Part shown: positions 1 through 64,000 of the stretch, one piece after another
How positions within the stretch are numbered: position 1 is the stretch's first letter
Layout of the letters: each line of letters begins with the position of its first letter
From: a bacterium
GTDB lineage: Bacteria; UBA8248
Direction: 5' to 3'
NCBI GenBank assembly: GCA_965213625.1
Contig: CBDBZU010000004.1
Location: 3,808,001 to 3,872,000, forward strand
Length of the DNA: 64,000 bases
Program-made: the position numbers and the translations under genes
The notes under the pieces: generated by a model
Seen by the model: the letters and a program-made list of their open reading frames with translations, nothing else
Told to the model about the DNA's origin: nothing
Databases searched by the model: none

Positions 1-261
1 TTCCGCCAAAAACGTCTGATCGCCCCTGAGCGGGGTGTGGTTCTGCACCATGCCATGCCCTTGCGCATATTTACCGGTCAGCATCGACGCGCGGAATGGA
101 CAACAGACCGGGTAGGAGGCGTAGGCCTCGGTAAATTGCACGCCCTCGCGGGCCAACCTGTCGATGTGGGGCGTCCTGATTACGGGATTGCCCGCGCAAC
201 TCATGGCGTCGTAGCGCATCTGATCGGGGTAGATGATTAGAATATTCGGTCGTTTATTCAT
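1..261 (-). CDS. Sulfatase (Cys-type), N-terminal part; continues beyond the left window edge
   Basis: Not in the ORF track. Reverse strand from ATG at 261 reads MNKRPNILIIYPDQMRYDAMSCAGNPVIRTPHIDRLAREGVQFTEAYASYPVCCPFRASMLTGKY. It has the classic sulfatase N-terminus (PNILII.DQ, TP.ID.LA.EG..F) and the CxPxRxxxLTG motif. ATGA overlap with the tctA stop. Confidence 0.93.
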   Translation of the reverse strand, partial: MNKRPNILIIYPDQMRYDAMSCAGNPVIRTPHIDRLAREGVQFTEAYASYPVCCPFRASMLTGKYAQGHGMVQNHTPLRGDQTFLAE

Positions 262-1769
262 ACGTCTTCGATTCTCCCAGCTTTGCGGCCCTTGAGCCAC
301 TCGGTCACAGTACCCCAGAGTATCGTCAGCGCAAGGGCGGCATAGATGGACAAGCCGATGGGCGTGTTGAAGAATTCTGCGGCGCTGCCGTCAGCGATGG
401 TCAAAGATTGCCGGAGTGAGTTTTCAAGTATCGGTCCCAACACGAAACCGATAGATAGCGGTGCGATGGAGTAGCCGAGTTTTCGAACGACGTAGCCCAA
501 TATGCCGGCGGCGATCAGAACGCCGACATTGAACAAGCTGTTCGAAACGGAATATATCCCCACGAAAGACAGCAGCATGACCGTGGGCACGATCACCGCC
601 GTCGGCACCATGATCAATCGCGCCGCGAAGCGGATTGCCACAAGCCCGATGAACATCATCAGGATGTTAATCAGAAAAAGGCCGATGAAGATCGAATACA
701 TCAAATCGGGCCGTTCCGAGAAAAGCCTCGGCCCCGGCGCAAGCCCCTGAATGAGGAACGCGCCCAGCAACACCGCCGCGGCAGGACTGCCCGGAACGCC
801 CAGCGTTAACGTCGGCACGAGCGCGCCGCCGACTGTCGCGTTGTTCGCAGTCTCAGGCGCGACGACCCCTTCCGGAATACCGGTTCCGAATTTCTCCGGC
901 TCTTCTGAACGTCTCTTCGCCTCGGAATAGGCGAAGAACGCGCCGACCGCCGCGCCCTCACCCGGGATGATGCCGATCACCGTGCCGATGATGGACGAGC
1001 GAAAGATAAGTTCCTTCATTTTCCCTAGTGTTTTCCACCCGGGCAGCTTGGCCGTCAGGCTCGCCTGGCTGAATTCGATTTTCTGAAGCGCCCGCTCGGC
1101 GCCGATCAGCACTTCGGACATGGCGAAAATCCCTACAAGAAACGGAACAAGCGGCAAACCGTCATAAAGGTGGTAGCTGCCGAACGTGTAGCGCTCGGTG
1201 CCGTTCAGCTCATCGAGCCCCCAGGTCGTCAGGAAAATCCCCAATCCCCCGGCCAGAAGACCCTTGGCCAAACTTTGACCCGCCACACGCACCACGACCA
1301 CGAGTCCGAATACACTGATGGCGAGGTACTCGCGCGGGCCGAACTTGATCGCCAGTTTGGCGAGCATCGGCGAAATAAATGCGAGGCATACGACGCTGAC
1401 GAGTCCACCGATGATGGACCCGGTGAGCGACAGGCCCAGGGCCTCGCCGCCGCGCCCGGCCTTGAACATCTTGTGGCCGTCCTCGACGGTGGCGATAGCG
1501 GCTCCAGTACCCGGGATTCCGACGGCGATGGCGGAGATCGAACCGCCGTAGACCGCCGCGGAGTAGATGCCCAACAGCAGGATGAGCGAAGGAACGGGGT
1601 CGAGGTAGAAAGTAAACGGCAACGCCAACGCGATGGCGATCGGAGGGCCGAGACCCGGCAAGATGCCGATAATCAAACCGAGAACGATGCCACAGATCAA
1701 CAAAACGCCGCTGATCGGTTGCGCGAGTTGCGAGAGCGCAAGGATTAGAGCGTCAAGGTTCGCGTACAT
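258..1769 (-). CDS. tctA: Tripartite tricarboxylate transporter large permease TctA
   Basis: 503 aa polytopic membrane protein with G.LPGLG, YGGSISAI..GIPGT and PETANNA..GGALVPTLTLGVPGS motifs. Confidence 0.93.
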   Translation of the reverse strand: MYANLDALILALSQLAQPISGVLLICGIVLGLIIGILPGLGPPIAIALALPFTFYLDPVPSLILLLGIYSAAVYGGSISAIAVGIPGTGAAIATVEDGHKMFKAGRGGEALGLSLTGSIIGGLVSVVCLAFISPMLAKLAIKFGPREYLAISVFGLVVVVRVAGQSLAKGLLAGGLGIFLTTWGLDELNGTERYTFGSYHLYDGLPLVPFLVGIFAMSEVLIGAERALQKIEFSQASLTAKLPGWKTLGKMKELIFRSSIIGTVIGIIPGEGAAVGAFFAYSEAKRRSEEPEKFGTGIPEGVVAPETANNATVGGALVPTLTLGVPGSPAAAVLLGAFLIQGLAPGPRLFSERPDLMYSIFIGLFLINILMMFIGLVAIRFAARLIMVPTAVIVPTVMLLSFVGIYSVSNSLFNVGVLIAAGILGYVVRKLGYSIAPLSIGFVLGPILENSLRQSLTIADGSAAEFFNTPIGLSIYAALALTILWGTVTEWLKGRKAGRIEDV

Positions 1770-1778
1770 CCCGGTTCC

Positions 1779-2240
1779 TCAGGAAAATTGAACGCCGAGG
1801 AGCCGGCTGAAGACGGCGTAGATGATCCCGGTCAGTACGAGCACCGTGACGTAAATCCGGATGGAGCGCACGCCCATGGCCAGCAGGCTCAATGGTCCCA
1901 TAAGAACCGCCATGGGCAGGAAGCCGGCCCACGACCACACGAGGTAGCAGAAAACCGCGACTACCAGCATCAGGAGGCCGCGCCGCGCATCGCCCGCGCT
2001 CCCGAACACTGTCCGCTCCGCATCGCCGCCCGCAAAACCATGCAGCGCATACCGTGCGCCCACGACAATCGCGCAAAACGCCGTAAAGCCCAGCATGAGC
2101 TGCGGAAAGAATTTTGAGGGTAAACCCGAACTCGCGAGCAATCCGGTCGCCTTGAACCCTTGCGCAAGCGCGCCGAAATAGGCGCAGGCGATGACCACGA
2201 TGAATGAAAAAACGATGTTCGCCGCACGTTGTGTCAGCAT
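1779..2240 (-). CDS. tctB: Tripartite tricarboxylate transporter small permease TctB
   Basis: 153 aa, about 4 hydrophobic segments, FFP motif, ends VFSRLLGVQF, lies between tctC and tctA. Confidence 0.85.
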   Translation of the reverse strand: MLTQRAANIVFSFIVVIACAYFGALAQGFKATGLLASSGLPSKFFPQLMLGFTAFCAIVVGARYALHGFAGGDAERTVFGSAGDARRGLLMLVVAVFCYLVWSWAGFLPMAVLMGPLSLLAMGVRSIRIYVTVLVLTGIIYAVFSRLLGVQFS

Positions 2241-2315
2241 GTTCGATGTCTTCTAGGAGGTGACGAGTGGCGCCGCGCAGGCCTTCCTACGCGGCGCCAT
2301 GAGGCCATATGGCTT

Positions 2316-3287
2316 TTATTTGCGCAGCATACCGAGGCCTTTGAGGATCGGCGAATAGAGAGCGATGCCGCCTTTTATGCTCTTCTTCACCGCTTCGGTG
2401 CCGTGAATCCACTGTAAGGTGATACTCTTCGGAACCCTGGCGGCGAATTTTTTGTTGTTGTACGCCTTGTCCGTAGCCGCAAGGAGCTTGTCGACGATCG
2501 CTTTCGGAGTGCCCGCTTTCACCGCAAGACCTCCTTTGATCCAGACACCGGCTTTCTTGCCTGGAAAGGCCTCGCCAACGGTGGGTATCCCGGGCAGATC
2601 TTTCGCAAAGAAGCCTTTGCGGTTGTTGTCGAGGATGACCAGCGGGCGAATTTCATTCTTGTACGCATTGATGGAGGCGATCTGGCCCACGGCCGCATCC
2701 ACCTGACCACCAATCAGGCCCACCAAGGATTTAGGTACGGTTCTGAGCACCACCGTTTTGAATTTCAGCCCGAATTCGCTGGCGAGTTGCACCGCGCTCA
2801 GGTTGGGCGGCGCGCCGATATTGTTCACGCCGATGGCCAGCTTCTTGGCCCTGGCGCCTTTGATAAAATCTTTAAAGTTTTTGTACGGGCTGTCCTTGCG
2901 GACATAAAGCACGGTCGAGGTCCCGACGTCGGCCAGCAGCGGTATGAAATCCTCCAGCGGCTTGTAGGGGACCTTGCGGGTCAGCGGCACGAGCAGGAAG
3001 CTCGGCGGCGACCACCTGAATAACGTGTAGCCATCGGCCGGAGCTTTCAAGACGGTCATCGCAGCCGGAATATGCGCGCCGCCGGGCTTGTTCACGACTT
3101 TGACCGGCACGCCGAGAACGTTGCCGAGCGCCTCGGCATTCAGCCGGGCCAGGATATCGGCGTTGCCGCCCGCCGCGAAGGGGACGACGAGCGTGATCGG
3201 CTTGTCCGGATATGCGGCAAGCGCGGAACCTGAACCGAGGAAGATTACAGCCAGGAATGCGATGGCAATCGTTTTCCAGATTTTCAT
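2316..3287 (-). CDS. tctC: Tripartite tricarboxylate transporter substrate-binding protein (TctC/Bug)
   Basis: Signal peptide followed by YPDKPITLVVPFAAGG..D..AR, V.VVNKPG and APADGYTL. Start placed at ATG 3287 after GAAGGGAG. Confidence 0.92.
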   Translation of the reverse strand: MKIWKTIAIAFLAVIFLGSGSALAAYPDKPITLVVPFAAGGNADILARLNAEALGNVLGVPVKVVNKPGGAHIPAAMTVLKAPADGYTLFRWSPPSFLLVPLTRKVPYKPLEDFIPLLADVGTSTVLYVRKDSPYKNFKDFIKGARAKKLAIGVNNIGAPPNLSAVQLASEFGLKFKTVVLRTVPKSLVGLIGGQVDAAVGQIASINAYKNEIRPLVILDNNRKGFFAKDLPGIPTVGEAFPGKKAGVWIKGGLAVKAGTPKAIVDKLLAATDKAYNNKKFAARVPKSITLQWIHGTEAVKKSIKGGIALYSPILKGLGMLRK

Positions 3288-3581
3288 GGAGAGTTCTCCC
3301 TTCATGGAAGCGAAACATTGCGGATATTATATTTCCAGATGTTTGGACGTTAGCCGGGGGCGCATAGTTCGTCAACCCACGATTCAAGTCGATTGGGCGG
3401 CGACATCGATCTCCGGAATCGACTCCAACAAGCGAATGAATTACATTTGTCGTGATACGAACGAAATGAGGCGATAATCCAGAACCACAGAAAACCTTTC
3501 TGGCCGGTGCTCTTTGCACTGAATGCGGTTGTGAACAGCGCTTAACAAGGGTTGTCTCGTAGAGTTTGGAGAGCCAATAGC

Positions 3582-4523
3582 TTGAGTGGTGCACCAAAGA
3601 ATTGTTGTGGCCCTTCGAGATCGAACGAACCGCTCGGTAAGACGGCGACTGTGACCGAGGGCAAGACACGAGAATACGCTCCGTGCGGCGTGGAGATACC
3701 CGGCGGGGAGTCGTTTCTTGGCACGGATTCACCGCAAATTGCAGGTGACGGCGAGGGTCCGTTGCGGACGGGTCGAGTGAAGTCCTTCCGTATCGGCGCC
3801 ACGGCCGTGACCAATGGAGAGTTCGCCAGGTTCGTGGAAGAGACTGGTTACGTGACCGAGGCCGAGCGGTTCGGATGGTCGTTCGTCTTCTGGTCCGACG
3901 TGCCGGACAGCGTGGGGGCGACCGAAACCGTTCCCGGTTTCGAGTGGTGGCGCAAGGTAGAAGGCGCGAACTGGCGAAACGTGAACGGGCAAGACTCGGA
4001 GGATGCGGCTTGTAAACCGGAGCATCCGGTCGTGCAGGTTTCATGGAACGACGCAGCCGCTTACGCGCGGTGGGCCGGCGGGCGGCTGCCGAGCGAAGCG
4101 CAGTGGGAGCACGCCGCCCGGGGCGGACTGGACGACGCGCCGTTTCCCTGGGGCGACGAAGAGCCGGATGATACCAGCCGATTCCCCTGCAACATATGGC
4201 AAGGCCAGTTTCCGAATCGAAACACCTGCGCCGACGGTTACGCGGCGACTGCGCCGGCGGAGTCGTTCGAGCCCAACGGTTATGGGCTCTACAATATGGT
4301 GGGTAATGTCTGGGAGTGGACGGCGGATACCTATCGCGTGAAGTCGCGGAGCAAGAATGTGCGGCGGCGGCTGAACGCGATGCGGGGGTTCAAGCTCCTG
4401 AAAGGCGGCTCTTTCCTCTGTCATCGAAGCTACTGCTACAGATACCGGATTGCCGCCCGAACGGGCAACTCGCCCGACAGCACGACGACGCACCAGGGCT
4501 TTCGCGTCGTCTGGGATGCGTGA
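3582..4523 (+). CDS. Formylglycine-generating enzyme (sulfatase maturase, SUMF1/FGE family)
   Basis: HPVVQVSWNDA, RLPSEAQWEHAARGG, NGYGLYNMVGNVWEW, KGGSFLCHRSYCYRYRIAAR (both catalytic Cys) and GFRVV. Start TTG 3582 is estimated; the ORF is open from 3552. Confidence 0.93.
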   Translation: MSGAPKNCCGPSRSNEPLGKTATVTEGKTREYAPCGVEIPGGESFLGTDSPQIAGDGEGPLRTGRVKSFRIGATAVTNGEFARFVEETGYVTEAERFGWSFVFWSDVPDSVGATETVPGFEWWRKVEGANWRNVNGQDSEDAACKPEHPVVQVSWNDAAAYARWAGGRLPSEAQWEHAARGGLDDAPFPWGDEEPDDTSRFPCNIWQGQFPNRNTCADGYAATAPAESFEPNGYGLYNMVGNVWEWTADTYRVKSRSKNVRRRLNAMRGFKLLKGGSFLCHRSYCYRYRIAARTGNSPDSTTTHQGFRVVWDA

Positions 4524-4645
4524 TGTCCGCCCGGATTGCGTAAAGGCGCACTGGGTAATCTAAGCATCTGGTGTTGGGGGGGACAGCGCGGAGCGCTTTT
4601 GCCGCATAACAGCCAGGAGATACTGGAGTTCATCACGGCCGAGGC

Positions 4646-4704
4646 GCGCGGTGGGCATTAGGCGGCCTGCGGCGACGGCGAGCGGCATGACTCCCTGAAG
4701 AACA
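4646..4704. repeat. Imperfect 59-bp direct repeat, copy 1 (copy 2 at 8092-8150)
   Basis: gcgcggtgggcattaggcggcctgcggcgacggcgagc... matches copy 2 at 48/59 positions by manual ungapped alignment; the first 17 nt are identical. Confidence 0.8.
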
Positions 4705-4770
4705 GTCCCTCCCACTCGGGGCTGTTGAAAAAGCCTTTGTCACGGTAGCAACCCCCCAACCCCCCTTGTC

Positions 4771-6290
4771 GGGTCTGTTGAAAAACCCGGTGTTGGAAGC
4801 GGGCGTTTTGGCGGCTCACGCGGCGGCGGAGAGGCAGCCCAATCGGCGCGTGAGGGCGCCATGTGTGCGCAGACGGCGTCTCCAGGCGGCACAGACCCTC
4901 CAGAGGGCGAATAAACGCGCCGCAAAAGCGGCGGCCAGCCGCTTGAGGTTCACCGCTATCGCCGTCAGGTAGGACTGGATCCTCATGTTCGCAAGGCCCC
5001 GGCGCACCGCCCGCCCCAGTCCGTGCCAACTCTTCGCTTCGCCGTGGTAGCCCTCCGAGCGCCAACGGTGGCGGTCGTAGAGCCGCTTCTCCTCCTCCCC
5101 CCATCGCAAATGGCGACGACGCGCGCGCAACAGCGCCGGATACGCGTTGGGAATCAACACCGCCTTGCTCGTTTGCGACTTCGACAGACAATCGGACCTG
5201 AGCGCGCAGCCCGCGCAATCCCGCGTCTTCGATACATAGGAGCGCCCCCGCTCCGTCGCCTGCCGGGGACGCAGCGTCTTGCCTCCCGGACACTTCACCA
5301 CCTCGTTGCGCGCATCGTAGTGGAACAACTGCAGCGGAACACGGCTCTGGCTGGGTTCCTTCTTCGCTGGTATCAGCGCTTCCACGCCCCGCCGCTCCAA
5401 TTCGCCATAAACCTTCGAGTACGCGTAGCCCGAATCCGCCGTCACCATCTCCGGCGCGCGGCCCGACAACTCGCTTACCGCCTCTATATGGGACGCCATC
5501 ATCTCACGCTCGTTCCGCGTCCCCTCCGTCACCGACACGTCGAGAACAACACCCCGCTCATCGTCCACCGCCGCGTGCTGCTTGTAGCTCGGCTCGAACC
5601 CCGCCCGCGCGCTCTTGCGCGCAAGCCGCGCGTCCGGGTCCGTCCGGCTCACCCGACCCCCGCCACCGCGGCCTCCTCCCTTCTTCTCCCCCTCATCATC
5701 GACGGGATTCTCCCGAATCACCTTCTCCGCGTGGTGCGCCGCCAGACTCTCCCAGCTCACGTCCGCGCGTATCAACGAGGCGTCCACGTGTACCACTTCC
5801 CCCTTCGCCACATTCGCCTCCAGGCAAGCCTGCACCGTGCGACGGAATATCTCCTTGAACCGAGCCTCCCCCCACCGCTGACGAATCCGCGTCAGGCTCG
5901 AATGATGCGGCAAATCCTCGTGCAGCCCGTACCCGATGAACCACCGGATCGCCAGGTGCGCACGCGCCTCGCGAAGCAGACGCCGGTCGTGTACGTAGCC
6001 CAGCAACATACCCGCCAGCATCAGGCGCAACGCCACCTCCGGGTCGATCCCCGGTCGACCGTTATCCGCGCAATAGCAATCCGCCACCTCCGCGCGAAGC
6101 CAACTCAAATCCAGTACGCGGTCCACGCGCATCAGGACGTGATCCTCGGGGATCAACCGTTCCAGCGAACCGGCCACGAACAAATCCATCTGCTCGCGCC
6201 CCTTGCTGCCTATCATCGAGGGAACTCCCATCTCGGGCGAGATAGTGTCCTTACACCCAATCACAATGCCGGGGGTTTTTCAACAGCCCC
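4771..6290 (-). mobile_element. IS1182-family insertion sequence, 1520 bp
   Basis: 18-bp terminal inverted repeats gggtctgttgaaaaaccc (4771-4788) and gggtttttcaacagcccc (6273-6290), 17/18 match. 5-bp target duplication TTGTC at 4766-4770 and 6291-6295. Confidence 0.92.
4816..6216 (-). CDS. IS1182-family DDE transposase
   Basis: LERLIPEDH.L, GRPGIDP, HHSSLTRIRQR, VHVDAS, SRTDPDA, ADSGY, CP.G / C..C.LR..C and RWRSEGYHGEAK..HGL.RA motifs. Probable start ATG 6216; ORF open to 6264. Confidence 0.93.
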   Translation of the reverse strand: MIGSKGREQMDLFVAGSLERLIPEDHVLMRVDRVLDLSWLRAEVADCYCADNGRPGIDPEVALRLMLAGMLLGYVHDRRLLREARAHLAIRWFIGYGLHEDLPHHSSLTRIRQRWGEARFKEIFRRTVQACLEANVAKGEVVHVDASLIRADVSWESLAAHHAEKVIRENPVDDEGEKKGGGRGGGGRVSRTDPDARLARKSARAGFEPSYKQHAAVDDERGVVLDVSVTEGTRNEREMMASHIEAVSELSGRAPEMVTADSGYAYSKVYGELERRGVEALIPAKKEPSQSRVPLQLFHYDARNEVVKCPGGKTLRPRQATERGRSYVSKTRDCAGCALRSDCLSKSQTSKAVLIPNAYPALLRARRRHLRWGEEEKRLYDRHRWRSEGYHGEAKSWHGLGRAVRRGLANMRIQSYLTAIAVNLKRLAAAFAARLFALWRVCAAWRRRLRTHGALTRRLGCLSAAA

Positions 6291-6513
6291 TTGTCAGGGG
6301 GGCTTTTCTTCTACCCCTTCGTCGGGGGCATCGCCTTTACCCCCCTGATAAGGGGGGACAGGGGGGTTGCTTTTCCAGTCGAGAGAGTTGTCCCCTCTAC
6401 TCTCTGAAAAGGGGTCTTTTTCAACAATCCAATCTGTCGGGATTGACCACCGACCACGTCGCTCAATGTTCTCGGCCGCTGGGTGATCCGCCGCCGGCCT
6501 CGAATCTGTGCGA

Positions 6514-7788
6514 TCAGCTCTCCAGAGAAGCGAGCGCTTCCGCCCTGGACTCGTGAATCGGCAGAATATGGTCCAAGCCGGTAACCCTGAACTTTTCGCG
6601 AGCGCGAGCGGAACGTGCACAAAGAACCAGCTCCACAGCCCGGTCTTGAAGTTCCCGCGCAATCTGGAGGATAGTCTGCAGTCCGCAGTCGCTTATAACG
6701 GTAACGTCCCCCATATCCAATATAACGGCCCGGTCCGTTTCCCTGGTCGCGTTTTGGACTTCCTCCTCGATGGTGGTCGTGGTGGTCTGATCAATTCGTC
6801 CACTGACGTAGATAGACAAGACATCGGCATGTCGTTCAGTCGTTAAATCCATCGTTTCGCCGTCCAACGTATCCACCCTTGCAGTTCCAGGCGGCCTGGC
6901 GCCTGAATTTCTCCAGTATTCGCCCGGCGTGGCGCCGACAATTCGTTTGAACCACCGGGTGAAATAGGCCCGGGAAGAGAAGCCGCACTCAGCGGCGACT
7001 TCGGTGAGGGGAAGCTCGCCCGCAGCGATCAACACCTTTGCACGCTTGATCCTGAGGTCGGTGACGTAGCGGTGCGGCGCCTTCCCGGTGGCCACCTTGA
7101 AGGCGCGTGCGAAGTGGAACGGGCTGAGGTAAGCCTCATTCGCCAGCGTTTCGATGCTCAGGTCCTCCTCGAGATGGGCTTCGATGAATCCGGCGACGCG
7201 TCGAAGGCGCCGGGGGTCGAGGGCGCCGCGCGCAGGCGGCAGCGATTTTGAAGCGTGCGCCATGTTGGAATACTGGCGGACGACATGAATCCCGAGGGCC
7301 GCGGCCAGGGTCTCGATCAGCATCTTTCCGGCAGGCACCGGATCGGTCATCTCGGCATGGATCGCCCATCCGATCTGCTCAATCAGGGGATCGCGAAAGC
7401 CGCCGTGGTAATGCAGTTGGACAGTGTCCGGGTCGACATCGATTTCCCGGGCCACGGTTCGTGACAGAGGCAAATCGGGCAGGAAGATGTGAAGGCTCTC
7501 CTTGACTTCCCCGTAGAGGTGGATCATGTCCTCTTGAACGCCGTTGGGACAGAGCCAGACCGTGCCCGGGACCGCGTTGCAATATTGCAGTTCACCGTCG
7601 CCGCGCCGCCTGACATGCAACCGGCCCTGAAGCATGACGATGACTTCCGTATCGCGAACCTCAACCTCGCCGAGCTCGCCTTCGGTGTGGCTCCAGCGTT
7701 CGGCCAGCATCCCATCCCAGCCCATACTGGCGCCAAGCCGGGTTCCGGTGGTGTATTTCGCTTTCTTGTGCGTTCCTAAACTAACCAT
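6514..7788 (-). CDS. AraC-family transcriptional regulator fused to a C-terminal STAS (anti-anti-sigma-like) domain
   Basis: HTH region LSPFHFARAFK..TGKAPHRY...LTEVAAECGFSSRAYFTRWFKRIVGATPGEY, then MDLTTE..VSGRID..VILDMGDVTVISDCGL..F.VTGLD.ILPIHESR.EAL. Start ATG 7788 after GGGAGAG. Confidence 0.9.
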   Translation of the reverse strand: MVSLGTHKKAKYTTGTRLGASMGWDGMLAERWSHTEGELGEVEVRDTEVIVMLQGRLHVRRRGDGELQYCNAVPGTVWLCPNGVQEDMIHLYGEVKESLHIFLPDLPLSRTVAREIDVDPDTVQLHYHGGFRDPLIEQIGWAIHAEMTDPVPAGKMLIETLAAALGIHVVRQYSNMAHASKSLPPARGALDPRRLRRVAGFIEAHLEEDLSIETLANEAYLSPFHFARAFKVATGKAPHRYVTDLRIKRAKVLIAAGELPLTEVAAECGFSSRAYFTRWFKRIVGATPGEYWRNSGARPPGTARVDTLDGETMDLTTERHADVLSIYVSGRIDQTTTTTIEEEVQNATRETDRAVILDMGDVTVISDCGLQTILQIARELQDRAVELVLCARSARAREKFRVTGLDHILPIHESRAEALASLES

Positions 7789-8091
7789 TTCACTCTCCCA
7801 TCGAAGAGGCGACGCTATCAGTTGCATGACCCGTGTTGTCACTATTCGTCCAATTCAATTTAAGCCGTTCGGTTCGGGAGTCCATAGATTTACCAAGCAG
7901 CGGCGGCAAGAGAGCAAAACAGAGCAACGAAACAGCAAGTATCGGCATGGCGAGCCTGCCCCGCGGCCTGTCCGGCTGCAGAGGCGCGCTTCCCGTGAGA
8001 ATCATCCTCGAAGCGGAAGCGGGGGACAGATGGGATGGTATCAGGGAAGGCGGCGGTCCGGATTAAAGATTGCGTAAAATCTCCTGCCGGG

Positions 8092-8150
8092 GCGCGGTGG
8101 GCATTAGGAGGCCTGCGGCAACAGCGAGCCACATGGGCGCCTGAGGATCA
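8092..8150. repeat. Imperfect 59-bp direct repeat, copy 2
   Basis: gcgcggtgggcattaggaggcctgcggcaacagcgagc...; see copy 1 at 4646-4704. Confidence 0.8.
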
Positions 8151-8711
8151 TACCGCCCTCTTCGGTTGAGCTTGACTTTTTCCGGACCTCGCCACAAGAC
8201 GCAAGATGCGCATTTGCCCGCATTAGCGGTTATCGGGTCTATCTGAATCTCAACAATCACGCCGGGTATGAGCCGCATTTGCCCGTATTTGCCGTCGCCT
8301 TGTCCAAGATGCGCACGTGTATGATGGCGGAGCCAATCGCTTCGTCCGGAGAAAATGAATTTCCGGAAATATCGATAAATATAGATAAATTCACGGGGTT
8401 TATCTGTAAATAAATGTAAATTGTTTTCTTTGGAAATGACGCCGCTGCATTCGGGCGCAGGGGGATATTGCCATGGCCCGCGACTCATTCGATAACGGCA
8501 AATACGGGGAGTTGCGGGGAGTTGCCGTGGTGATATTCTCCCGGACATAAAAACCGGCTTTCATTTTTTTCATAGAAAGTATCCTGTTTCATATCAGTAG
8601 CTTATGGGGGATCGTCCCGCTGCCGCGCATCATCCCCGTAGCATGACGGCCCGGTTTGGTGATATACTCGGGAGCATCAATCCGTGATTATTCAGCATAG
8701 AGGAAAACGCA

Positions 8712-9353
8712 ATGCCCAGACGTCATAAGGTACGGAAATTCAAGCCCTATCTCATGCGCTACCTCCATTCGGCCGACCCGAACTACGAGCCTGTGCTGAT
8801 GGATTTGCTCGAACACGAACACGAAATCTATGACGAGAGCACCATCGGCGAGGGCGCGGAATCGGCCCGCGGAGAGCGGCTTTCCCACATGTGGCACGTT
8901 GTTTTTACGGAACTTACGGACATTCTCACCCCCTTCCACATCGAGCAGCTCTTCGAGCGCCTGGAGAAGGATTTCTCCGTCACGTGCCGGATCATGCGTG
9001 AGATGTCCGACCCGCAGCCGGTGGAAAAAGAGCCCGCTTTCAGGCACTACCTCATGCGCTACCTGGAATCGAACGACCCGAACTACGAGCCGGTGCTCCG
9101 GGATATACTCGAACACGAAAACGAGTTGTACGACGCCATCACGGCGAGCGAGGAGACGGATTTTCAGCGCGGAGAACACGGGACGTTCTCCTGGCAGGTG
9201 GTTCACGGACAGCTCTCGAAAGTCGTCTCGCCCGGGCAAATCAAAGAACTTTTCGACAAGCTGGAACGTGATTTTTCAGCTACTTGCGCGCTTTTCCACG
9301 AGATGGCCGAGGCGGAGAAACTCATACAGGAAGAAGAGGGCGGACCCGGCTAG
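8712..9353 (+). CDS. Hypothetical acidic protein made of two tandem ~100-aa repeats
   Basis: GAGG RBS. YLMRYLxSxDPNYEPVLxDxLEHExExYD and LExDFSxTC each occur twice; the DNA word ctcatgcgctacct recurs exactly 300 nt apart (8751, 9051). Confidence 0.85.
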   Translation: MPRRHKVRKFKPYLMRYLHSADPNYEPVLMDLLEHEHEIYDESTIGEGAESARGERLSHMWHVVFTELTDILTPFHIEQLFERLEKDFSVTCRIMREMSDPQPVEKEPAFRHYLMRYLESNDPNYEPVLRDILEHENELYDAITASEETDFQRGEHGTFSWQVVHGQLSKVVSPGQIKELFDKLERDFSATCALFHEMAEAEKLIQEEEGGPG

Positions 9354-9370
9354 ACCGGGTTGAAAGCCCC

Positions 9371-9399
9371 TTGCCACTCCCGGCCGCAATCCTTACAAT
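9371..9399 (+). promoter_or_regulatory. Sigma70-type promoter of the VOC gene
   Basis: TTGCCA-N17-TACAAT. Confidence 0.55.
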
Positions 9400-9478
9400 C
9401 CAAGGCTTATCAAGCCGATAGACAACCGGACTCGTCATGAAGCCTAAGGTTTACAGCTAAACGAGAGGGGATTCCCGC

Positions 9479-9865
9479 ATGGCCAGATACTCATACGACC
9501 ACCTTCACTTCAGGAGCGAAGACCCGCACGCCGCCCGCGATTTCTGGATCGACATGTTCGGCGCCACCGTCGTGGAGGAGCGAAAGCTGGGCGGTGCGCC
9601 GTCGTTCAACATGGACCTGAACGGCATGGTGTTCCTCGTCTCGGGCCGGGCGGAGGGAGAAGACCCGGTACGGACGGGCTCCGATCCACGCTACGGGCTG
9701 GATCATTTCGGGCTTCGAGTCGACGACATGGACGAGGCGCAAAAAGAGCTGACCGAAAAAGGCGCCGAGTGGATTTGCGAGCCCTGGGAGATACGCCCGG
9801 GGGTTAAGATCGCCTTCATCAAGGGCCCCGACAACATCAGCATCGAGATGGCGCAACGCGGCTAA
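9479..9865 (+). CDS. VOC (glyoxalase/bleomycin resistance) family protein
   Basis: DHLHFRS.D..AARDFW, GLDHFGLRVDDM and AFIKGPDNISIE metal-binding motifs. Confidence 0.9.
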   Translation: MARYSYDHLHFRSEDPHAARDFWIDMFGATVVEERKLGGAPSFNMDLNGMVFLVSGRAEGEDPVRTGSDPRYGLDHFGLRVDDMDEAQKELTEKGAEWICEPWEIRPGVKIAFIKGPDNISIEMAQRG

Positions 9866-9977
9866 AATCATGCAACTACGCTGCGGATGACGCATTTTTG
9901 CAGGTAGCGTGTCGTCATCAAATTCGGTGGGTGTTATTATTCCCCGAAGTTTATCCCGCCGCCAAGGGAATTTCGCC

Positions 9978-10664
9978 ATGGAAAAATGGAACAGACGTGA
10001 ACTGTTGAAAAACTCCCTGATCGGTCTCACTGCGCTGGGCACGGGCGCCTTCGCGTTCAGGCAATCCCTCGCCCCCACGCCCGCCTATGGAGAACTGGGG
10101 GAATTCGGGAAATTCCTAGTAGCGCAAGGCGAAAAGCTGGATGAGACGCCACCCATAGCACGAAAACCGACCGCCTCGGACTCCATGGGACCCTACTACA
10201 AGGAAGGGGCTCCTTTCCGCGGCCGCCTGATGCCCCAGGGCGCACCGGGCACGCCCATGATCATTCGCGGCCACGTATATGGACACGATACCCAGAAGAC
10301 GCTCGAGGGCACAACAATCGACGTCTGGCAGGCGGATGACGGCGGCAGCTACCACGGCATGGACGAGAGGGAGAATTACCTCTACAGAGCGCGTATGCGC
10401 ACCACAAGGCGAGGCCTGTATCAGTTCGAGACCGTGCATCCGGGACTTTACGGCTTCGGCTTCTGGGCGAGGCCCTCACACATTCATTTCTATATCCGCC
10501 ATCCCGATTATCAGCCCCTGGTGACGCAGTTGTATTTTCGTGGCGACCCGAGACTGGGCGACCATGAACGCTCGAGACCCTCTCTGATCATTTCGCTCAA
10601 GAAAGTATCCTGGGGAAAAACCTACGAACTGGGTAATTTCGACATCGTTCTAGCGCGCAAATAA
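9978..10664 (+). CDS. Intradiol ring-cleavage dioxygenase-like protein with a Tat-like signal
   Basis: NRRELLK plus a hydrophobic segment; GPYY, IDVWQAD..G.Y, FETVHPGLY, RPSHIHF and LVTQLYF motifs. Confidence 0.85.
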   Translation: MEKWNRRELLKNSLIGLTALGTGAFAFRQSLAPTPAYGELGEFGKFLVAQGEKLDETPPIARKPTASDSMGPYYKEGAPFRGRLMPQGAPGTPMIIRGHVYGHDTQKTLEGTTIDVWQADDGGSYHGMDERENYLYRARMRTTRRGLYQFETVHPGLYGFGFWARPSHIHFYIRHPDYQPLVTQLYFRGDPRLGDHERSRPSLIISLKKVSWGKTYELGNFDIVLARK

Positions 10665-10714
10665 GGAATATCCGCACGTTTTCAACATGTTAGAAAACTT
10701 GAATAGCCCGGCTC

Positions 10715-12031
10715 TCAGCCATAAAGCGCCGTTTGAAGCTGTTCTCGCATTTTCTCGGGCGCCATGCCAAAAGCGCGCAGCGTGTCCTCAGCCTCCTGAA
10801 TAACCAGATCGATATCCTCATAGATTTTGTACGTCTTCGTGTAATCGGGATAGTCAAAACCCATGGCCTGGCCGAGAATCGTCATGAAATTTTCGATTGC
10901 AAAGGGCTCTCCCTTTTCCAGATCGCATAACTCACGATGACAGCTATGATAAACGGTAAGCAGCGAATCCACCCCGGCGCGGCGCGCAGAGTCCATAAGT
11001 TTCTCGCGCATCGCCGCTTTCGCCTCGGGAATGACGAGCGTGGGACACTGATAGGCATGATTCGATAGCTGTTCAATCTCCACGAACTCGAGTCCTGGAA
11101 CCGCTCGCAGGATTTTTATGACGTTATCCTCGACGCCATCGGTTCCCCCATGCAGGTGCACAGCCACGCGCTTTTCGACCTTTTGCGTGAATTCTCCCCG
11201 CAAAGTTTCCAGGTTATCCACCAGGTATTGCGTGATGTGAACAAACGGCAGGATTTCTTCCTCGTTCGGCCCGGAATCACCCGCCATGGGGAGAACCGGT
11301 ATTCCGGTATATAAGTGCTGATATTCGGAGTACTGCATCTGGCAAGTGGGGCAAAACGTGATGACCCTTTCCGGCTCATAAGATTTGAAATAATCAAGGG
11401 ATCGTGCGCCCATCTCCGCACCCCCTTCCAGATCCCCTCGCCTGATGTGGTTGATACCGCAACAATGGCCCACGCCGCCGGCCACCTCATAGTCCAACCC
11501 GAGCCGGTCGAAAACATCGATGCACGAGAGCAGGATATGGGGCGTCTGGAGGATGTTGCATCCAAAGTAAAATACCGCATCCACATTGTTCACATCGGAG
11601 CCCCGTACGGCGGTGAGACGCCTGAAGAGATCGGGCTCGAGCTGGAGAGCGGCCATGAAGCGAATCTTCCGGCTCATATCCTGAAAATAAGACCGACCGG
11701 CCTCTTGAATGTCCGCCTCCTCTAATTCGACGTTTTGGAGCTTGAGCTTGGCGTAGGAGAGCATTTCACGCGGATTGACGTCCTCCGGGCAGGCCTCGAT
11801 GCAAACCCCGCTTTTCTGACAAGCCTTGGCCCAAAGCGCCCCTTCCGGCTCATGAGGGCGACCGTTGATGATGTCGATCACAGATTTCGTCACCCGCTCG
11901 GGTTCCGCGCCTTTGGCTCCTGAATACGAAACCATCGGGCAGACTTCGTAACACTTTCCGCAATGTGTACAGGCTTCGGTGATATGGGTGATTCGCTCTT
12001 CCATAAAACTCTGGTAGGCAGTCGCTTCCAT
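10715..12031 (-). CDS. Fe-S oxidoreductase with a ferredoxin-like N-terminus and CCG domain(s) (HdrD/GlpC-like)
   Basis: CTHCGKCYEVCP and CQKSGVCIEACP; YFGC..HCCG..FCPTC; degenerate second CCG domain (YQCP..YHSC). Confidence 0.88.
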   Translation of the reverse strand: MEATAYQSFMEERITHITEACTHCGKCYEVCPMVSYSGAKGAEPERVTKSVIDIINGRPHEPEGALWAKACQKSGVCIEACPEDVNPREMLSYAKLKLQNVELEEADIQEAGRSYFQDMSRKIRFMAALQLEPDLFRRLTAVRGSDVNNVDAVFYFGCNILQTPHILLSCIDVFDRLGLDYEVAGGVGHCCGINHIRRGDLEGGAEMGARSLDYFKSYEPERVITFCPTCQMQYSEYQHLYTGIPVLPMAGDSGPNEEEILPFVHITQYLVDNLETLRGEFTQKVEKRVAVHLHGGTDGVEDNVIKILRAVPGLEFVEIEQLSNHAYQCPTLVIPEAKAAMREKLMDSARRAGVDSLLTVYHSCHRELCDLEKGEPFAIENFMTILGQAMGFDYPDYTKTYKIYEDIDLVIQEAEDTLRAFGMAPEKMREQLQTALYG

Positions 12032-12059
12032 GACTCTCCTTCATGAAGGTGAAGAGAAA

Positions 12060-12088
12060 ATTCTATGGGAGCCGGCCGGGATGGTCAA
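12060..12088 (-). promoter_or_regulatory. Sigma70-type promoter of the CCG Fe-S gene
   Basis: Minus strand TTGACC-N17-TAGAAT, about 30 nt upstream of the ATG at 12031. Confidence 0.6.
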
Positions 12089-12310
12089 CCGAACAGATGT
12101 CGGGCGGCTCCACGTGACTTGTGGTAGCGCGATGCAGTGAATAGTCACCTCCTTCCGGGAGTTTTTGACCAAGCCACGTCAATATGCTAGTTAAGAAGCT
12201 GTTTTTCCGATTGCCTGGTTTGATGGAAAACCCCCAAGGAATGGTCTCACCCCCATATCCGCAAAATCATGAGTCGCCTTGAACCCAAGGCCTCGAGGAG
12301 GTTTTGAGAA

Positions 12311-13819
12311 ATGCCGAAAGCTACTGAGAAATACGATGTCGTCGTCGTGGGTTGCGGCAACGCCGCTCTATGCGCATCGCTGGCGGCGCGTGACCAGGGG
12401 GCCAATGTGCTGGTGCTCGAGAAAGCGCCTGAAGCATGGCGCGGCGGGAATTCCGCATTCTCGGGAGGCCTCTTCCGCTTCGCCTTCAACAGCATCGAAG
12501 ACATCTACTCGCTCGTGCCCGATCTTTCCGACGCCGAGAAGGAAAACATCGAGATCGACCCCTACACGTCGGAGAAATTCTTTGACGATCTTGCCCTGCT
12601 GACCGAATACCAGACCGACGGCGACCTCGCCTCCGTCCTAATTCACGAGTCGTTCCCGACACTGCAATGGATGCAGTCCAAGGGTCTGCGGCTCATCCTC
12701 GCAAGCGGGCGGCAGGCATTCAAGGTCGACGGCAAGATGCGCTTCTGGGGCGGACTGGTTCTCGAGATCGTCGGCGGTGGACGGGGCCTCATCGATTCGC
12801 TCCTCGATGCCGCAAACAATGCCGGAGTGGAAATTCGCTACGCATCGAAGGCGATGCGCCTGATCACGGACCCGATGGGCGGCGTGACGGGCGTCGAGGT
12901 CAAAGGCCCCGATGGGCCTTACGAAGTCGAGGCGCAAGGGGTGATTCTGGCATCGGGTGGATTCGAGGCGAACGCCGAGATGCGCTGCCGCTACCTGGGT
13001 CCGGGCTGGGAACTCGCAAAAGTGCGCGGCACCCCCTACAACACGGGCGACGGCATCAAGATGGCGCTCGATATCGGGGCTCAGCCCTATGGCAACTGGA
13101 GCGGTTGTCACGCCGTCGCCTGGGACTTGAACGCCCCGCCCTTCGGCGACCTCACGGTAGGAGAATCCTACCAGAAACACTCCTATCCGTTCGGCATCAT
13201 CGTGAACATCGAGGGCAAGCGCTTCGTGGATGAGGGGGCCGATTTCAGAAACTATACCTACGCCAAATACGGCCGGAACATTCTACAGCAACCCCAGCGG
13301 GCCGCCTTTCAGATATTCGACCAGAAAACGGTTCATATGCTGCGCGACGAATATCGTATCCGCGAAGTCACCAAGGGCGAGGCCAATACGCTGGAAGAAC
13401 TCGCCGGTCAACTCGAAATCGATGTTGATGAGTTCGTCAAAACCGTTCAGGAATATAACGCATCCATCCAGCCGGGCGAATACAATCCGACCATCAAAGA
13501 CGGGAAATGTACGATGGGCATCGACCCGCCAAAATCGAACTGGGCGCTTCCCATCGATGAACCGCCCTACCTCGGCTTCGCCGTCACCACGGGCATCACG
13601 TTCACCTTCGGTGGCATCCGCGTGACGCCCAAAGCGGAAGTCGTGAATACGGAAAACGAGATCATCCCCGGGCTGTTCGCCGCGGGCGAACTCGTGGGCG
13701 GCGTCTACTATTTCAACTACCCGGGAGGCGCGGGGCTTACCCTGGGCTCTGTATACGGCAAACTGGCAGGCGCCGCAGCAGGGCAGCGCGCCGCTGAGGC
13801 GAACACGGCTTCCGCCTGA
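12311..13819 (+). CDS. tcuA: FAD-dependent oxidoreductase, tricarballylate dehydrogenase TcuA-like
   Basis: DVVVVGCGNAA..AA..A, RGGNSAFSGG, VILASGGFEAN, RGTPYNTGDG, GKRFVDEG, GITFTFGG and YFNYPGGAGLT.G.V.G motifs. Substrate uncertain. Confidence 0.8.
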   Translation: MPKATEKYDVVVVGCGNAALCASLAARDQGANVLVLEKAPEAWRGGNSAFSGGLFRFAFNSIEDIYSLVPDLSDAEKENIEIDPYTSEKFFDDLALLTEYQTDGDLASVLIHESFPTLQWMQSKGLRLILASGRQAFKVDGKMRFWGGLVLEIVGGGRGLIDSLLDAANNAGVEIRYASKAMRLITDPMGGVTGVEVKGPDGPYEVEAQGVILASGGFEANAEMRCRYLGPGWELAKVRGTPYNTGDGIKMALDIGAQPYGNWSGCHAVAWDLNAPPFGDLTVGESYQKHSYPFGIIVNIEGKRFVDEGADFRNYTYAKYGRNILQQPQRAAFQIFDQKTVHMLRDEYRIREVTKGEANTLEELAGQLEIDVDEFVKTVQEYNASIQPGEYNPTIKDGKCTMGIDPPKSNWALPIDEPPYLGFAVTTGITFTFGGIRVTPKAEVVNTENEIIPGLFAAGELVGGVYYFNYPGGAGLTLGSVYGKLAGAAAGQRAAEANTASA

Positions 13820-13919
13820 TTTTTCTTTTTCAGAGGGACGAGGCGGTCTACTTCAGATAAAGCGACTGGCCCGGAGTCCTCGGCGGTGATGGCCTGTCCA
13901 AAGCCATGGGCAAGGCGCG

Positions 13920-14498
13920 TTACGCCGTAATGCCGCCCAAGGAGATCGATTCGCCGTTCAGGTTCACCGTGCTTTTCAGCGGAACGGCGGCCGTCACCAT
14001 TTGTTCGGCGAAGCATCCTTGTTTCGCATTCTTGATGACCGCCAGTATTTTCTCCGCCGGTTCATCAGATTCCACCTCAAAGTGCGTACGTACCTCGTTG
14101 CAGCCGGAATTGACCGTGCCCTTGAGGACGGAACCCCTCAAGAAATAGTCGAAATCCACTTGCACCTTGGCGTGCGTGAAGGACACTTTCATCATATGCG
14201 CGTACCGCGCAAGCTGGGTGAGGAGTCAGAACCCGACTCCCATGGCGATGTAGCATAGCGGTTGGGGGTAGGAATCCTCACCGCCGATGCGGGGCGGCTC
14301 ATCACAATACACTTCAAAATGCCTGTGCGTCCCCAGCTTGAGCTGGCCCTTTCCCTCAATCGTTTCGGTGTCGGCGGACATGGTGAAGGCATAGCCCTGC
14401 GTGGGGAGTTCCGGTTTATCGATGGCACGCTCACCGGGAACAGTGCTGTCTTTACGCGGATCGAGAGGTTCCACTTGTCTTGTCTCCTTTGGTGTCAT
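13920..14498 (-). CDS. OsmC-like peroxidase-fold protein with an in-frame TGA (probable selenocysteine at codon 91)
   Basis: ORFs 14226-14498 and 13920-14195 are in the same frame. The joined translation DEPPRIGGEDSYPQPLCYIAMGVGF-U-LLTQLARYAHMMKV...AKQGCFAE puts the TGA at the first conserved OsmC Cys. Confidence 0.85.
14197..14228 (-). promoter_or_regulatory. UGA codon plus bacterial SECIS-like hairpin
   Basis: Minus strand TGA-ctcctcacccagct-TGCGCG-GTA-CGCGCA. The apical loop starts with G 21 nt after the UGA. Confidence 0.7.
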
Positions 14499-14592
14499 AA
14501 GAATGGCGGAAGAAAGACGATATTATGCACGCAAGGGCGGTGCAAGAGAACCGTCGGCACACTCTTTTCTTGTAACCATAAGGGGCAATTTC

Positions 14593-15552
14593 GTGAACCG
14601 AATCGTCGTACCAGATGACTACCCTTCCGTCTTCATGGGAAGCGCCGCTGAAACCCGGTTGCGGGAAATCGGTGACGCGGATATCCACACCTCAAACCCA
14701 CAAACGTCCGAAGAGTTGCTCAGCCGTGTTTCCGAGGCCGATGGCATCATCAACATCCGTGCTTTTTGCAAGTTCGACGCGGATTTTTTCTCGAATTGCG
14801 GTGCTCTCAAGGTACTTTCGATCTGGGGCACGGGCACGGACCACGTCGATTTGAAAGCTGCCGAGAACGCAGGCGTCATTATATCGAACACCCCTGGCGT
14901 AGCCGCAGTTTCAGTTGCGGAGCACACCCTGGCCCTCATGATGGCGGCGGCGCGCCAGATACCCGGAAACGATACCGCCATGCGAGCGGGCGGGTGGCCG
15001 CGGGGACAGATGACGCAATTAAACGGAAAAACGCTCGGCCTCATCGGCCTTGGCGCCATCGGCCGCCAGACGGCCCGTATCGCCGCCGGTATCGGGATGA
15101 AGCTCATCGCCTGGACGTTTCACCCAGACGAAGATTTCGCTGCGGAGGTAGGACTGGAGTTCGTCGACTTGAACGCATTGTATGAACGAGCCGATGTCAT
15201 TTCGATACACGTGCGGCAATCGGCAGACACCATCGGCATGATCGGCGCCGAGGCGTTCTCCCGCATGGGGCCGGATACCATTTTAGTGAACACGGCGCGG
15301 GGACCTATCGTGGATGAAGAGGCGCTCATATTGGCCTTGAAAAACGGCGCCTTAGCTGCAGCGGGTCTCGACGTATTCGATCAGGAGCCTCTGCCCCCGA
15401 ACCATCCGCTCGGGAAACTAAAAAACGTGGTCCTCTCCCCGCACAATGCGGGCATCACGCCTGAGGTGACCGAAGCGGGCCTCCTGATGTCGGTGGAAAA
15501 CGTTGCCGCAGCCCTCTCGGGTAAACCGCAGAACGTGGTGCATCCTTCATGA
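14593..15552 (+). CDS. D-isomer specific 2-hydroxyacid dehydrogenase
   Basis: GKTLGLIGLGAIG, LVNTARG..VDE, AGLDVF..EPL and LSPH motifs. Start GTG 14593 after AGGGG. Confidence 0.92.
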   Translation: MNRIVVPDDYPSVFMGSAAETRLREIGDADIHTSNPQTSEELLSRVSEADGIINIRAFCKFDADFFSNCGALKVLSIWGTGTDHVDLKAAENAGVIISNTPGVAAVSVAEHTLALMMAAARQIPGNDTAMRAGGWPRGQMTQLNGKTLGLIGLGAIGRQTARIAAGIGMKLIAWTFHPDEDFAAEVGLEFVDLNALYERADVISIHVRQSADTIGMIGAEAFSRMGPDTILVNTARGPIVDEEALILALKNGALAAAGLDVFDQEPLPPNHPLGKLKNVVLSPHNAGITPEVTEAGLLMSVENVAAALSGKPQNVVHPS

Positions 15553-15554
15553 TT

Positions 15555-15563
15555 TGCTATAAT
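15555..15563 (+). promoter_or_regulatory. Extended -10 promoter element upstream of the aquaporin
   Basis: TGCTATAAT. Confidence 0.45.
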
Positions 15564-15669
15564 GAGACATGGAGATAGCCTGTTTTCTGTTTCCAGGGTT
15601 CCTCGTATCGATTCGGTAACGACTTAATTTCTCTGCCAATTATTCGCCCGAGTCATCTAGGAGAACAAA

Positions 15670-16350
15670 ATGAGTCCAACAGGAAGGGCCTGCGTAGCGG
15701 AAGCCATCGGCACGTTTTCGCTGTGCTTTATCGGTGCGGGCGCCATCATTTTGAATCAGAAAACGGGTGGAGCCGTGGGTCTCATCGGCATCGCCCTGGC
15801 CCACGGTTTGATCCTCTCGGTGATGATTTCCGCCATGGGGCACGTATCGGGCGGTCATTTCAATCCGGCCGTCACAATCGGCTTCATGGTCACGAAAAGG
15901 ACAGACGGCGGCACAGGCATCTCCTACATCATCAGCCAACTGGTTGGTGGAACCGTGGCCGGTATCCTGTTGAGAATCATTTTTGCGGCCGACGTATGGC
16001 AAAAGGTGAATCTGGGAACACCGACCCTTGCAAGTGACGTGAGTTTCGGCATGGGGATTCTGATCGAAATCATTCTCACGTTCTTCCTCGTCACAGCTAT
16101 CTGGGGCTCCGCCGTGGACGACAGGCACCCCGACGTGGGCGGATTCGCGATCGGCCTAACCATCGCCGCAGACATTCTTATGGGAGGTCCACTCACGGGA
16201 GCATCCATGAATCCGGCGCGCACATTCGGCCCCGCTCTGGCCGGGGGCGGCTTCGACGGCATCAACCACCTCGTCTACTGGATAGGGCCCATCATCGGCG
16301 GCGTGGCGGCGGCCTTGGTGTACAACAACATCCTGATCAAAAAAGAGTAA
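15670..16350 (+). CDS. MIP-family channel (aquaporin)
   Basis: AEAIGTF, SGGHFNPAVT and GASMNPART; AGGAG RBS. Confidence 0.96.
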   Translation: MSPTGRACVAEAIGTFSLCFIGAGAIILNQKTGGAVGLIGIALAHGLILSVMISAMGHVSGGHFNPAVTIGFMVTKRTDGGTGISYIISQLVGGTVAGILLRIIFAADVWQKVNLGTPTLASDVSFGMGILIEIILTFFLVTAIWGSAVDDRHPDVGGFAIGLTIAADILMGGPLTGASMNPARTFGPALAGGGFDGINHLVYWIGPIIGGVAAALVYNNILIKKE

Positions 16351-16354
16351 TAAA

Positions 16355-16392
16355 AATCCGCCCCGGCGGCGCTATACCTGCCGGGGCGGATT
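16355..16392. terminator. Intrinsic terminator between convergent genes
   Basis: aatccgccccggc...gccggggcggatt stem, with an A-run on the left giving a U-tail on the minus strand. Confidence 0.8.
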
Positions 16393-16403
16393 CCTCTGGC
16401 TGC

Positions 16404-17366
16404 TTAAGCGTTATCTCTGACGACGTTGGCGGGCGCGCCTCTCAAATAAGCTTCGATGTTCGCTACCGGCACATCGCGGAACCTCGCATAGGTGCCGTCG
16501 GTAATCCACGCCGAATGCGGCGTGATGATGACGTTATCCAGAGAACGATATATCGAGTCCTTCGGTAACGGCTCGAAAGGCTCAAAAACATCGAGACCGG
16601 CGCCTGCAATGCGCCTGTTTCGCAAGGCATCCAGTAGCGCATCCTCATCCACCATATGAGCGCGCGCCGTATTGACGAAAAAAGCCGTTTCCTTCATCTG
16701 CTCGAATTTCTCTTTTGTCATGAAGGGCGCAGCGTTCGCCGGTAAATGTAGTTGGAGCGACACCACGTCGGACGCAAGACATTCCTCGACGGTAGCCGCT
16801 TCCGCCCCCTCCGCCTGCGCGCGTTCGGGCGTCATGGAAGGAGAACAGGTGATGACTCTCATCTCGAAGCCCAAAGCCATGCGGCATACCAGACGGGCGA
16901 TATGGCCGAAACCGATAAGACCCAGTGTCTTTCCGGCAAGCTCGACTCCTTGATCCTGGGGCCAATCGCCCTTTCTCATGGCGGGGAACATGAGCGGCAT
17001 TCTTTTCGCCAACGCCAGGATAAGCATCATCGTGTGCTCGGCCACGGACGAGGCGCTCGCCGCGGGCGTCGTACTCACTACGATCCCGCGTTCGTTGGCG
17101 CGCTCCATGTCGATCATGCGCGGGCGCGTGCCCATCACGGAAATCATCTTGAGGTGGGGAATATGATCCAGCAAGTCGGTCGTCTTGAAGTCGGTCTGGT
17201 ACCTGGTCGTGAGTATAATTTCCGCGTCTTTCAGGCGCTGGCGGAGCAATTCTTCGCTATCGGCATTGTCGGTGTAGTAATGTACGTCGCCCAGGGCGCG
17301 CAATCGCCCGAGAGCTTCGGAGCCTTCGAACAAACGGAAACAATCGTCTGGAATAACGATTTGCAT
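16404..17366 (-). CDS. D-isomer specific 2-hydroxyacid dehydrogenase (second paralog)
   Basis: GKTLGLIGFGHIA, FVNTARA..VDE, AGLDVFEP.EPL and ITPH motifs. Confidence 0.92.
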   Translation of the reverse strand: MQIVIPDDCFRLFEGSEALGRLRALGDVHYYTDNADSEELLRQRLKDAEIILTTRYQTDFKTTDLLDHIPHLKMISVMGTRPRMIDMERANERGIVVSTTPAASASSVAEHTMMLILALAKRMPLMFPAMRKGDWPQDQGVELAGKTLGLIGFGHIARLVCRMALGFEMRVITCSPSMTPERAQAEGAEAATVEECLASDVVSLQLHLPANAAPFMTKEKFEQMKETAFFVNTARAHMVDEDALLDALRNRRIAGAGLDVFEPFEPLPKDSIYRSLDNVIITPHSAWITDGTYARFRDVPVANIEAYLRGAPANVVRDNA

Positions 17367-17376
17367 CGATGAGGTT

Positions 17377-18456
17377 TTAACTGTCGCTCACGAGAATGAC
17401 CGCCTCTTTTTCGATGGTCAAACGGACCTTACTGCCCACGCCGAAGAACTCATGCGGGTCGCCGATGACGCGAAGCGGTTCATTCAGACCCGGCACCTGC
17501 ACGAGGTAATCCACCGTGCTCCCGAAATAATAGCCGCGCGTCACCTCGCCATCGAGCACGTTCTGTGCGTCCGAACCGCCCACGTCGGCATTCTCGGAAT
17601 GCACCTGGATGCGGTGGGGCCTTATGGAGACGAGTTCTCCCGTTTTGCCGCCGTCTGCGTTCATCATGAATTTTGCGCCGTCGTTGGCCTCGAAAAGCTC
17701 AGGGGAACCAATCTTTCCTGGAATCGAGTTCGTCACGCCGACGAATTCGGCCACGAACTTCGTCGCCGGAATGTCGTATATGTCGGACGGCTTGCCTACT
17801 TGCTCGATTTTCCCGCTGTTCATGACGCAGATTCTGTCGCTGGTGACCATGGCCTCGGCCTGATCGTGGGTCACGTAAATACTCGTGATGTTAAATTCAT
17901 CGTGCAGGCGCCTGATCTCGAAGCGCATCTCCTCGCGCAGGTTGGCGTCGAGGTTAGAGAGCGGCTCATCGAGCAACAATACGGCCGGCTCGACCACGAG
18001 AGCGCGGGCCAGCGCCACGCGTTGCTGCTGGCCACCCGAGAGTTCTCCCGGATACCGGGCGCCCAGATGATCCATCTGCACGACGGAAAGCAGGCTCTTC
18101 ACGCGCTTGTCCGCCTCGGCGCCCGTAATACCGCGGAATTTCAATCCATAGCCTACATTCTGGGCCACCGTCTTATGCGGCCAGATGGCGTAGCTCTGAA
18201 AAATCATGCTCATGTTGCGGCGCTCGGGCGGTATGACACTGCTGGCGTTCGATACGGTCTCCCCATCCATGATGATTTCACCGCCGTTCGGCTCGATGAA
18301 ACCCGCCACGAGGCGTAACGTCGTCGTCTTGCCGCAACCCGATGGCCCCAAAAGAGAGATCAACTCCCCATGTTCGATGTGCAGGTCTATTTCATCCACC
18401 GCCCGAACGTCTGTGCCAAATATCTTCAATAAACCTTTTAAGTCTAAAACCGCCAA
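17377..18456 (-). CDS. ABC transporter ATP-binding subunit (FbpC/PotA class)
   Basis: GPSGCGKTT, LSGGQQQRVALARAL, LLLDEPLSNLD and VTHDQ; TOBE-like C-terminus. Confidence 0.95.
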   Translation of the reverse strand: MAVLDLKGLLKIFGTDVRAVDEIDLHIEHGELISLLGPSGCGKTTTLRLVAGFIEPNGGEIIMDGETVSNASSVIPPERRNMSMIFQSYAIWPHKTVAQNVGYGLKFRGITGAEADKRVKSLLSVVQMDHLGARYPGELSGGQQQRVALARALVVEPAVLLLDEPLSNLDANLREEMRFEIRRLHDEFNITSIYVTHDQAEAMVTSDRICVMNSGKIEQVGKPSDIYDIPATKFVAEFVGVTNSIPGKIGSPELFEANDGAKFMMNADGGKTGELVSIRPHRIQVHSENADVGGSDAQNVLDGEVTRGYYFGSTVDYLVQVPGLNEPLRVIGDPHEFFGVGSKVRLTIEKEAVILVSDS

Positions 18457-18472
18457 CGTAAATCTCCCTTAT

Positions 18473-20218
18473 CTATCCTGCGGAACGCATGAAGTCCCGT
18501 CCCGCCACGCGGAAACCGACTGCAATCGCTACTAAGGTGATGGCCAAGAGCAATACGCCTAAGGCCGATATGGGACCCAACAGCGTTTCTTCATAGAAAT
18601 CGACGATGACCACCGAGATGACCTTCGTATTCGTCGTCCAAAGCAGAACCGAGGCGCTCAATTCCCTGAGCGAGGGCATGAACACCAATATCCATGACGC
18701 GATGACGGCAGTCTTGAACAAGGGTATCGTCACGTCCTTGAAAACCTGAAGCCGATTCGCCCCCATAATGCGGCAACTCTCCTCGAGTTCGGGATGAATG
18801 CTCGTGAGGCCCGCATTCGCCGTCTGATACGCAAGGGGCAAGTATTTGGTGAGATAGGCCAGGAACATTATCCACAGCGTCCCATACAGCACAAAGGGCT
18901 GTTTCGTATAAGCCGCGAACAGACCCACCGCCAGGACGATACCGGGAATCCCGATGGGCGCTGTGGCCATGAACCCCATATATTGATGGCCCTTGATGAG
19001 CTTGCGCTGTGCGATGAAAGCGGAAATCGCTGCCACGATCGTGGCGCCCGTCGCCGCCATGATGGCTAGCAATATCGTATTGTATATCGACTCTCTCACT
19101 GCATCGTTGGTCAAGATGAAATGATAATTCCAGAGAGTGAAGTTCGCCCAATTCAATCCGCCGCCCAGATTTTTCATGAACGACGTGGTCAGCAAAGCGA
19201 GCGATGGCAAAACGATGGCGCACACGAGCGGAACCATGCACAGCACGAATATCGGGAGCCGCCAAACGCCCAGCTTTTGCGGCCGCCTCTGCCCTCCCTT
19301 GCCGCCGACTGTGGCGTAACCCCTGCGGCCCAATACAATGCCTCGAGTCCAGACCATCCCTATCGCCAGAATAAGCATGGGCATTGCGTAGGCGGAGGCC
19401 AGACCGAGCAGGTCGTCTTCCGAGACCATGAAAGCGCGGAGCTGGGTCGTCATCGTGTGCTGGCCCGCCGGTATCGCCAAGACGGCCGGGATTCCGAAAA
19501 GAATCATGGCTTCAAGCGCCGCCAGAATAAAACCCGCGAACAGAGAGGGCGCCACAAGCGGTAAAGTGATGCTGAACATGGTGTTGAACGTTCCGCCGCC
19601 CGCCACGTTTGCCGCGTCTTCCACGTCCGAGGAAATATTGTTCAGGCCTGCTAAAACAACGATAAAGACGAGGGGGAACGTGTAGAGCGACATGGCGAAT
19701 ATGACGCCCTTCATCGTAAAAATATCGAACAGATAAAACTCGTCACTCAACTGAAATATCCCGCGAATCCATTTATTCAGCCACCCTTCGTTTCTTCCCG
19801 CCAGGAATATCCAGGCAATGGCGCCGAGAAAGGGAGGTGTCACGAAAGAGGCCAGGATGCCGTTCCTGATTAAATTCGGAAATGGGATGTCCGTTCGGCT
19901 GACCACCCAGGCCATCACGGCTCCCACCACCAGGGAAATGCTGCCCACGGAGAGGGCAAGCATCATCGTGATGTACATCGGCTTGTAGTATTCATCGGTT
20001 TCGAAAGCGTCGATATAATTCTGGAAAGTGAAGCCGCCGGCCTCATCTTCAGAAACAAAGAAACTTTCCTTGAAGAGTTGGAAGATGGGATTCGCCACCA
20101 GGATGATCAGAAGGATGAGCAGTACTACCCAGACAATGACAGTATAGTCGAATTTTTTGGTGGCTGAGGGCTCGCCTCCCGAGATCATTCCGGGTAGCTG
20201 TTGCGCATCTTGCGTCAT
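18473..20218 (-). CDS. ABC transporter permease (FbpB-like, two BPD domains)
   Basis: Two EAA-like loops (VEDAANVAGG; LEESCRIMGA), many TM segments. Start estimated at ATG 20218. Confidence 0.92.
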   Translation of the reverse strand: MTQDAQQLPGMISGGEPSATKKFDYTVIVWVVLLILLIILVANPIFQLFKESFFVSEDEAGGFTFQNYIDAFETDEYYKPMYITMMLALSVGSISLVVGAVMAWVVSRTDIPFPNLIRNGILASFVTPPFLGAIAWIFLAGRNEGWLNKWIRGIFQLSDEFYLFDIFTMKGVIFAMSLYTFPLVFIVVLAGLNNISSDVEDAANVAGGGTFNTMFSITLPLVAPSLFAGFILAALEAMILFGIPAVLAIPAGQHTMTTQLRAFMVSEDDLLGLASAYAMPMLILAIGMVWTRGIVLGRRGYATVGGKGGQRRPQKLGVWRLPIFVLCMVPLVCAIVLPSLALLTTSFMKNLGGGLNWANFTLWNYHFILTNDAVRESIYNTILLAIMAATGATIVAAISAFIAQRKLIKGHQYMGFMATAPIGIPGIVLAVGLFAAYTKQPFVLYGTLWIMFLAYLTKYLPLAYQTANAGLTSIHPELEESCRIMGANRLQVFKDVTIPLFKTAVIASWILVFMPSLRELSASVLLWTTNTKVISVVIVDFYEETLLGPISALGVLLLAITLVAIAVGFRVAGRDFMRSAG

Positions 20219-20286
20219 ATCCGCATCTTTCCTTTTTGAAATCAAAACATTTTCAAAAAATTCATTCTGTCAAAACTAAAATGAAA

Positions 20287-20325
20287 CGGGAGCGATTTCT
20301 CGATTTACGCAAGAAATCGCTCCCG
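20287..20325 (-). terminator. Hairpin/partial terminator between the SBP and permease genes
   Basis: Perfect 14-bp stem cgggagcgatttct / agaaatcgctcccg, followed by tttcatttt on the minus strand. Confidence 0.7.
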
Positions 20326-20337
20326 CTCATACTTGAT

Positions 20338-21357
20338 TTATACGCCGAAGAGCTTCTTGAACATTTTGCGCGTCGGCTTGTTCTTCTTCTTCAGTTCATC
20401 TCCGCCGATGGCCATCAGGTTGATTTTGTCGAGTGGCGGCAATCCTTTAGGATACTTCACGCCGGGATCACCCACATAGAGGAAGTAATCCGCCAGAAGC
20501 TGCATGGCCTCTCGGCTGAATAGATAATCAGTGAACACGCGCGCGGCGTTGGGGTTCGGGGCCTTCGTGAATACGCCGTTCGGCGAGGTCACCAAAGCCA
20601 GACCCGTCGGCGGGATGACGGGCTTGAGCGGCTCGCCTTTCTGCATCAGTTTGAGTAGCGAATACGAGGTCGTGCCCGCTCCCAGCCAAGCCTCCCCACG
20701 CGCTACGAGAGGAATGCCCCCGGCCGCCGATTGCACGATCTTGGGCTTTTGCTTGGCCATCTTCTTGTAATAATCCCAGCCGAATCTGTTCACGATGTTG
20801 ATCATGCCGTTCGTGACAAACCCGCTGTAGCTGGGATGCGAATGAACTATTTTGCCCTTCCATTTGGGATCGAGGAAATCCGCATACGTCTTGGGCGCGT
20901 CTTTCTCGCTGACTTTCTTGGTGTTGTAAAAGGGCATCAAAACGCCCGCGCGAAGGATCGTCCAGGAGTTGTCTTTGGTAACGAACTTCTCGTTGAAGTT
21001 GTCCGTTCCGGCAGGCTTGTAGGGCGTGATGATTTTCTTGGCTTTTAAGTTCAGGAAATGGCCCAGGTTCGATGTGTGTATCACGTCTGCGACGTAAATG
21101 CCGCCCTTGCGCTCTTGCAGATAACGGCGGTAGAGCTTGCCTGAGCCGTCACGATGTACGATGCACTTAACACCCGTTTTTTTCTTGTTGTAACGGTTGC
21201 AGAGATCCTGTGCGATGTTCAAAGTGATGGAGGTATACCAGGTTACTTTCCCTTCTTTCTTGGCGGCGCGCATGGTCGCCTCATCCGCGGCGAAAGCGGG
21301 TGCGCTCAAAAGAGCGACCGCCAACAGACCAGCAATGATTCCTTTCAGCATTTTCAT
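20338..21357 (-). CDS. ABC transporter extracellular solute-binding protein (Fe3+/thiamine-like family)
   Basis: Signal peptide, AAKKEGKVTWYTS, APKTY.D.LDPKWKGK and APNPNAARVF.DYL.S.E motifs. Confidence 0.9.
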   Translation of the reverse strand: MKMLKGIIAGLLAVALLSAPAFAADEATMRAAKKEGKVTWYTSITLNIAQDLCNRYNKKKTGVKCIVHRDGSGKLYRRYLQERKGGIYVADVIHTSNLGHFLNLKAKKIITPYKPAGTDNFNEKFVTKDNSWTILRAGVLMPFYNTKKVSEKDAPKTYADFLDPKWKGKIVHSHPSYSGFVTNGMINIVNRFGWDYYKKMAKQKPKIVQSAAGGIPLVARGEAWLGAGTTSYSLLKLMQKGEPLKPVIPPTGLALVTSPNGVFTKAPNPNAARVFTDYLFSREAMQLLADYFLYVGDPGVKYPKGLPPLDKINLMAIGGDELKKKNKPTRKMFKKLFGV

Positions 21358-21567
21358 TCTCCTCTGCTTGTAAAGTAGCAGCTCAAAAAAAGTGCGAAGA
21401 AACTCAATGTCAAGAATCTTCGGCGCACGTCCTGTCTACCTGCCAGTGAAATGTAAGATGCTTTCAAAAGATGAAGTGAATCATATCAAAACTGAGCGCA
21501 TCGTCAAGCAGGCAAATTTGCGGGATAAAGCCAGAATCTGGTGCGTATTGGGTCATGGCCGTGAAGC

Positions 21568-22821
21568 TTATGCTTCACCCTCTTGCGGCTTTTTCCCGCC
21601 AATGAAGCGCCGGGCGACAAAAATCGTGGCGACCCCTCCCAGGATAGCGGCAACTCCCGGCCCGATGAACGCCCAGTCCCAATTGAGCGGCAGTTCACCA
21701 GTACTCGAATCATTACTCATATCTAAAAATTTCCCCACTACCATGGGCGCAAGAGAACCAAGCAGAAAACCCAAACCCGATTGAATGCCCAGCGCCGAAC
21801 CGAGGTGGCGTCTAGGCGTGAGTTCCGTGGTCAACACCACCAGCACGGGGGCGTCCACGTGCATCACGATTACCCAGATCAGGCATAGAATCTGCAGGAT
21901 TGCGAATGGCGTCCCGAAAGCGAACCCGATGGTAACTGATATCAGACCGCTTAAAAAAAGGCTCGCGATAATCGTGGGTGGGCGACCAATGCGATCGGCA
22001 AACCAACCACCAATGAGCTTCGAAACCGCGCTCAGCCCGATGATCAGCGCGGCGGCAGAGGACGCGACGTGGAGCGCACTCTCGCGCGTTTCCGTTCCCG
22101 CCACCACCAATGACGCCGCCAGGAATGTGACTATCCAGCCTCTGAATGCGAACACCTCCCACCTGTGCGCGCCCACGACGCCCATGAGCACCCACACGGG
22201 GGCCGGCAACCTGGGAAGTTCAAACCCGGCGTCCCCATCTCCCCTCGGAGAGGGCAGAGAGGGGAGCAGAAACACCATGGCCAGGAAACCGGCGGCGGGT
22301 CCCAGAGAAGTCAACGCGAACGCCGTGCGCCACTCGAAATTTGCGACGAGCGCGCCCGTCACATAAATCGAGGTGGCGACGCCTACGGTGTAAAAAAACG
22401 TATACACCCCCACCATACGAGCACGCCTCCCTTGCGGGGCGTACTCCGCCACCAACCTCAACGCAGGTGCATATGTGCCGGCCAGCCCCACGCCTGTCAG
22501 GCCGCGAAACACCGATGCGCTTACGAAACCATCGGCAAAGAGGGGAAACATAAAATTCAGGAGCGCCAGCCAGAGGCTCGAGGCCAGATATATCTTCTTC
22601 GCGCTCATGTAGTCCGTTGCAGTCGCCAGCACGGCCGCGGCGAGGATGTAGCCCACGTAAAACGCCGTATAAATCGTGCCGGCCTGCACGTTCGTTAGGT
22701 TCCATTCCGCCTTGAACAGCGGAAGCGCCGCTACATAATTCGCATAGACGAACATCATCGGCACCTGCGCCGCGCAAATCGCCCAAAGCCAATGGGTTGA
22801 TGTTCCGTCATGCTTATTCAT
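21568..22821 (-). CDS. Major facilitator superfamily transporter
   Basis: About 12 TM segments, GG..ADRIGR motif A, RGLTGVGLAGTY.P. Confidence 0.9.
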   Translation of the reverse strand: MNKHDGTSTHWLWAICAAQVPMMFVYANYVAALPLFKAEWNLTNVQAGTIYTAFYVGYILAAAVLATATDYMSAKKIYLASSLWLALLNFMFPLFADGFVSASVFRGLTGVGLAGTYAPALRLVAEYAPQGRRARMVGVYTFFYTVGVATSIYVTGALVANFEWRTAFALTSLGPAAGFLAMVFLLPSLPSPRGDGDAGFELPRLPAPVWVLMGVVGAHRWEVFAFRGWIVTFLAASLVVAGTETRESALHVASSAAALIIGLSAVSKLIGGWFADRIGRPPTIIASLFLSGLISVTIGFAFGTPFAILQILCLIWVIVMHVDAPVLVVLTTELTPRRHLGSALGIQSGLGFLLGSLAPMVVGKFLDMSNDSSTGELPLNWDWAFIGPGVAAILGGVATIFVARRFIGGKKPQEGEA

Positions 22822-22971
22822 ACAAATCCTCTGGTCCAGGAATGAAAAAGAGGATAAAGGATTCGATTCCCTCTGGCGAGGGAGCAGGCGTATCCTTGCC
22901 CGACTACCCGTAAGCGAGCATCCTGATGTACTCTGCGTTCATAGTTGATTCTTATTTCATGGAACCTAGCG

Positions 22972-23850
22972 ATGCCTACACCCGTTATTGATTTCAGAGT
23001 CTCATGCCCCATTCCCGAGGGTCTGGACAGATACCTGAAACCGACGGGCCGACTTACGGACTACGCCAGACACTATGGGGACAGGGTGTTCGGTAACGAG
23101 GAAGAACACCGCTACTTGAAGCCTGAAGAGTTCGTCGCCTTCCTGGACGAACAAGGGGTGGATAAGACCGTGATCAAGACTTCCGACATGACGACGATCT
23201 CGGGCACGAAATTTCCCGCCGAAGTTTTGCACGAATACATCAAGAACTACCCGGACCGCCTCATCGGAACGGCCGGGTGCGACCCGTTTCGCGGCATGGA
23301 CGCGCTGCGCGATTTGGAGCGCGACGTAAAAGAATACGGACTCCGGGGCGTCAACATGGGGCCGTGGGAACTCGGCCTTCATGCGAACGACAAGAAGTTC
23401 TATCCCATTTACGCCAAATGCGTGGAGTTGGACATCCCCGTTCTGCTCCACACATCGATGAACCTCTCAAGCTCGAATCTGCTCGATTACGGGCGCCCGA
23501 TCTACCTGGACGAGGTGGCGAGAGATTTTCCCGAGCTTCGCATTGTGGCGGTGCACGGAGGCTGGCCGTGGATATTGGAGATGATCGCCGTGAGCTGGCG
23601 ACATCCCAATCTGTACATCGAAGTCAGCGGCACGATGCCCAAATACATCGCCACGCCCGATACCGGCTGGGAGCCTCTGATTCGCTACGGGAACTCGGTG
23701 CTTAAGAACAAGATTCTGTGGGCCTCGAACTGGCCGATGATCAGCCCCAGGAAAAGCCTGGCTGAATTCGAAAAGTTCCCACTAAAAGACGAAGTGAAAC
23801 AACGCTGGTTCGGTGGAAATGCTCTCAAGGTGCTGGGCCTGGATGAATAA
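22972..23850 (+). CDS. Amidohydrolase family protein (Amidohydro_2)
   Basis: YPDRLIG, YPIYAKCVELDIPVLLH, DFPELRIVAVHGGWPW, HPNLYIEVS, KILWASNWP and GGNA motifs. Start ATG 22972 estimated. Confidence 0.9.
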   Translation: MPTPVIDFRVSCPIPEGLDRYLKPTGRLTDYARHYGDRVFGNEEEHRYLKPEEFVAFLDEQGVDKTVIKTSDMTTISGTKFPAEVLHEYIKNYPDRLIGTAGCDPFRGMDALRDLERDVKEYGLRGVNMGPWELGLHANDKKFYPIYAKCVELDIPVLLHTSMNLSSSNLLDYGRPIYLDEVARDFPELRIVAVHGGWPWILEMIAVSWRHPNLYIEVSGTMPKYIATPDTGWEPLIRYGNSVLKNKILWASNWPMISPRKSLAEFEKFPLKDEVKQRWFGGNALKVLGLDE

Positions 23851-23862
23851 ACCTCAGAAACA

Positions 23863-23897
23863 GAAAAAGCGGGAGCTTTGACCACTCCCGCTTTTTC
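23863..23897. terminator. Bidirectional intrinsic terminator
   Basis: gaaaaagcgggag-loop-ctcccgctttttc between convergent amidohydrolase and dapA. Confidence 0.88.
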
Positions 23898-23924
23898 GTT
23901 CTGATTTTCTCGTTCAGAATATGT

Positions 23925-24818
23925 TTACGACGCCGCCACTGCTTCTTCGACCAGGCCATATTCCCTGGCGAACGCCTCCAGCTTGCTCATGTTGGCGTCA
24001 GACGGCGCGCAGAGCGGCAGCCTGTATTCCAGCGCAATCCGCCCCATAATCGCCAAGGTCGCTTTCGCCGGAATCGGGTTCGTCTCGCAGAACATCATGT
24101 GGTTGAGTTCCCACATCTTGTAGTGCAGCGCTTTCGCCGTGGCGGTATCCCCATAGAGTTGGGCCTGACACATCCGGGCCACATCCGCGGGCGCGACGTT
24201 CGCCGTCACCGAAATCGTGCCCACACCGCCCATCGCCATCATCGGCAGCGTGACGAAGTCATCGCCTGAAAGCACGATGAAATCATCCGGTACACGGGAA
24301 ATGATGTCGCAGCAATTCGCCAGATTCCCGGTCGCTTCCTTGATTCCCACGATGTTGGGAATCTCAGAGAGGCGCGCCACCGTATCGGGCGCTATCTGCA
24401 CAACCGTGCGGCCCGGAACGTTGTAGAGGACGATCGGGATGTCCGCCGATTCCGCGATTGCTCGAAAATGCTGATAAAGCCCCTCCTGCGTTGGCTTGTT
24501 GTAATAAGGCGCCACCAGGAGAGCGCCATCCGCACCGGCCCGCATGGCGTATTGCGTACGCTGAACGGCCTCTGCGGTGCTGTTCGAACCGGAGCCGGCG
24601 ATGACCGGAATCCGTCCGTTCACCTGCTCGATCACCAACTCTACGACCCGGTCGTGCTCTTTATGGCTTAGTGTGGCGGATTCCCCCGTGGTTCCACACG
24701 CCACTATCCCGTGCGTTCCATTTTCAACATGAAATTCCACCAGAGAGCGAATGCCCTCTTCGTCGAGCTTTCCGTCGCGGAACGGAGTCACCATCGCGAC
24801 ATAAGAACCTTTAAACAT
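23925..24818 (-). CDS. dapA: 4-hydroxy-tetrahydrodipicolinate synthase
   Basis: MFKGSYVAMVTPF, GTTGES, PYYNKP, YNVPGRT, IVGIKEA and ETNPIP.K; GGAGG RBS. Confidence 0.97.
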   Translation of the reverse strand: MFKGSYVAMVTPFRDGKLDEEGIRSLVEFHVENGTHGIVACGTTGESATLSHKEHDRVVELVIEQVNGRIPVIAGSGSNSTAEAVQRTQYAMRAGADGALLVAPYYNKPTQEGLYQHFRAIAESADIPIVLYNVPGRTVVQIAPDTVARLSEIPNIVGIKEATGNLANCCDIISRVPDDFIVLSGDDFVTLPMMAMGGVGTISVTANVAPADVARMCQAQLYGDTATAKALHYKMWELNHMMFCETNPIPAKATLAIMGRIALEYRLPLCAPSDANMSKLEAFAREYGLVEEAVAAS

Positions 24819-25078
24819 AAGAAGACCTCCTTTTCCTTCCGCCCATCGCGGCAAAAAGAATGTCATACCCCATTTTCAGACAGGGCACATTTTACGCGCA
24901 TCAACTTTATGAACCTAGGGTTTACTAAATACCCCTTTAGTAGTTCAAATCCTATCAGAGCAACCGGAGAGAAGCAAGAAATGGAATTCAAGAGTATGGC
25001 GCGTACTGAGTTATCGTCATTATAATCAAATATATGAACATCCGATCGAGGTTCCAACCGCCCCCCAAATTCCTCATT

Positions 25079-25107
25079 TTGACAAACGCCAGGAAAAAGT
25101 TTTTAAT
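25079..25107 (+). promoter_or_regulatory. Sigma70-type promoter of the carboxypeptidase gene
   Basis: TTGACA-N17-TTTAAT. Confidence 0.55.
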
Positions 25108-25193
25108 AGGCTTGAGTCCAACGGGACAACTATCATTCCCGGGACATTCACGAAACCCACCTGAACCCGCCCAGAAGACGATAGGGAAAACGC

Positions 25194-26375
25194 ATGTTAC
25201 CCGCCCTGGGACAACGCCGGCGATTCTGTTTGTCCATCATCGCATTCGCATTGTTGTGCACAAGTTCTCTGACACTCGGCGTGGATTCGGCTTCCGCTCG
25301 CCAAAAACGCTCCCGCAAAGCGGTCATCCCCTATCGCTCGATTCTGTTGATTGAAGCGAATACGGGGCGAGTCCTGAAATCAAAAAATGAACGGCTCGGC
25401 ACGAAACCCGCCTCCATCGTAAAAATGATGACCGCATTGATCGCCATGGAACACATTAAAAGTAAAAGCATCCATCTTGAGGAGATCATCACCACCAGCA
25501 GACGCGCCTCGCGAATCGGGGGCCAGCAGGTGTATTTGAAGCAAGGAGAAAAATTCTCCCTGAGAGATTTGATGAAATCCATCATCATCAGTTCTGCAAA
25601 CGATTCATCCTACGCCGTGGCGGAACACATTGCCGGGGACGCCGAAGCCTTCGTCGAGATGATGAACCAGCGCGCCAAAGAACTCGGCATGACGAACACC
25701 CGTTTCGTGAACGTCAACGGGCTTCCACCGGGCGGAAAAAAACCGACCAATCAGATGAGCGCACGTGACGCCAGCATCCTCGCCCGCGAGTTGATTAAAT
25801 ATCCTCTCATCATGAAGTGGAGCGCCACCAAGAATGCTCCTTTCAGGAACGGAACCTTCACCCTGACCAACACGAACACTCTCCTAAGGCGGTTTCGCGG
25901 GATGGATGGCCTCAAAACAGGCTATCACCGAAGAGCGGGATTCAGCATCGTCGCCACGGCGAAACGCAAAAATCTAAGACTCATCGCCGTCGTGATGGGG
26001 TCGAGCCAATCCAAACGCCGATTCAGAGAGGCCAGACGTCTGCTCTCGTGGGGATTCAGACAATACCGCTGGATCGATTTGGGCAAAACCAAAAAACCGA
26101 AACAACAGCAAATCAAGGTGCTGAATGGCAAGAAACGGATGGTCCGCATTCGGTTCAAGGAAAGTGTCGCGTCATTGGTCAGGAAAGGCGAAGAAAAGCG
26201 TATCTCCATGAAACTGGAATTGCCGGAAGAAATAACTGCACCCGTCAAGGCCGGCCAAAAAGTTGGCCGCGTCACTTATGAACTGGGAGGCAACAAACTC
26301 GGCGGAACCGACCTCGTCGCTGTCGATTCGGTCAAGAAATTAGGCTTTTTCCAATCCTTGATACGCTTCCGGTAA
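25194..26375 (+). CDS. dacA: D-alanyl-D-alanine carboxypeptidase (peptidase S11, PBP5/6-like)
   Basis: PASIVKMMT (SxxK), SAND (SxN), DGLKTGY (KTG) and a PBP5 C-terminal APVKAGQKVG. Confidence 0.93.
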   Translation: MLPALGQRRRFCLSIIAFALLCTSSLTLGVDSASARQKRSRKAVIPYRSILLIEANTGRVLKSKNERLGTKPASIVKMMTALIAMEHIKSKSIHLEEIITTSRRASRIGGQQVYLKQGEKFSLRDLMKSIIISSANDSSYAVAEHIAGDAEAFVEMMNQRAKELGMTNTRFVNVNGLPPGGKKPTNQMSARDASILARELIKYPLIMKWSATKNAPFRNGTFTLTNTNTLLRRFRGMDGLKTGYHRRAGFSIVATAKRKNLRLIAVVMGSSQSKRRFREARRLLSWGFRQYRWIDLGKTKKPKQQQIKVLNGKKRMVRIRFKESVASLVRKGEEKRISMKLELPEEITAPVKAGQKVGRVTYELGGNKLGGTDLVAVDSVKKLGFFQSLIRFR

Positions 26376-26394
26376 GCCAGCAACGCAAATCACT

Positions 26395-27615
26395 TCATTC
26401 TGAATGAACCTCGTACGCCCTGCCGATAAAAGGCAAGGCGATGGCCATGTACATCAGCATCACCACCTCGGAATCGCCAAAGTTGTATTCAAATATTCCA
26501 GAGCTTAAAAAACCCGCCGCCACGGCCAAACCACCTACCATGCGAAATCGCGTTCCAAAAGGCGCGTCCTTCGTATCCCGAATTCGCTGTACCACCAAGA
26601 CGAAATAGCCGACCCAGGCCCACATCCAGGCGCCCAGAGCAAAAACTCCCCGCTCGGCAGCCAAATGAACCACGTTGTTATGTAAATGGGACGGAAATTT
26701 CCGGGCCGCGTCGGGGTTCGCATAACGGGCGAAATTGTCTTTGATTCGTCCGGGGCCAAAACCCAGTAGCTTTTTATCCATGAACATATTGATGCCGCTT
26801 TGCCACATGTAAATCCGCTCCACAGCCGTTTTGTCCTGGAGATTCACCATGCTCTTCACGCGCTGGCGGATGGATTGAGGCGCCATGAAAATAGCCAGCA
26901 CGACCACCAGCGCCAAACACAAACCCACCACTTTGCGCCTGCTCACCACCGCCACAGCCGCCGCCCCAACGACAAGGCCAACCCAGGCGCTGCGACTCAA
27001 AGTCGTTATCAATGAGGCGAGAATCAAAAGGGCCGGCGCATAGACCCACACGCCCTTGCTTTCCCGAGTCGGCACCAAAAGGTACGAGAACGCCAAAAGG
27101 CCGACCACAAGCAAAAAACCGCCGAACGTCATGTATATGCTGAAAAAGCCCGATGCTCGATTCGCCAGCGACAATGTCCCCAGAAGCGAAACGCCCAAGG
27201 CGTAAGCGGCGGCCACGCTCGTAGCCACAAAGAGCACTTTCACCAACCACAGCGCTTCCCGGTCATCCTGGACGACGTTCAAGGTCAAATAAAAAATCAT
27301 GATTTGCGTCAATTCTCTCGTTTTGATCAGGCTGTTAAGCGAATCGGGCGCATGGAAGGCGCTGGCGAAAGTAAACAGCGCGAAAAAAAGCCAAGGCATC
27401 CACAACGGAAATTTTTGCGTCACCAAGGGAGCCGCCTTGGTCATGGAAGCCAGCCATGCCACAACGGCGGTGAACACGCATATTTGAGCGAGCGATATCG
27501 AAAAAGGGGCTGTGACGGCAAAACCGAGAAGCCCGCCGAACGCCACCCGAGACGCCGGTGAACGCTTCCTGAAGTACTCTTCCAGTTCCGGGAAATGGAT
27601 TGTTAGCTTGTGCAT
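26395..27615 (-). CDS. O-antigen ligase family protein
   Basis: Polytopic; TLSRSAWVG, ER..MW, LLGFGPG and HLHN motifs; located in the LPS cluster. Confidence 0.88.
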   Translation of the reverse strand: MHKLTIHFPELEEYFRKRSPASRVAFGGLLGFAVTAPFSISLAQICVFTAVVAWLASMTKAAPLVTQKFPLWMPWLFFALFTFASAFHAPDSLNSLIKTRELTQIMIFYLTLNVVQDDREALWLVKVLFVATSVAAAYALGVSLLGTLSLANRASGFFSIYMTFGGFLLVVGLLAFSYLLVPTRESKGVWVYAPALLILASLITTLSRSAWVGLVVGAAAVAVVSRRKVVGLCLALVVVLAIFMAPQSIRQRVKSMVNLQDKTAVERIYMWQSGINMFMDKKLLGFGPGRIKDNFARYANPDAARKFPSHLHNNVVHLAAERGVFALGAWMWAWVGYFVLVVQRIRDTKDAPFGTRFRMVGGLAVAAGFLSSGIFEYNFGDSEVVMLMYMAIALPFIGRAYEVHSE

Positions 27616-27750
27616 GAAGTTGTTCTCTCAGCTCAGAGCCGAATGCACTTGGTTGTGATTTCTCAACGTCTTTTGTGATTCATCATTGTGATTCGAATCA
27701 GGTTCCAAAAAGCGGAAACTCCAACTCATGATTGTATGATACGAACAACC

Positions 27751-29538
27751 TTACGATATGTTGTCGCCATTCGTTGCGCTTTTGATTTCATCGGAAACGG
27801 ACAAATCCTCACTTATAAACTGCATCTCGTAGAGCCTATGGTATAAGCCACCTTGTTTCATCAACTCATCGTGCGTTCCCCTCTCCACGATCCGTCCCCC
27901 ATCGAGTACGATGATTAAATCGGCGTTTCGGACCGTCGAGAGTCGATGAGCCACTACTAACGTAGTGCGATCCTTCATCAAAGGCTCCAATGCTTCTTGA
28001 ATCAACTGCTCGCTCTCCGTGTCGAGCGCGCTCGTGGCCTCATCGAGCAGCAGAATGGAAGGATCCCTCAAAATCGCGCGCGCAATGGCGATGCGCTGGC
28101 GTTCACCGCCGGACAGGCGCACTCCCTCCTCTCCCAGCATGGTCTCATACCCGTTTTCCAGCTCCATGATGAAATCATGGGCATTGGCCGCTTTCGCCGC
28201 CGAGATTACTTCTTCACGGCTGACGGGTCTTTTCTCCCCATAGGCGATGTTGTTTTCCGCCGTATCATTGAACAGAATCACCTGCTGGGTTACCACGGCG
28301 ATCTGGGCGCGCAAGCTGCCGAGCGCATACCGGGACGCCTCCTTCCCGTCGAAGGAGATACACCCCCGTGCAGGCAGATAAAAACGCGGAATCAAATCCA
28401 GCAACGTGCTTTTCCCCGCGCCGCTCATCCCCACAACGGCCAGCGTGCAGCCCGCCGTCACTTCTATGTTGATATCCTCGAGCGTCGCATCGTCCGAATA
28501 GGAGAAATGCACGCCCTCGAATCGAATATGCCGGGAAAGCCGCCCCATCTCCTCGCCATCGGGATTCTTATCTTCCGGAACATGCTCGTCCAGGACCTCG
28601 AAAACCGACTGGGCTCCCGCAATTCCCTCCACCAGGCTATGAAACACCCGGGTGAAAGATTTCAGCGGGTTGTAGGCCATACCGAGAGCGACGGCGAAAC
28701 TCATCAGTCTTCCCGGATCCATGCTCCCATAGATTACCGCCTGGGCGCCGAACCACAGAATTCCCGCTCCCATAAGCCCACCGATGATCTCCACCATGGG
28801 AGGCGCCAGCGAGCGAACCCGCATAGCCCGCATAATGGTGTCGAAAAACGAACGGGTGGCGCCCATGAAACGGCCTTCTTCCTCATCTTCCGCTCCAAAC
28901 GCTTTGACGACGCGAATTCCCGCGTAGGTTTCCTTCATCAGGCTGCTCATGTCCCCCATGCGCGCCTGACTCCTCCGCGTGATTCGGCGAATCTTCTCTC
29001 CCATCATCACAACCAAAACCGCCACCAGCGGAATGAGCACGAAGAATATCAGCGCCATATGGGGGCTCTGGTAAATCGCCACGACGAGCAATGCGATGAA
29101 GGTGAACCCATGGCGGAGCAAATCCCGAACGGAATCCGTCGCCGCATGCTGCATCAAGGAGATGTCGTATATGACTTTCGACATCAACTCTCCGGTCGTT
29201 TTCACCTCGAAAAACCGTAGAGGCAAATTCAGGAGATGCCTGTGAAGCCCGTTTCTGACGTCCATCACCACATGCTGACCAACCCAGAGCATGAAATAAT
29301 TCTGGCAATAAGCTGCGATACCTTTCACCAGATAGACGACCACAAGGGACAGGCAAATCAAAAGAACGATGTCGGCTCGCTTCGAGATCAAAATATCATT
29401 GATGACATGCTGAACGAGGTATGCGGGATAAGCGTTCAGGCCGCCTACGATGATTGTGCATGCGACGGCGACGCCGAACCGAAACCGGTAGGGACGCAAG
29501 TATTTCAGGAGTCTGAGATAAACCCGGGTGCGGCTCAT
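27751..29538 (-). CDS. msbA: Lipid A/core flippase, MsbA-like ABC transporter
   Basis: TM domain plus GMSGAGKST, LSGGERQR and LLLDEATSALD; LPS gene context. Confidence 0.85.
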   Translation of the reverse strand: MSRTRVYLRLLKYLRPYRFRFGVAVACTIIVGGLNAYPAYLVQHVINDILISKRADIVLLICLSLVVVYLVKGIAAYCQNYFMLWVGQHVVMDVRNGLHRHLLNLPLRFFEVKTTGELMSKVIYDISLMQHAATDSVRDLLRHGFTFIALLVVAIYQSPHMALIFFVLIPLVAVLVVMMGEKIRRITRRSQARMGDMSSLMKETYAGIRVVKAFGAEDEEEGRFMGATRSFFDTIMRAMRVRSLAPPMVEIIGGLMGAGILWFGAQAVIYGSMDPGRLMSFAVALGMAYNPLKSFTRVFHSLVEGIAGAQSVFEVLDEHVPEDKNPDGEEMGRLSRHIRFEGVHFSYSDDATLEDINIEVTAGCTLAVVGMSGAGKSTLLDLIPRFYLPARGCISFDGKEASRYALGSLRAQIAVVTQQVILFNDTAENNIAYGEKRPVSREEVISAAKAANAHDFIMELENGYETMLGEEGVRLSGGERQRIAIARAILRDPSILLLDEATSALDTESEQLIQEALEPLMKDRTTLVVAHRLSTVRNADLIIVLDGGRIVERGTHDELMKQGGLYHRLYEMQFISEDLSVSDEIKSATNGDNIS

Positions 29539-29742
29539 CTGGGATTCTTTCGCATATTCAACGCAGACATTTTAAGAGCCAACTCGAACGGCTCACCTGC
29601 CTGATCTGCTTCACGCATCGGTTCGTCATGCGATTGCGTGATCGGCGGATTCCCGCATCCACGCCCGCCAAGACAGGCGGCCTCCATGAGGATTCTTTTC
29701 CCCTGTCCGATCACACCCGGGGAGGCTATTGTATGTACAACG

Positions 29743-30567
29743 CTAATGGCGCTCACGTCCTCGACACATCTCCCACAAAAAGGCGGCGCGCATGAACACA
29801 TAATAAGCGGAGCCCGCTGATACCCATAACCCCTTCACGCCATCGCGAAGACCCATTTTCAAGATGTAGCTCTTGAAAAAACGCCAAAGAGGACGGATGA
29901 CGAAATCGCTCAGTCCGGGCTGCACTCCCCTGAAAGATAAATCTTCCGCCGACAGCCTGGCGTATTTCACCTGCCTTTGGAAGAAATCGAAAAGGGAATC
30001 GTAGCTGTAGTGTTCCAGAGGGGATGAAAATACTCCCACCCGCCCTTCCACCACCACGGATTCGTGAACGCTTCTCTCGTTAAACGCCCCGGCACCACGA
30101 CGGAACAACCGTATCTGATAATCCGGCCATAGATCGCCGTGGCGAAGCCAACGACCGAAGAATATGTTTTTCCGGGGCATCCGATACCCCTCTGCTGGAG
30201 CATCGTCAGACAAAACGGAGATAATCTCCTCCGTAAGCTCAGGACTTACGCATTCATCCGCATCCAGACTCAATATCCAGGAATGACTTGCTTTCGAGAG
30301 GGCGAAATTTTTTTGCGCCGCATATCCCTCCCAAGGATGCTGGATAACCAGCGCGCCGCGTGTTCGGCATATCTCCCGTGTATCATCCGTGCTGCCGGCA
30401 TCCACGACAATTACTTCATCCGCCCATGTAACGCTGTCGACACACGCGCCAATGCGCTCCGCCTCATTGTGGGCGACAATCGTGACGCTAACCGGATTTC
30501 TGATAGATTCGGAGACAGGCTTCTCTCCAGGGCAGGCTTCGGCAGAAGTTTCCGCCAAGCCAGACAT
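29743..30567 (-). CDS. Glycosyltransferase family 2 (LPS core, KdtX/LgtF-like)
   Basis: SVTIVAHNEA..I..C, WADEVIVVDAGSTD, QKNFAL, WILSLDADE, PDYQIRLF and VHE motifs. Start estimated. Confidence 0.9.
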   Translation of the reverse strand: MSGLAETSAEACPGEKPVSESIRNPVSVTIVAHNEAERIGACVDSVTWADEVIVVDAGSTDDTREICRTRGALVIQHPWEGYAAQKNFALSKASHSWILSLDADECVSPELTEEIISVLSDDAPAEGYRMPRKNIFFGRWLRHGDLWPDYQIRLFRRGAGAFNERSVHESVVVEGRVGVFSSPLEHYSYDSLFDFFQRQVKYARLSAEDLSFRGVQPGLSDFVIRPLWRFFKSYILKMGLRDGVKGLWVSAGSAYYVFMRAAFLWEMCRGRERH

Positions 30568-30571
30568 CCTC

Positions 30572-30769
30572 CTAGCCTTTCCTCTGGGTCTTCTCCCACT
30601 CATCGAGCGGGATGGCCTCGTCCACGAGCATGATCGGGATATCATCTTCGATCTTATAGACCAATCCCGATTCCCGGGCGATTAAAAAATTCCCGTCCTC
30701 GCTCAACTCCAGCGGGGTCTTGGTGACGGGACACGCCAATATATCCAGCAACTCTTTATCCACGCTCAT
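30572..30769 (-). CDS. Trm112/YcaR-family protein
   Basis: LLDILACPVTK.PL...YKIEDDIPIMLVDEA. Confidence 0.92.
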   Translation of the reverse strand: MSVDKELLDILACPVTKTPLELSEDGNFLIARESGLVYKIEDDIPIMLVDEAIPLDEWEKTQRKG

Positions 30770-30910
30770 CTTCCGTTTATCTCCAATGGTCAATCAAATT
30801 CCTGAAACGACCTGCACTCCGTCAGATCGTTCATCACAACACGTCAAGGTTGATACATCGCCCGCTTCGTTCAATAAACTGCCTTAGTTTCGCATATCTG
30901 ACTATGTTTT

Positions 30911-31960
30911 TCATGGGGTCGTCTGAAGCAGATCCAGTGCATCCACTGCCTCTTTGACCTTCACACGCTCCAGGCACTCGATATCAGGGCATTTTCTCGC
31001 ATAACAGCCACTACATGCGAGCCGATGATGAAGAACCGTATTCCCCGCGCCCCAGGGGCCGTTCCTCACGGGTTCCGTAGGCCCCATGATCGCCAGACAT
31101 CGAACCCCCAAAGCAGCGGCGATATGCATGGGGCCGGAATCGCCGCCCACAAAACAAGAGCCGCGCCGAATCAAGGCCATCATTTCCCGAATGCTCGTCG
31201 CAGGAGCAACCAAAGGCTGTGTTCTCATGGCGTCCGTCACCTCACCCACCATCTTTTCTTCTCCCGGACCCCAAACCAGAAGAACATCTCCCAAGCCATT
31301 CTCATTCCAGTGGTCGGCAAGTTGCGCAAAACGATCCGGCGCCCAGCGTTTCGTCACCCACCCGCCCCCGGGATGGACGACCAACAGGGGGAGACCGTCT
31401 CGATGGCCTATGTTCTCTAGATGTGTCTTCGCCTGCTCTCCCTCTGCCTGCGTTTCATGAAGCGGAAAACGGTATTGTTCTTTCAATGGAATGGACATAC
31501 CCAGCGGATCGAGAAGGGACAAATTCTTCTCCACAACGTGGTGAGGATTTTCTGGGGGTACAACGTGATGCGTCGTAAAAAGCACGTTCATACCCTCCCT
31601 GCAAAAACGATGCTCGAACCCGATGCGAACAGGCGCTCTTGATGCCCACGTCAAAAAGCCGCTTTTGATCAGTCCCTGGACGTCCAGGGCTACATCGGCG
31701 CCTACATTCTTCACGGCGAGCAGGTCGCGCCTGAGGGCAGAGAAACCGCCGGAGAGCACATTTTTCCGCCACCTCTTGGTATCGACGGTCAAAATTTCAT
31801 CGATATCGGGATTTCCGAGAAGTACTTCTCGCGGGGCCGGCTCAACCGCCCAGGTAATATGGCAATCAGGCCGCGCATTCTTGATGGCCGAAGCCAGAGG
31901 TAGGGTGTGAACGACGTCACCTATCGCACCCAGGCGGATGAGGAGGAATCGCTCACCCAT
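30911..31960 (-). CDS. waaC: Lipopolysaccharide heptosyltransferase I (GT9)
   Basis: LLIRLGAIGDVVHTLP, DVQGLIKS, KRW and DSGPMHIAAA. Start estimated at ATG 31960. Confidence 0.82.
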   Translation of the reverse strand: MGERFLLIRLGAIGDVVHTLPLASAIKNARPDCHITWAVEPAPREVLLGNPDIDEILTVDTKRWRKNVLSGGFSALRRDLLAVKNVGADVALDVQGLIKSGFLTWASRAPVRIGFEHRFCREGMNVLFTTHHVVPPENPHHVVEKNLSLLDPLGMSIPLKEQYRFPLHETQAEGEQAKTHLENIGHRDGLPLLVVHPGGGWVTKRWAPDRFAQLADHWNENGLGDVLLVWGPGEEKMVGEVTDAMRTQPLVAPATSIREMMALIRRGSCFVGGDSGPMHIAAALGVRCLAIMGPTEPVRNGPWGAGNTVLHHRLACSGCYARKCPDIECLERVKVKEAVDALDLLQTTP

Positions 31961-32029
31961 CCGTGGTCGCTCTCCCGATGCACACGGGAACCGTATCCGC
32001 CGAATAGTCCGCACCCTTCGAGCGGACGC

Positions 32030-33022
32030 TCACACGCCATCCCCCTCGAACGTCGTCAGGAGTTCTTGGGGTTCCACGACCGTGGTTCCCGCCTTCATCA
32101 CCGCCAATCCAGCCGCCCGATTCGCGAGTTCCGCCGCCTCACGCATTGACGCGCCTGCGGACAGGGAGAGCGTAAACATCGCAATCACCGTATCCCCCGC
32201 CCCGGTCACGTCTAGCACCTGATCCGACCCAAAGATGGGTATATCTACTCTAGGAGAATCTCCCTCAAAGAGACTCATGCCCTTGTCTCCCCGGGTGAGC
32301 AAGATCGCACGAGCCCCCGTTTTATCAAGCAGAGAAGCTCCCGCCTCATCGAGACGCTCTTCTTCGGGCCAATACCCGAGCAACCCTTCTACTTCTTCTT
32401 CGTTGGGCGTAATGGCCGTGACCCCAAGAAACGAATCTCCCGCATAGCGGCTGTCCACCGTGACGATAAGTTCGGTGGATAATTTCCGTATCGCCTCTTT
32501 CATACCTTCCGTCACGGTGCCTAAGCCATAGTCTGAGATTAAAAGCGCATCCAGGCCGTCATTCGCCATCCGCTCGATATCACGAACGAGCTGAGATTCG
32601 AGCCTCTCGCTCAGTTCCAGCTTCATTTCGTGATCCACTCGGATCACCTGCTGGCGCTTGGTGTTTCGGCCTCCCGCCATCACGCGCGTCTTTGTGGGAG
32701 TGACACGCCCGGCATCCGCCAACAACAGTCCGGTGTCTATCCGGCGTCTTTCCATTGCGCTGCGGAGTTCCTCGCCCACATCATCGGCGCCCAAAGCGCC
32801 GATGGCCCGCACATTTCCGCCCAGGGCTGCAGCGTTCATCGCCGCATTGCCCCCGCCGCCGGGAACAATCTCTCGGCCGATGAAATCCAGAACAAGAACC
32901 GGCGCTTCCCGGCTGATGCGAGAGGTGGCGCCATGGATGAATTCATCCGCGATGAAATCCCCCAGCACCGCCATGCGGATGGACGGAAATTTTTGAATAT
33001 ATTCCTTGAGTGGCAAACTCAT
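32030..33022 (-). CDS. rfaE1: D-glycero-manno-heptose-7-phosphate kinase (stand-alone RfaE domain I, PfkB family)
   Basis: RISREAPV, GGGGNAA.N, T..KTRV, ISDYG.G, ITPNE.E and DVTGAGDTV motifs. Confidence 0.88.
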   Translation of the reverse strand: MSLPLKEYIQKFPSIRMAVLGDFIADEFIHGATSRISREAPVLVLDFIGREIVPGGGGNAAMNAAALGGNVRAIGALGADDVGEELRSAMERRRIDTGLLLADAGRVTPTKTRVMAGGRNTKRQQVIRVDHEMKLELSERLESQLVRDIERMANDGLDALLISDYGLGTVTEGMKEAIRKLSTELIVTVDSRYAGDSFLGVTAITPNEEEVEGLLGYWPEEERLDEAGASLLDKTGARAILLTRGDKGMSLFEGDSPRVDIPIFGSDQVLDVTGAGDTVIAMFTLSLSAGASMREAAELANRAAGLAVMKAGTTVVEPQELLTTFEGDGV

Positions 33023-33023
33023 T

Positions 33024-33626
33024 TTAGTGATTCCCACCCTCGTTCAAGATGATTTCCACCGCATGATATGCGTCTTGCGCCACGAAATCCGGCTGGCGGG
33101 GCCACTGCTCTCCACGTAGCTCTCTTTCTCCCCGCCCATACCCCGTGAGCAAAAGACCTGACTTACAACCCGCACGCCAGCCCGCCTCCAAATCGGAATA
33201 CTTGTCTCCCAGCATGACGGATTTTTCCAAGTCAATTTCGTGTTCTTCCGCTGCCTTCAAAAGCATGCCGGGATAGGGTTTTCGCATCTTGCAGTCAATC
33301 GCATATTCGGGATCGTCTCCGTTCGGGACGTGCGGGCAAAAGTAGATTGCGTCAAGGCGCGCGCCTTTGCCGCCCAGTTCATCCTGAAGTTTGCGATGCA
33401 CCTGCTCCAGCATGGATTCCGGGAAATAGCCACGCGCCACGCCGGCTTGGTTCGTAATCAAAACGGCGAGCCACCCCGCTTCGTTCACCTTCCGGACGGC
33501 CGCCGCCGCCCTCGGGAGGAGTTCATATACGTCGAGGTGAGTGACATAGCCCACGTCTCGATTCAGGGTTCCGTCTCTGTCAAAAAATACCGCTGGTTTT
33601 TTGGTAGTGTCTTTTTCAGTTTCCAT
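33024..33626 (-). CDS. gmhB: D-glycero-manno-heptose-1,7-bisphosphate phosphatase
   Basis: FFDRDGTLN, TNQAGVARG, YFCPH, RKP.PGM and GDKYSD motifs. Confidence 0.92.
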   Translation of the reverse strand: METEKDTTKKPAVFFDRDGTLNRDVGYVTHLDVYELLPRAAAAVRKVNEAGWLAVLITNQAGVARGYFPESMLEQVHRKLQDELGGKGARLDAIYFCPHVPNGDDPEYAIDCKMRKPYPGMLLKAAEEHEIDLEKSVMLGDKYSDLEAGWRAGCKSGLLLTGYGRGERELRGEQWPRQPDFVAQDAYHAVEIILNEGGNH

Positions 33627-34698
33627 CCTTACTAATCCTCGGTTTTTCGTTTAGCAGCTTAACGGTTTCGTGCGCCACTTCTTCAGGCGTAATCAGTTTC
33701 ATGCAGTCGTGATGGCCGAAAGGGCACTTTCTTGCGAAACATGGGCTACAATCGAGATTCCTGTGAATGGTTCTATTCCAAGGGCCTCTTGGGCCCGTTC
33801 GACGATAGTCCGTGGGTCCGAACAGCGCAATCGTCGCCGTCCCGGCGAGCGCCGCCACATGAAGCGGGCCCGTATCGCCGGAGATGAATACATCCAGAGG
33901 GGAAAGTAAGGCGGGCAGCATCTCCAGAGTATCCTTTCCGGCCAGATTCACCGCTCGCCCCCCGGACATCTTATCCAATTTCACAGCAAGCGCTAGTTCA
34001 TCCGGCCCGCCCAAAATAAAGACCTGCACTCCCTCATGCTCTACGAGTCTGTAAATGAGTTTATTGAAATTTTCCAGCGGCCACGTCTTGGATTCACCGA
34101 AAAAGGCTCCGGGATGAATTCCCACCAAAGGCGCATGTTTCTTCGCGTGATGCGCTATCAACAAATCTTCCGCGAATTGTTGCGCCTCTGGTTTGATGAA
34201 GAAATCATCAACCCGTACACGGGTTTCATATCCTTCCGCTTCGAGAAGGTAAAGATACCAATCCACCAAGTGAGAAACATCTCTTGGAGGAGCCACACGG
34301 CTGCTCAATAGCCAGCCCCGACTGTCGGTCCCATACCCGATTCGCTGCTTTGCACCAATCCATTTCGCCATGAGGGCCGCGCGAAAGCTGTTGGGCAGAA
34401 TCCACGCATAATCTACCGTCTCGTCTTTCAGCATTCGCTTCAAGGATAAGAAGCTACTCCATTTCCCCGCATCGAGAGACAAGACCCGATCGATCCATGG
34501 AAAACTGCGGAGCAATCCGCAAGTCCAGGAACCTGCCGCCGCCGCCAGCCTCGCCCCTGGGTGCGCACGCCTCAGGGATGAAAAAAAAGGAGCGGACATG
34601 GCCGTGTCACCAATCCATGTGGGCGCCACTACAAGGTGCAACTCCTCCCGATGGGCATCGCCAGACAAACTCGATTCCTCCCCGGTGCGTCTCCGCAC
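33616..34698 (-). CDS. waaF: Lipopolysaccharide heptosyltransferase II (GT9)
   Basis: PTWIGD..M, LPNSFRAA, PGAFFG.SK.WP, DTGPLHVA and CSPCF.R.CPFGHH.CM motifs. True start may be slightly downstream. Confidence 0.9.
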   Translation of the reverse strand: MRRRTGEESSLSGDAHREELHLVVAPTWIGDTAMSAPFFSSLRRAHPGARLAAAAGSWTCGLLRSFPWIDRVLSLDAGKWSSFLSLKRMLKDETVDYAWILPNSFRAALMAKWIGAKQRIGYGTDSRGWLLSSRVAPPRDVSHLVDWYLYLLEAEGYETRVRVDDFFIKPEAQQFAEDLLIAHHAKKHAPLVGIHPGAFFGESKTWPLENFNKLIYRLVEHEGVQVFILGGPDELALAVKLDKMSGGRAVNLAGKDTLEMLPALLSPLDVFISGDTGPLHVAALAGTATIALFGPTDYRRTGPRGPWNRTIHRNLDCSPCFARKCPFGHHDCMKLITPEEVAHETVKLLNEKPRISKDGN

Positions 34699-34856
34699 CT
34701 TGAGTCACGGGGAAAACAACGAAAACTGCCCTTTTTCAACGCTATCAACCGGCGTGATGGGCGTCAATGAGCATGAAAAATACGTTTTGCAATCCGGCAA
34801 ACGCTCATATAGTGTGATGTGCGAGTATCGAGTGACCATCTCCCAGAGGATTACCC

Positions 34857-36074
34857 TTGAAAACATTGCACCGATATATCCTGGGTGAAATGGTGTCCTA
34901 TCTGCTCATATCCTTGCTCTTTCTTACATTTGTGCTCCTGCTGCACAGAATGTTTCAATTCACGGATTTGGTGGTGAACCGCGGGGTGCCAATTTCCATC
35001 GTGGCGCAGTTTATGCTCGCCGCCTTACCCGTTCTTCTTCTTGTTACCTTGCCCATGTCCACCCTTATTGCGAGCATCATGGTGTTCAGTCGCCTCTCGA
35101 GCGATAGCGAATCCCTGGCGATGACCGCCTCCGGCATGACCTTCTACTCCCAACTCATTCCAGTAGGAATGGTGGGGGTAGCCACTGCCCTCCTGAGCGG
35201 ATTTCTCATGATATTCGGGATTCCCTGGAGTCAGAGCACCACTTTGGAAGTCCGACAACAGATGCTTCATAGCCGAGTCGCTACTTTCGACCTTCGAGAA
35301 CAGGTATTTCATGATGGTTTCGACGGAATCATGTTCTACGTGCGAGAAATCGAATCATCAGGCAAGGCGCTGAAAGGCATCATGATTTCAGACACGAGGG
35401 AGGCCGGTACAAACCGGGTCATATTTGCCGATCGAGGGATGTTGTTCAAATCCTCATCATCTCCGAAAGTATGGTTACGCCTCGTCAGAGGGACCATCCA
35501 TACGGTCAGCGAACCCGGGAAGGTCTCCAGCAAGAATATTAGCGCGCATGACGGCACTTCTCTCTCCGGCGACAATTATCAAATCGCGCGCTTTGAGAGC
35601 CACGACCTCAATTTTGATCTCACGAAAACCATCGGGAAGACGAAAGCGCTTCGGACTAGCCTACGCTCGTTTCCACTCCATGAACTCAGAAATAAATTAA
35701 AAGAGCACGAGCCGGGAACAAGCAGGTACAACGCTATTCTCGTGGAATTGTACAAGAAATTCGCGGCGCCCTTCACATGCCTTATTCTGGCTTTCCTGGG
35801 GGCGCCTCTCGGCATACAGAACAGACGCTCGGGACGCCACGGCGGATTCGCCCTGAGTCTGGGCGTCCTGATGCTCTATTATCTACTCGTTACCTTCGCC
35901 GAGGGAATGGCGGAAAGCGGGCAACTCAGCGCTGCCGTCGCCGTGTGGAGTCCAAACGTATTATTGGCTTTCCTCGCGGGGTACTTGGTAAGAATCGCAG
36001 GGATGCGTTACACCATCGACATTTGGGGTCTGTTCCTCAAACCTTTTTCTCCATTCATCCGAAGCAAATCATAA
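34857..36074 (+). CDS. lptF: LPS export ABC permease LptF
   Basis: KTLHRYI..E, RLSSDSE..AM.ASG; LptF/G topology; first of the pair. Confidence 0.88.
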   Translation: MKTLHRYILGEMVSYLLISLLFLTFVLLLHRMFQFTDLVVNRGVPISIVAQFMLAALPVLLLVTLPMSTLIASIMVFSRLSSDSESLAMTASGMTFYSQLIPVGMVGVATALLSGFLMIFGIPWSQSTTLEVRQQMLHSRVATFDLREQVFHDGFDGIMFYVREIESSGKALKGIMISDTREAGTNRVIFADRGMLFKSSSSPKVWLRLVRGTIHTVSEPGKVSSKNISAHDGTSLSGDNYQIARFESHDLNFDLTKTIGKTKALRTSLRSFPLHELRNKLKEHEPGTSRYNAILVELYKKFAAPFTCLILAFLGAPLGIQNRRSGRHGGFALSLGVLMLYYLLVTFAEGMAESGQLSAAVAVWSPNVLLAFLAGYLVRIAGMRYTIDIWGLFLKPFSPFIRSKS

Positions 36075-36083
36075 ATACCCGCC

Positions 36084-37172
36084 ATGACCATATTGAGCCG
36101 CTACATCCTGAAACAGTTTCTGAGAATGGTGTTTCTTTGTCAGGCGGGAGCCATCACCCTCTTCCTCATCGCGGAGTTTATCGAGCGCATCGATGATTTC
36201 ATCGAAGAGAACGCTGCCCTGGCCGATGCGGCCCTGTATTTCCTGTACAAGATACCCCATCTCGTTTTTCTCTCCGTTCCGCTCACCGTTCTGATGGCGA
36301 GTACGTTCACGCTGATTCTGTTCTCCAGAGAAAACGAGGTTCTCGCCATGCGCGCAGGGGGCCTGAGTCTCTACCGGATCATTGCGCCCATTCTCATCGC
36401 CAGTCTGGGTATCAGCCTCCTCACCTTCCTGGCGAATGAATACATCGTTCCATTCGCCAACAAGCGCGGAGAATACATACGCCGGGTCAAGATCCAGAAA
36501 ACCGGCTTACGCACGCATATCCAGAGAGACAAAATATGGTATCGCTCGGAAGACAACACAATCTGGCAAATCACGCACTATGATCCAACATCGGAAAAAA
36601 TGAGAGGCGTTACCTTGTACAGAATGGGACGGCAAAACCGCTTGACGCAACGTATTGACGCAACCGAGGTGGTTTGGCTTCCAGCAGAAAAACATTGGGC
36701 ATTCCACAAAGGCGTGATCCACGATTTTGCAGGCGAGGGAAAAATCAAACAGAAGACCTTTGAGAAAAAAGTTTTCCCGCTCCCAGAAAAACCGAAAGAT
36801 TTCAAGAAAACTGGCAGAAACCCGGAGACAATGAACTATCAGGAGCTTGACCGCTACATAAAAAACTTGCGCAAAAGCGGCGTGAACACCACCCGCTACA
36901 TCGTAGATATGTGGGCAAAAATTTCTGCGCCATTCATCAGTTTCGTATTGGCTATCGTAGGTGTGGCTTTCTCCATTCGAAGCAGCAGAAGCGGTGGAGT
37001 CGCGCTGGGAGTCGCCATCGCCATCGCCATCGGCGCGATCTACCTCATTCTGTTTCATGCGAGCATTTCGTTCGGGCATGCAGGACGCCTTCCGCCCGTC
37101 CTGGCGGCCTGGGGCCCAAATGCGATTTTCATCGCGGGAGGGGCTTACTTTCTCGTCTCCATCAGGAGATAA
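36084..37172 (+). CDS. lptG: LPS export ABC permease LptG
   Basis: MTILSRYI, E.LAMRAGGLS, PETMNY.EL and LPP.LAAW.PN motifs. Confidence 0.9.
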   Translation: MTILSRYILKQFLRMVFLCQAGAITLFLIAEFIERIDDFIEENAALADAALYFLYKIPHLVFLSVPLTVLMASTFTLILFSRENEVLAMRAGGLSLYRIIAPILIASLGISLLTFLANEYIVPFANKRGEYIRRVKIQKTGLRTHIQRDKIWYRSEDNTIWQITHYDPTSEKMRGVTLYRMGRQNRLTQRIDATEVVWLPAEKHWAFHKGVIHDFAGEGKIKQKTFEKKVFPLPEKPKDFKKTGRNPETMNYQELDRYIKNLRKSGVNTTRYIVDMWAKISAPFISFVLAIVGVAFSIRSSRSGGVALGVAIAIAIGAIYLILFHASISFGHAGRLPPVLAAWGPNAIFIAGGAYFLVSIRR

Positions 37173-37181
37173 CGCGCCAAC

Positions 37182-38267
37182 TCAAGACGAAAACGCTTTC
37201 TTTTCGATCAAACCAGCCAAATTCATCTCGTCATCTATCTTCATCACCACGCGAAGAACACGAAGCGGCGTTTTACTCAGCAAACGAGACAGTTTTGCCG
37301 CATCTTTCTCCGTAGTGAGAATGAATTCGGCTCCGGTCTTCTGCAGCGACGAAACGAGCCGCACGCCATCCGCCAAAGCATAATGGGCATGATCCGGATA
37401 TTCGTGATGCACGGTAATCTCGACATCCAGCGATTCAAGCATTTTCTCAAAACCATGCGGATTTCCCAGGCCGCTGACAGCAACGACTTTTGCGCCCTGT
37501 AGTTCATCCGGCAAGCCCGTTTTTTCTCCTCCTGCATCCAGGATTGCATCCGGCTCAAGACGCCCTGTGCACATTGGAATATCCGGGATAAGAGACTGGA
37601 TTTCTTCTCTCTCCCTATCTAGACATTCGCCCGTCACCAAAACGGCGTCCGCGCGCTCTAAGGCCGAAACCGACTCCCGGAGAGCACCTGCGGGAACCAC
37701 CTTGCCATTTCCAAAAGGACAATCTCCGCGCACAACCACCACGTCCATATCCCGGTGGAGCGCCAAGTGTTGAAACCCATCGTCGAGCACGACAACATCC
37801 GCTCCGAATTCCTCGACCGCCTTGTTCGCGACAAAAGAACGTTCCGCACCCGTTAATACGAGGAGGCCGGGATAGCGGCGTGCTAGCATCGCCGCCTCAT
37901 CGGCAGCCGGCGGCGCTGCCATCAGGCTTCCCTTCCCATCGCCCACAACCATCACATCCTTGGGTCTTCCGCCATAGCCCCTGCTCACCACGGCGGGCTT
38001 TTGCCCTTTCAACATAAGTTGTTCCACGAGCCAGGCGACCGTGGGCGTTTTTCCCGTTCCTCCCAGGGTAAGATTCCCAATCGAAATGACGGGTACGGGA
38101 ATTTTAGAGACACCAGCCTTTCCGGATTCAAAACGCCGGCGCCGACGCGCCATTGCGCCACCATAGAGACTTCCCAGGGGGCTCAAGCTCTTCGTCAACA
38201 TACGTGCCCAGGCCGGAGACGAGGGGTCGCCCTCCCAGGCCTGCAGGATTCCGCGCCGAAAACTCAT
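37182..38267 (-). CDS. lpxK: Tetraacyldisaccharide 4'-kinase
   Basis: PVISIGNLTLGGTGKTP, SRGYG, LDDGFQH, DH and TTEKDA.K motifs. Confidence 0.96.
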   Translation of the reverse strand: MSFRRGILQAWEGDPSSPAWARMLTKSLSPLGSLYGGAMARRRRRFESGKAGVSKIPVPVISIGNLTLGGTGKTPTVAWLVEQLMLKGQKPAVVSRGYGGRPKDVMVVGDGKGSLMAAPPAADEAAMLARRYPGLLVLTGAERSFVANKAVEEFGADVVVLDDGFQHLALHRDMDVVVVRGDCPFGNGKVVPAGALRESVSALERADAVLVTGECLDREREEIQSLIPDIPMCTGRLEPDAILDAGGEKTGLPDELQGAKVVAVSGLGNPHGFEKMLESLDVEITVHHEYPDHAHYALADGVRLVSSLQKTGAEFILTTEKDAAKLSRLLSKTPLRVLRVVMKIDDEMNLAGLIEKKAFSS

Positions 38268-39535
38268 GCGGCGCCCCCATCCGAGCCCGCCAGGACTCGA
38301 ACGATGTATGCCGCGGTTCGCTCGGAAGCGCCCTGGTTGTTCTGCACTACCCGGCGGGCCGCCTCACCTGCCCGATTCCGCGATTCCGGATCATCCAGCC
38401 ATTTCAAGACGGCCGCCTCCAAATTCTCCCGCCCCTTCAGTTGAACCGCGCCGCCTTGCTTCACCATCTCGCTCGTCACCTCGGCAAAATTCTCCATGTG
38501 GGGACCACACAGGCACGGCACCGCCCAGCGCGCCGCTTCTATCGGGTTCTGGCCGCCATGGGGAATAAAACTTCCACCGATGATCGCCATCGCCGCGCAC
38601 CCGTACGCATCCGCCAGTTCTCCCATCACATCCAGGATGACTGTTTGATGCTCACCACCCGTATCATTTATCTGGCTCCACCGCACGGGAGAAATTCCTG
38701 CGCCTTTCAGGTCCGCTTCTACCTGGGCCACCCTTTCCAGGTGGCGGGGCGCAAGGAGAAGACCCACTCCCGGCATTTTCCGATGAACGGATGACCACAC
38801 CTCTCCAATCAGTTTCTCTTCTCCCGGGTGCGTGCTGCCGGCCACGATGACGTACCTGCACGCGCTCAAACCATACGCCCCATGCGGGGGCTCCTGAGGC
38901 GGCGCAGGGACGTCGAATTTGACGTTCCCGGAAACCCGCACGGATGTTGCGCCCAAATCCAAAAACCGCTCGGCATCCTCATCCCCGCGCGCCAGCACAT
39001 CTGCGAAACGCTCAAGAAGCGCAGAGAAAAAAAACTGAAAGCGCTTGTACTTATGATATGACCGCTCTGACAGCCTACCGTTTACGATGGATACTGGGAT
39101 ATTCCGTCTTGCCGCCTCCACCACGAGATTCGGCCATATCTCCGTCTCGATGAGCGCGATCATGGACGGCCGGATGCGTCTCAAGGCGGCTTGGACTATC
39201 AAGGGGAAATCCAGAGGCAAGTATATGAGTTGTTCCAGGCCTGAGATTTTTCCGGCCTCGTTCCTGCCTGTTTGCGTTACCGTGGAAAGCACGATCTTGA
39301 GCTCCGGCCTCTTTCTCAGAAGCGCAGGTATCAAGACGGCGGCAACGCCCACTTCCCCCACGGAGACGGCATGCAGCCAAAGACGCCCTCCTCCCGCATC
39401 GGGCAAGCGGGGCAGAAACCCGAACCTTTCACGAACGGCCCGGAGGTCAAACCCCCGGAGCCAGAGGCGGACCAGAAAATACACGAGCAATACGGGCGAG
39501 ATGAGAATAATAACGACATTGTAGAGAAACAACAT
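38264..39535 (-). CDS. waaA: Kdo transferase
   Basis: WLHAVSVGE, ETEIWPN, GNVKFD, AGSTH.GEE, PRH and GGQNPIE motifs. Confidence 0.96.
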   Translation of the reverse strand: MLFLYNVVIILISPVLLVYFLVRLWLRGFDLRAVRERFGFLPRLPDAGGGRLWLHAVSVGEVGVAAVLIPALLRKRPELKIVLSTVTQTGRNEAGKISGLEQLIYLPLDFPLIVQAALRRIRPSMIALIETEIWPNLVVEAARRNIPVSIVNGRLSERSYHKYKRFQFFFSALLERFADVLARGDEDAERFLDLGATSVRVSGNVKFDVPAPPQEPPHGAYGLSACRYVIVAGSTHPGEEKLIGEVWSSVHRKMPGVGLLLAPRHLERVAQVEADLKGAGISPVRWSQINDTGGEHQTVILDVMGELADAYGCAAMAIIGGSFIPHGGQNPIEAARWAVPCLCGPHMENFAEVTSEMVKQGGAVQLKGRENLEAAVLKWLDDPESRNRAGEAARRVVQNNQGASERTAAYIVRVLAGSDGGAA

Positions 39536-39542
39536 GAGCGGC

Positions 39543-40274
39543 TCACTTCCCCGCCGTGTTCTTCAAGTGGTAGTGCGCTTCTTCATTCGCATGCATGAGC
39601 CGTCTTTCGACTTCTGCGCGCTTCGCCTCCAACTCCCCCTTGTCCCGGGTTCGTGGCACTTCCAGAGGCTCTCCACAACAAACAGCGATTTTCCCGAACG
39701 GAAGAGGCATAATCGTCTTGTCCCACGTGGGGATGGTGAAAAAGCGGGATGCCGCGAAGGCGACCGGGCAAATGGGGTACCCCGTGAGACTCGCCAAAGT
39801 AATGACACCCATTTTCACTTTACGAGGGGGGCCCTTCGGGCCATCCGGCGTGATGACGAGTTGGTGTTCCCCTTGTTTCGCCACTCTGACCATCTGCCGA
39901 AACGCAGCGGTTCCGCCTTTATCCCTTCCATCCATCGCAGAGGAAGAGCCTCTCACACAATGGGTATTGAGCCGTGACATCACCTGGGCGAGTAATTCTC
40001 CGTCGTGGCTTCTGCTTGCCATGCATGTGCGGTGAGAATAATACGAATTAAAGAAGCAGGGCAGCCCCAAATGATGATGCCAGAGCACCCAGATAAATTG
40101 TTCATCGCGTCTGCGGTTCATTTTTTCATTCGATTCCGTTTCCGGCATGATCATCGACGAAGTGGCATAGACCGCTTTCAGATAACCCGCGATGACCATG
40201 CCGCCCAGCCACGCCGAAAGCGGCGCATCGGGATTCCGGCCCCATTCATCATAGGCGATTGAATCTTCATTCAT
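39543..40274 (-). CDS. DUF374 lysophospholipid acyltransferase family protein (LpxJ-like)
   Basis: LWH, ASRSHDGE, VRGSS and ITPDGPKGP..K.G..W.K...PLPFGK motifs; between lpxB and waaA. Start estimated. Confidence 0.85.
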   Translation of the reverse strand: MNEDSIAYDEWGRNPDAPLSAWLGGMVIAGYLKAVYATSSMIMPETESNEKMNRRRDEQFIWVLWHHHLGLPCFFNSYYSHRTCMASRSHDGELLAQVMSRLNTHCVRGSSSAMDGRDKGGTAAFRQMVRVAKQGEHQLVITPDGPKGPPRKVKMGVITLASLTGYPICPVAFAASRFFTIPTWDKTIMPLPFGKIAVCCGEPLEVPRTRDKGELEAKRAEVERRLMHANEEAHYHLKNTAGK

Positions 40275-41454
40275 GCTGCGCGTCCTGCGCTTCAAAACCG
40301 AGTTGTGCTGCAATATGCGACGCGGCGCATTCATAGGGGTTCACCCCTTCCAGGGCGTTTTGTATCCTCTCAAAAGCCCTGATTTGCCTTGTCCTCACGC
40401 CATCATCCAAAAGCACTTCCCTCAAGGCATCCGCAATGGATTGCGCGCGCACCTGTTTCTGACACAATTCGGGTACCGCCTCATAGCCGGACAACAAATT
40501 CGCCAGACTGATATAATCCACCTGAAGTAAAAAATACCTTACCAGCGTATACGAGAAGGGATCTCCGGCATACAGAACAACCATCGGCACACCCAAAAGA
40601 GCCGTCTCGAGAGAAGCCGTGCCGCTCGCCACGACCACGGCGTCGGCCGCGCGAATCACTTTGGGTGCATCACCCCTCACGGTACGCACCTCGATACCAG
40701 ATGACTGCAAGCGGTTCGCAACGTATCCTTCGGGCAAGGATATCGCCTCTGAAATCAAAAAACGCAACCCCGGCGTTTGCGTATGGATAATCTTCAGCGC
40801 ATCCACCATGGCGTCCACATGAGAGTCAATTTCCTTGCGTCGACTGCCCGGGAGAAGCGAAATCACTTTATCGCTCATGGATAAGCCCAGTGAGAGCCGG
40901 GCGCTCTCCCTTGAAGGCGCATCTCGAAGTTCATAGGCGATGGGATTGCCGATGAACATGGCATTCCCCCCCAATTCGTTAAAAATTCGAGGCTCGAACG
41001 GAAATATGTTCAAAGCCAGATCGAATACATCCGCAATGGTGCGGGCGCGGCCCTTCCACCAGGCCCATACCTGGGGGGTGATGAAATAAATGCATTTGGG
41101 CGGCTGCGGCAGTTTGCGCACCGCGCGCGCGCACGAAAGATTAAAACCCGGATAATCGACAAAAATCACCGCCTTCGGCTTGTGTTCCGCGATTCTCCGC
41201 AACAGATCTTTCTTGATTTTTTTCAATTTGGGATAAATGCGGGGAATGCCGGCGAAGCCGACAATGGATATATCGCCGATGTCATGGAGTAGTTCCACAC
41301 CCGCCTCGGCCATCAATTGGCCCCCCATCCCGTATATACGGAGGTTCGGCATTCTGGCGGCCAGCGACTGGACTAGATTCGCGGCGTGAACGTCTCCGGA
41401 TTGCTCTCCTGCGAGCACCATGACGTCGTTTGTCGAGCGCTCATCCGAGCTCAT
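40267..41454 (-). CDS. lpxB: Lipid-A-disaccharide synthase
   Basis: AGEQSGD, VDYPGFN, PQVWAW, FPFE, LLPGSR..E and SGTASLE motifs. Confidence 0.96.
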   Translation of the reverse strand: MSSDERSTNDVMVLAGEQSGDVHAANLVQSLAARMPNLRIYGMGGQLMAEAGVELLHDIGDISIVGFAGIPRIYPKLKKIKKDLLRRIAEHKPKAVIFVDYPGFNLSCARAVRKLPQPPKCIYFITPQVWAWWKGRARTIADVFDLALNIFPFEPRIFNELGGNAMFIGNPIAYELRDAPSRESARLSLGLSMSDKVISLLPGSRRKEIDSHVDAMVDALKIIHTQTPGLRFLISEAISLPEGYVANRLQSSGIEVRTVRGDAPKVIRAADAVVVASGTASLETALLGVPMVVLYAGDPFSYTLVRYFLLQVDYISLANLLSGYEAVPELCQKQVRAQSIADALREVLLDDGVRTRQIRAFERIQNALEGVNPYECAASHIAAQLGFEAQDAQHE

Positions 41455-42271
41455 TTTCCATCCAGCCGACAACGATGATGCCCGCTGCGTCGGCTTCCCG
41501 TATCAAGCGCTCGCGATCGATGAGAAAAGTCCGCTCCGCCTCCAGAATCAGCGCCGAAGCGCCGCCCTCGCGCATGACTGCCAAGGTCTCGGGCCCCACT
41601 GTAGGAATATCGTAGCGCATGTCCTGCTTGGGACGGGCCACCTTGCAAACAACAGCCCCTTTTCCGGCGAGAGCACATCCTCTCCGAATCGCCTCGTTCG
41701 TACCTTCGATACCCTCCACGGCAACTACCGTTCCTTTTTGCACCACCAGCGTTTGGCCGATATCCAGCGCGGCAACGCTCCGGGCCATCTGGAACGCATA
41801 TTCCGCATCTCTTCGTTGATTTTGGCGCAACTTTTTTTTTGTGATGCTCCCTCGCGGAGTAATGAGGTGATCGAGATACTCCGTTTGGGGCATCACCTTC
41901 ATCCCGTTTTCTTCCACAAACTCGATAACGGCATCCATGATCGTAGCATCGGCCGTATTCTTGGCATTTTTCATGAAGCGCAGAATCGTCAAATCGAAAC
42001 GCAAAGACTGAAACAAGAAACTTTTCTCCACCTTCCCCACGAGTCCTATCTCTCCAACATTCTCATCGCTGAAAAACCGGATGATTTTATTCGGCTGGGT
42101 GGGAGGGATATGAACTACGGAATCCGCTTCTTTTGATAATGTTTCCTTGACTTCAGCGGATAAAGCCACCACGGACACGTGCTTACCCCGTTTTTTCGCT
42201 CTGGAAACAAACTCGGACGACAGAGTACCCGAACCTGCAACGAGGCCAATTCTCTCCAGTGAATTCGGCAT
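41441..42271 (-). CDS. lpxI: UDP-2,3-diacylglucosamine pyrophosphatase LpxI
   Basis: IGLVAGSG, DIGQ, AVEGIEGT and P.QDMRYDIPTVG..T motifs. Confidence 0.93.
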   Translation of the reverse strand: MPNSLERIGLVAGSGTLSSEFVSRAKKRGKHVSVVALSAEVKETLSKEADSVVHIPPTQPNKIIRFFSDENVGEIGLVGKVEKSFLFQSLRFDLTILRFMKNAKNTADATIMDAVIEFVEENGMKVMPQTEYLDHLITPRGSITKKKLRQNQRRDAEYAFQMARSVAALDIGQTLVVQKGTVVAVEGIEGTNEAIRRGCALAGKGAVVCKVARPKQDMRYDIPTVGPETLAVMREGGASALILEAERTFLIDRERLIREADAAGIIVVGWMENELG

Positions 42272-42279
42272 GGTAAATT

Positions 42280-43251
42280 CTAGTGAGTCGAGGGCATGGT
42301 GCTTTTCAGCATGTCTACGATACGCAGGGCAATCTCCAAAGACCGCAACTCTCTTTCGGGTTCGGAAACAACATCCTGCAACTGTGCCGCTTGCAGGAAA
42401 TGACGCAATTCCAACTTGAGCGGATTGTCTTTATGGACAAACACTCTTTCCACCTGAAATTGTTCGCGGTACTTGAGTTCCTCTCTGGTCAACTGGTGCT
42501 CACTCTTCGCCTGGCGGTGAATCCTGAGCTCCTGGTCCGCATAATCGAGCGTAATGAACGCGTCCGGTTGCGAGACGGAAAGCGTCCTGATCTTGTTCTG
42601 CGTCACCCGGCTTGCAGTAAGGTTCGCCACACACCCACCTGCAAAACCAATCTGCACGTTCGCCACGTCATCCCTATCCGAGAGAACGCTCGCGCCGGTA
42701 GCCGAGAGCAAATCAATCTCCTCGTCCACCAACCTTAACACGATGTCGAGATCGTGAATCATCAAGTCGAGCACGACGCCGTCTTCCTTCACTCTCGGCG
42801 AGAAGGGACCCAGCCTGCGGCATTCAATCAGGGTGGGCGCATCCAAAATGTTACCCAACTCCTGAACGGCTCCGTTGAACCGCTCCACATGGCCAATGTG
42901 AAGCACCAGATTATTTCTGGTTGCCAGGTCGAACAGTTCCCGAGCTTCCTCCATCGTTGTACAGATGGGCTTTTCCACCAAAGCATGTATGCCATTTTCG
43001 AGAAAAATCCGGGACACTTCAAAATGCTGCAAGGTGGGAACTGCGATGGTAACCGCATCTACCCGACCAATCAGGTCGGCGGGGTCCGAAAACGCCTCCG
43101 CCCCGTATCTATCGGCCAATTCCCGGGCACGGTCTGGCACCAAATCACAAACAGCCACCAGATTCGCGTCCAAAAGTTCGGAAAGCGCGGCTACATGGTA
43201 ACTCCCCATATGGCCGACACCGACGACGCCAACACGCAGGGAATCCAGCAT
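42280..43251 (-). CDS. Gfo/Idh/MocA oxidoreductase, GnnA-like (UDP-GlcNAc 3-dehydrogenase candidate)
   Basis: VGVVGVGHMG..H, IAVPT..H, LVEKP, GHVERFN, DLMIHDLD and ANLTASR motifs; located between lpxA and lpxI. Confidence 0.85.
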   Translation of the reverse strand: MLDSLRVGVVGVGHMGSYHVAALSELLDANLVAVCDLVPDRARELADRYGAEAFSDPADLIGRVDAVTIAVPTLQHFEVSRIFLENGIHALVEKPICTTMEEARELFDLATRNNLVLHIGHVERFNGAVQELGNILDAPTLIECRRLGPFSPRVKEDGVVLDLMIHDLDIVLRLVDEEIDLLSATGASVLSDRDDVANVQIGFAGGCVANLTASRVTQNKIRTLSVSQPDAFITLDYADQELRIHRQAKSEHQLTREELKYREQFQVERVFVHKDNPLKLELRHFLQAAQLQDVVSEPERELRSLEIALRIVDMLKSTMPSTH

Positions 43252-43280
43252 GGGCTTTTAACCTCTTAAAAAACCTACCC

Positions 43281-44063
43281 TTATACGCGGCCTTGATATA
43301 TGCCATTCTTCGAACTGCGCACGAATTCTACCACGGAACGGATTTCCGCTCCTAACGACGCATCCGCTTCTATTTTCTCTATTTTCTGCGCCATCGTACC
43401 CGCCTCGTTGAACAGGATTCCATACGCTCTTTTTATCTGCGCTCTTACATCAGCCGAAACGCCCCTCCTGCGCAAGCCGACTACATTCAGCCCCACCACG
43501 CGAAAAGGAGCACCCGCCATCTTGACGAACGGAGGCACATCTTTCCTCACCGCGATGGGACCCACCAGTATCGCCCCCTCCCCAACTCTCATACGCTGAT
43601 GTACGCCGATGAAGTTGGAGATGAAGCAGTTGTTTCCGACTTCCACATGCCCTCCCAAAGAGCAATGGTTCACCAGAATGACCTCTTCGCCCACGCGGCA
43701 ATCATGGCCCACATGCGCGCCGACCATGACGTAGCACTTTCCTCCGATTACCGTATTCTGACCCGAGTACATCGACCGATGGATTGTCGCCGTCTCGCGG
43801 ATAATCGTACCCGCTCCGATCTCAACCCCGCCTGAATCCGACTGCAAATCAACAACCTGCGCTTCCAAACCGATGACGGCATTCGGAAAAATCCGGCACC
43901 CCTCTCCGATAACGGCAGGACCCTGGATGGTTGCGTTCTGTCCGATTTCGCATCCGTCTCGAAGAATCACATCGGCGCCTACAAAAGCGCCCGGGCCGAT
44001 TTTCAAATCCTGCCCGAGTTGCGCTTCGGCGTGAATATATGAAGTGGGGGCTATGTCGTTCAA
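43281..44063 (-). CDS. lpxA: Acyl-ACP--UDP-N-acetylglucosamine O-acyltransferase
   Basis: Hexapeptide repeats, IRE..TIHR, HVGHDC, GHV, HQ, KDVPPF and GLN.VGLRRRG motifs. Confidence 0.94.
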   Translation of the reverse strand: MNDIAPTSYIHAEAQLGQDLKIGPGAFVGADVILRDGCEIGQNATIQGPAVIGEGCRIFPNAVIGLEAQVVDLQSDSGGVEIGAGTIIRETATIHRSMYSGQNTVIGGKCYVMVGAHVGHDCRVGEEVILVNHCSLGGHVEVGNNCFISNFIGVHQRMRVGEGAILVGPIAVRKDVPPFVKMAGAPFRVVGLNVVGLRRRGVSADVRAQIKRAYGILFNEAGTMAQKIEKIEADASLGAEIRSVVEFVRSSKNGIYQGRV

Positions 44064-44506
44064 TTTTTATCTTGACGGGGAGTGGCGTAAGCAGTGAAAA
44101 CACCTTCGGCGGCTATCTGACCCCCTGCAAATGCCCGCCCTTCGAACTTCCACAAAGTCCTTCTGTTTTTCAGGAGTTTAGCGTGCAACTCCAATAAATC
44201 GCCGGGAACGACAGGACGCCTGAATTTCACCTGCTCGATGCCCGTGAAGAAAAATTCCGCCTCGGGTTCGACCAATTTCAACTCGAACAGGCAAATCAAA
44301 CCGGTCTGCGCCAACGCTTCGATAATCAATACGCCCGGCATGATGGGGTTGCCAGGAAAATGCCCCCTGAAAAAAGGTTCATCGATCGAGATTATTTTCT
44401 GGGCTACGACAGAATTTTCTTCCTTGTCGATTGCAGTTACCTGATCCACGAAAAGAAACGGCTCTCTATGCGGGATTAACTCCTGAATCCGCTGATTATC
44501 TATCAT
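44060..44506 (-). CDS. fabZ: 3-hydroxyacyl-ACP dehydratase
   Basis: [32 protein letters not shown] and FRRPVVPGD motifs. Confidence 0.96.
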
Positions 44507-45510
44507 GATTCCAGTTTACCAATCCTTCTTTCGAGTTGATTTACTCTTTTCGATAGCCTCGGCAAATTCCTCAAAACCGCAATTCGCCTCCGCGCATCGC
44601 GAATTTCCGTCGCCGGATGGTGCATATATACTTTCCCGCCCTCGAGGCTCGTCAGCACGCCGGTATTCGCACCCAGCTTGGCGTTATCACCAATTTCGAC
44701 ATGATCCGCCACCCCGACACGGCCACCCATCATGACGCCCCGTCCTATCGTCACACTACCCGCAATGCCAACATGACCCGCTAGTATGCAACCTTCCCCA
44801 ATCACGACGTTGTGCGCTATTTGGACCTGGTTGTCGATTTTCGTGCCTCGGCCGATTCTCGTTTCCGTGAGCGTGGCCCGATCAATCGTGGTGTTCGCCC
44901 CGATTTCCACATCATCCTCGATGACGACCGTGCCCGTCTGCGGATATTTGAAAACACCACCCTCTTCATCGGGAATATATCCAAACCCGTCCGACCCTAC
45001 GACGACTCCCGCATGGAGGGTCACTCGCGCTCCGATTTCCACATCGGCGTACAAAACACAATTCGGATGCACGAAACACCCCGAACCAATTTTTACATTT
45101 TCGCCGACGTGCACACCCGCCCCGATATATGAACCATCGCCCAGCACAACACCACCGGCGAGAGACGCGAACGGACCTACATATACACCGTCTCCCAGGC
45201 GAGCCGTATCGGAAATTCTGGCGTCGTCATCAATTTCCGGCTGAAATTTTCGAGGGGGGCGAAACAGCGATACCGCGCGAGCAAAAAACAAGCGGGGGTT
45301 TTGGGTTGCAATAGAAGGGCGGTCTGTTTCCAACCCCCGTGGGACGATTAGCGCACCGGCATCCGTATGCGTGGCAAACTTTTTCGCAGAATCCACATAA
45401 CTCAAATCGTTTGGCGAAGCCTTTTCATACTCTGCCACATCTTGTAAGTCTACGTTCCCGTTACCGATCAAATCTCCGCCAAGCAGATTAACGATATCTG
45501 CGAGAAGCAT
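44503..45510 (-). CDS. lpxD: UDP-3-O-acyl-glucosamine N-acyltransferase
   Basis: [28 protein letters not shown] and [11 protein letters not shown] motifs. Confidence 0.96.
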
Positions 45511-45511
45511 T

Positions 45512-46090
45512 TTATTTCTTCTTCTGGTCGTATAGCTTGATCACCCTCTCGGTCAGATCCACTTTGGGGTTGCGAAACAAGACTCCGCCAGAGGCGCTGT
45601 CTACAATGACGTCCAGACCTTCTTGTTTACCTATTTCCTCAACGATGACACGTACTTCTTTCAAAACATTCTCTGTGGCTACTCTTCCGCGATCCTGAAG
45701 GTCTCGCTCGCTTTCTCGAACCAACCGTCTCAGATTGTCGTTTTCGCGCGCAAATTCCCTTCTCTGGGACCTCAATTCAAATGCCTTGCGCTCTTTCTCT
45801 TCCTGGCGCCAAATAGCGCTTTTCTGGTCAATCTCCAATTGCAATTCCCGCACCTTATTCGCAATCTTGGTTAAATCTGCACGCCTCTTTTGAATCGTGG
45901 TTTGGAGCCTCTTTTTCTCCCTTTCCAAAAACGACTTCGCGGTCCGCCCGCCTTTTGAAGCCTGTAATACGCGCTGAATGTTGACAACCCCATATTTCGC
46001 GCCGGCCGATTCCACATCACTGGCATGTGCAAATACGAAAAATATCGATGGTAGTAAAACCAATAGCCAAAAACGCCTCACACCAAACAT
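45512..46090 (-). CDS. skp: Periplasmic chaperone Skp/OmpH
   Basis: Signal peptide, GVVNIQRVL, coiled coil and DLTERVIK; between bamA and lpxD. Confidence 0.9.
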
Positions 46091-46125
46091 CCTCCACCCA
46101 TTTGCTAATAACGACTCAAATACCG

Positions 46126-48441
46126 TTAAAACGCAGCCCCAATTCCTAAATGCGCCTCTCTACTACGCTCGTTCTCTTTTTTATCCAGCTTGTATCCAAT
46201 ATCAAGCCGCATGGGGCCGATTGGCGTGATGATGCGTAAACCGACTCCAGCGCCGTAACGCAAATCTCCCAAATCCAACGCGTTATCCTCGTCCCAGATG
46301 TTCCCCATATCAATAAAGGCTGCAACCTGGGTCGGCCCGATGAAAGGATGCGTTAATTCAATTGAGGCGACCGCGGCGGAGAATCCACCTATGGCTTCGC
46401 CCTGCAGATCTTTCGGTCCCAAATCACTGGAAGTGAATCCCCGAACTGTGTACTTTCTCGTGGCGTACAAGCGACGGAACGCGGGCACTTCGCCCTTGAG
46501 CGAGTCTACGTAGCGGACATTACCCCTCAAATTCAAAATCAAATCTCGCAAAAAGCGGACCCGGAAACGCTCCCCGATATTATAGTATTGCCTGAATTCC
46601 GCTTCTGTGGAGAAAACATCGACATTTCCACCTAAAATTGAGGTAGAAATTGTGGCGCTAACACTCCAGTACGTACCATCCGTAGGGAAAATCGGTCTGT
46701 TCAGGCTATCGTAGACTAACCTTGGAATAATGCTGCTCTCGAGAAAAGTTTCTCCTTCCTGCTCAAGAATCGTAGTTATCGCCGTGTCGGAAACATCGCT
46801 GATTTGCGATTCTGCGATTTCATAAGAGATGAAAGCTCTCAAAAATTCCTGAAATTCCTTCCCGACCGTGATGCGGCCGCCCTGTCTCTCGTTGTCGAAA
46901 GTTTCATATTCCTGATCGACGAAAAAGAGGCTTCCCCCAAGAGAGTAGCCGGAGTCCCGGAAACTGGGATCGAAGTATTCCGCAACCAGATCAAAACGAT
47001 CGGAAGAAATTCTGGTGAATAATGAACCCACCAAACCCTTGCCGAACAAATTCGCTTCTCTCAATTCACCTTGCCCGTAAACGCCCTCGTCGCTGTTGAT
47101 GCCGATGCCGCCCGTGATAGAGCCGGTTGGTTTCTCCTTCACCTCAATTTCAATATCGAGTATTTCATCGTTCCCGGGGCGTCGTTTTTCAACGACTTTC
47201 ACCGTTTCGAAATAGTTCTTCCGAACGAGACGCAGACGCGTCAAATCCAAACCTTTCTTGCTATAAAGCGACCCCTCGATAACCCGGACATCCCGGCGAA
47301 TCACATTCTCGCGAGTACGAGTGTTGCCTTTTACCCCTACTTTTCCAATGTATACTCTTCGTCCTTTGTTGATTCGAACCGTTATGTCGATCGTCTTTTT
47401 CTTATCGTCAGTTTTCGTAAAACTATTGACGTCCACGAACGCATATCCACGGTCTGAAAATTGATTCGTTATCACTTGCACATCGGAGATTAAGCGGGTT
47501 TTGTTAAAAACATCGCCCACAAAAAGACGCATCTCCTCCCTGATCTCATCCAGGGGTATGACATCCTCTCCACCGCGTATATCAATTTTTGCAATTCTGT
47601 ACCGCAAACCCTCGCTGATAGGTATCGTGATATCTATCCGGCCTCTACCACGATCTTCACGGATGCCGGGCTGCCCGACCTGAACTTTTGCGTACCCGCG
47701 ACTCTCATACAATAAGCGAATCCGCACCAGATCTTTTTGCATTTCCTCTTCGTTGAATATCCCCGAACTGGTAAGAAAAGAGAAAAAGCCCTTTTCGCTG
47801 GTCTCCATGGCCTTGAGCAAATCTCTCCTGGAGACGTTCTCGTTGCCTTTGAAATTAATCGAGCCGATGCTGACAGTTTCACCTTCATCTATCACGATCG
47901 TGACAGCGACGGTGTTCTGGCCGCTTTCTTTCAAAACGGCTTCTATGCGAGCGAAATAATAGCCGCTCTCCTGGTAGAGTTTTCGGATGTTGCGGACAGT
48001 TTCTTTGACGATGGATTCGTTGACGATGGTCTGAACCTTGACCGTGACGTGTTCGCGGATTTTCTCCAGATCCAGATTGCTGTTTCCAATGATTTCAATC
48101 TGGTTGATCGTGGGCTTTTCACTGAGCTGAAAAATCACGCGGAGCCCGCCTTCCAGAGACTCCACCTCAACTTTCACATCCCGGAAAAATCCCAGTTTGT
48201 ATATGGCCCGGACATCCTCCCGGATTTGACGGACCAATTCCGTGTTGGTGTAGTTTTGCCCTTCTTTGAGCTTCACGTAGAAAAGGACGGTGGAGCGATC
48301 GACCCGGCGATTTCCTTTGACTTCAATGCCGCGCAACGTGATGGCCGGTGAAGCCGACTGCCCTGCCGACTCATGCGAAACGGCAAAAAGAAACACGGCG
48401 GCCATGACGGCGCAAGTCAACACCTTCGCCGTACAACTCAT
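46126..48441 (-). CDS. bamA: Outer membrane protein assembly factor BamA
   Basis: POTRA repeats (I.V.GN.R; GNTRTRE.VIRR), VRGF motif, G.GLR..TP.GP.R.D and terminal F. Start uncertain (ORF open to 48510). Confidence 0.95.
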   Translation of the reverse strand: MSCTAKVLTCAVMAAVFLFAVSHESAGQSASPAITLRGIEVKGNRRVDRSTVLFYVKLKEGQNYTNTELVRQIREDVRAIYKLGFFRDVKVEVESLEGGLRVIFQLSEKPTINQIEIIGNSNLDLEKIREHVTVKVQTIVNESIVKETVRNIRKLYQESGYYFARIEAVLKESGQNTVAVTIVIDEGETVSIGSINFKGNENVSRRDLLKAMETSEKGFFSFLTSSGIFNEEEMQKDLVRIRLLYESRGYAKVQVGQPGIREDRGRGRIDITIPISEGLRYRIAKIDIRGGEDVIPLDEIREEMRLFVGDVFNKTRLISDVQVITNQFSDRGYAFVDVNSFTKTDDKKKTIDITVRINKGRRVYIGKVGVKGNTRTRENVIRRDVRVIEGSLYSKKGLDLTRLRLVRKNYFETVKVVEKRRPGNDEILDIEIEVKEKPTGSITGGIGINSDEGVYGQGELREANLFGKGLVGSLFTRISSDRFDLVAEYFDPSFRDSGYSLGGSLFFVDQEYETFDNERQGGRITVGKEFQEFLRAFISYEIAESQISDVSDTAITTILEQEGETFLESSIIPRLVYDSLNRPIFPTDGTYWSVSATISTSILGGNVDVFSTEAEFRQYYNIGERFRVRFLRDLILNLRGNVRYVDSLKGEVPAFRRLYATRKYTVRGFTSSDLGPKDLQGEAIGGFSAAVASIELTHPFIGPTQVAAFIDMGNIWDEDNALDLGDLRYGAGVGLRIITPIGPMRLDIGYKLDKKENERSREAHLGIGAAF

Positions 48442-48493
48442 AAGACCACCCCCCGAGCAAGAAGGGGAAACGAGTTTCAGTTTTTCGGTGAAG

Positions 48494-50938
48494 CTATAGA
48501 TCTTGGACACTGAGCACTTCCGTGTCTTCTTTCAGTTCGAATACAAGTTCATCCCCAGCCAGCTTCGCCAGGATCGTTCCCCCATCCTGGAATTTGCCGT
48601 GCAACATTTCTTCGCTGAGGGTGTCTTCGATGTGTCGTTGGATGACGCGGCGCAGCGGCCTTGCGCCATAGGCCGGCTCGAACCCCTGCTGGGCAAGCCA
48701 GTCTTTGGCTTCATCGGTCAACTCAATCACCATTTCTTTTTCACTCAGCGTCTCATTGACCTTGGCGAGTTCGATATCCACGATCTTGAGGATGTCCTCA
48801 TGGGTTAACGGCCGGAAAATGATGACGTCGTCAATCCGGTTCAAAAACTCAGGATTGAATGTGCGCTTGAGTTCATCGCGAATGCTGTCCTTCATTTTGT
48901 CGAAGCCGAGGCCCGTGTCCGCTTTCTGGAAGCCGAGGGAGGTGCCCTTCTCGATGGAGCGAGCCGCCAGATTCGAAGTCATGATGATGATGGTGTTCTT
49001 GAAGTCGATGTTGCGACCATAGCTGTCCGTGAGCAGACCGTCGTCCATCACTTGCAGCAAGACATGGTAGACATCCGGGTGCGCTTTCTCGATTTCATCG
49101 AGCAATACGACGGAATAAGGTTTTCTGCGAACGCGCTCCGTGAGCTGTCCCCCCTCCTCGTAGCCGACGTATCCCGGAGGCGCTCCGGTGAGGCGGGAGA
49201 CGTTGAACCGCTCCATGTACTCACTCATGTCAATCCGAATGAGAGAGTTCGGGTCGCCGAACATGAACTGGGCGAGCATTCTGGCCATCTCGGTCTTGCC
49301 CACGCCCGTGGGGCCGAGAAACAAGAAACTGCCGATCGGCCTCTTCGGCCCTTTCAGGCCCGCCCGCGCACGGCGAACCGCCTTCGTCAGGGCGCGCGTG
49401 GATTCTTCTTGCCCAATGATGTGGCTGTTCAACTCCTCTTCCATCCCGAGAAGACGCTCGTTCTCCACTTCCCCGATACGCTGCAGCGGAATCCCGGTCA
49501 TTCGGCTGACCACGTACGCCACATCATCTTCGGTTACATACGGTTCTTCATCCGTTTGATCCGCCTCCCACTCCGACTTGAGCTCGTCAAGCCTGCTCCT
49601 GTCCTGCTCCTCCAGGTCGCGCAACTCGACGGCCTTCTCAAAATCCTGTTTCTCGATCATGTCTTTTTTCGTGCGAACCGTCTCTTCAATTTGGCGCTGA
49701 AGATCCCGAATATTAGTCGGGAAGGTTTCTTTTTCGAGGCGAACCTTGCTGCACGCCTCGTCAATGACGTCTATCGCCTTATCCGGCAAGAAACGATCCG
49801 ACACGTATTGGGACGACAGGCGAACAGCGGAGACAAGCGCATCGTCCGTCAACTGCGCGCGATGGTGTTTCTCGTATTTATCTCTCAGACCCTTCAGGAT
49901 ACTCACCGTATCATCCACGGACGGCGGGTCCACCATTACGGACTGGAATCGCCGCTCCAGAGCGCCGTTTTTCTCGATGTACTTTCGGTACTCATCCAAC
50001 GTGGTGGCGCCGATGCACTGAACCTCGCCGCGGCTGAGCGCGGGCTTCAACATGTTCGAAGCATCAATGGAGCCTTCCGCCGCGCCGGCGCCTACCAAAG
50101 TATGCAACTCATCGATGAAGATAATCACATCCTGACTTTGCGTGATTTCCTTCATGATGGCTTTCAGGCGCGCCTCGAATTGTCCACGGTATTTCGTTCC
50201 CGCGACCAAAGCACCCAGATCGAGCTGGACCACCCGCTTGTTGTACAAAATCTGGGGAACTTCTTTCGAGATGATCGATTGGGCCAGCCCCTCGACTATC
50301 GCAGTCTTCCCGACGCCGGGCTCGCCAATCAAAACGGGGTTGTTTTTCGTTCTGCGGGCGAGAATCTGGATGACCCGCTCGATTTCCTGTTCACGCCCGA
50401 TGACGGGATCGAGTTTCCCCTCATCGGCGAACTCCGTGAGGTCGCGACCGAACTCATCGAGCGCGGGCGTCTTGCTCTTCTCGCGAGAGCGCGCCGCCAC
50501 AGGCTCCCTGAGGAGGTTGATGGTCTGCTCGCGCGTCTGCTGGAGCTTCACGCCGAAACTAGCCAGTATTTTCGCCGCCAACCCGTCTTTCTCCCGGACA
50601 ATACCCAACAACAGATGTTCGGTGCCGATGTAATTGTGGCCCATCAGGCGGGCTTCTTCGACGGCGTATTCAAGCACTTTTTTCGCTTTGGGCGTAAACG
50701 GAATATCCCCTTCCACGGGGCCGCTCAAACTCTTGGGCAAATTACGTTCAAGCTCCAGACGAAGCTGTTTGGGGTCGACCCCCAGCTTCTGCAAAACAGC
50801 GATGGCGATTCCACCCCCGTCCTTCAGCACACCAAGCAGTATGTGTTCGGTTCCCAGATATTCGTGTCGGTAGTGCTCCGCCTCTTCTCTGGCCAATATA
50901 ATGACTTTACGGGCACGCTCGGTGAATCGCTTGAACAT
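48494..50938 (-). CDS. clpC: ATP-dependent Clp protease ATP-binding subunit ClpC
   Basis: [13 protein letters not shown], two Clp-N repeats, GEPGVGKT and [11 protein letters not shown] motif [11 protein letters not shown]. Confidence 0.95.
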
Positions 50939-50948
50939 ACGGCCCTCC

Positions 50949-51683
50949 TTACTTTTTTTGAGCTATTTTTCCATCCACCACGGCGATCACACGATCCATC
51001 TTTTCCGCCATCGAACTGTTGTGCGTCGCCACCAAAATTGTTTGTCTGTTTCTTTCGTTAATCTCACGAAGCAATTCGAAAATCGTTTCCGCAGTCGATG
51101 AATCCAGATTCCCGGTCGGTTCATCCGCGAGAACTATAGAAGGATTGTTAATTAACGCGCGGGCAATAGCAACCCTTTGCTGCTCTCCACCGGAGAGTTC
51201 TCCAGGTCGATGATTCCACCTGTCGGCCAAGCCCATCCGGTTTAACAATTCCTTCGCCTGTTCCTCCACCTCTTTTTTGCGGGCGCCGCGAAGCATCCCG
51301 GGTATCATAACATTTTCCAGCCCGGAAAACTCCGGCAACAAGTGATGAAACTGGAATACAAAACCCACATGCTGATTTCTCAGACGAGCCAATTCGGCTT
51401 CCGAGCGATCAGAGAGGCTTTTGCCCTCCAGAATCACTTCGCCTTTCGTCGGCCTGTCGAGTGCTCCCAAAAGATGGAGCAAAGTGGTTTTCCCCGCTCC
51501 GGAGACCCCCATGATGGCCATCATTTCGCCATGCTCGACTTCGAGATCGACTCCGCTCAGAGCCATCACTTCGCCACTGCCCATGGCGTATGATTTTTCC
51601 AGACCCCTGGTGACGATGACATGCGTCGACACGTCTTTTGGGGCAGCAGATTCGCTCATCTCCAATGTGCCCGAATCAACCAT
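50949..51683 (-). CDS. lolD: Lipoprotein-releasing ABC ATPase LolD
   Basis: GVSGAGKTT, GFVFQFHHLLPEF, ELSGGEQQR and ADEPTGNLD motifs; follows lolE. Confidence 0.92.
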   Translation of the reverse strand: MVDSGTLEMSESAAPKDVSTHVIVTRGLEKSYAMGSGEVMALSGVDLEVEHGEMMAIMGVSGAGKTTLLHLLGALDRPTKGEVILEGKSLSDRSEAELARLRNQHVGFVFQFHHLLPEFSGLENVMIPGMLRGARKKEVEEQAKELLNRMGLADRWNHRPGELSGGEQQRVAIARALINNPSIVLADEPTGNLDSSTAETIFELLREINERNRQTILVATHNSSMAEKMDRVIAVVDGKIAQKK

Positions 51684-52938
51684 AACGGAGATTTTCTACC
51701 GGATCGACGCGAGAAGCCCGCCACGCTGGATAAAGTGTCGCCGCCAAACAGATAATAAAAGCAACAACTGCAGTAACAGAGACATCTAATGGCGTCATCT
51801 GCACCGGTAATTTCTCTATATGGTAAACGCTGGGCGGTAGTATGTCCAGACCAAAGGCGCGTTCTAAAAAATCCTCAACGTAATGGAGATTCCACCCCAG
51901 AACGAGGCCACCACCCGTCCCCAAAACAGCGCCCAGCAGGCCTATGAAAGCGCCTTGAACGAAAAATATCCTCAGAATTGCGCCGCTCGTGGCCCCCATC
52001 GACTTCAAGATCGCGATTTCGCGCCCTTTTTCCATCACCACCATGACCAACGAGCCTATGATGTTGAATGCGGCCACAACCACGACGAGAAGAAGAAGGA
52101 TGGTGAGCGTGGTTTTTTCCGTTTTTAACGCGGAAAACAGGTTGCGATTCATTTCCTGCCAGGAACGCGACAAATATTTCTCCGAGAGAGCGCCCTTGAT
52201 TTTGCGGGAAATGCGCTCGGCCGAGAAAATGTCCTTCACGCGCAAATGCACCCCCGTCACGGATTTGCCGAATCCAAAGAATGCCTGGCTCTCTTTCATC
52301 GAGATAAACGAGAGGCCGGCATCGTACTGATAAAAGCCGCTGCGGAAGATTCCCACCACCTGAAATTTTTTTGTCCGCGGAACCAGACCCATAGGCGTAA
52401 CCACCCCCACGGGGCTGACCATCAACACCGTATCACCCTCTTTGAGGAACAGGTTCTTCGCGAGTTCCGCCCCGATGATTATGCCGGGCTTGCCCGCGCC
52501 ATTCTTTCCCAAAACCTTTTTCAACGAGCCCTCCGGCAAATATCTTTTGATGTCCGTCACGTCGATTTCCCGATCTGGCACGATCCCGCGAACCACCGCA
52601 CCCAACACGCGGTTCTTGAACGAGAACATCGCCTGTCCATAAACAAAAGGACTCGCCGCCACCACACCCTCATGATTGCGCGCCTTTTCTAGGACATCCC
52701 GCCATTCGCGCATCAGGGAAGCGCCTGATCTCGTGATGACGATATGACTCTGCGTGCCCAGTATCTTGTCGCGAAATTCCCGCTGAAACCCGGTCATGAC
52801 TCCCACGACGACGATGAGGGTGGCGACGCCCAGCGCGATGCCCAACACGGATATCCAGGTCGTGAGCGAGACGAAGGCGAGTTTGCTCCGCGAGCGCAAA
52901 TGCCTGAAGCCGATGAACAGTTCCGTGGATACAGACAT
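51676..52938 (-). CDS. lolE: Lipoprotein-releasing ABC permease LolC/E
   Basis: ISVLGIALGVATLIVV..VM.GF, W...N..LF.AL..EK, K.REIAILKSMGA and ATLYPAWRA motifs. Confidence 0.92.
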   Translation of the reverse strand: MSVSTELFIGFRHLRSRSKLAFVSLTTWISVLGIALGVATLIVVVGVMTGFQREFRDKILGTQSHIVITRSGASLMREWRDVLEKARNHEGVVAASPFVYGQAMFSFKNRVLGAVVRGIVPDREIDVTDIKRYLPEGSLKKVLGKNGAGKPGIIIGAELAKNLFLKEGDTVLMVSPVGVVTPMGLVPRTKKFQVVGIFRSGFYQYDAGLSFISMKESQAFFGFGKSVTGVHLRVKDIFSAERISRKIKGALSEKYLSRSWQEMNRNLFSALKTEKTTLTILLLLVVVVAAFNIIGSLVMVVMEKGREIAILKSMGATSGAILRIFFVQGAFIGLLGAVLGTGGGLVLGWNLHYVEDFLERAFGLDILPPSVYHIEKLPVQMTPLDVSVTAVVAFIICLAATLYPAWRASRVDPVENLRYG

Positions 52939-52940
52939 GT

Positions 52941-54509
52941 TCAGTCCTGGTGTTTACGCAGGAGGGGGAATAGGATGACGTCTCGAATCGAATGCGTATT
53001 CGTCAGGAGCATCGCGAGCCTGTCGATTCCGATCCCCTCCCCAGCCGTAGGCGGCAGGCCGTATTCAAGGGCCGTCAGATAATCCCGGTCGATCTCGTGG
53101 GCTTCCTCATCGCCGGCTTCCCGCATCGCTTCCTGTTGCTCGAAACGCACCCGCTGATCGTCTGGATCATTCAACTCCGTATAGGCGTTGGCGATCTCGC
53201 GCCCGGCGATGATGAGTTCGAACCGCTCAACGGTATCCGGGTCGTCTTCCCTGCTCTTGGACAAGGGTGAAAGGGCTTTTGGAAAATCATAGACGAACGT
53301 GGGCTGCCTGAGTTTCGGCTCCACCAATTCCTCGAACAGGTACTCCAGGATGTGCACGTGGCTCATATCATCCGGTATGGGATACCCCTTGGGTCCTGCG
53401 ATTTTTCTCGCGAATAGGCGTGCTTTTTCCTGATTCCCCAATACGTCGTCCGGCGCTCCGCCCACCGCCACGATGGAATCTCGCCATTCATACCGCGCCC
53501 AGGGCGCTCGAAACGAGATTTCCTCGTCCCCGTACTTCAGCACGTCGTCACCCAGAATCTCCCGGGCCAGCGACGCCAGCATTTTTTCCGTCAACTCCAT
53601 CAAGTCGTTATAGTCCGCATACGCCATATAGAATTCCAGCATGGTGAATTCGGGATTGTGCTGGGTGGATATGCCTTCATTCCTGAAATTGCGGTTGATT
53701 TCGTAGACGCGGTCCATTCCACCGACAACCAGGCGTTTGAGATAGAGCTCGGGCGCCACGCGGAGAAACAAAGGCATTTCCAGCGTATTGTGGTAGGTCG
53801 TGAACGGTCTGGCCGTCGCCCCGCCGGCGATGGCCTGCATCATCGGGGTTTCGACTTCGATAAAATTCAGATCGTCCAGAAAGCGGCGCATCGACTGAAT
53901 CATCCGGGTGCGCACCCGAAACACTTCGACCACCTCGGGGTTTGCGATCAAATCCACATACCGCTGCCGGTAGCGGGCCTCCACGTTTCTCAGGCCATGC
54001 CACTTTTCGGGCAACGGACGCAAACTTTTCGTCAGGAGGCTTATCCGGCGAACCCAGATGGAGAGTTCGCCCATCCTCGTTCGGAACACCCCGCCCTCGG
54101 TCCCGACTATATCGCCGATGTCAAGATCCCTGGCGGATTGAAAAGCCTCCTCGCCGATCTCATTCATCCGGATAAACAGCTGGATCTGTCCCGTCCCGTC
54201 GCGCAGATCGATAAAGGCGACTTTCCCCTGCACCCGCTTGGCGATGATTCTTCCCGCCACGGAATAATTCGCCTCTTTCGCCTCATCGAATCCATCCGCA
54301 GGCACTTCACGGAATTCCTCGACGATCAAGCCAATCTGGTGCGTCGTCGAATACCGATTCACGAAGGGATTGGCTCCAGATGCCCGAATCCCTTCGAGCT
54401 TCTTCCTCCGCTGCTGGGTCAAAATATTTTCATCGTCTCGCTCATCCGACGATGGTGTCGCTTCTTCCGCCACGGGGGCGCTCCTCTCATGCTCTCTATC
54501 CATGTTCAT
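52941..54509 (-). CDS. lysS: Lysine--tRNA ligase (class II)
   Basis: [37 protein letters not shown] and GLPPTAG.GIGIDRL motifs. Confidence 0.98.
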
Positions 54510-54557
54510 GAAACCGTGATTTCCCCATTCGCTTCCATCTGGTTCAGCCGAGGGCGA

Positions 54558-55680
54558 TTACGCGCGCGCGTTCGCCTTCTCCTGTATCAACGAGAGGAGA
54601 TAGGCGTCAATGAAGGCGTCGATATTGCCGTCCAATACGGCGTTCACGTCCGAGCTTTCCACGTCGGTTCGATGATCCTTCACCATCCGGTACGGGTGCA
54701 GGATGTAGGAGCGGATCTGGCTCCCGAACCCGATGGTTTTCTTCATGGCGTGTTGCGCTTCTTTTTCCTCGTCCCGCTTTCGCTTCTCCATTTCGTACAA
54801 CTGGCCGCGCAACAGCTTCATGGCCGTAGCGCGATTCTTGTGCTGGCTTCTCTCGTTCTGGCACGAGACCACGATGCCCGTGGACAAGTGCGTAATTCGC
54901 ACAGCGGAATCCGTGGTGTTCACGTGCTGACCACCTGCGCCCGAACTCCTGAACACATCGATGCGCAAATCGTTCTCGTCTATTTCGATTTCCACGTCAT
55001 CCGACACCTCCGGGACGACATCCACGGAAGCAAAGGAGGTGTGCCTCTTCGCGCTGGCGTCGAAAGGTGAAATCCTTATTAAACGATGCACGCCGACTTC
55101 CGCCCGAAGATACCCGTAAGCATAGTCCCCCTTGATGATGAGGGTAGCGTTCTTGATGCCGGCTTCATCCCCCCCGAGTATGGAAACGAGGCGCGCCTGA
55201 TACCCTTTCTCCTCCGCCCATCTCGAGTACATGCGCAGGAGCATTTCGGCCCAATCCTGGCTTTCGACACCGCCCGCCCCTGCGTTCACGGAGAAAATGG
55301 CGTTGGCCCTGTCTTCATCGGAATCCATGACCAGGTGGAACTCGAGGCGCTCGATCTCCTTGAAAAGCGAGGACAGATCTTTTTCGATGTCGCTCAGGAG
55401 TTCCGATTCGGACGTTTCTTCCATCTGGAGAAGCTGGAGAAGCTCTTTCTGCTCATTGAGTTTCCCGCTGAGGTTCTCCCAGTTCCGTATCGTTTTTTCA
55501 AGCGTAGCGCGCTTTCTCAGGGTGTTTTGAGCAGATTCGGGGTCGTTCCAGAAATCCTCTTCTCCGGCGAGTTTATCGAGTTTGGCGCACTCCCCCTCCA
55601 GTCGATCGAGGTCAAAGCCGCCCCCGCAGTTCAAGGAGGCGTGCCTCCAGTTGCTCACATTTCTTACATAACTCTTCCAT
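54558..55680 (-). CDS. prfB: Peptide chain release factor 2 (programmed +1 frameshift after codon 22)
   Basis: SPF and GGQ motifs. True start is ATG 55680 (GGAG RBS): MEELCKKCEQLEARLLELRGRL, then CTT-TGA-C shifts into DLDRLE. Confidence 0.96.
55611..55626 (-). promoter_or_regulatory. prfB frameshift cassette
   Basis: Minus strand CGGGGG-CGG-CTT-TGA-C: internal SD-like run, 3-nt spacer, slippery CTT T and TGA. Confidence 0.93.
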
Positions 55681-55745
55681 CTACATCTCCCATTTTTCGA
55701 AATCGAACTTCATGACCTGTCGGCATGGAGTCTACCCGGGCGGGT

Positions 55746-57289
<1,544 letters not shown>

Positions 57290-57293
<4 letters not shown>

Positions 57294-59199
57294 GGTTCGC
57301 TGGTCCGGGAAGAGTTCTTCCCGGCTCCTTCGGCGATGGCGCCCTCGCCCCCGAGTTTTTCCCGCAAGGCGTCCACGAGCTTCGGCGTGATGCCCTCCAC
57401 TTCCAGGAGCTTGAGGTCACTCGCCTCCAAAACGCCCCGCAGGCTCCCGAAAGTCCTCAGAAGCGCGCGCCTGCGCTTGGGACCCAGGCCGGGCACGTCA
57501 TCGAGACCGCTTTTGATTCCGGTACGCCTGCGGCGCGTCCGGTGGAACGTCAGGACGAAGCGGTGCACCTCGTCGCGGATTTTCTGGAGCATGAGCTTCG
57601 GCGCGCTTCCCTCTTTTAATTGAACAGGGTCCGACTGGCCGGGCAGGAAAATCACATCCTGCGCTTCGGGGTTCTCGGAACTCCTGCCCTTCGCGATCGC
57701 GCAAAGCGCCACGTCCGCAAGCCCAAGTTCCTCGAGCGCCGAGGCGGCCGATGAGAGTTGTCCCTTCCCCCCGTCGATCAGGAGAAGGTCGGGCATCTCG
57801 CCTCCCTCGTTCACCAGACGCTCCAGGCGCCTGAAAACGATTTCGCGCATGGAGGAATAATCATCCGGCGATTCCGCCACGCTCCTGATCTTAAAGCGGC
57901 GGTAGCCGTCCTTGAGCGGGCGTCCGTCCTGGAACATGACGCTGGCGCCGACGATATTGCTCCCCTGCAGATTCGATACGTCGAACGCCTCAATCCGCAC
58001 CGGCAACTCCTCGAGGCCCAGCGCCTGGCGTATTTCCTCGAGCGTTTGCTGCTCCTTGCTGAGAAGGGCGTTTTCCTGCTCCTGGGCATGCGATGCGTTC
58101 TCGCTCGCCATCTCGACCAGACGGCGCTTGTTCCCGCGGCGGGGATGAAAAACGGACACCTTCTTGCCCCGCTTTTCAGACAACCACTCTCCGATGAGCG
58201 AAGCATCGCCCACGGCGGAGGGCAGGAGCACTTCATCGGGAAAAAACGTCTTGTTTGCGTAATACTGCTTCACGAACGCGGAGACGACTTCTCCGTCGGG
58301 AACGCCTTCGCGGGCGGCCACATGGAACCCCTGGTCACCCAGCAACCTGCCGCCCCGAATGAAAAACAGGCGAAACGCCGCCTTTTCTTCCTCGCGGTGA
58401 AAGCCGAGCACGTCCTGATCGCCCCCCTTCACCGAAAGCATGGTCTGCCGCTCGGTGACGTGCTCGATGCCCCGAATCTGATCCCGCACCTTGGCCGCGG
58501 ATTCATACTGCAAATCTTCGGAGTGTTCCTGCATCTGCTTCTTGAGCCTTCGCACCAGTTCCTGGTTCTTCCCCTTGAGGAAATCGAGCGCGTCGTCCAC
58601 GCCGCCTCGATACGATTCGCGGCTTTGGTAATCATCACACGGCCCCAGGCACTGGTTCATCTGAAAATAGATGCAGCGCTTCGCCGTCTTGTCCTCCAGG
58701 CCGCCCGTGCAGGGCCTGATGTGAAAGGTCTTTTGCAGGAAGCGAATCGTGCGCCTGAGGCTGCTCGCCGAGGGGAAGGGCCCCAGGTAGGAATCGCCGT
58801 CTCCCGCCGGACGGCGGACGATGCTCAGGCGCGGGTAGTCCTCGCCCGTGCTCAGCTTCATGTAGGGGAAATGCTTGTCGTCGCGCAGGAGCACGTTGTG
58901 GCGGGGCTTGTGCTTTTTGACATAGTTGCTCTCCAGGATGAGCGCCTCGACCTCATTGGCCGTCACGATATGTTCCAGCGTGAAAGATTCCTCCACCATC
59001 TTCTGGATCCAGGGACCCCGGCCGGTTCTTTTTGCGAAATAACTGCGCACCCTGCTTCTCAGTCGCAGGGCCTTGCCGACGTAGAGGACATCCCCCGCGC
59101 GGTTCCTGAAAATGTATATCCCCGGTTTTTCGGGCAAGGACTTCAGAAACGAGCGGTCCTCTCCCACGGAAACCGAACTGGGGGAAAGGGCGGAATCAC

Positions 59200-59203
<4 letters not shown>
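57290..59203 (-). CDS. uvrC: Excinuclease ABC subunit C
   Basis: GIY-YIG (PGIY..YVGKA..LR.RV.SYF), [23 protein letters not shown] and HhH motifs. Confidence 0.98.
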
Positions 59204-61209
<2,006 letters not shown>

Positions 61210-61297
61210 GAAGGGTCCTCTGCTTCCGAGTCAGGCGCTCGAAAAAACAAGCGGATGAAAGTTTAACGGATAACGGAAGGCGGATAAACCTTGCGGG

Positions 61298-61825
61298 TCA
61301 GGCGAGAGGCGTGGGTTGCAGGTATTTTTCCCATACATGCTGCACCGTTCGAGGAAAGCGATGATTCAGGTGCTGCAATATGAAAGATTTCGGTTTTCGG
61401 GGCTGCTTATTCAGCTTCAGACCCGCCTCATCAGGCGTGCGGTCTCCTTTTTTCGCATTGCATCTCCGGCAACTGCAAACCGCATTCTCCCACGTGGAGC
61501 GACCGCCACGAGAGCGAGGCAATACATGATCCACCGTTAAATATCCACCTTTCGCCCCACAATACTGACAGGTATTCTCGTCGCGCCGCATTACATTCTT
61601 TTTGCTGAACGGAATCTGGCTTCGGCGCGGAACATACACATACGTTCTCAGCCGTATGACGGCAGGCAGGTGAAACTCCATCGCTTCGCTGCGGACGAGC
61701 AAGCCGTTCGTCTCAACGGTATCGGCTTTCCCGGTGAGCATCATGCGAATCGCACGGCGTGCGTTGCAGACATTTATCGGCTCATACGTCTGGTTGAGCA
61801 CCAGAACTCGCGATTGTTCAAGCAC
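61298..61825 (-). CDS. HNH endonuclease (McrA/HNH_5-like)
   Basis: VLVLNQTYEP, RDENTCQYCG and TVDHV.PRSRGG..TWEN.V.SCRRCN.KKG. Start GTG 61825 estimated. Confidence 0.92.
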   Translation of the reverse strand: MLEQSRVLVLNQTYEPINVCNARRAIRMMLTGKADTVETNGLLVRSEAMEFHLPAVIRLRTYVYVPRRSQIPFSKKNVMRRDENTCQYCGAKGGYLTVDHVLPRSRGGRSTWENAVCSCRRCNAKKGDRTPDEAGLKLNKQPRKPKSFILQHLNHRFPRTVQHVWEKYLQPTPLA

Positions 61826-62090
61826 CCTATACGCTCCCCTTGAGGCAAGTGGGCGACGGGATACAAACACGAATTGCGCATCCCTTTATGTCGACCCCGT
61901 TCGTCCTTGTCAACGAGCAAACGGGTTTTGGCGGTTTCTTTTTTATGACTATTTGAATATAGGTGAGCAATTTATTCGGGAACCCCTTATTTTGCGCTCT
62001 CCCAGGCATCGCTACGCTTTGCGATTACGCCTTGGTATACTTTCAGGTTGTTATCGAGTATGCGCCAAGTTGGAGAGAGGAAGAGAAATC

Positions 62091-63446
62091 GTGGATAGAT
62101 TCGACGGATTTTCTTTATCCTATCTTGCTTCGGCGATCGGGGTCGTCCGGACGATCCCGTGTATTCTCGCGCTCGCGGCGGCTATCGTCTTCTCTCCCGT
62201 AGAAGCCGATGCCTTCGATTGGTTTTGGCAAGACTCCCTGACCCCCGCGGGAAGTTGCGGGGCGGCTATCGACGGGACTCTATCGAGCGGGACGAGTTGC
62301 CTTCTCGATGGCGGAGTGAATCTGTTGCTGAAAAAAAGTATGGACTCCGCAAATGAATTAGGAAAGAAAGCGTTCGGGGAGAATTTCCGATTCTTCGGCG
62401 ATCTTTCTTATCAAAGTGGGACAGGATTCGTGAACGATCTCGACGTCGTGATCCCGCTTGCGTTTACGGACAAAGACCACCGGACTCGCTCCTCGTTGTT
62501 CTTACAACAAGGCATCACCCGGTGGCGGGACTCCGAGGGAGATTCCCGCGACGACTTGCGTATCGGCATGGCCTACCGATTCCGGCTCACCGACGAGCCG
62601 GATTCGGGTGTCTTCGGGATGTCCACGTTTTCTTTGCACAGCGCGGATTGGGGACACCAGGTGTTGGCGTCCAGAGTGGACTACGCCGGGCGCTGGGGGA
62701 CGGGGTCGCTCACGTATTTCCTGCCTGCCACGAATTGGCGTTCCACGGATCCCGGATACGAAGAACGCGCCCTCGAAGGGGTGGAACTCGGCCTGAATCT
62801 CAAGCTGACAACGACCCTTCGCGCGAACCTGACCACCTACCGCTGGCAGGCTGAAGACGGCTCAGACGAATGGGACGATGGCGCGCGCCTCGGCGTCGAC
62901 TGGCGCCCGCACCCCTGGCTGAATCTTTCCGCCGGTTACGACGGAATCGGCAGAAGAAAAGACTCGTCGTCGTTTTTGGCCAAGGTCTCCTTACCAATCG
63001 GGGGTCCGTCGAAACCGAAACCCAGGTGGGAAGGCCTGGGAACGTTGCCAAAGAACACTGTGCCCGGTGTCTTTAACCTCTGGCGGCCTGTCGACAAAAT
63101 CGGCCGGATCAAGGTCGCCAGACGAATCGAAACTTCCACTTTGGCGAACAGGGTGAACATCCAGCCCCTGCAAAACAGCATCGTCAGCGGCGAGGCGCTC
63201 CAGGTGAAGCTCTCGCTTCCGGTGGCGGCGCCGGAGGATGTCCAGGTGAGTGTGCGCCTCGCGCCCGGGAGCGGAGCGAACCCCGCCGTTCCGGGCGTGG
63301 ATTTTCATGACGGAATCATCGAGGCGACGATTCGCGAGGGCGAGAAGGATGCCGTGGTTTCGCTCCCACTCATACGCAACGATGATATGCGGAAACCCCG
63401 CAGCCTGAAAATCATCAAGGTGTCTCGAAATTTCCGAAAGAAATAA
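62091..63446 (+). CDS. Inverse autotransporter (intimin/invasin-like) beta-domain protein with a Calx-beta-like C-terminal domain
   Basis: Signal-like ILALAAAIVFSPVEADA; LDVVIPL..SLFLQ.G, LRIG.AYRF, Y.P...W...EERALEG.E, L..PV.....I; tail V...VSV...GS...A.PGVDF......TI..GE.....S.P...D. Start GTG 62091 after GAGAGG. Confidence 0.68.
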   Translation: MDRFDGFSLSYLASAIGVVRTIPCILALAAAIVFSPVEADAFDWFWQDSLTPAGSCGAAIDGTLSSGTSCLLDGGVNLLLKKSMDSANELGKKAFGENFRFFGDLSYQSGTGFVNDLDVVIPLAFTDKDHRTRSSLFLQQGITRWRDSEGDSRDDLRIGMAYRFRLTDEPDSGVFGMSTFSLHSADWGHQVLASRVDYAGRWGTGSLTYFLPATNWRSTDPGYEERALEGVELGLNLKLTTTLRANLTTYRWQAEDGSDEWDDGARLGVDWRPHPWLNLSAGYDGIGRRKDSSSFLAKVSLPIGGPSKPKPRWEGLGTLPKNTVPGVFNLWRPVDKIGRIKVARRIETSTLANRVNIQPLQNSIVSGEALQVKLSLPVAAPEDVQVSVRLAPGSGANPAVPGVDFHDGIIEATIREGEKDAVVSLPLIRNDDMRKPRSLKIIKVSRNFRKK

Positions 63447-63755
63447 AGTTTCTTGAAACGCTCTCCGGCCGACAGAGGGATCGTAACGCAATGTGAAGAT
63501 GATAATGGCCAGTGTGATATTGCCGACTCAACTATCAGGATTTCCGGGCACCTCTATCCTGCCTGCGTCGAATATTTTTTTATCCAGGTTCGCACCGCCA
63601 GTTATCCGGATTGTCCGTCTACCTGGCCCGTCGATCGTAAAATGAAATTGGTCCAACTCAGCAAGTGAGTCGATCCGTCTTCTGCAAGGTGCGTCCAGAG
63701 ATACGGGGGTGGACCCTTTGAGAGTGCAGGAATGGTCCAGAGGCTAAGCCGTTCC

Positions 63756-64000
63756 CTAACGTACCGTTACCGTAAAGCTTTGCGAAACACTGAGGCCACT
63801 TGGGTCCGTTACGCTTAAAGTGATGACCGCTGTCCCGGCGCTAACCGTATTCACAATCATGTAATGCAAACCAAGGTTCGAAGAATACCCGATACTGGCG
63901 CCGGCAACACTATCGTTGCTAGAAACTACGCCATAGGCCAACGAGTCAAGATCCGGATCCGTAAAATAGGTGTCAAGGCCTTCCAACCTCCATCGTTGCG
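63756..64000 (-). CDS. C-terminal cadherin/Ig-like domain of a surface protein starting beyond the right edge
   Basis: Frame open to the edge: QRWRLEGLDTYFTDPDLDSLAYGVVSSNDSVA...AGTAVITLSVTDPSGLSVSQSFTVTVR. Confidence 0.72.
   Translation of the reverse strand, partial: QRWRLEGLDTYFTDPDLDSLAYGVVSSNDSVAGASIGYSSNLGLHYMIVNTVSAGTAVITLSVTDPSGLSVSQSFTVTVR

Follow-up and report, generated by a model that had tools for sequence, protein, structure and literature searches.

The 64,000-nt stretch of bacterial DNA analysed here (the window) carries two small open reading frames on its minus strand, which the preliminary description had left unspecified, and a standard table-11 gene caller reports them as separate genes (Table 1). 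As that description had noticed, the two share one frame and are kept apart by a single TGA and ten sense codons (LLTQLARYAH) that precede the ATG of the second. When joined they encode the 192-residue protein that had been proposed, and the TGA at codon 91 is the only interruption of this frame between its first ATG and its terminal TAA. That the gene is split by ORF calling, as had been suspected, is borne out in public data, where the exact 90-aa and 91-aa halves belong to clusters with 31 and 50 members, each called as a protein in its own right. The first ATG opens the longest frame, and the true start may instead be a GTG downstream of it, which is preceded by a candidate ribosome-binding site and would give a gene of 184 codons. 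At L040 the frame begins just one codon before the homologous GTG (QVEPL...), which leaves the upstream ATG unavailable there, and among 15 public N-terminal fragments listed, 7 have a length of 82 aa, as expected from the GTG start.

Table 1. Features at the locus, in window coordinates.
Feature	Position	Strand	Description
Predicted OsmC-related selenoprotein gene	13920..14498	-	192 codons from ATG 14498, plus TAA 13922-13920; read-through translation
N-terminal table-11 ORF	14498..14226	-	90 aa, ending IAMGVGF-TGA
C-terminal table-11 ORF	14195..13920	-	91 aa, beginning MMKVSF; in frame with the N-terminal ORF
In-frame TGA, codon 91	14226..14228	-	predicted to be read as Sec; first position of U91-L-L-T94; conserved column
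SECIS-like hairpin UGCGCG-GUA-CGCGCA	14197..14211	-	begins 15 nt after the UGA; spans +15 to +29
Cys162 codon (GCFAE)	14013..14015	-	likely resolving cysteine partnering Sec91; invariant; aligns with Cys of solved OsmC-family proteins
Candidate ribosome-binding site and alternative start	14472..14489	-	AAGGAG 14489-14484, 9-nt spacer, GTG 14474-14472; from sequence
Conserved N-terminal segment PGERxIDKPELP	~14400-14441	-	residues 20-33
FAD-binding flavoprotein gene	12311..13819
D-2-hydroxyacid dehydrogenase gene, then aquaporin (MIP) gene	14401-16350	+
CCG and 4Fe-4S dicluster protein gene	10715-12031	-	heterodisulfide-reductase-like

The read-through gene is convergent with a gene for an FAD-binding flavoprotein and divergent from one for a D-2-hydroxyacid dehydrogenase, which is followed by an aquaporin (MIP) gene. 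Because the 383-aa ORF that starts at GTG 14401 overlaps the 5' end of the read-through gene, the true start of the dehydrogenase is probably further downstream. The same arrangement recurs at 21 close orthologous loci. Local losses are few: at L051 and L056 the adjacent dehydrogenase is matched only at paralogue level, and L057 has neither this dehydrogenase nor the aquaporin. The dehydrogenase and/or the aquaporin are also adjacent in the more distant orthologues L070, L072, L073, L076, L077 and L079, two of them from Tectomicrobia, and none of these neighbours occurs at the loci of the other paralogue groups. We regard the conserved neighbourhood as a weak hint of function. Further along, a gene for a protein with CCG and 4Fe-4S dicluster domains lies just upstream of, and divergent from, the flavoprotein gene, and these two genes form a pair that is conserved in the genus. 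A promoter and terminator scan of positions 13700-14750 returned no promoter-like site and a single terminator-like site, on the opposite strand inside the coding region, no more than was obtained with shuffled sequences.

Family assignment and active-site columns of the read-through protein

The read-through protein matched the NCBIfam model NF041052 ('OsmC_like_Se, OsmC-related (seleno)protein') with 182.1 bits against a curated cut-off of 95, and the match ran uninterrupted across the TGA, from residue 40 to 182 and from model position 2 to 144 of 144. In a six-frame search of the genome with the same model the window gene scored 173.9 bits, with one TGA inside the match, while Pfam OsmC (PF02566) covered residues 73-175 of the protein with 47.5 bits (cut-off, 27.5). 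The TGA is the first position of U91-L92-L93-T94, an instance of the published UxxT motif, which is listed for the 'OsmC-like protein' family (COG1765) in table 3 of the 2005 account of the Sargasso Sea selenoproteome (PMC1088965); the same entry is repeated in the reviews PMC9312934 and PMC13188914. The statement in the preliminary description that OsmC-like selenoproteins figure in earlier surveys was correct, since they have been reported from 2005 onwards (PMC1088965) and are now covered by the dedicated model NF041052.

Structure prediction placed the protein in the same superfamily. For AlphaFold2 we used an alignment of 37 sequences, comprising the window protein, 31 others of 34 cluster representatives and five homologues with Cys at the TGA column (Cys forms); the metagenomic loci L162 and L167 were excluded because their C-terminal parts are out of frame. 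The resulting model had a mean pLDDT of 91.0 and a pTM of 0.79, and its top Foldseek matches in the PDB were all of the OsmC/Ohr type (2onf, 1lql, 6mjn, 1vla, the Ohr protein 1n2f, and E. coli OsmC 1qwi/1nye), with a probability of 1.00 for each of the first six. The match to 2onf had E = 3e-10, 64 chains were found at E <= 0.001, and the listed matches were all OsmC/Ohr-family or structural-genomics entries. In the model the TGA codon falls within a long central helix (residues 80-102), and Cys162 sits at the junction between helices 148-161 and 163-171.

A profile search against PDB sequences aligned the TGA column with the first conserved Cys of 3cje, 2opl, 1vla, 9wo1 and 2onf, and Cys162 with the second Cys of 3cje and 2onf. 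Both redox columns, 91 and 162, are invariant in 37/37 aligned sequences. The earlier proposal that Sec would stand at the column of the first catalytic Cys thus agrees with the alignment to solved OsmC-family proteins, and the second Cys that had been expected near the C-terminus is the invariant C162 of GCFAE. One detail needs correction: the Cys of 'P.P...C' (C82), which had been quoted as part of an OsmC/Ohr motif, is neither catalytic nor conserved, its column being occupied elsewhere in the family by T, A, N, S, G or P, and lies outside the redox pair, the first-catalytic-Cys column being that of the TGA itself.

The protein thus resembles the OsmC/Ohr thiol peroxidases (E. coli OsmC, Pseudomonas and Xylella Ohr) in fold and in having its two redox residues where theirs are, in the central helix and at a helix junction, about 70 residues apart. 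It differs from them in sequence, with only 10-22% identity, in the predicted Sec in place of the first Cys, and in an extra conserved N-terminal segment, PGERxIDKPELP, that extends beyond the OsmC domain. This segment is covered by neither the Pfam nor the NCBIfam model; it is missing from the most divergent Sec forms and from the Cys forms, and is modelled with a confidence of only 64-80. The closest solved sequence relative is 3cje, the OsmC-like hydroperoxide resistance protein Jann_2040 of Jannaschia sp. CCS1 (profile E = 1.5e-17), a structural-genomics entry in which GCVMTQ aligns with GF-U-LLTQ, and KKGCFLEQ with KQGCFAEQ, and which, unlike the window protein, is a Cys form.

Conservation of the TGA column and of the sequence beyond it

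Three matches over the NF041052 cut-off were found in the host genome, each with exactly one TGA. Across the set formed by this genome (G000) and 40 relatives, 31 of the 41 genomes had at least one match over the cut-off, and among the matches listed exactly one TGA was present in 100/100 that exceeded the cut-off, the listed matches below it having mostly none. On inspection of 22 loci, 20 orthologues including the window gene and two paralogues, the TGA occupied the identical column in all of them. The same held for 80/80 loci from named genomes (78 recognized by pattern; L121 and L122 by eye). These 80 were the loci retained from among 206 relatives, pattern matches that lay beyond the tblastn matches having been left out (L077 at 882, L111 at 1411, L128 at 1406), and the titles of their records name Nitrospinota/Nitrospinaceae, Candidatus Tectomicrobia and Betaproteobacteria/Burkholderiales; a few labels of metagenome-assembled genomes (MAGs), namely Streptomyces, Chitinophaga and Bordetella, are implausible, and we distrust them.

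Homologues with Cys at this column came from two further searches. Scanning metagenome contigs with Cys forms as seeds gave 42 loci, of which 35 have TGA, five have TGT or TGC, and two stop short of the column, and a protein search gave six proteins, five of them full-length Cys forms with GFCLLTQ. The column was expected to hold either Cys or TGA in homologues, and so it does: Cys in 5/5 Cys-form proteins that cover it, and TGA in all Sec-form loci. Such recurrence of TGA at one column greatly exceeds what chance would produce. Among the metagenomic Sec forms, L162 and L167 have C-terminal halves that run out of frame after about residue 140, and these may be assembly errors or decaying copies.

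For 19 orthologues, dN/dS was 0.00-0.04 over the 70 codons before the TGA and 0.04-0.15 over the 99 codons after it, values indicative of purifying selection on both halves. Moreover, the four codons that follow the TGA (+1 to +4; L, L, T, Q) encode the same amino acids in 77/77 distinct sequences, yet differ at the third position (H, 0.68-1.61 bits).

These data bear on the reading in which the TGA is a real stop, so that the locus would encode an N-terminal piece of 90 (or 82) aa and a separate 91-aa protein starting at ATG 14195. It would account for the separate listing of the halves in the public clusters described above, and for the conservation of an ATG-ATG after the hairpin. We nonetheless judge it very improbable, since the ten codons between TGA and ATG keep their amino acids while third positions vary, a single profile model spans the TGA, and the Cys forms are uninterrupted single proteins; moreover, the OsmC fold as modelled would require both halves, the central helix being predicted to cross the TGA.

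The two paralogues that exceed the cut-off in the host genome, L025 (G000:C4:315598-316023, +) and L026 (G000:C4:1340336-1340737, -), both have the TGA and a hairpin, which in L026 has the compensatory stem GGGCG/CGCCC and in L025 is a bulged variant. A fourth OsmC-like gene, L030 (G000:C4:1639826-1640218, -), also has TGA at the first-Cys column (FIAGHAG-U-GLYTLL); because it scored only 51.1 bits on NF041052, under the cut-off, it may represent another OsmC subfamily with Sec.

A SECIS-like hairpin downstream of the TGA

The hairpin that had been pointed out just downstream of the TGA is present as described, TGCGCG-GTA-CGCGCA at 14211-14197 of the minus strand, with its loop G (14205) at the 21st base after the UGA. 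Its core consists of five G-C or C-G pairs, the outer U-A pair occurring in only 64/95 sequences. How well it is supported depends on the kind of evidence: RNA folding did not single it out as unusually stable, whereas conservation, covariation and frozen synonymous sites all favoured it. Specifically, the folding energy of a 66-nt stretch had z = +0.72, 150 of 200 shuffled sequences folding at least as well, so that the case for a SECIS element rests on the comparative data.

The first line of comparative evidence comes from synonymous sites in 77 distinct 57-nt sequences around the TGA. Third positions ahead of the hairpin vary freely, with entropies of 1.97 bits at Gly -2, 1.61 and 1.56 at Leu +1 and +2, and 1.02 at Thr +3. 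Inside it they are frozen, the Ala codon at +6 being GCG in 72/72 cases, Arg +7 CGG in 77/77 and Tyr +8 TAC in 76/77. Ala +9 is GCG in 73/77, and the four exceptions (GCC, GCT) are exactly those in which the partner base has changed. Conservation of the peptide A-R-Y-A could explain part of the conservation of the hairpin, but not the frozen third positions.

The second line is covariation. Over 95 distinct sequences of Sec forms, bases pair in 96.0% of 570 cells, and double-sided changes occur in three of the six pairs: 24-38 (nine; UA 64, GC 8, CG 1), 25-37 (two; GC 86, GU 6, AU 2) and 26-36 (13; CG 82, AU 7, GC 6). Cells with double-sided changes numbered 24 against 3.5 expected, and the covariation score was reached by 0/500 shuffles and was lower in every slid register; the variants come from few lineages, two pairs are invariant, and the outer pair is unpaired in 22/95 sequences. 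The loop G is present in 94/95 sequences, the exception being L159 with U, and the loop of L154 is GUC. The hairpin is nearly identical across loci labelled Nitrospinota, Tectomicrobia and Betaproteobacteria, and is absent from 4/4 distinct Cys-form genes. In the metagenomic Cys forms L156-L158 the same stretch folds as a different, stable hairpin, GCAGCGG...GCUGCGC (-14.1 kcal/mol), so that Sec forms are not alone in having a hairpin here.

An Rfam scan of positions 13800-14600 at E <= 10 matched no bacterial SECIS family, and gave only two chance-level matches, mir-60 (18.3 bits) and a frameshift site (15.2 bits), both far under the gathering scores. A lower stem predicted by folding, between GGGU ahead of the UGA and ACCC behind it, was rejected because orthologues with GGAU do not keep the pairing.

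The full SECIS element of E. coli fdhF is much longer than the window hairpin. For the latter, covariation supports only 5-6 bp and a 3-nt loop, and, unlike in fdhF, no conserved bulged U is evident. Shared with the fdhF type of bacterial SECIS (PMC1088965) are the intragenic position of the stem-loop, shortly 3' of the UGA, and the G in a small apical loop. Overall, the comparative data describe a well-supported short bacterial SECIS, on which SECIS predictors could be tried out.

Selenocysteine machinery of the host

The preliminary description had supposed that selABCD would be found elsewhere in the genome. Searching the assembly (4.15 Mb in four contigs) with curated cut-offs for each component, we found all four above them: selA (564.4 bits), a full-length selB adjoining it (G000:C4:183279-185165; 388.1 bits), selD (333.5 bits) and one tRNA-Sec, which scored 75.9 bits on RF01852 and was called by ARAGORN as tRNA-SeC with anticodon tca (UCA). 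The selD gene (L011, G000:C4:1518852-1519814, +) has an in-frame TGA of its own in GG-U-GSK, so that selenophosphate synthetase would itself be a selenoprotein.

A complete Sec pathway is relevant to a further reading, in which a standard amino acid is inserted at the UGA, either by near-cognate read-through with Trp or Cys or under a reassigned code. Low-level UGA read-through exists in bacteria, and the Cys forms show that Cys works at site 91. Against this, TGA terminates the neighbouring gene 12311..13819 and so is still a normal stop in this genome, the code not having been reassigned; the full selA/selB/selD/tRNA-Sec set is at hand; and a covarying hairpin stands where a bacterial SECIS is expected and is lost in the Cys forms. 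We consider decoding as a standard amino acid highly unlikely. Scarcely credible at all is the default reading of an in-frame stop, in which a nonsense mutation has made the gene a pseudogene or the TGA stems from faulty sequencing or assembly of this genome. Nothing specific speaks for it, and it is at odds with the same TGA column in all 22 related and all 80 named-assembly loci and in 35/42 metagenome loci, and with purifying selection on both halves; conservation of the TGA together with that selection excludes pseudogene, sequencing error and a pair of independent genes alike.

Discussion

The locus very probably holds one gene for a Sec-containing member of the OsmC/Ohr superfamily, belonging to the known 'OsmC-like selenoprotein' family (the COG1765/YhfA branch, NF041052), and that its product is a genuine selenoprotein of the OsmC-like family seems to us close to certain on the comparative sequence evidence. 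Like the members described by Zhang, Fomenko & Gladyshev (2005; COG1765/YhfA), it is recognized by the NF041052 score, by UxxT and by Sec or Cys at the first catalytic Cys column, and immediately 3' of its UGA stands a SECIS-like hairpin whose small apical loop contains a G. We see no substantial difference from that family, of which it appears to be a further member, from an uncultured lineage labelled Nitrospinota.

Decoding, a step that the comparative data support, would proceed through SelB, which, carrying Sec-tRNA(Sec), would bind the short GC-rich hairpin beginning 15 nt past the UGA, with Sec inserted at codon 91 in place of termination. By analogy with OsmC and Ohr, the protein is probably a domain-swapped dimer. 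The peroxidatic residue of OsmC and Ohr is their first Cys, and Sec91, in the central helix, would therefore occupy the peroxidatic position. There it might reduce a hydroperoxide, a selenenylsulfide then forming between Sec91 and the invariant Cys162, and the enzyme would be regenerated by a thiol reductant, for which thioredoxin and a lipoylated protein are candidates. This peroxidase chemistry, drawn from the analogy, we consider somewhat more likely than not. Much more tentative, and in our view rather unlikely, is the idea that the nearly invariant 15-nt minimal SECIS of the family (GCGCG-GUA-CGCGC), which recurs under the labels Nitrospinota, Tectomicrobia and Betaproteobacteria and in three paralogues per genome, is 'portable', being usable by many SelB proteins and travelling with the gene in horizontal transfer, and that the linkage of one orthologue to the divergent dehydrogenase and MIP genes hints at a dedicated module of peroxide-conducting channel and Sec peroxidase.

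The family itself is already known, having been described in 2005 and given its own NCBIfam model, and the selenoprotein richness of the lineage is also in print: three MAGs of taxon UBA8248 (Nitrospinota/Nitrospinaceae/Nitrospinae) are given among the ten bacteria richest in selenoprotein genes, with 48-54 genes (PMC13326102, a database paper of 2026), and one of the three, FO_M_Nitrospinota_01, is the source of our loci L072, L086 and L116. Nothing here alters existing knowledge of selenoproteins. Full-text searches yielded only bioinformatic papers on OsmC-like selenoproteins and no biochemical study. The present host, uncultured and labelled Nitrospinota, has at least three Sec paralogues of the OsmC-like family in addition to other selenoproteins, and a lineage with three or four such paralogues per genome is a reasonable starting place for functional study of the family. 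Because standard table-11 callers cut the gene in two, proteomes of this lineage that derive from such calls under-report its redox enzymes.

Tandem pairs of Sec-form genes, about 600 nt apart, were observed at L072 (3240, 3853), L076 (1261, 1867) and L079 (3264, 3852), their hosts being one Nitrospinae MAG and two Tectomicrobia MAGs. A public 'hypothetical protein' of 180 aa from a Nitrospinaceae MAG (P0003) begins at the MMK that follows the TGA of one family member, continues stop-free into the N-terminal half of a neighbouring copy and terminates at the GVGF-TGA of the latter. Either it is a chimera created by gene calling, or it points to a two-domain fusion protein containing two Sec residues.
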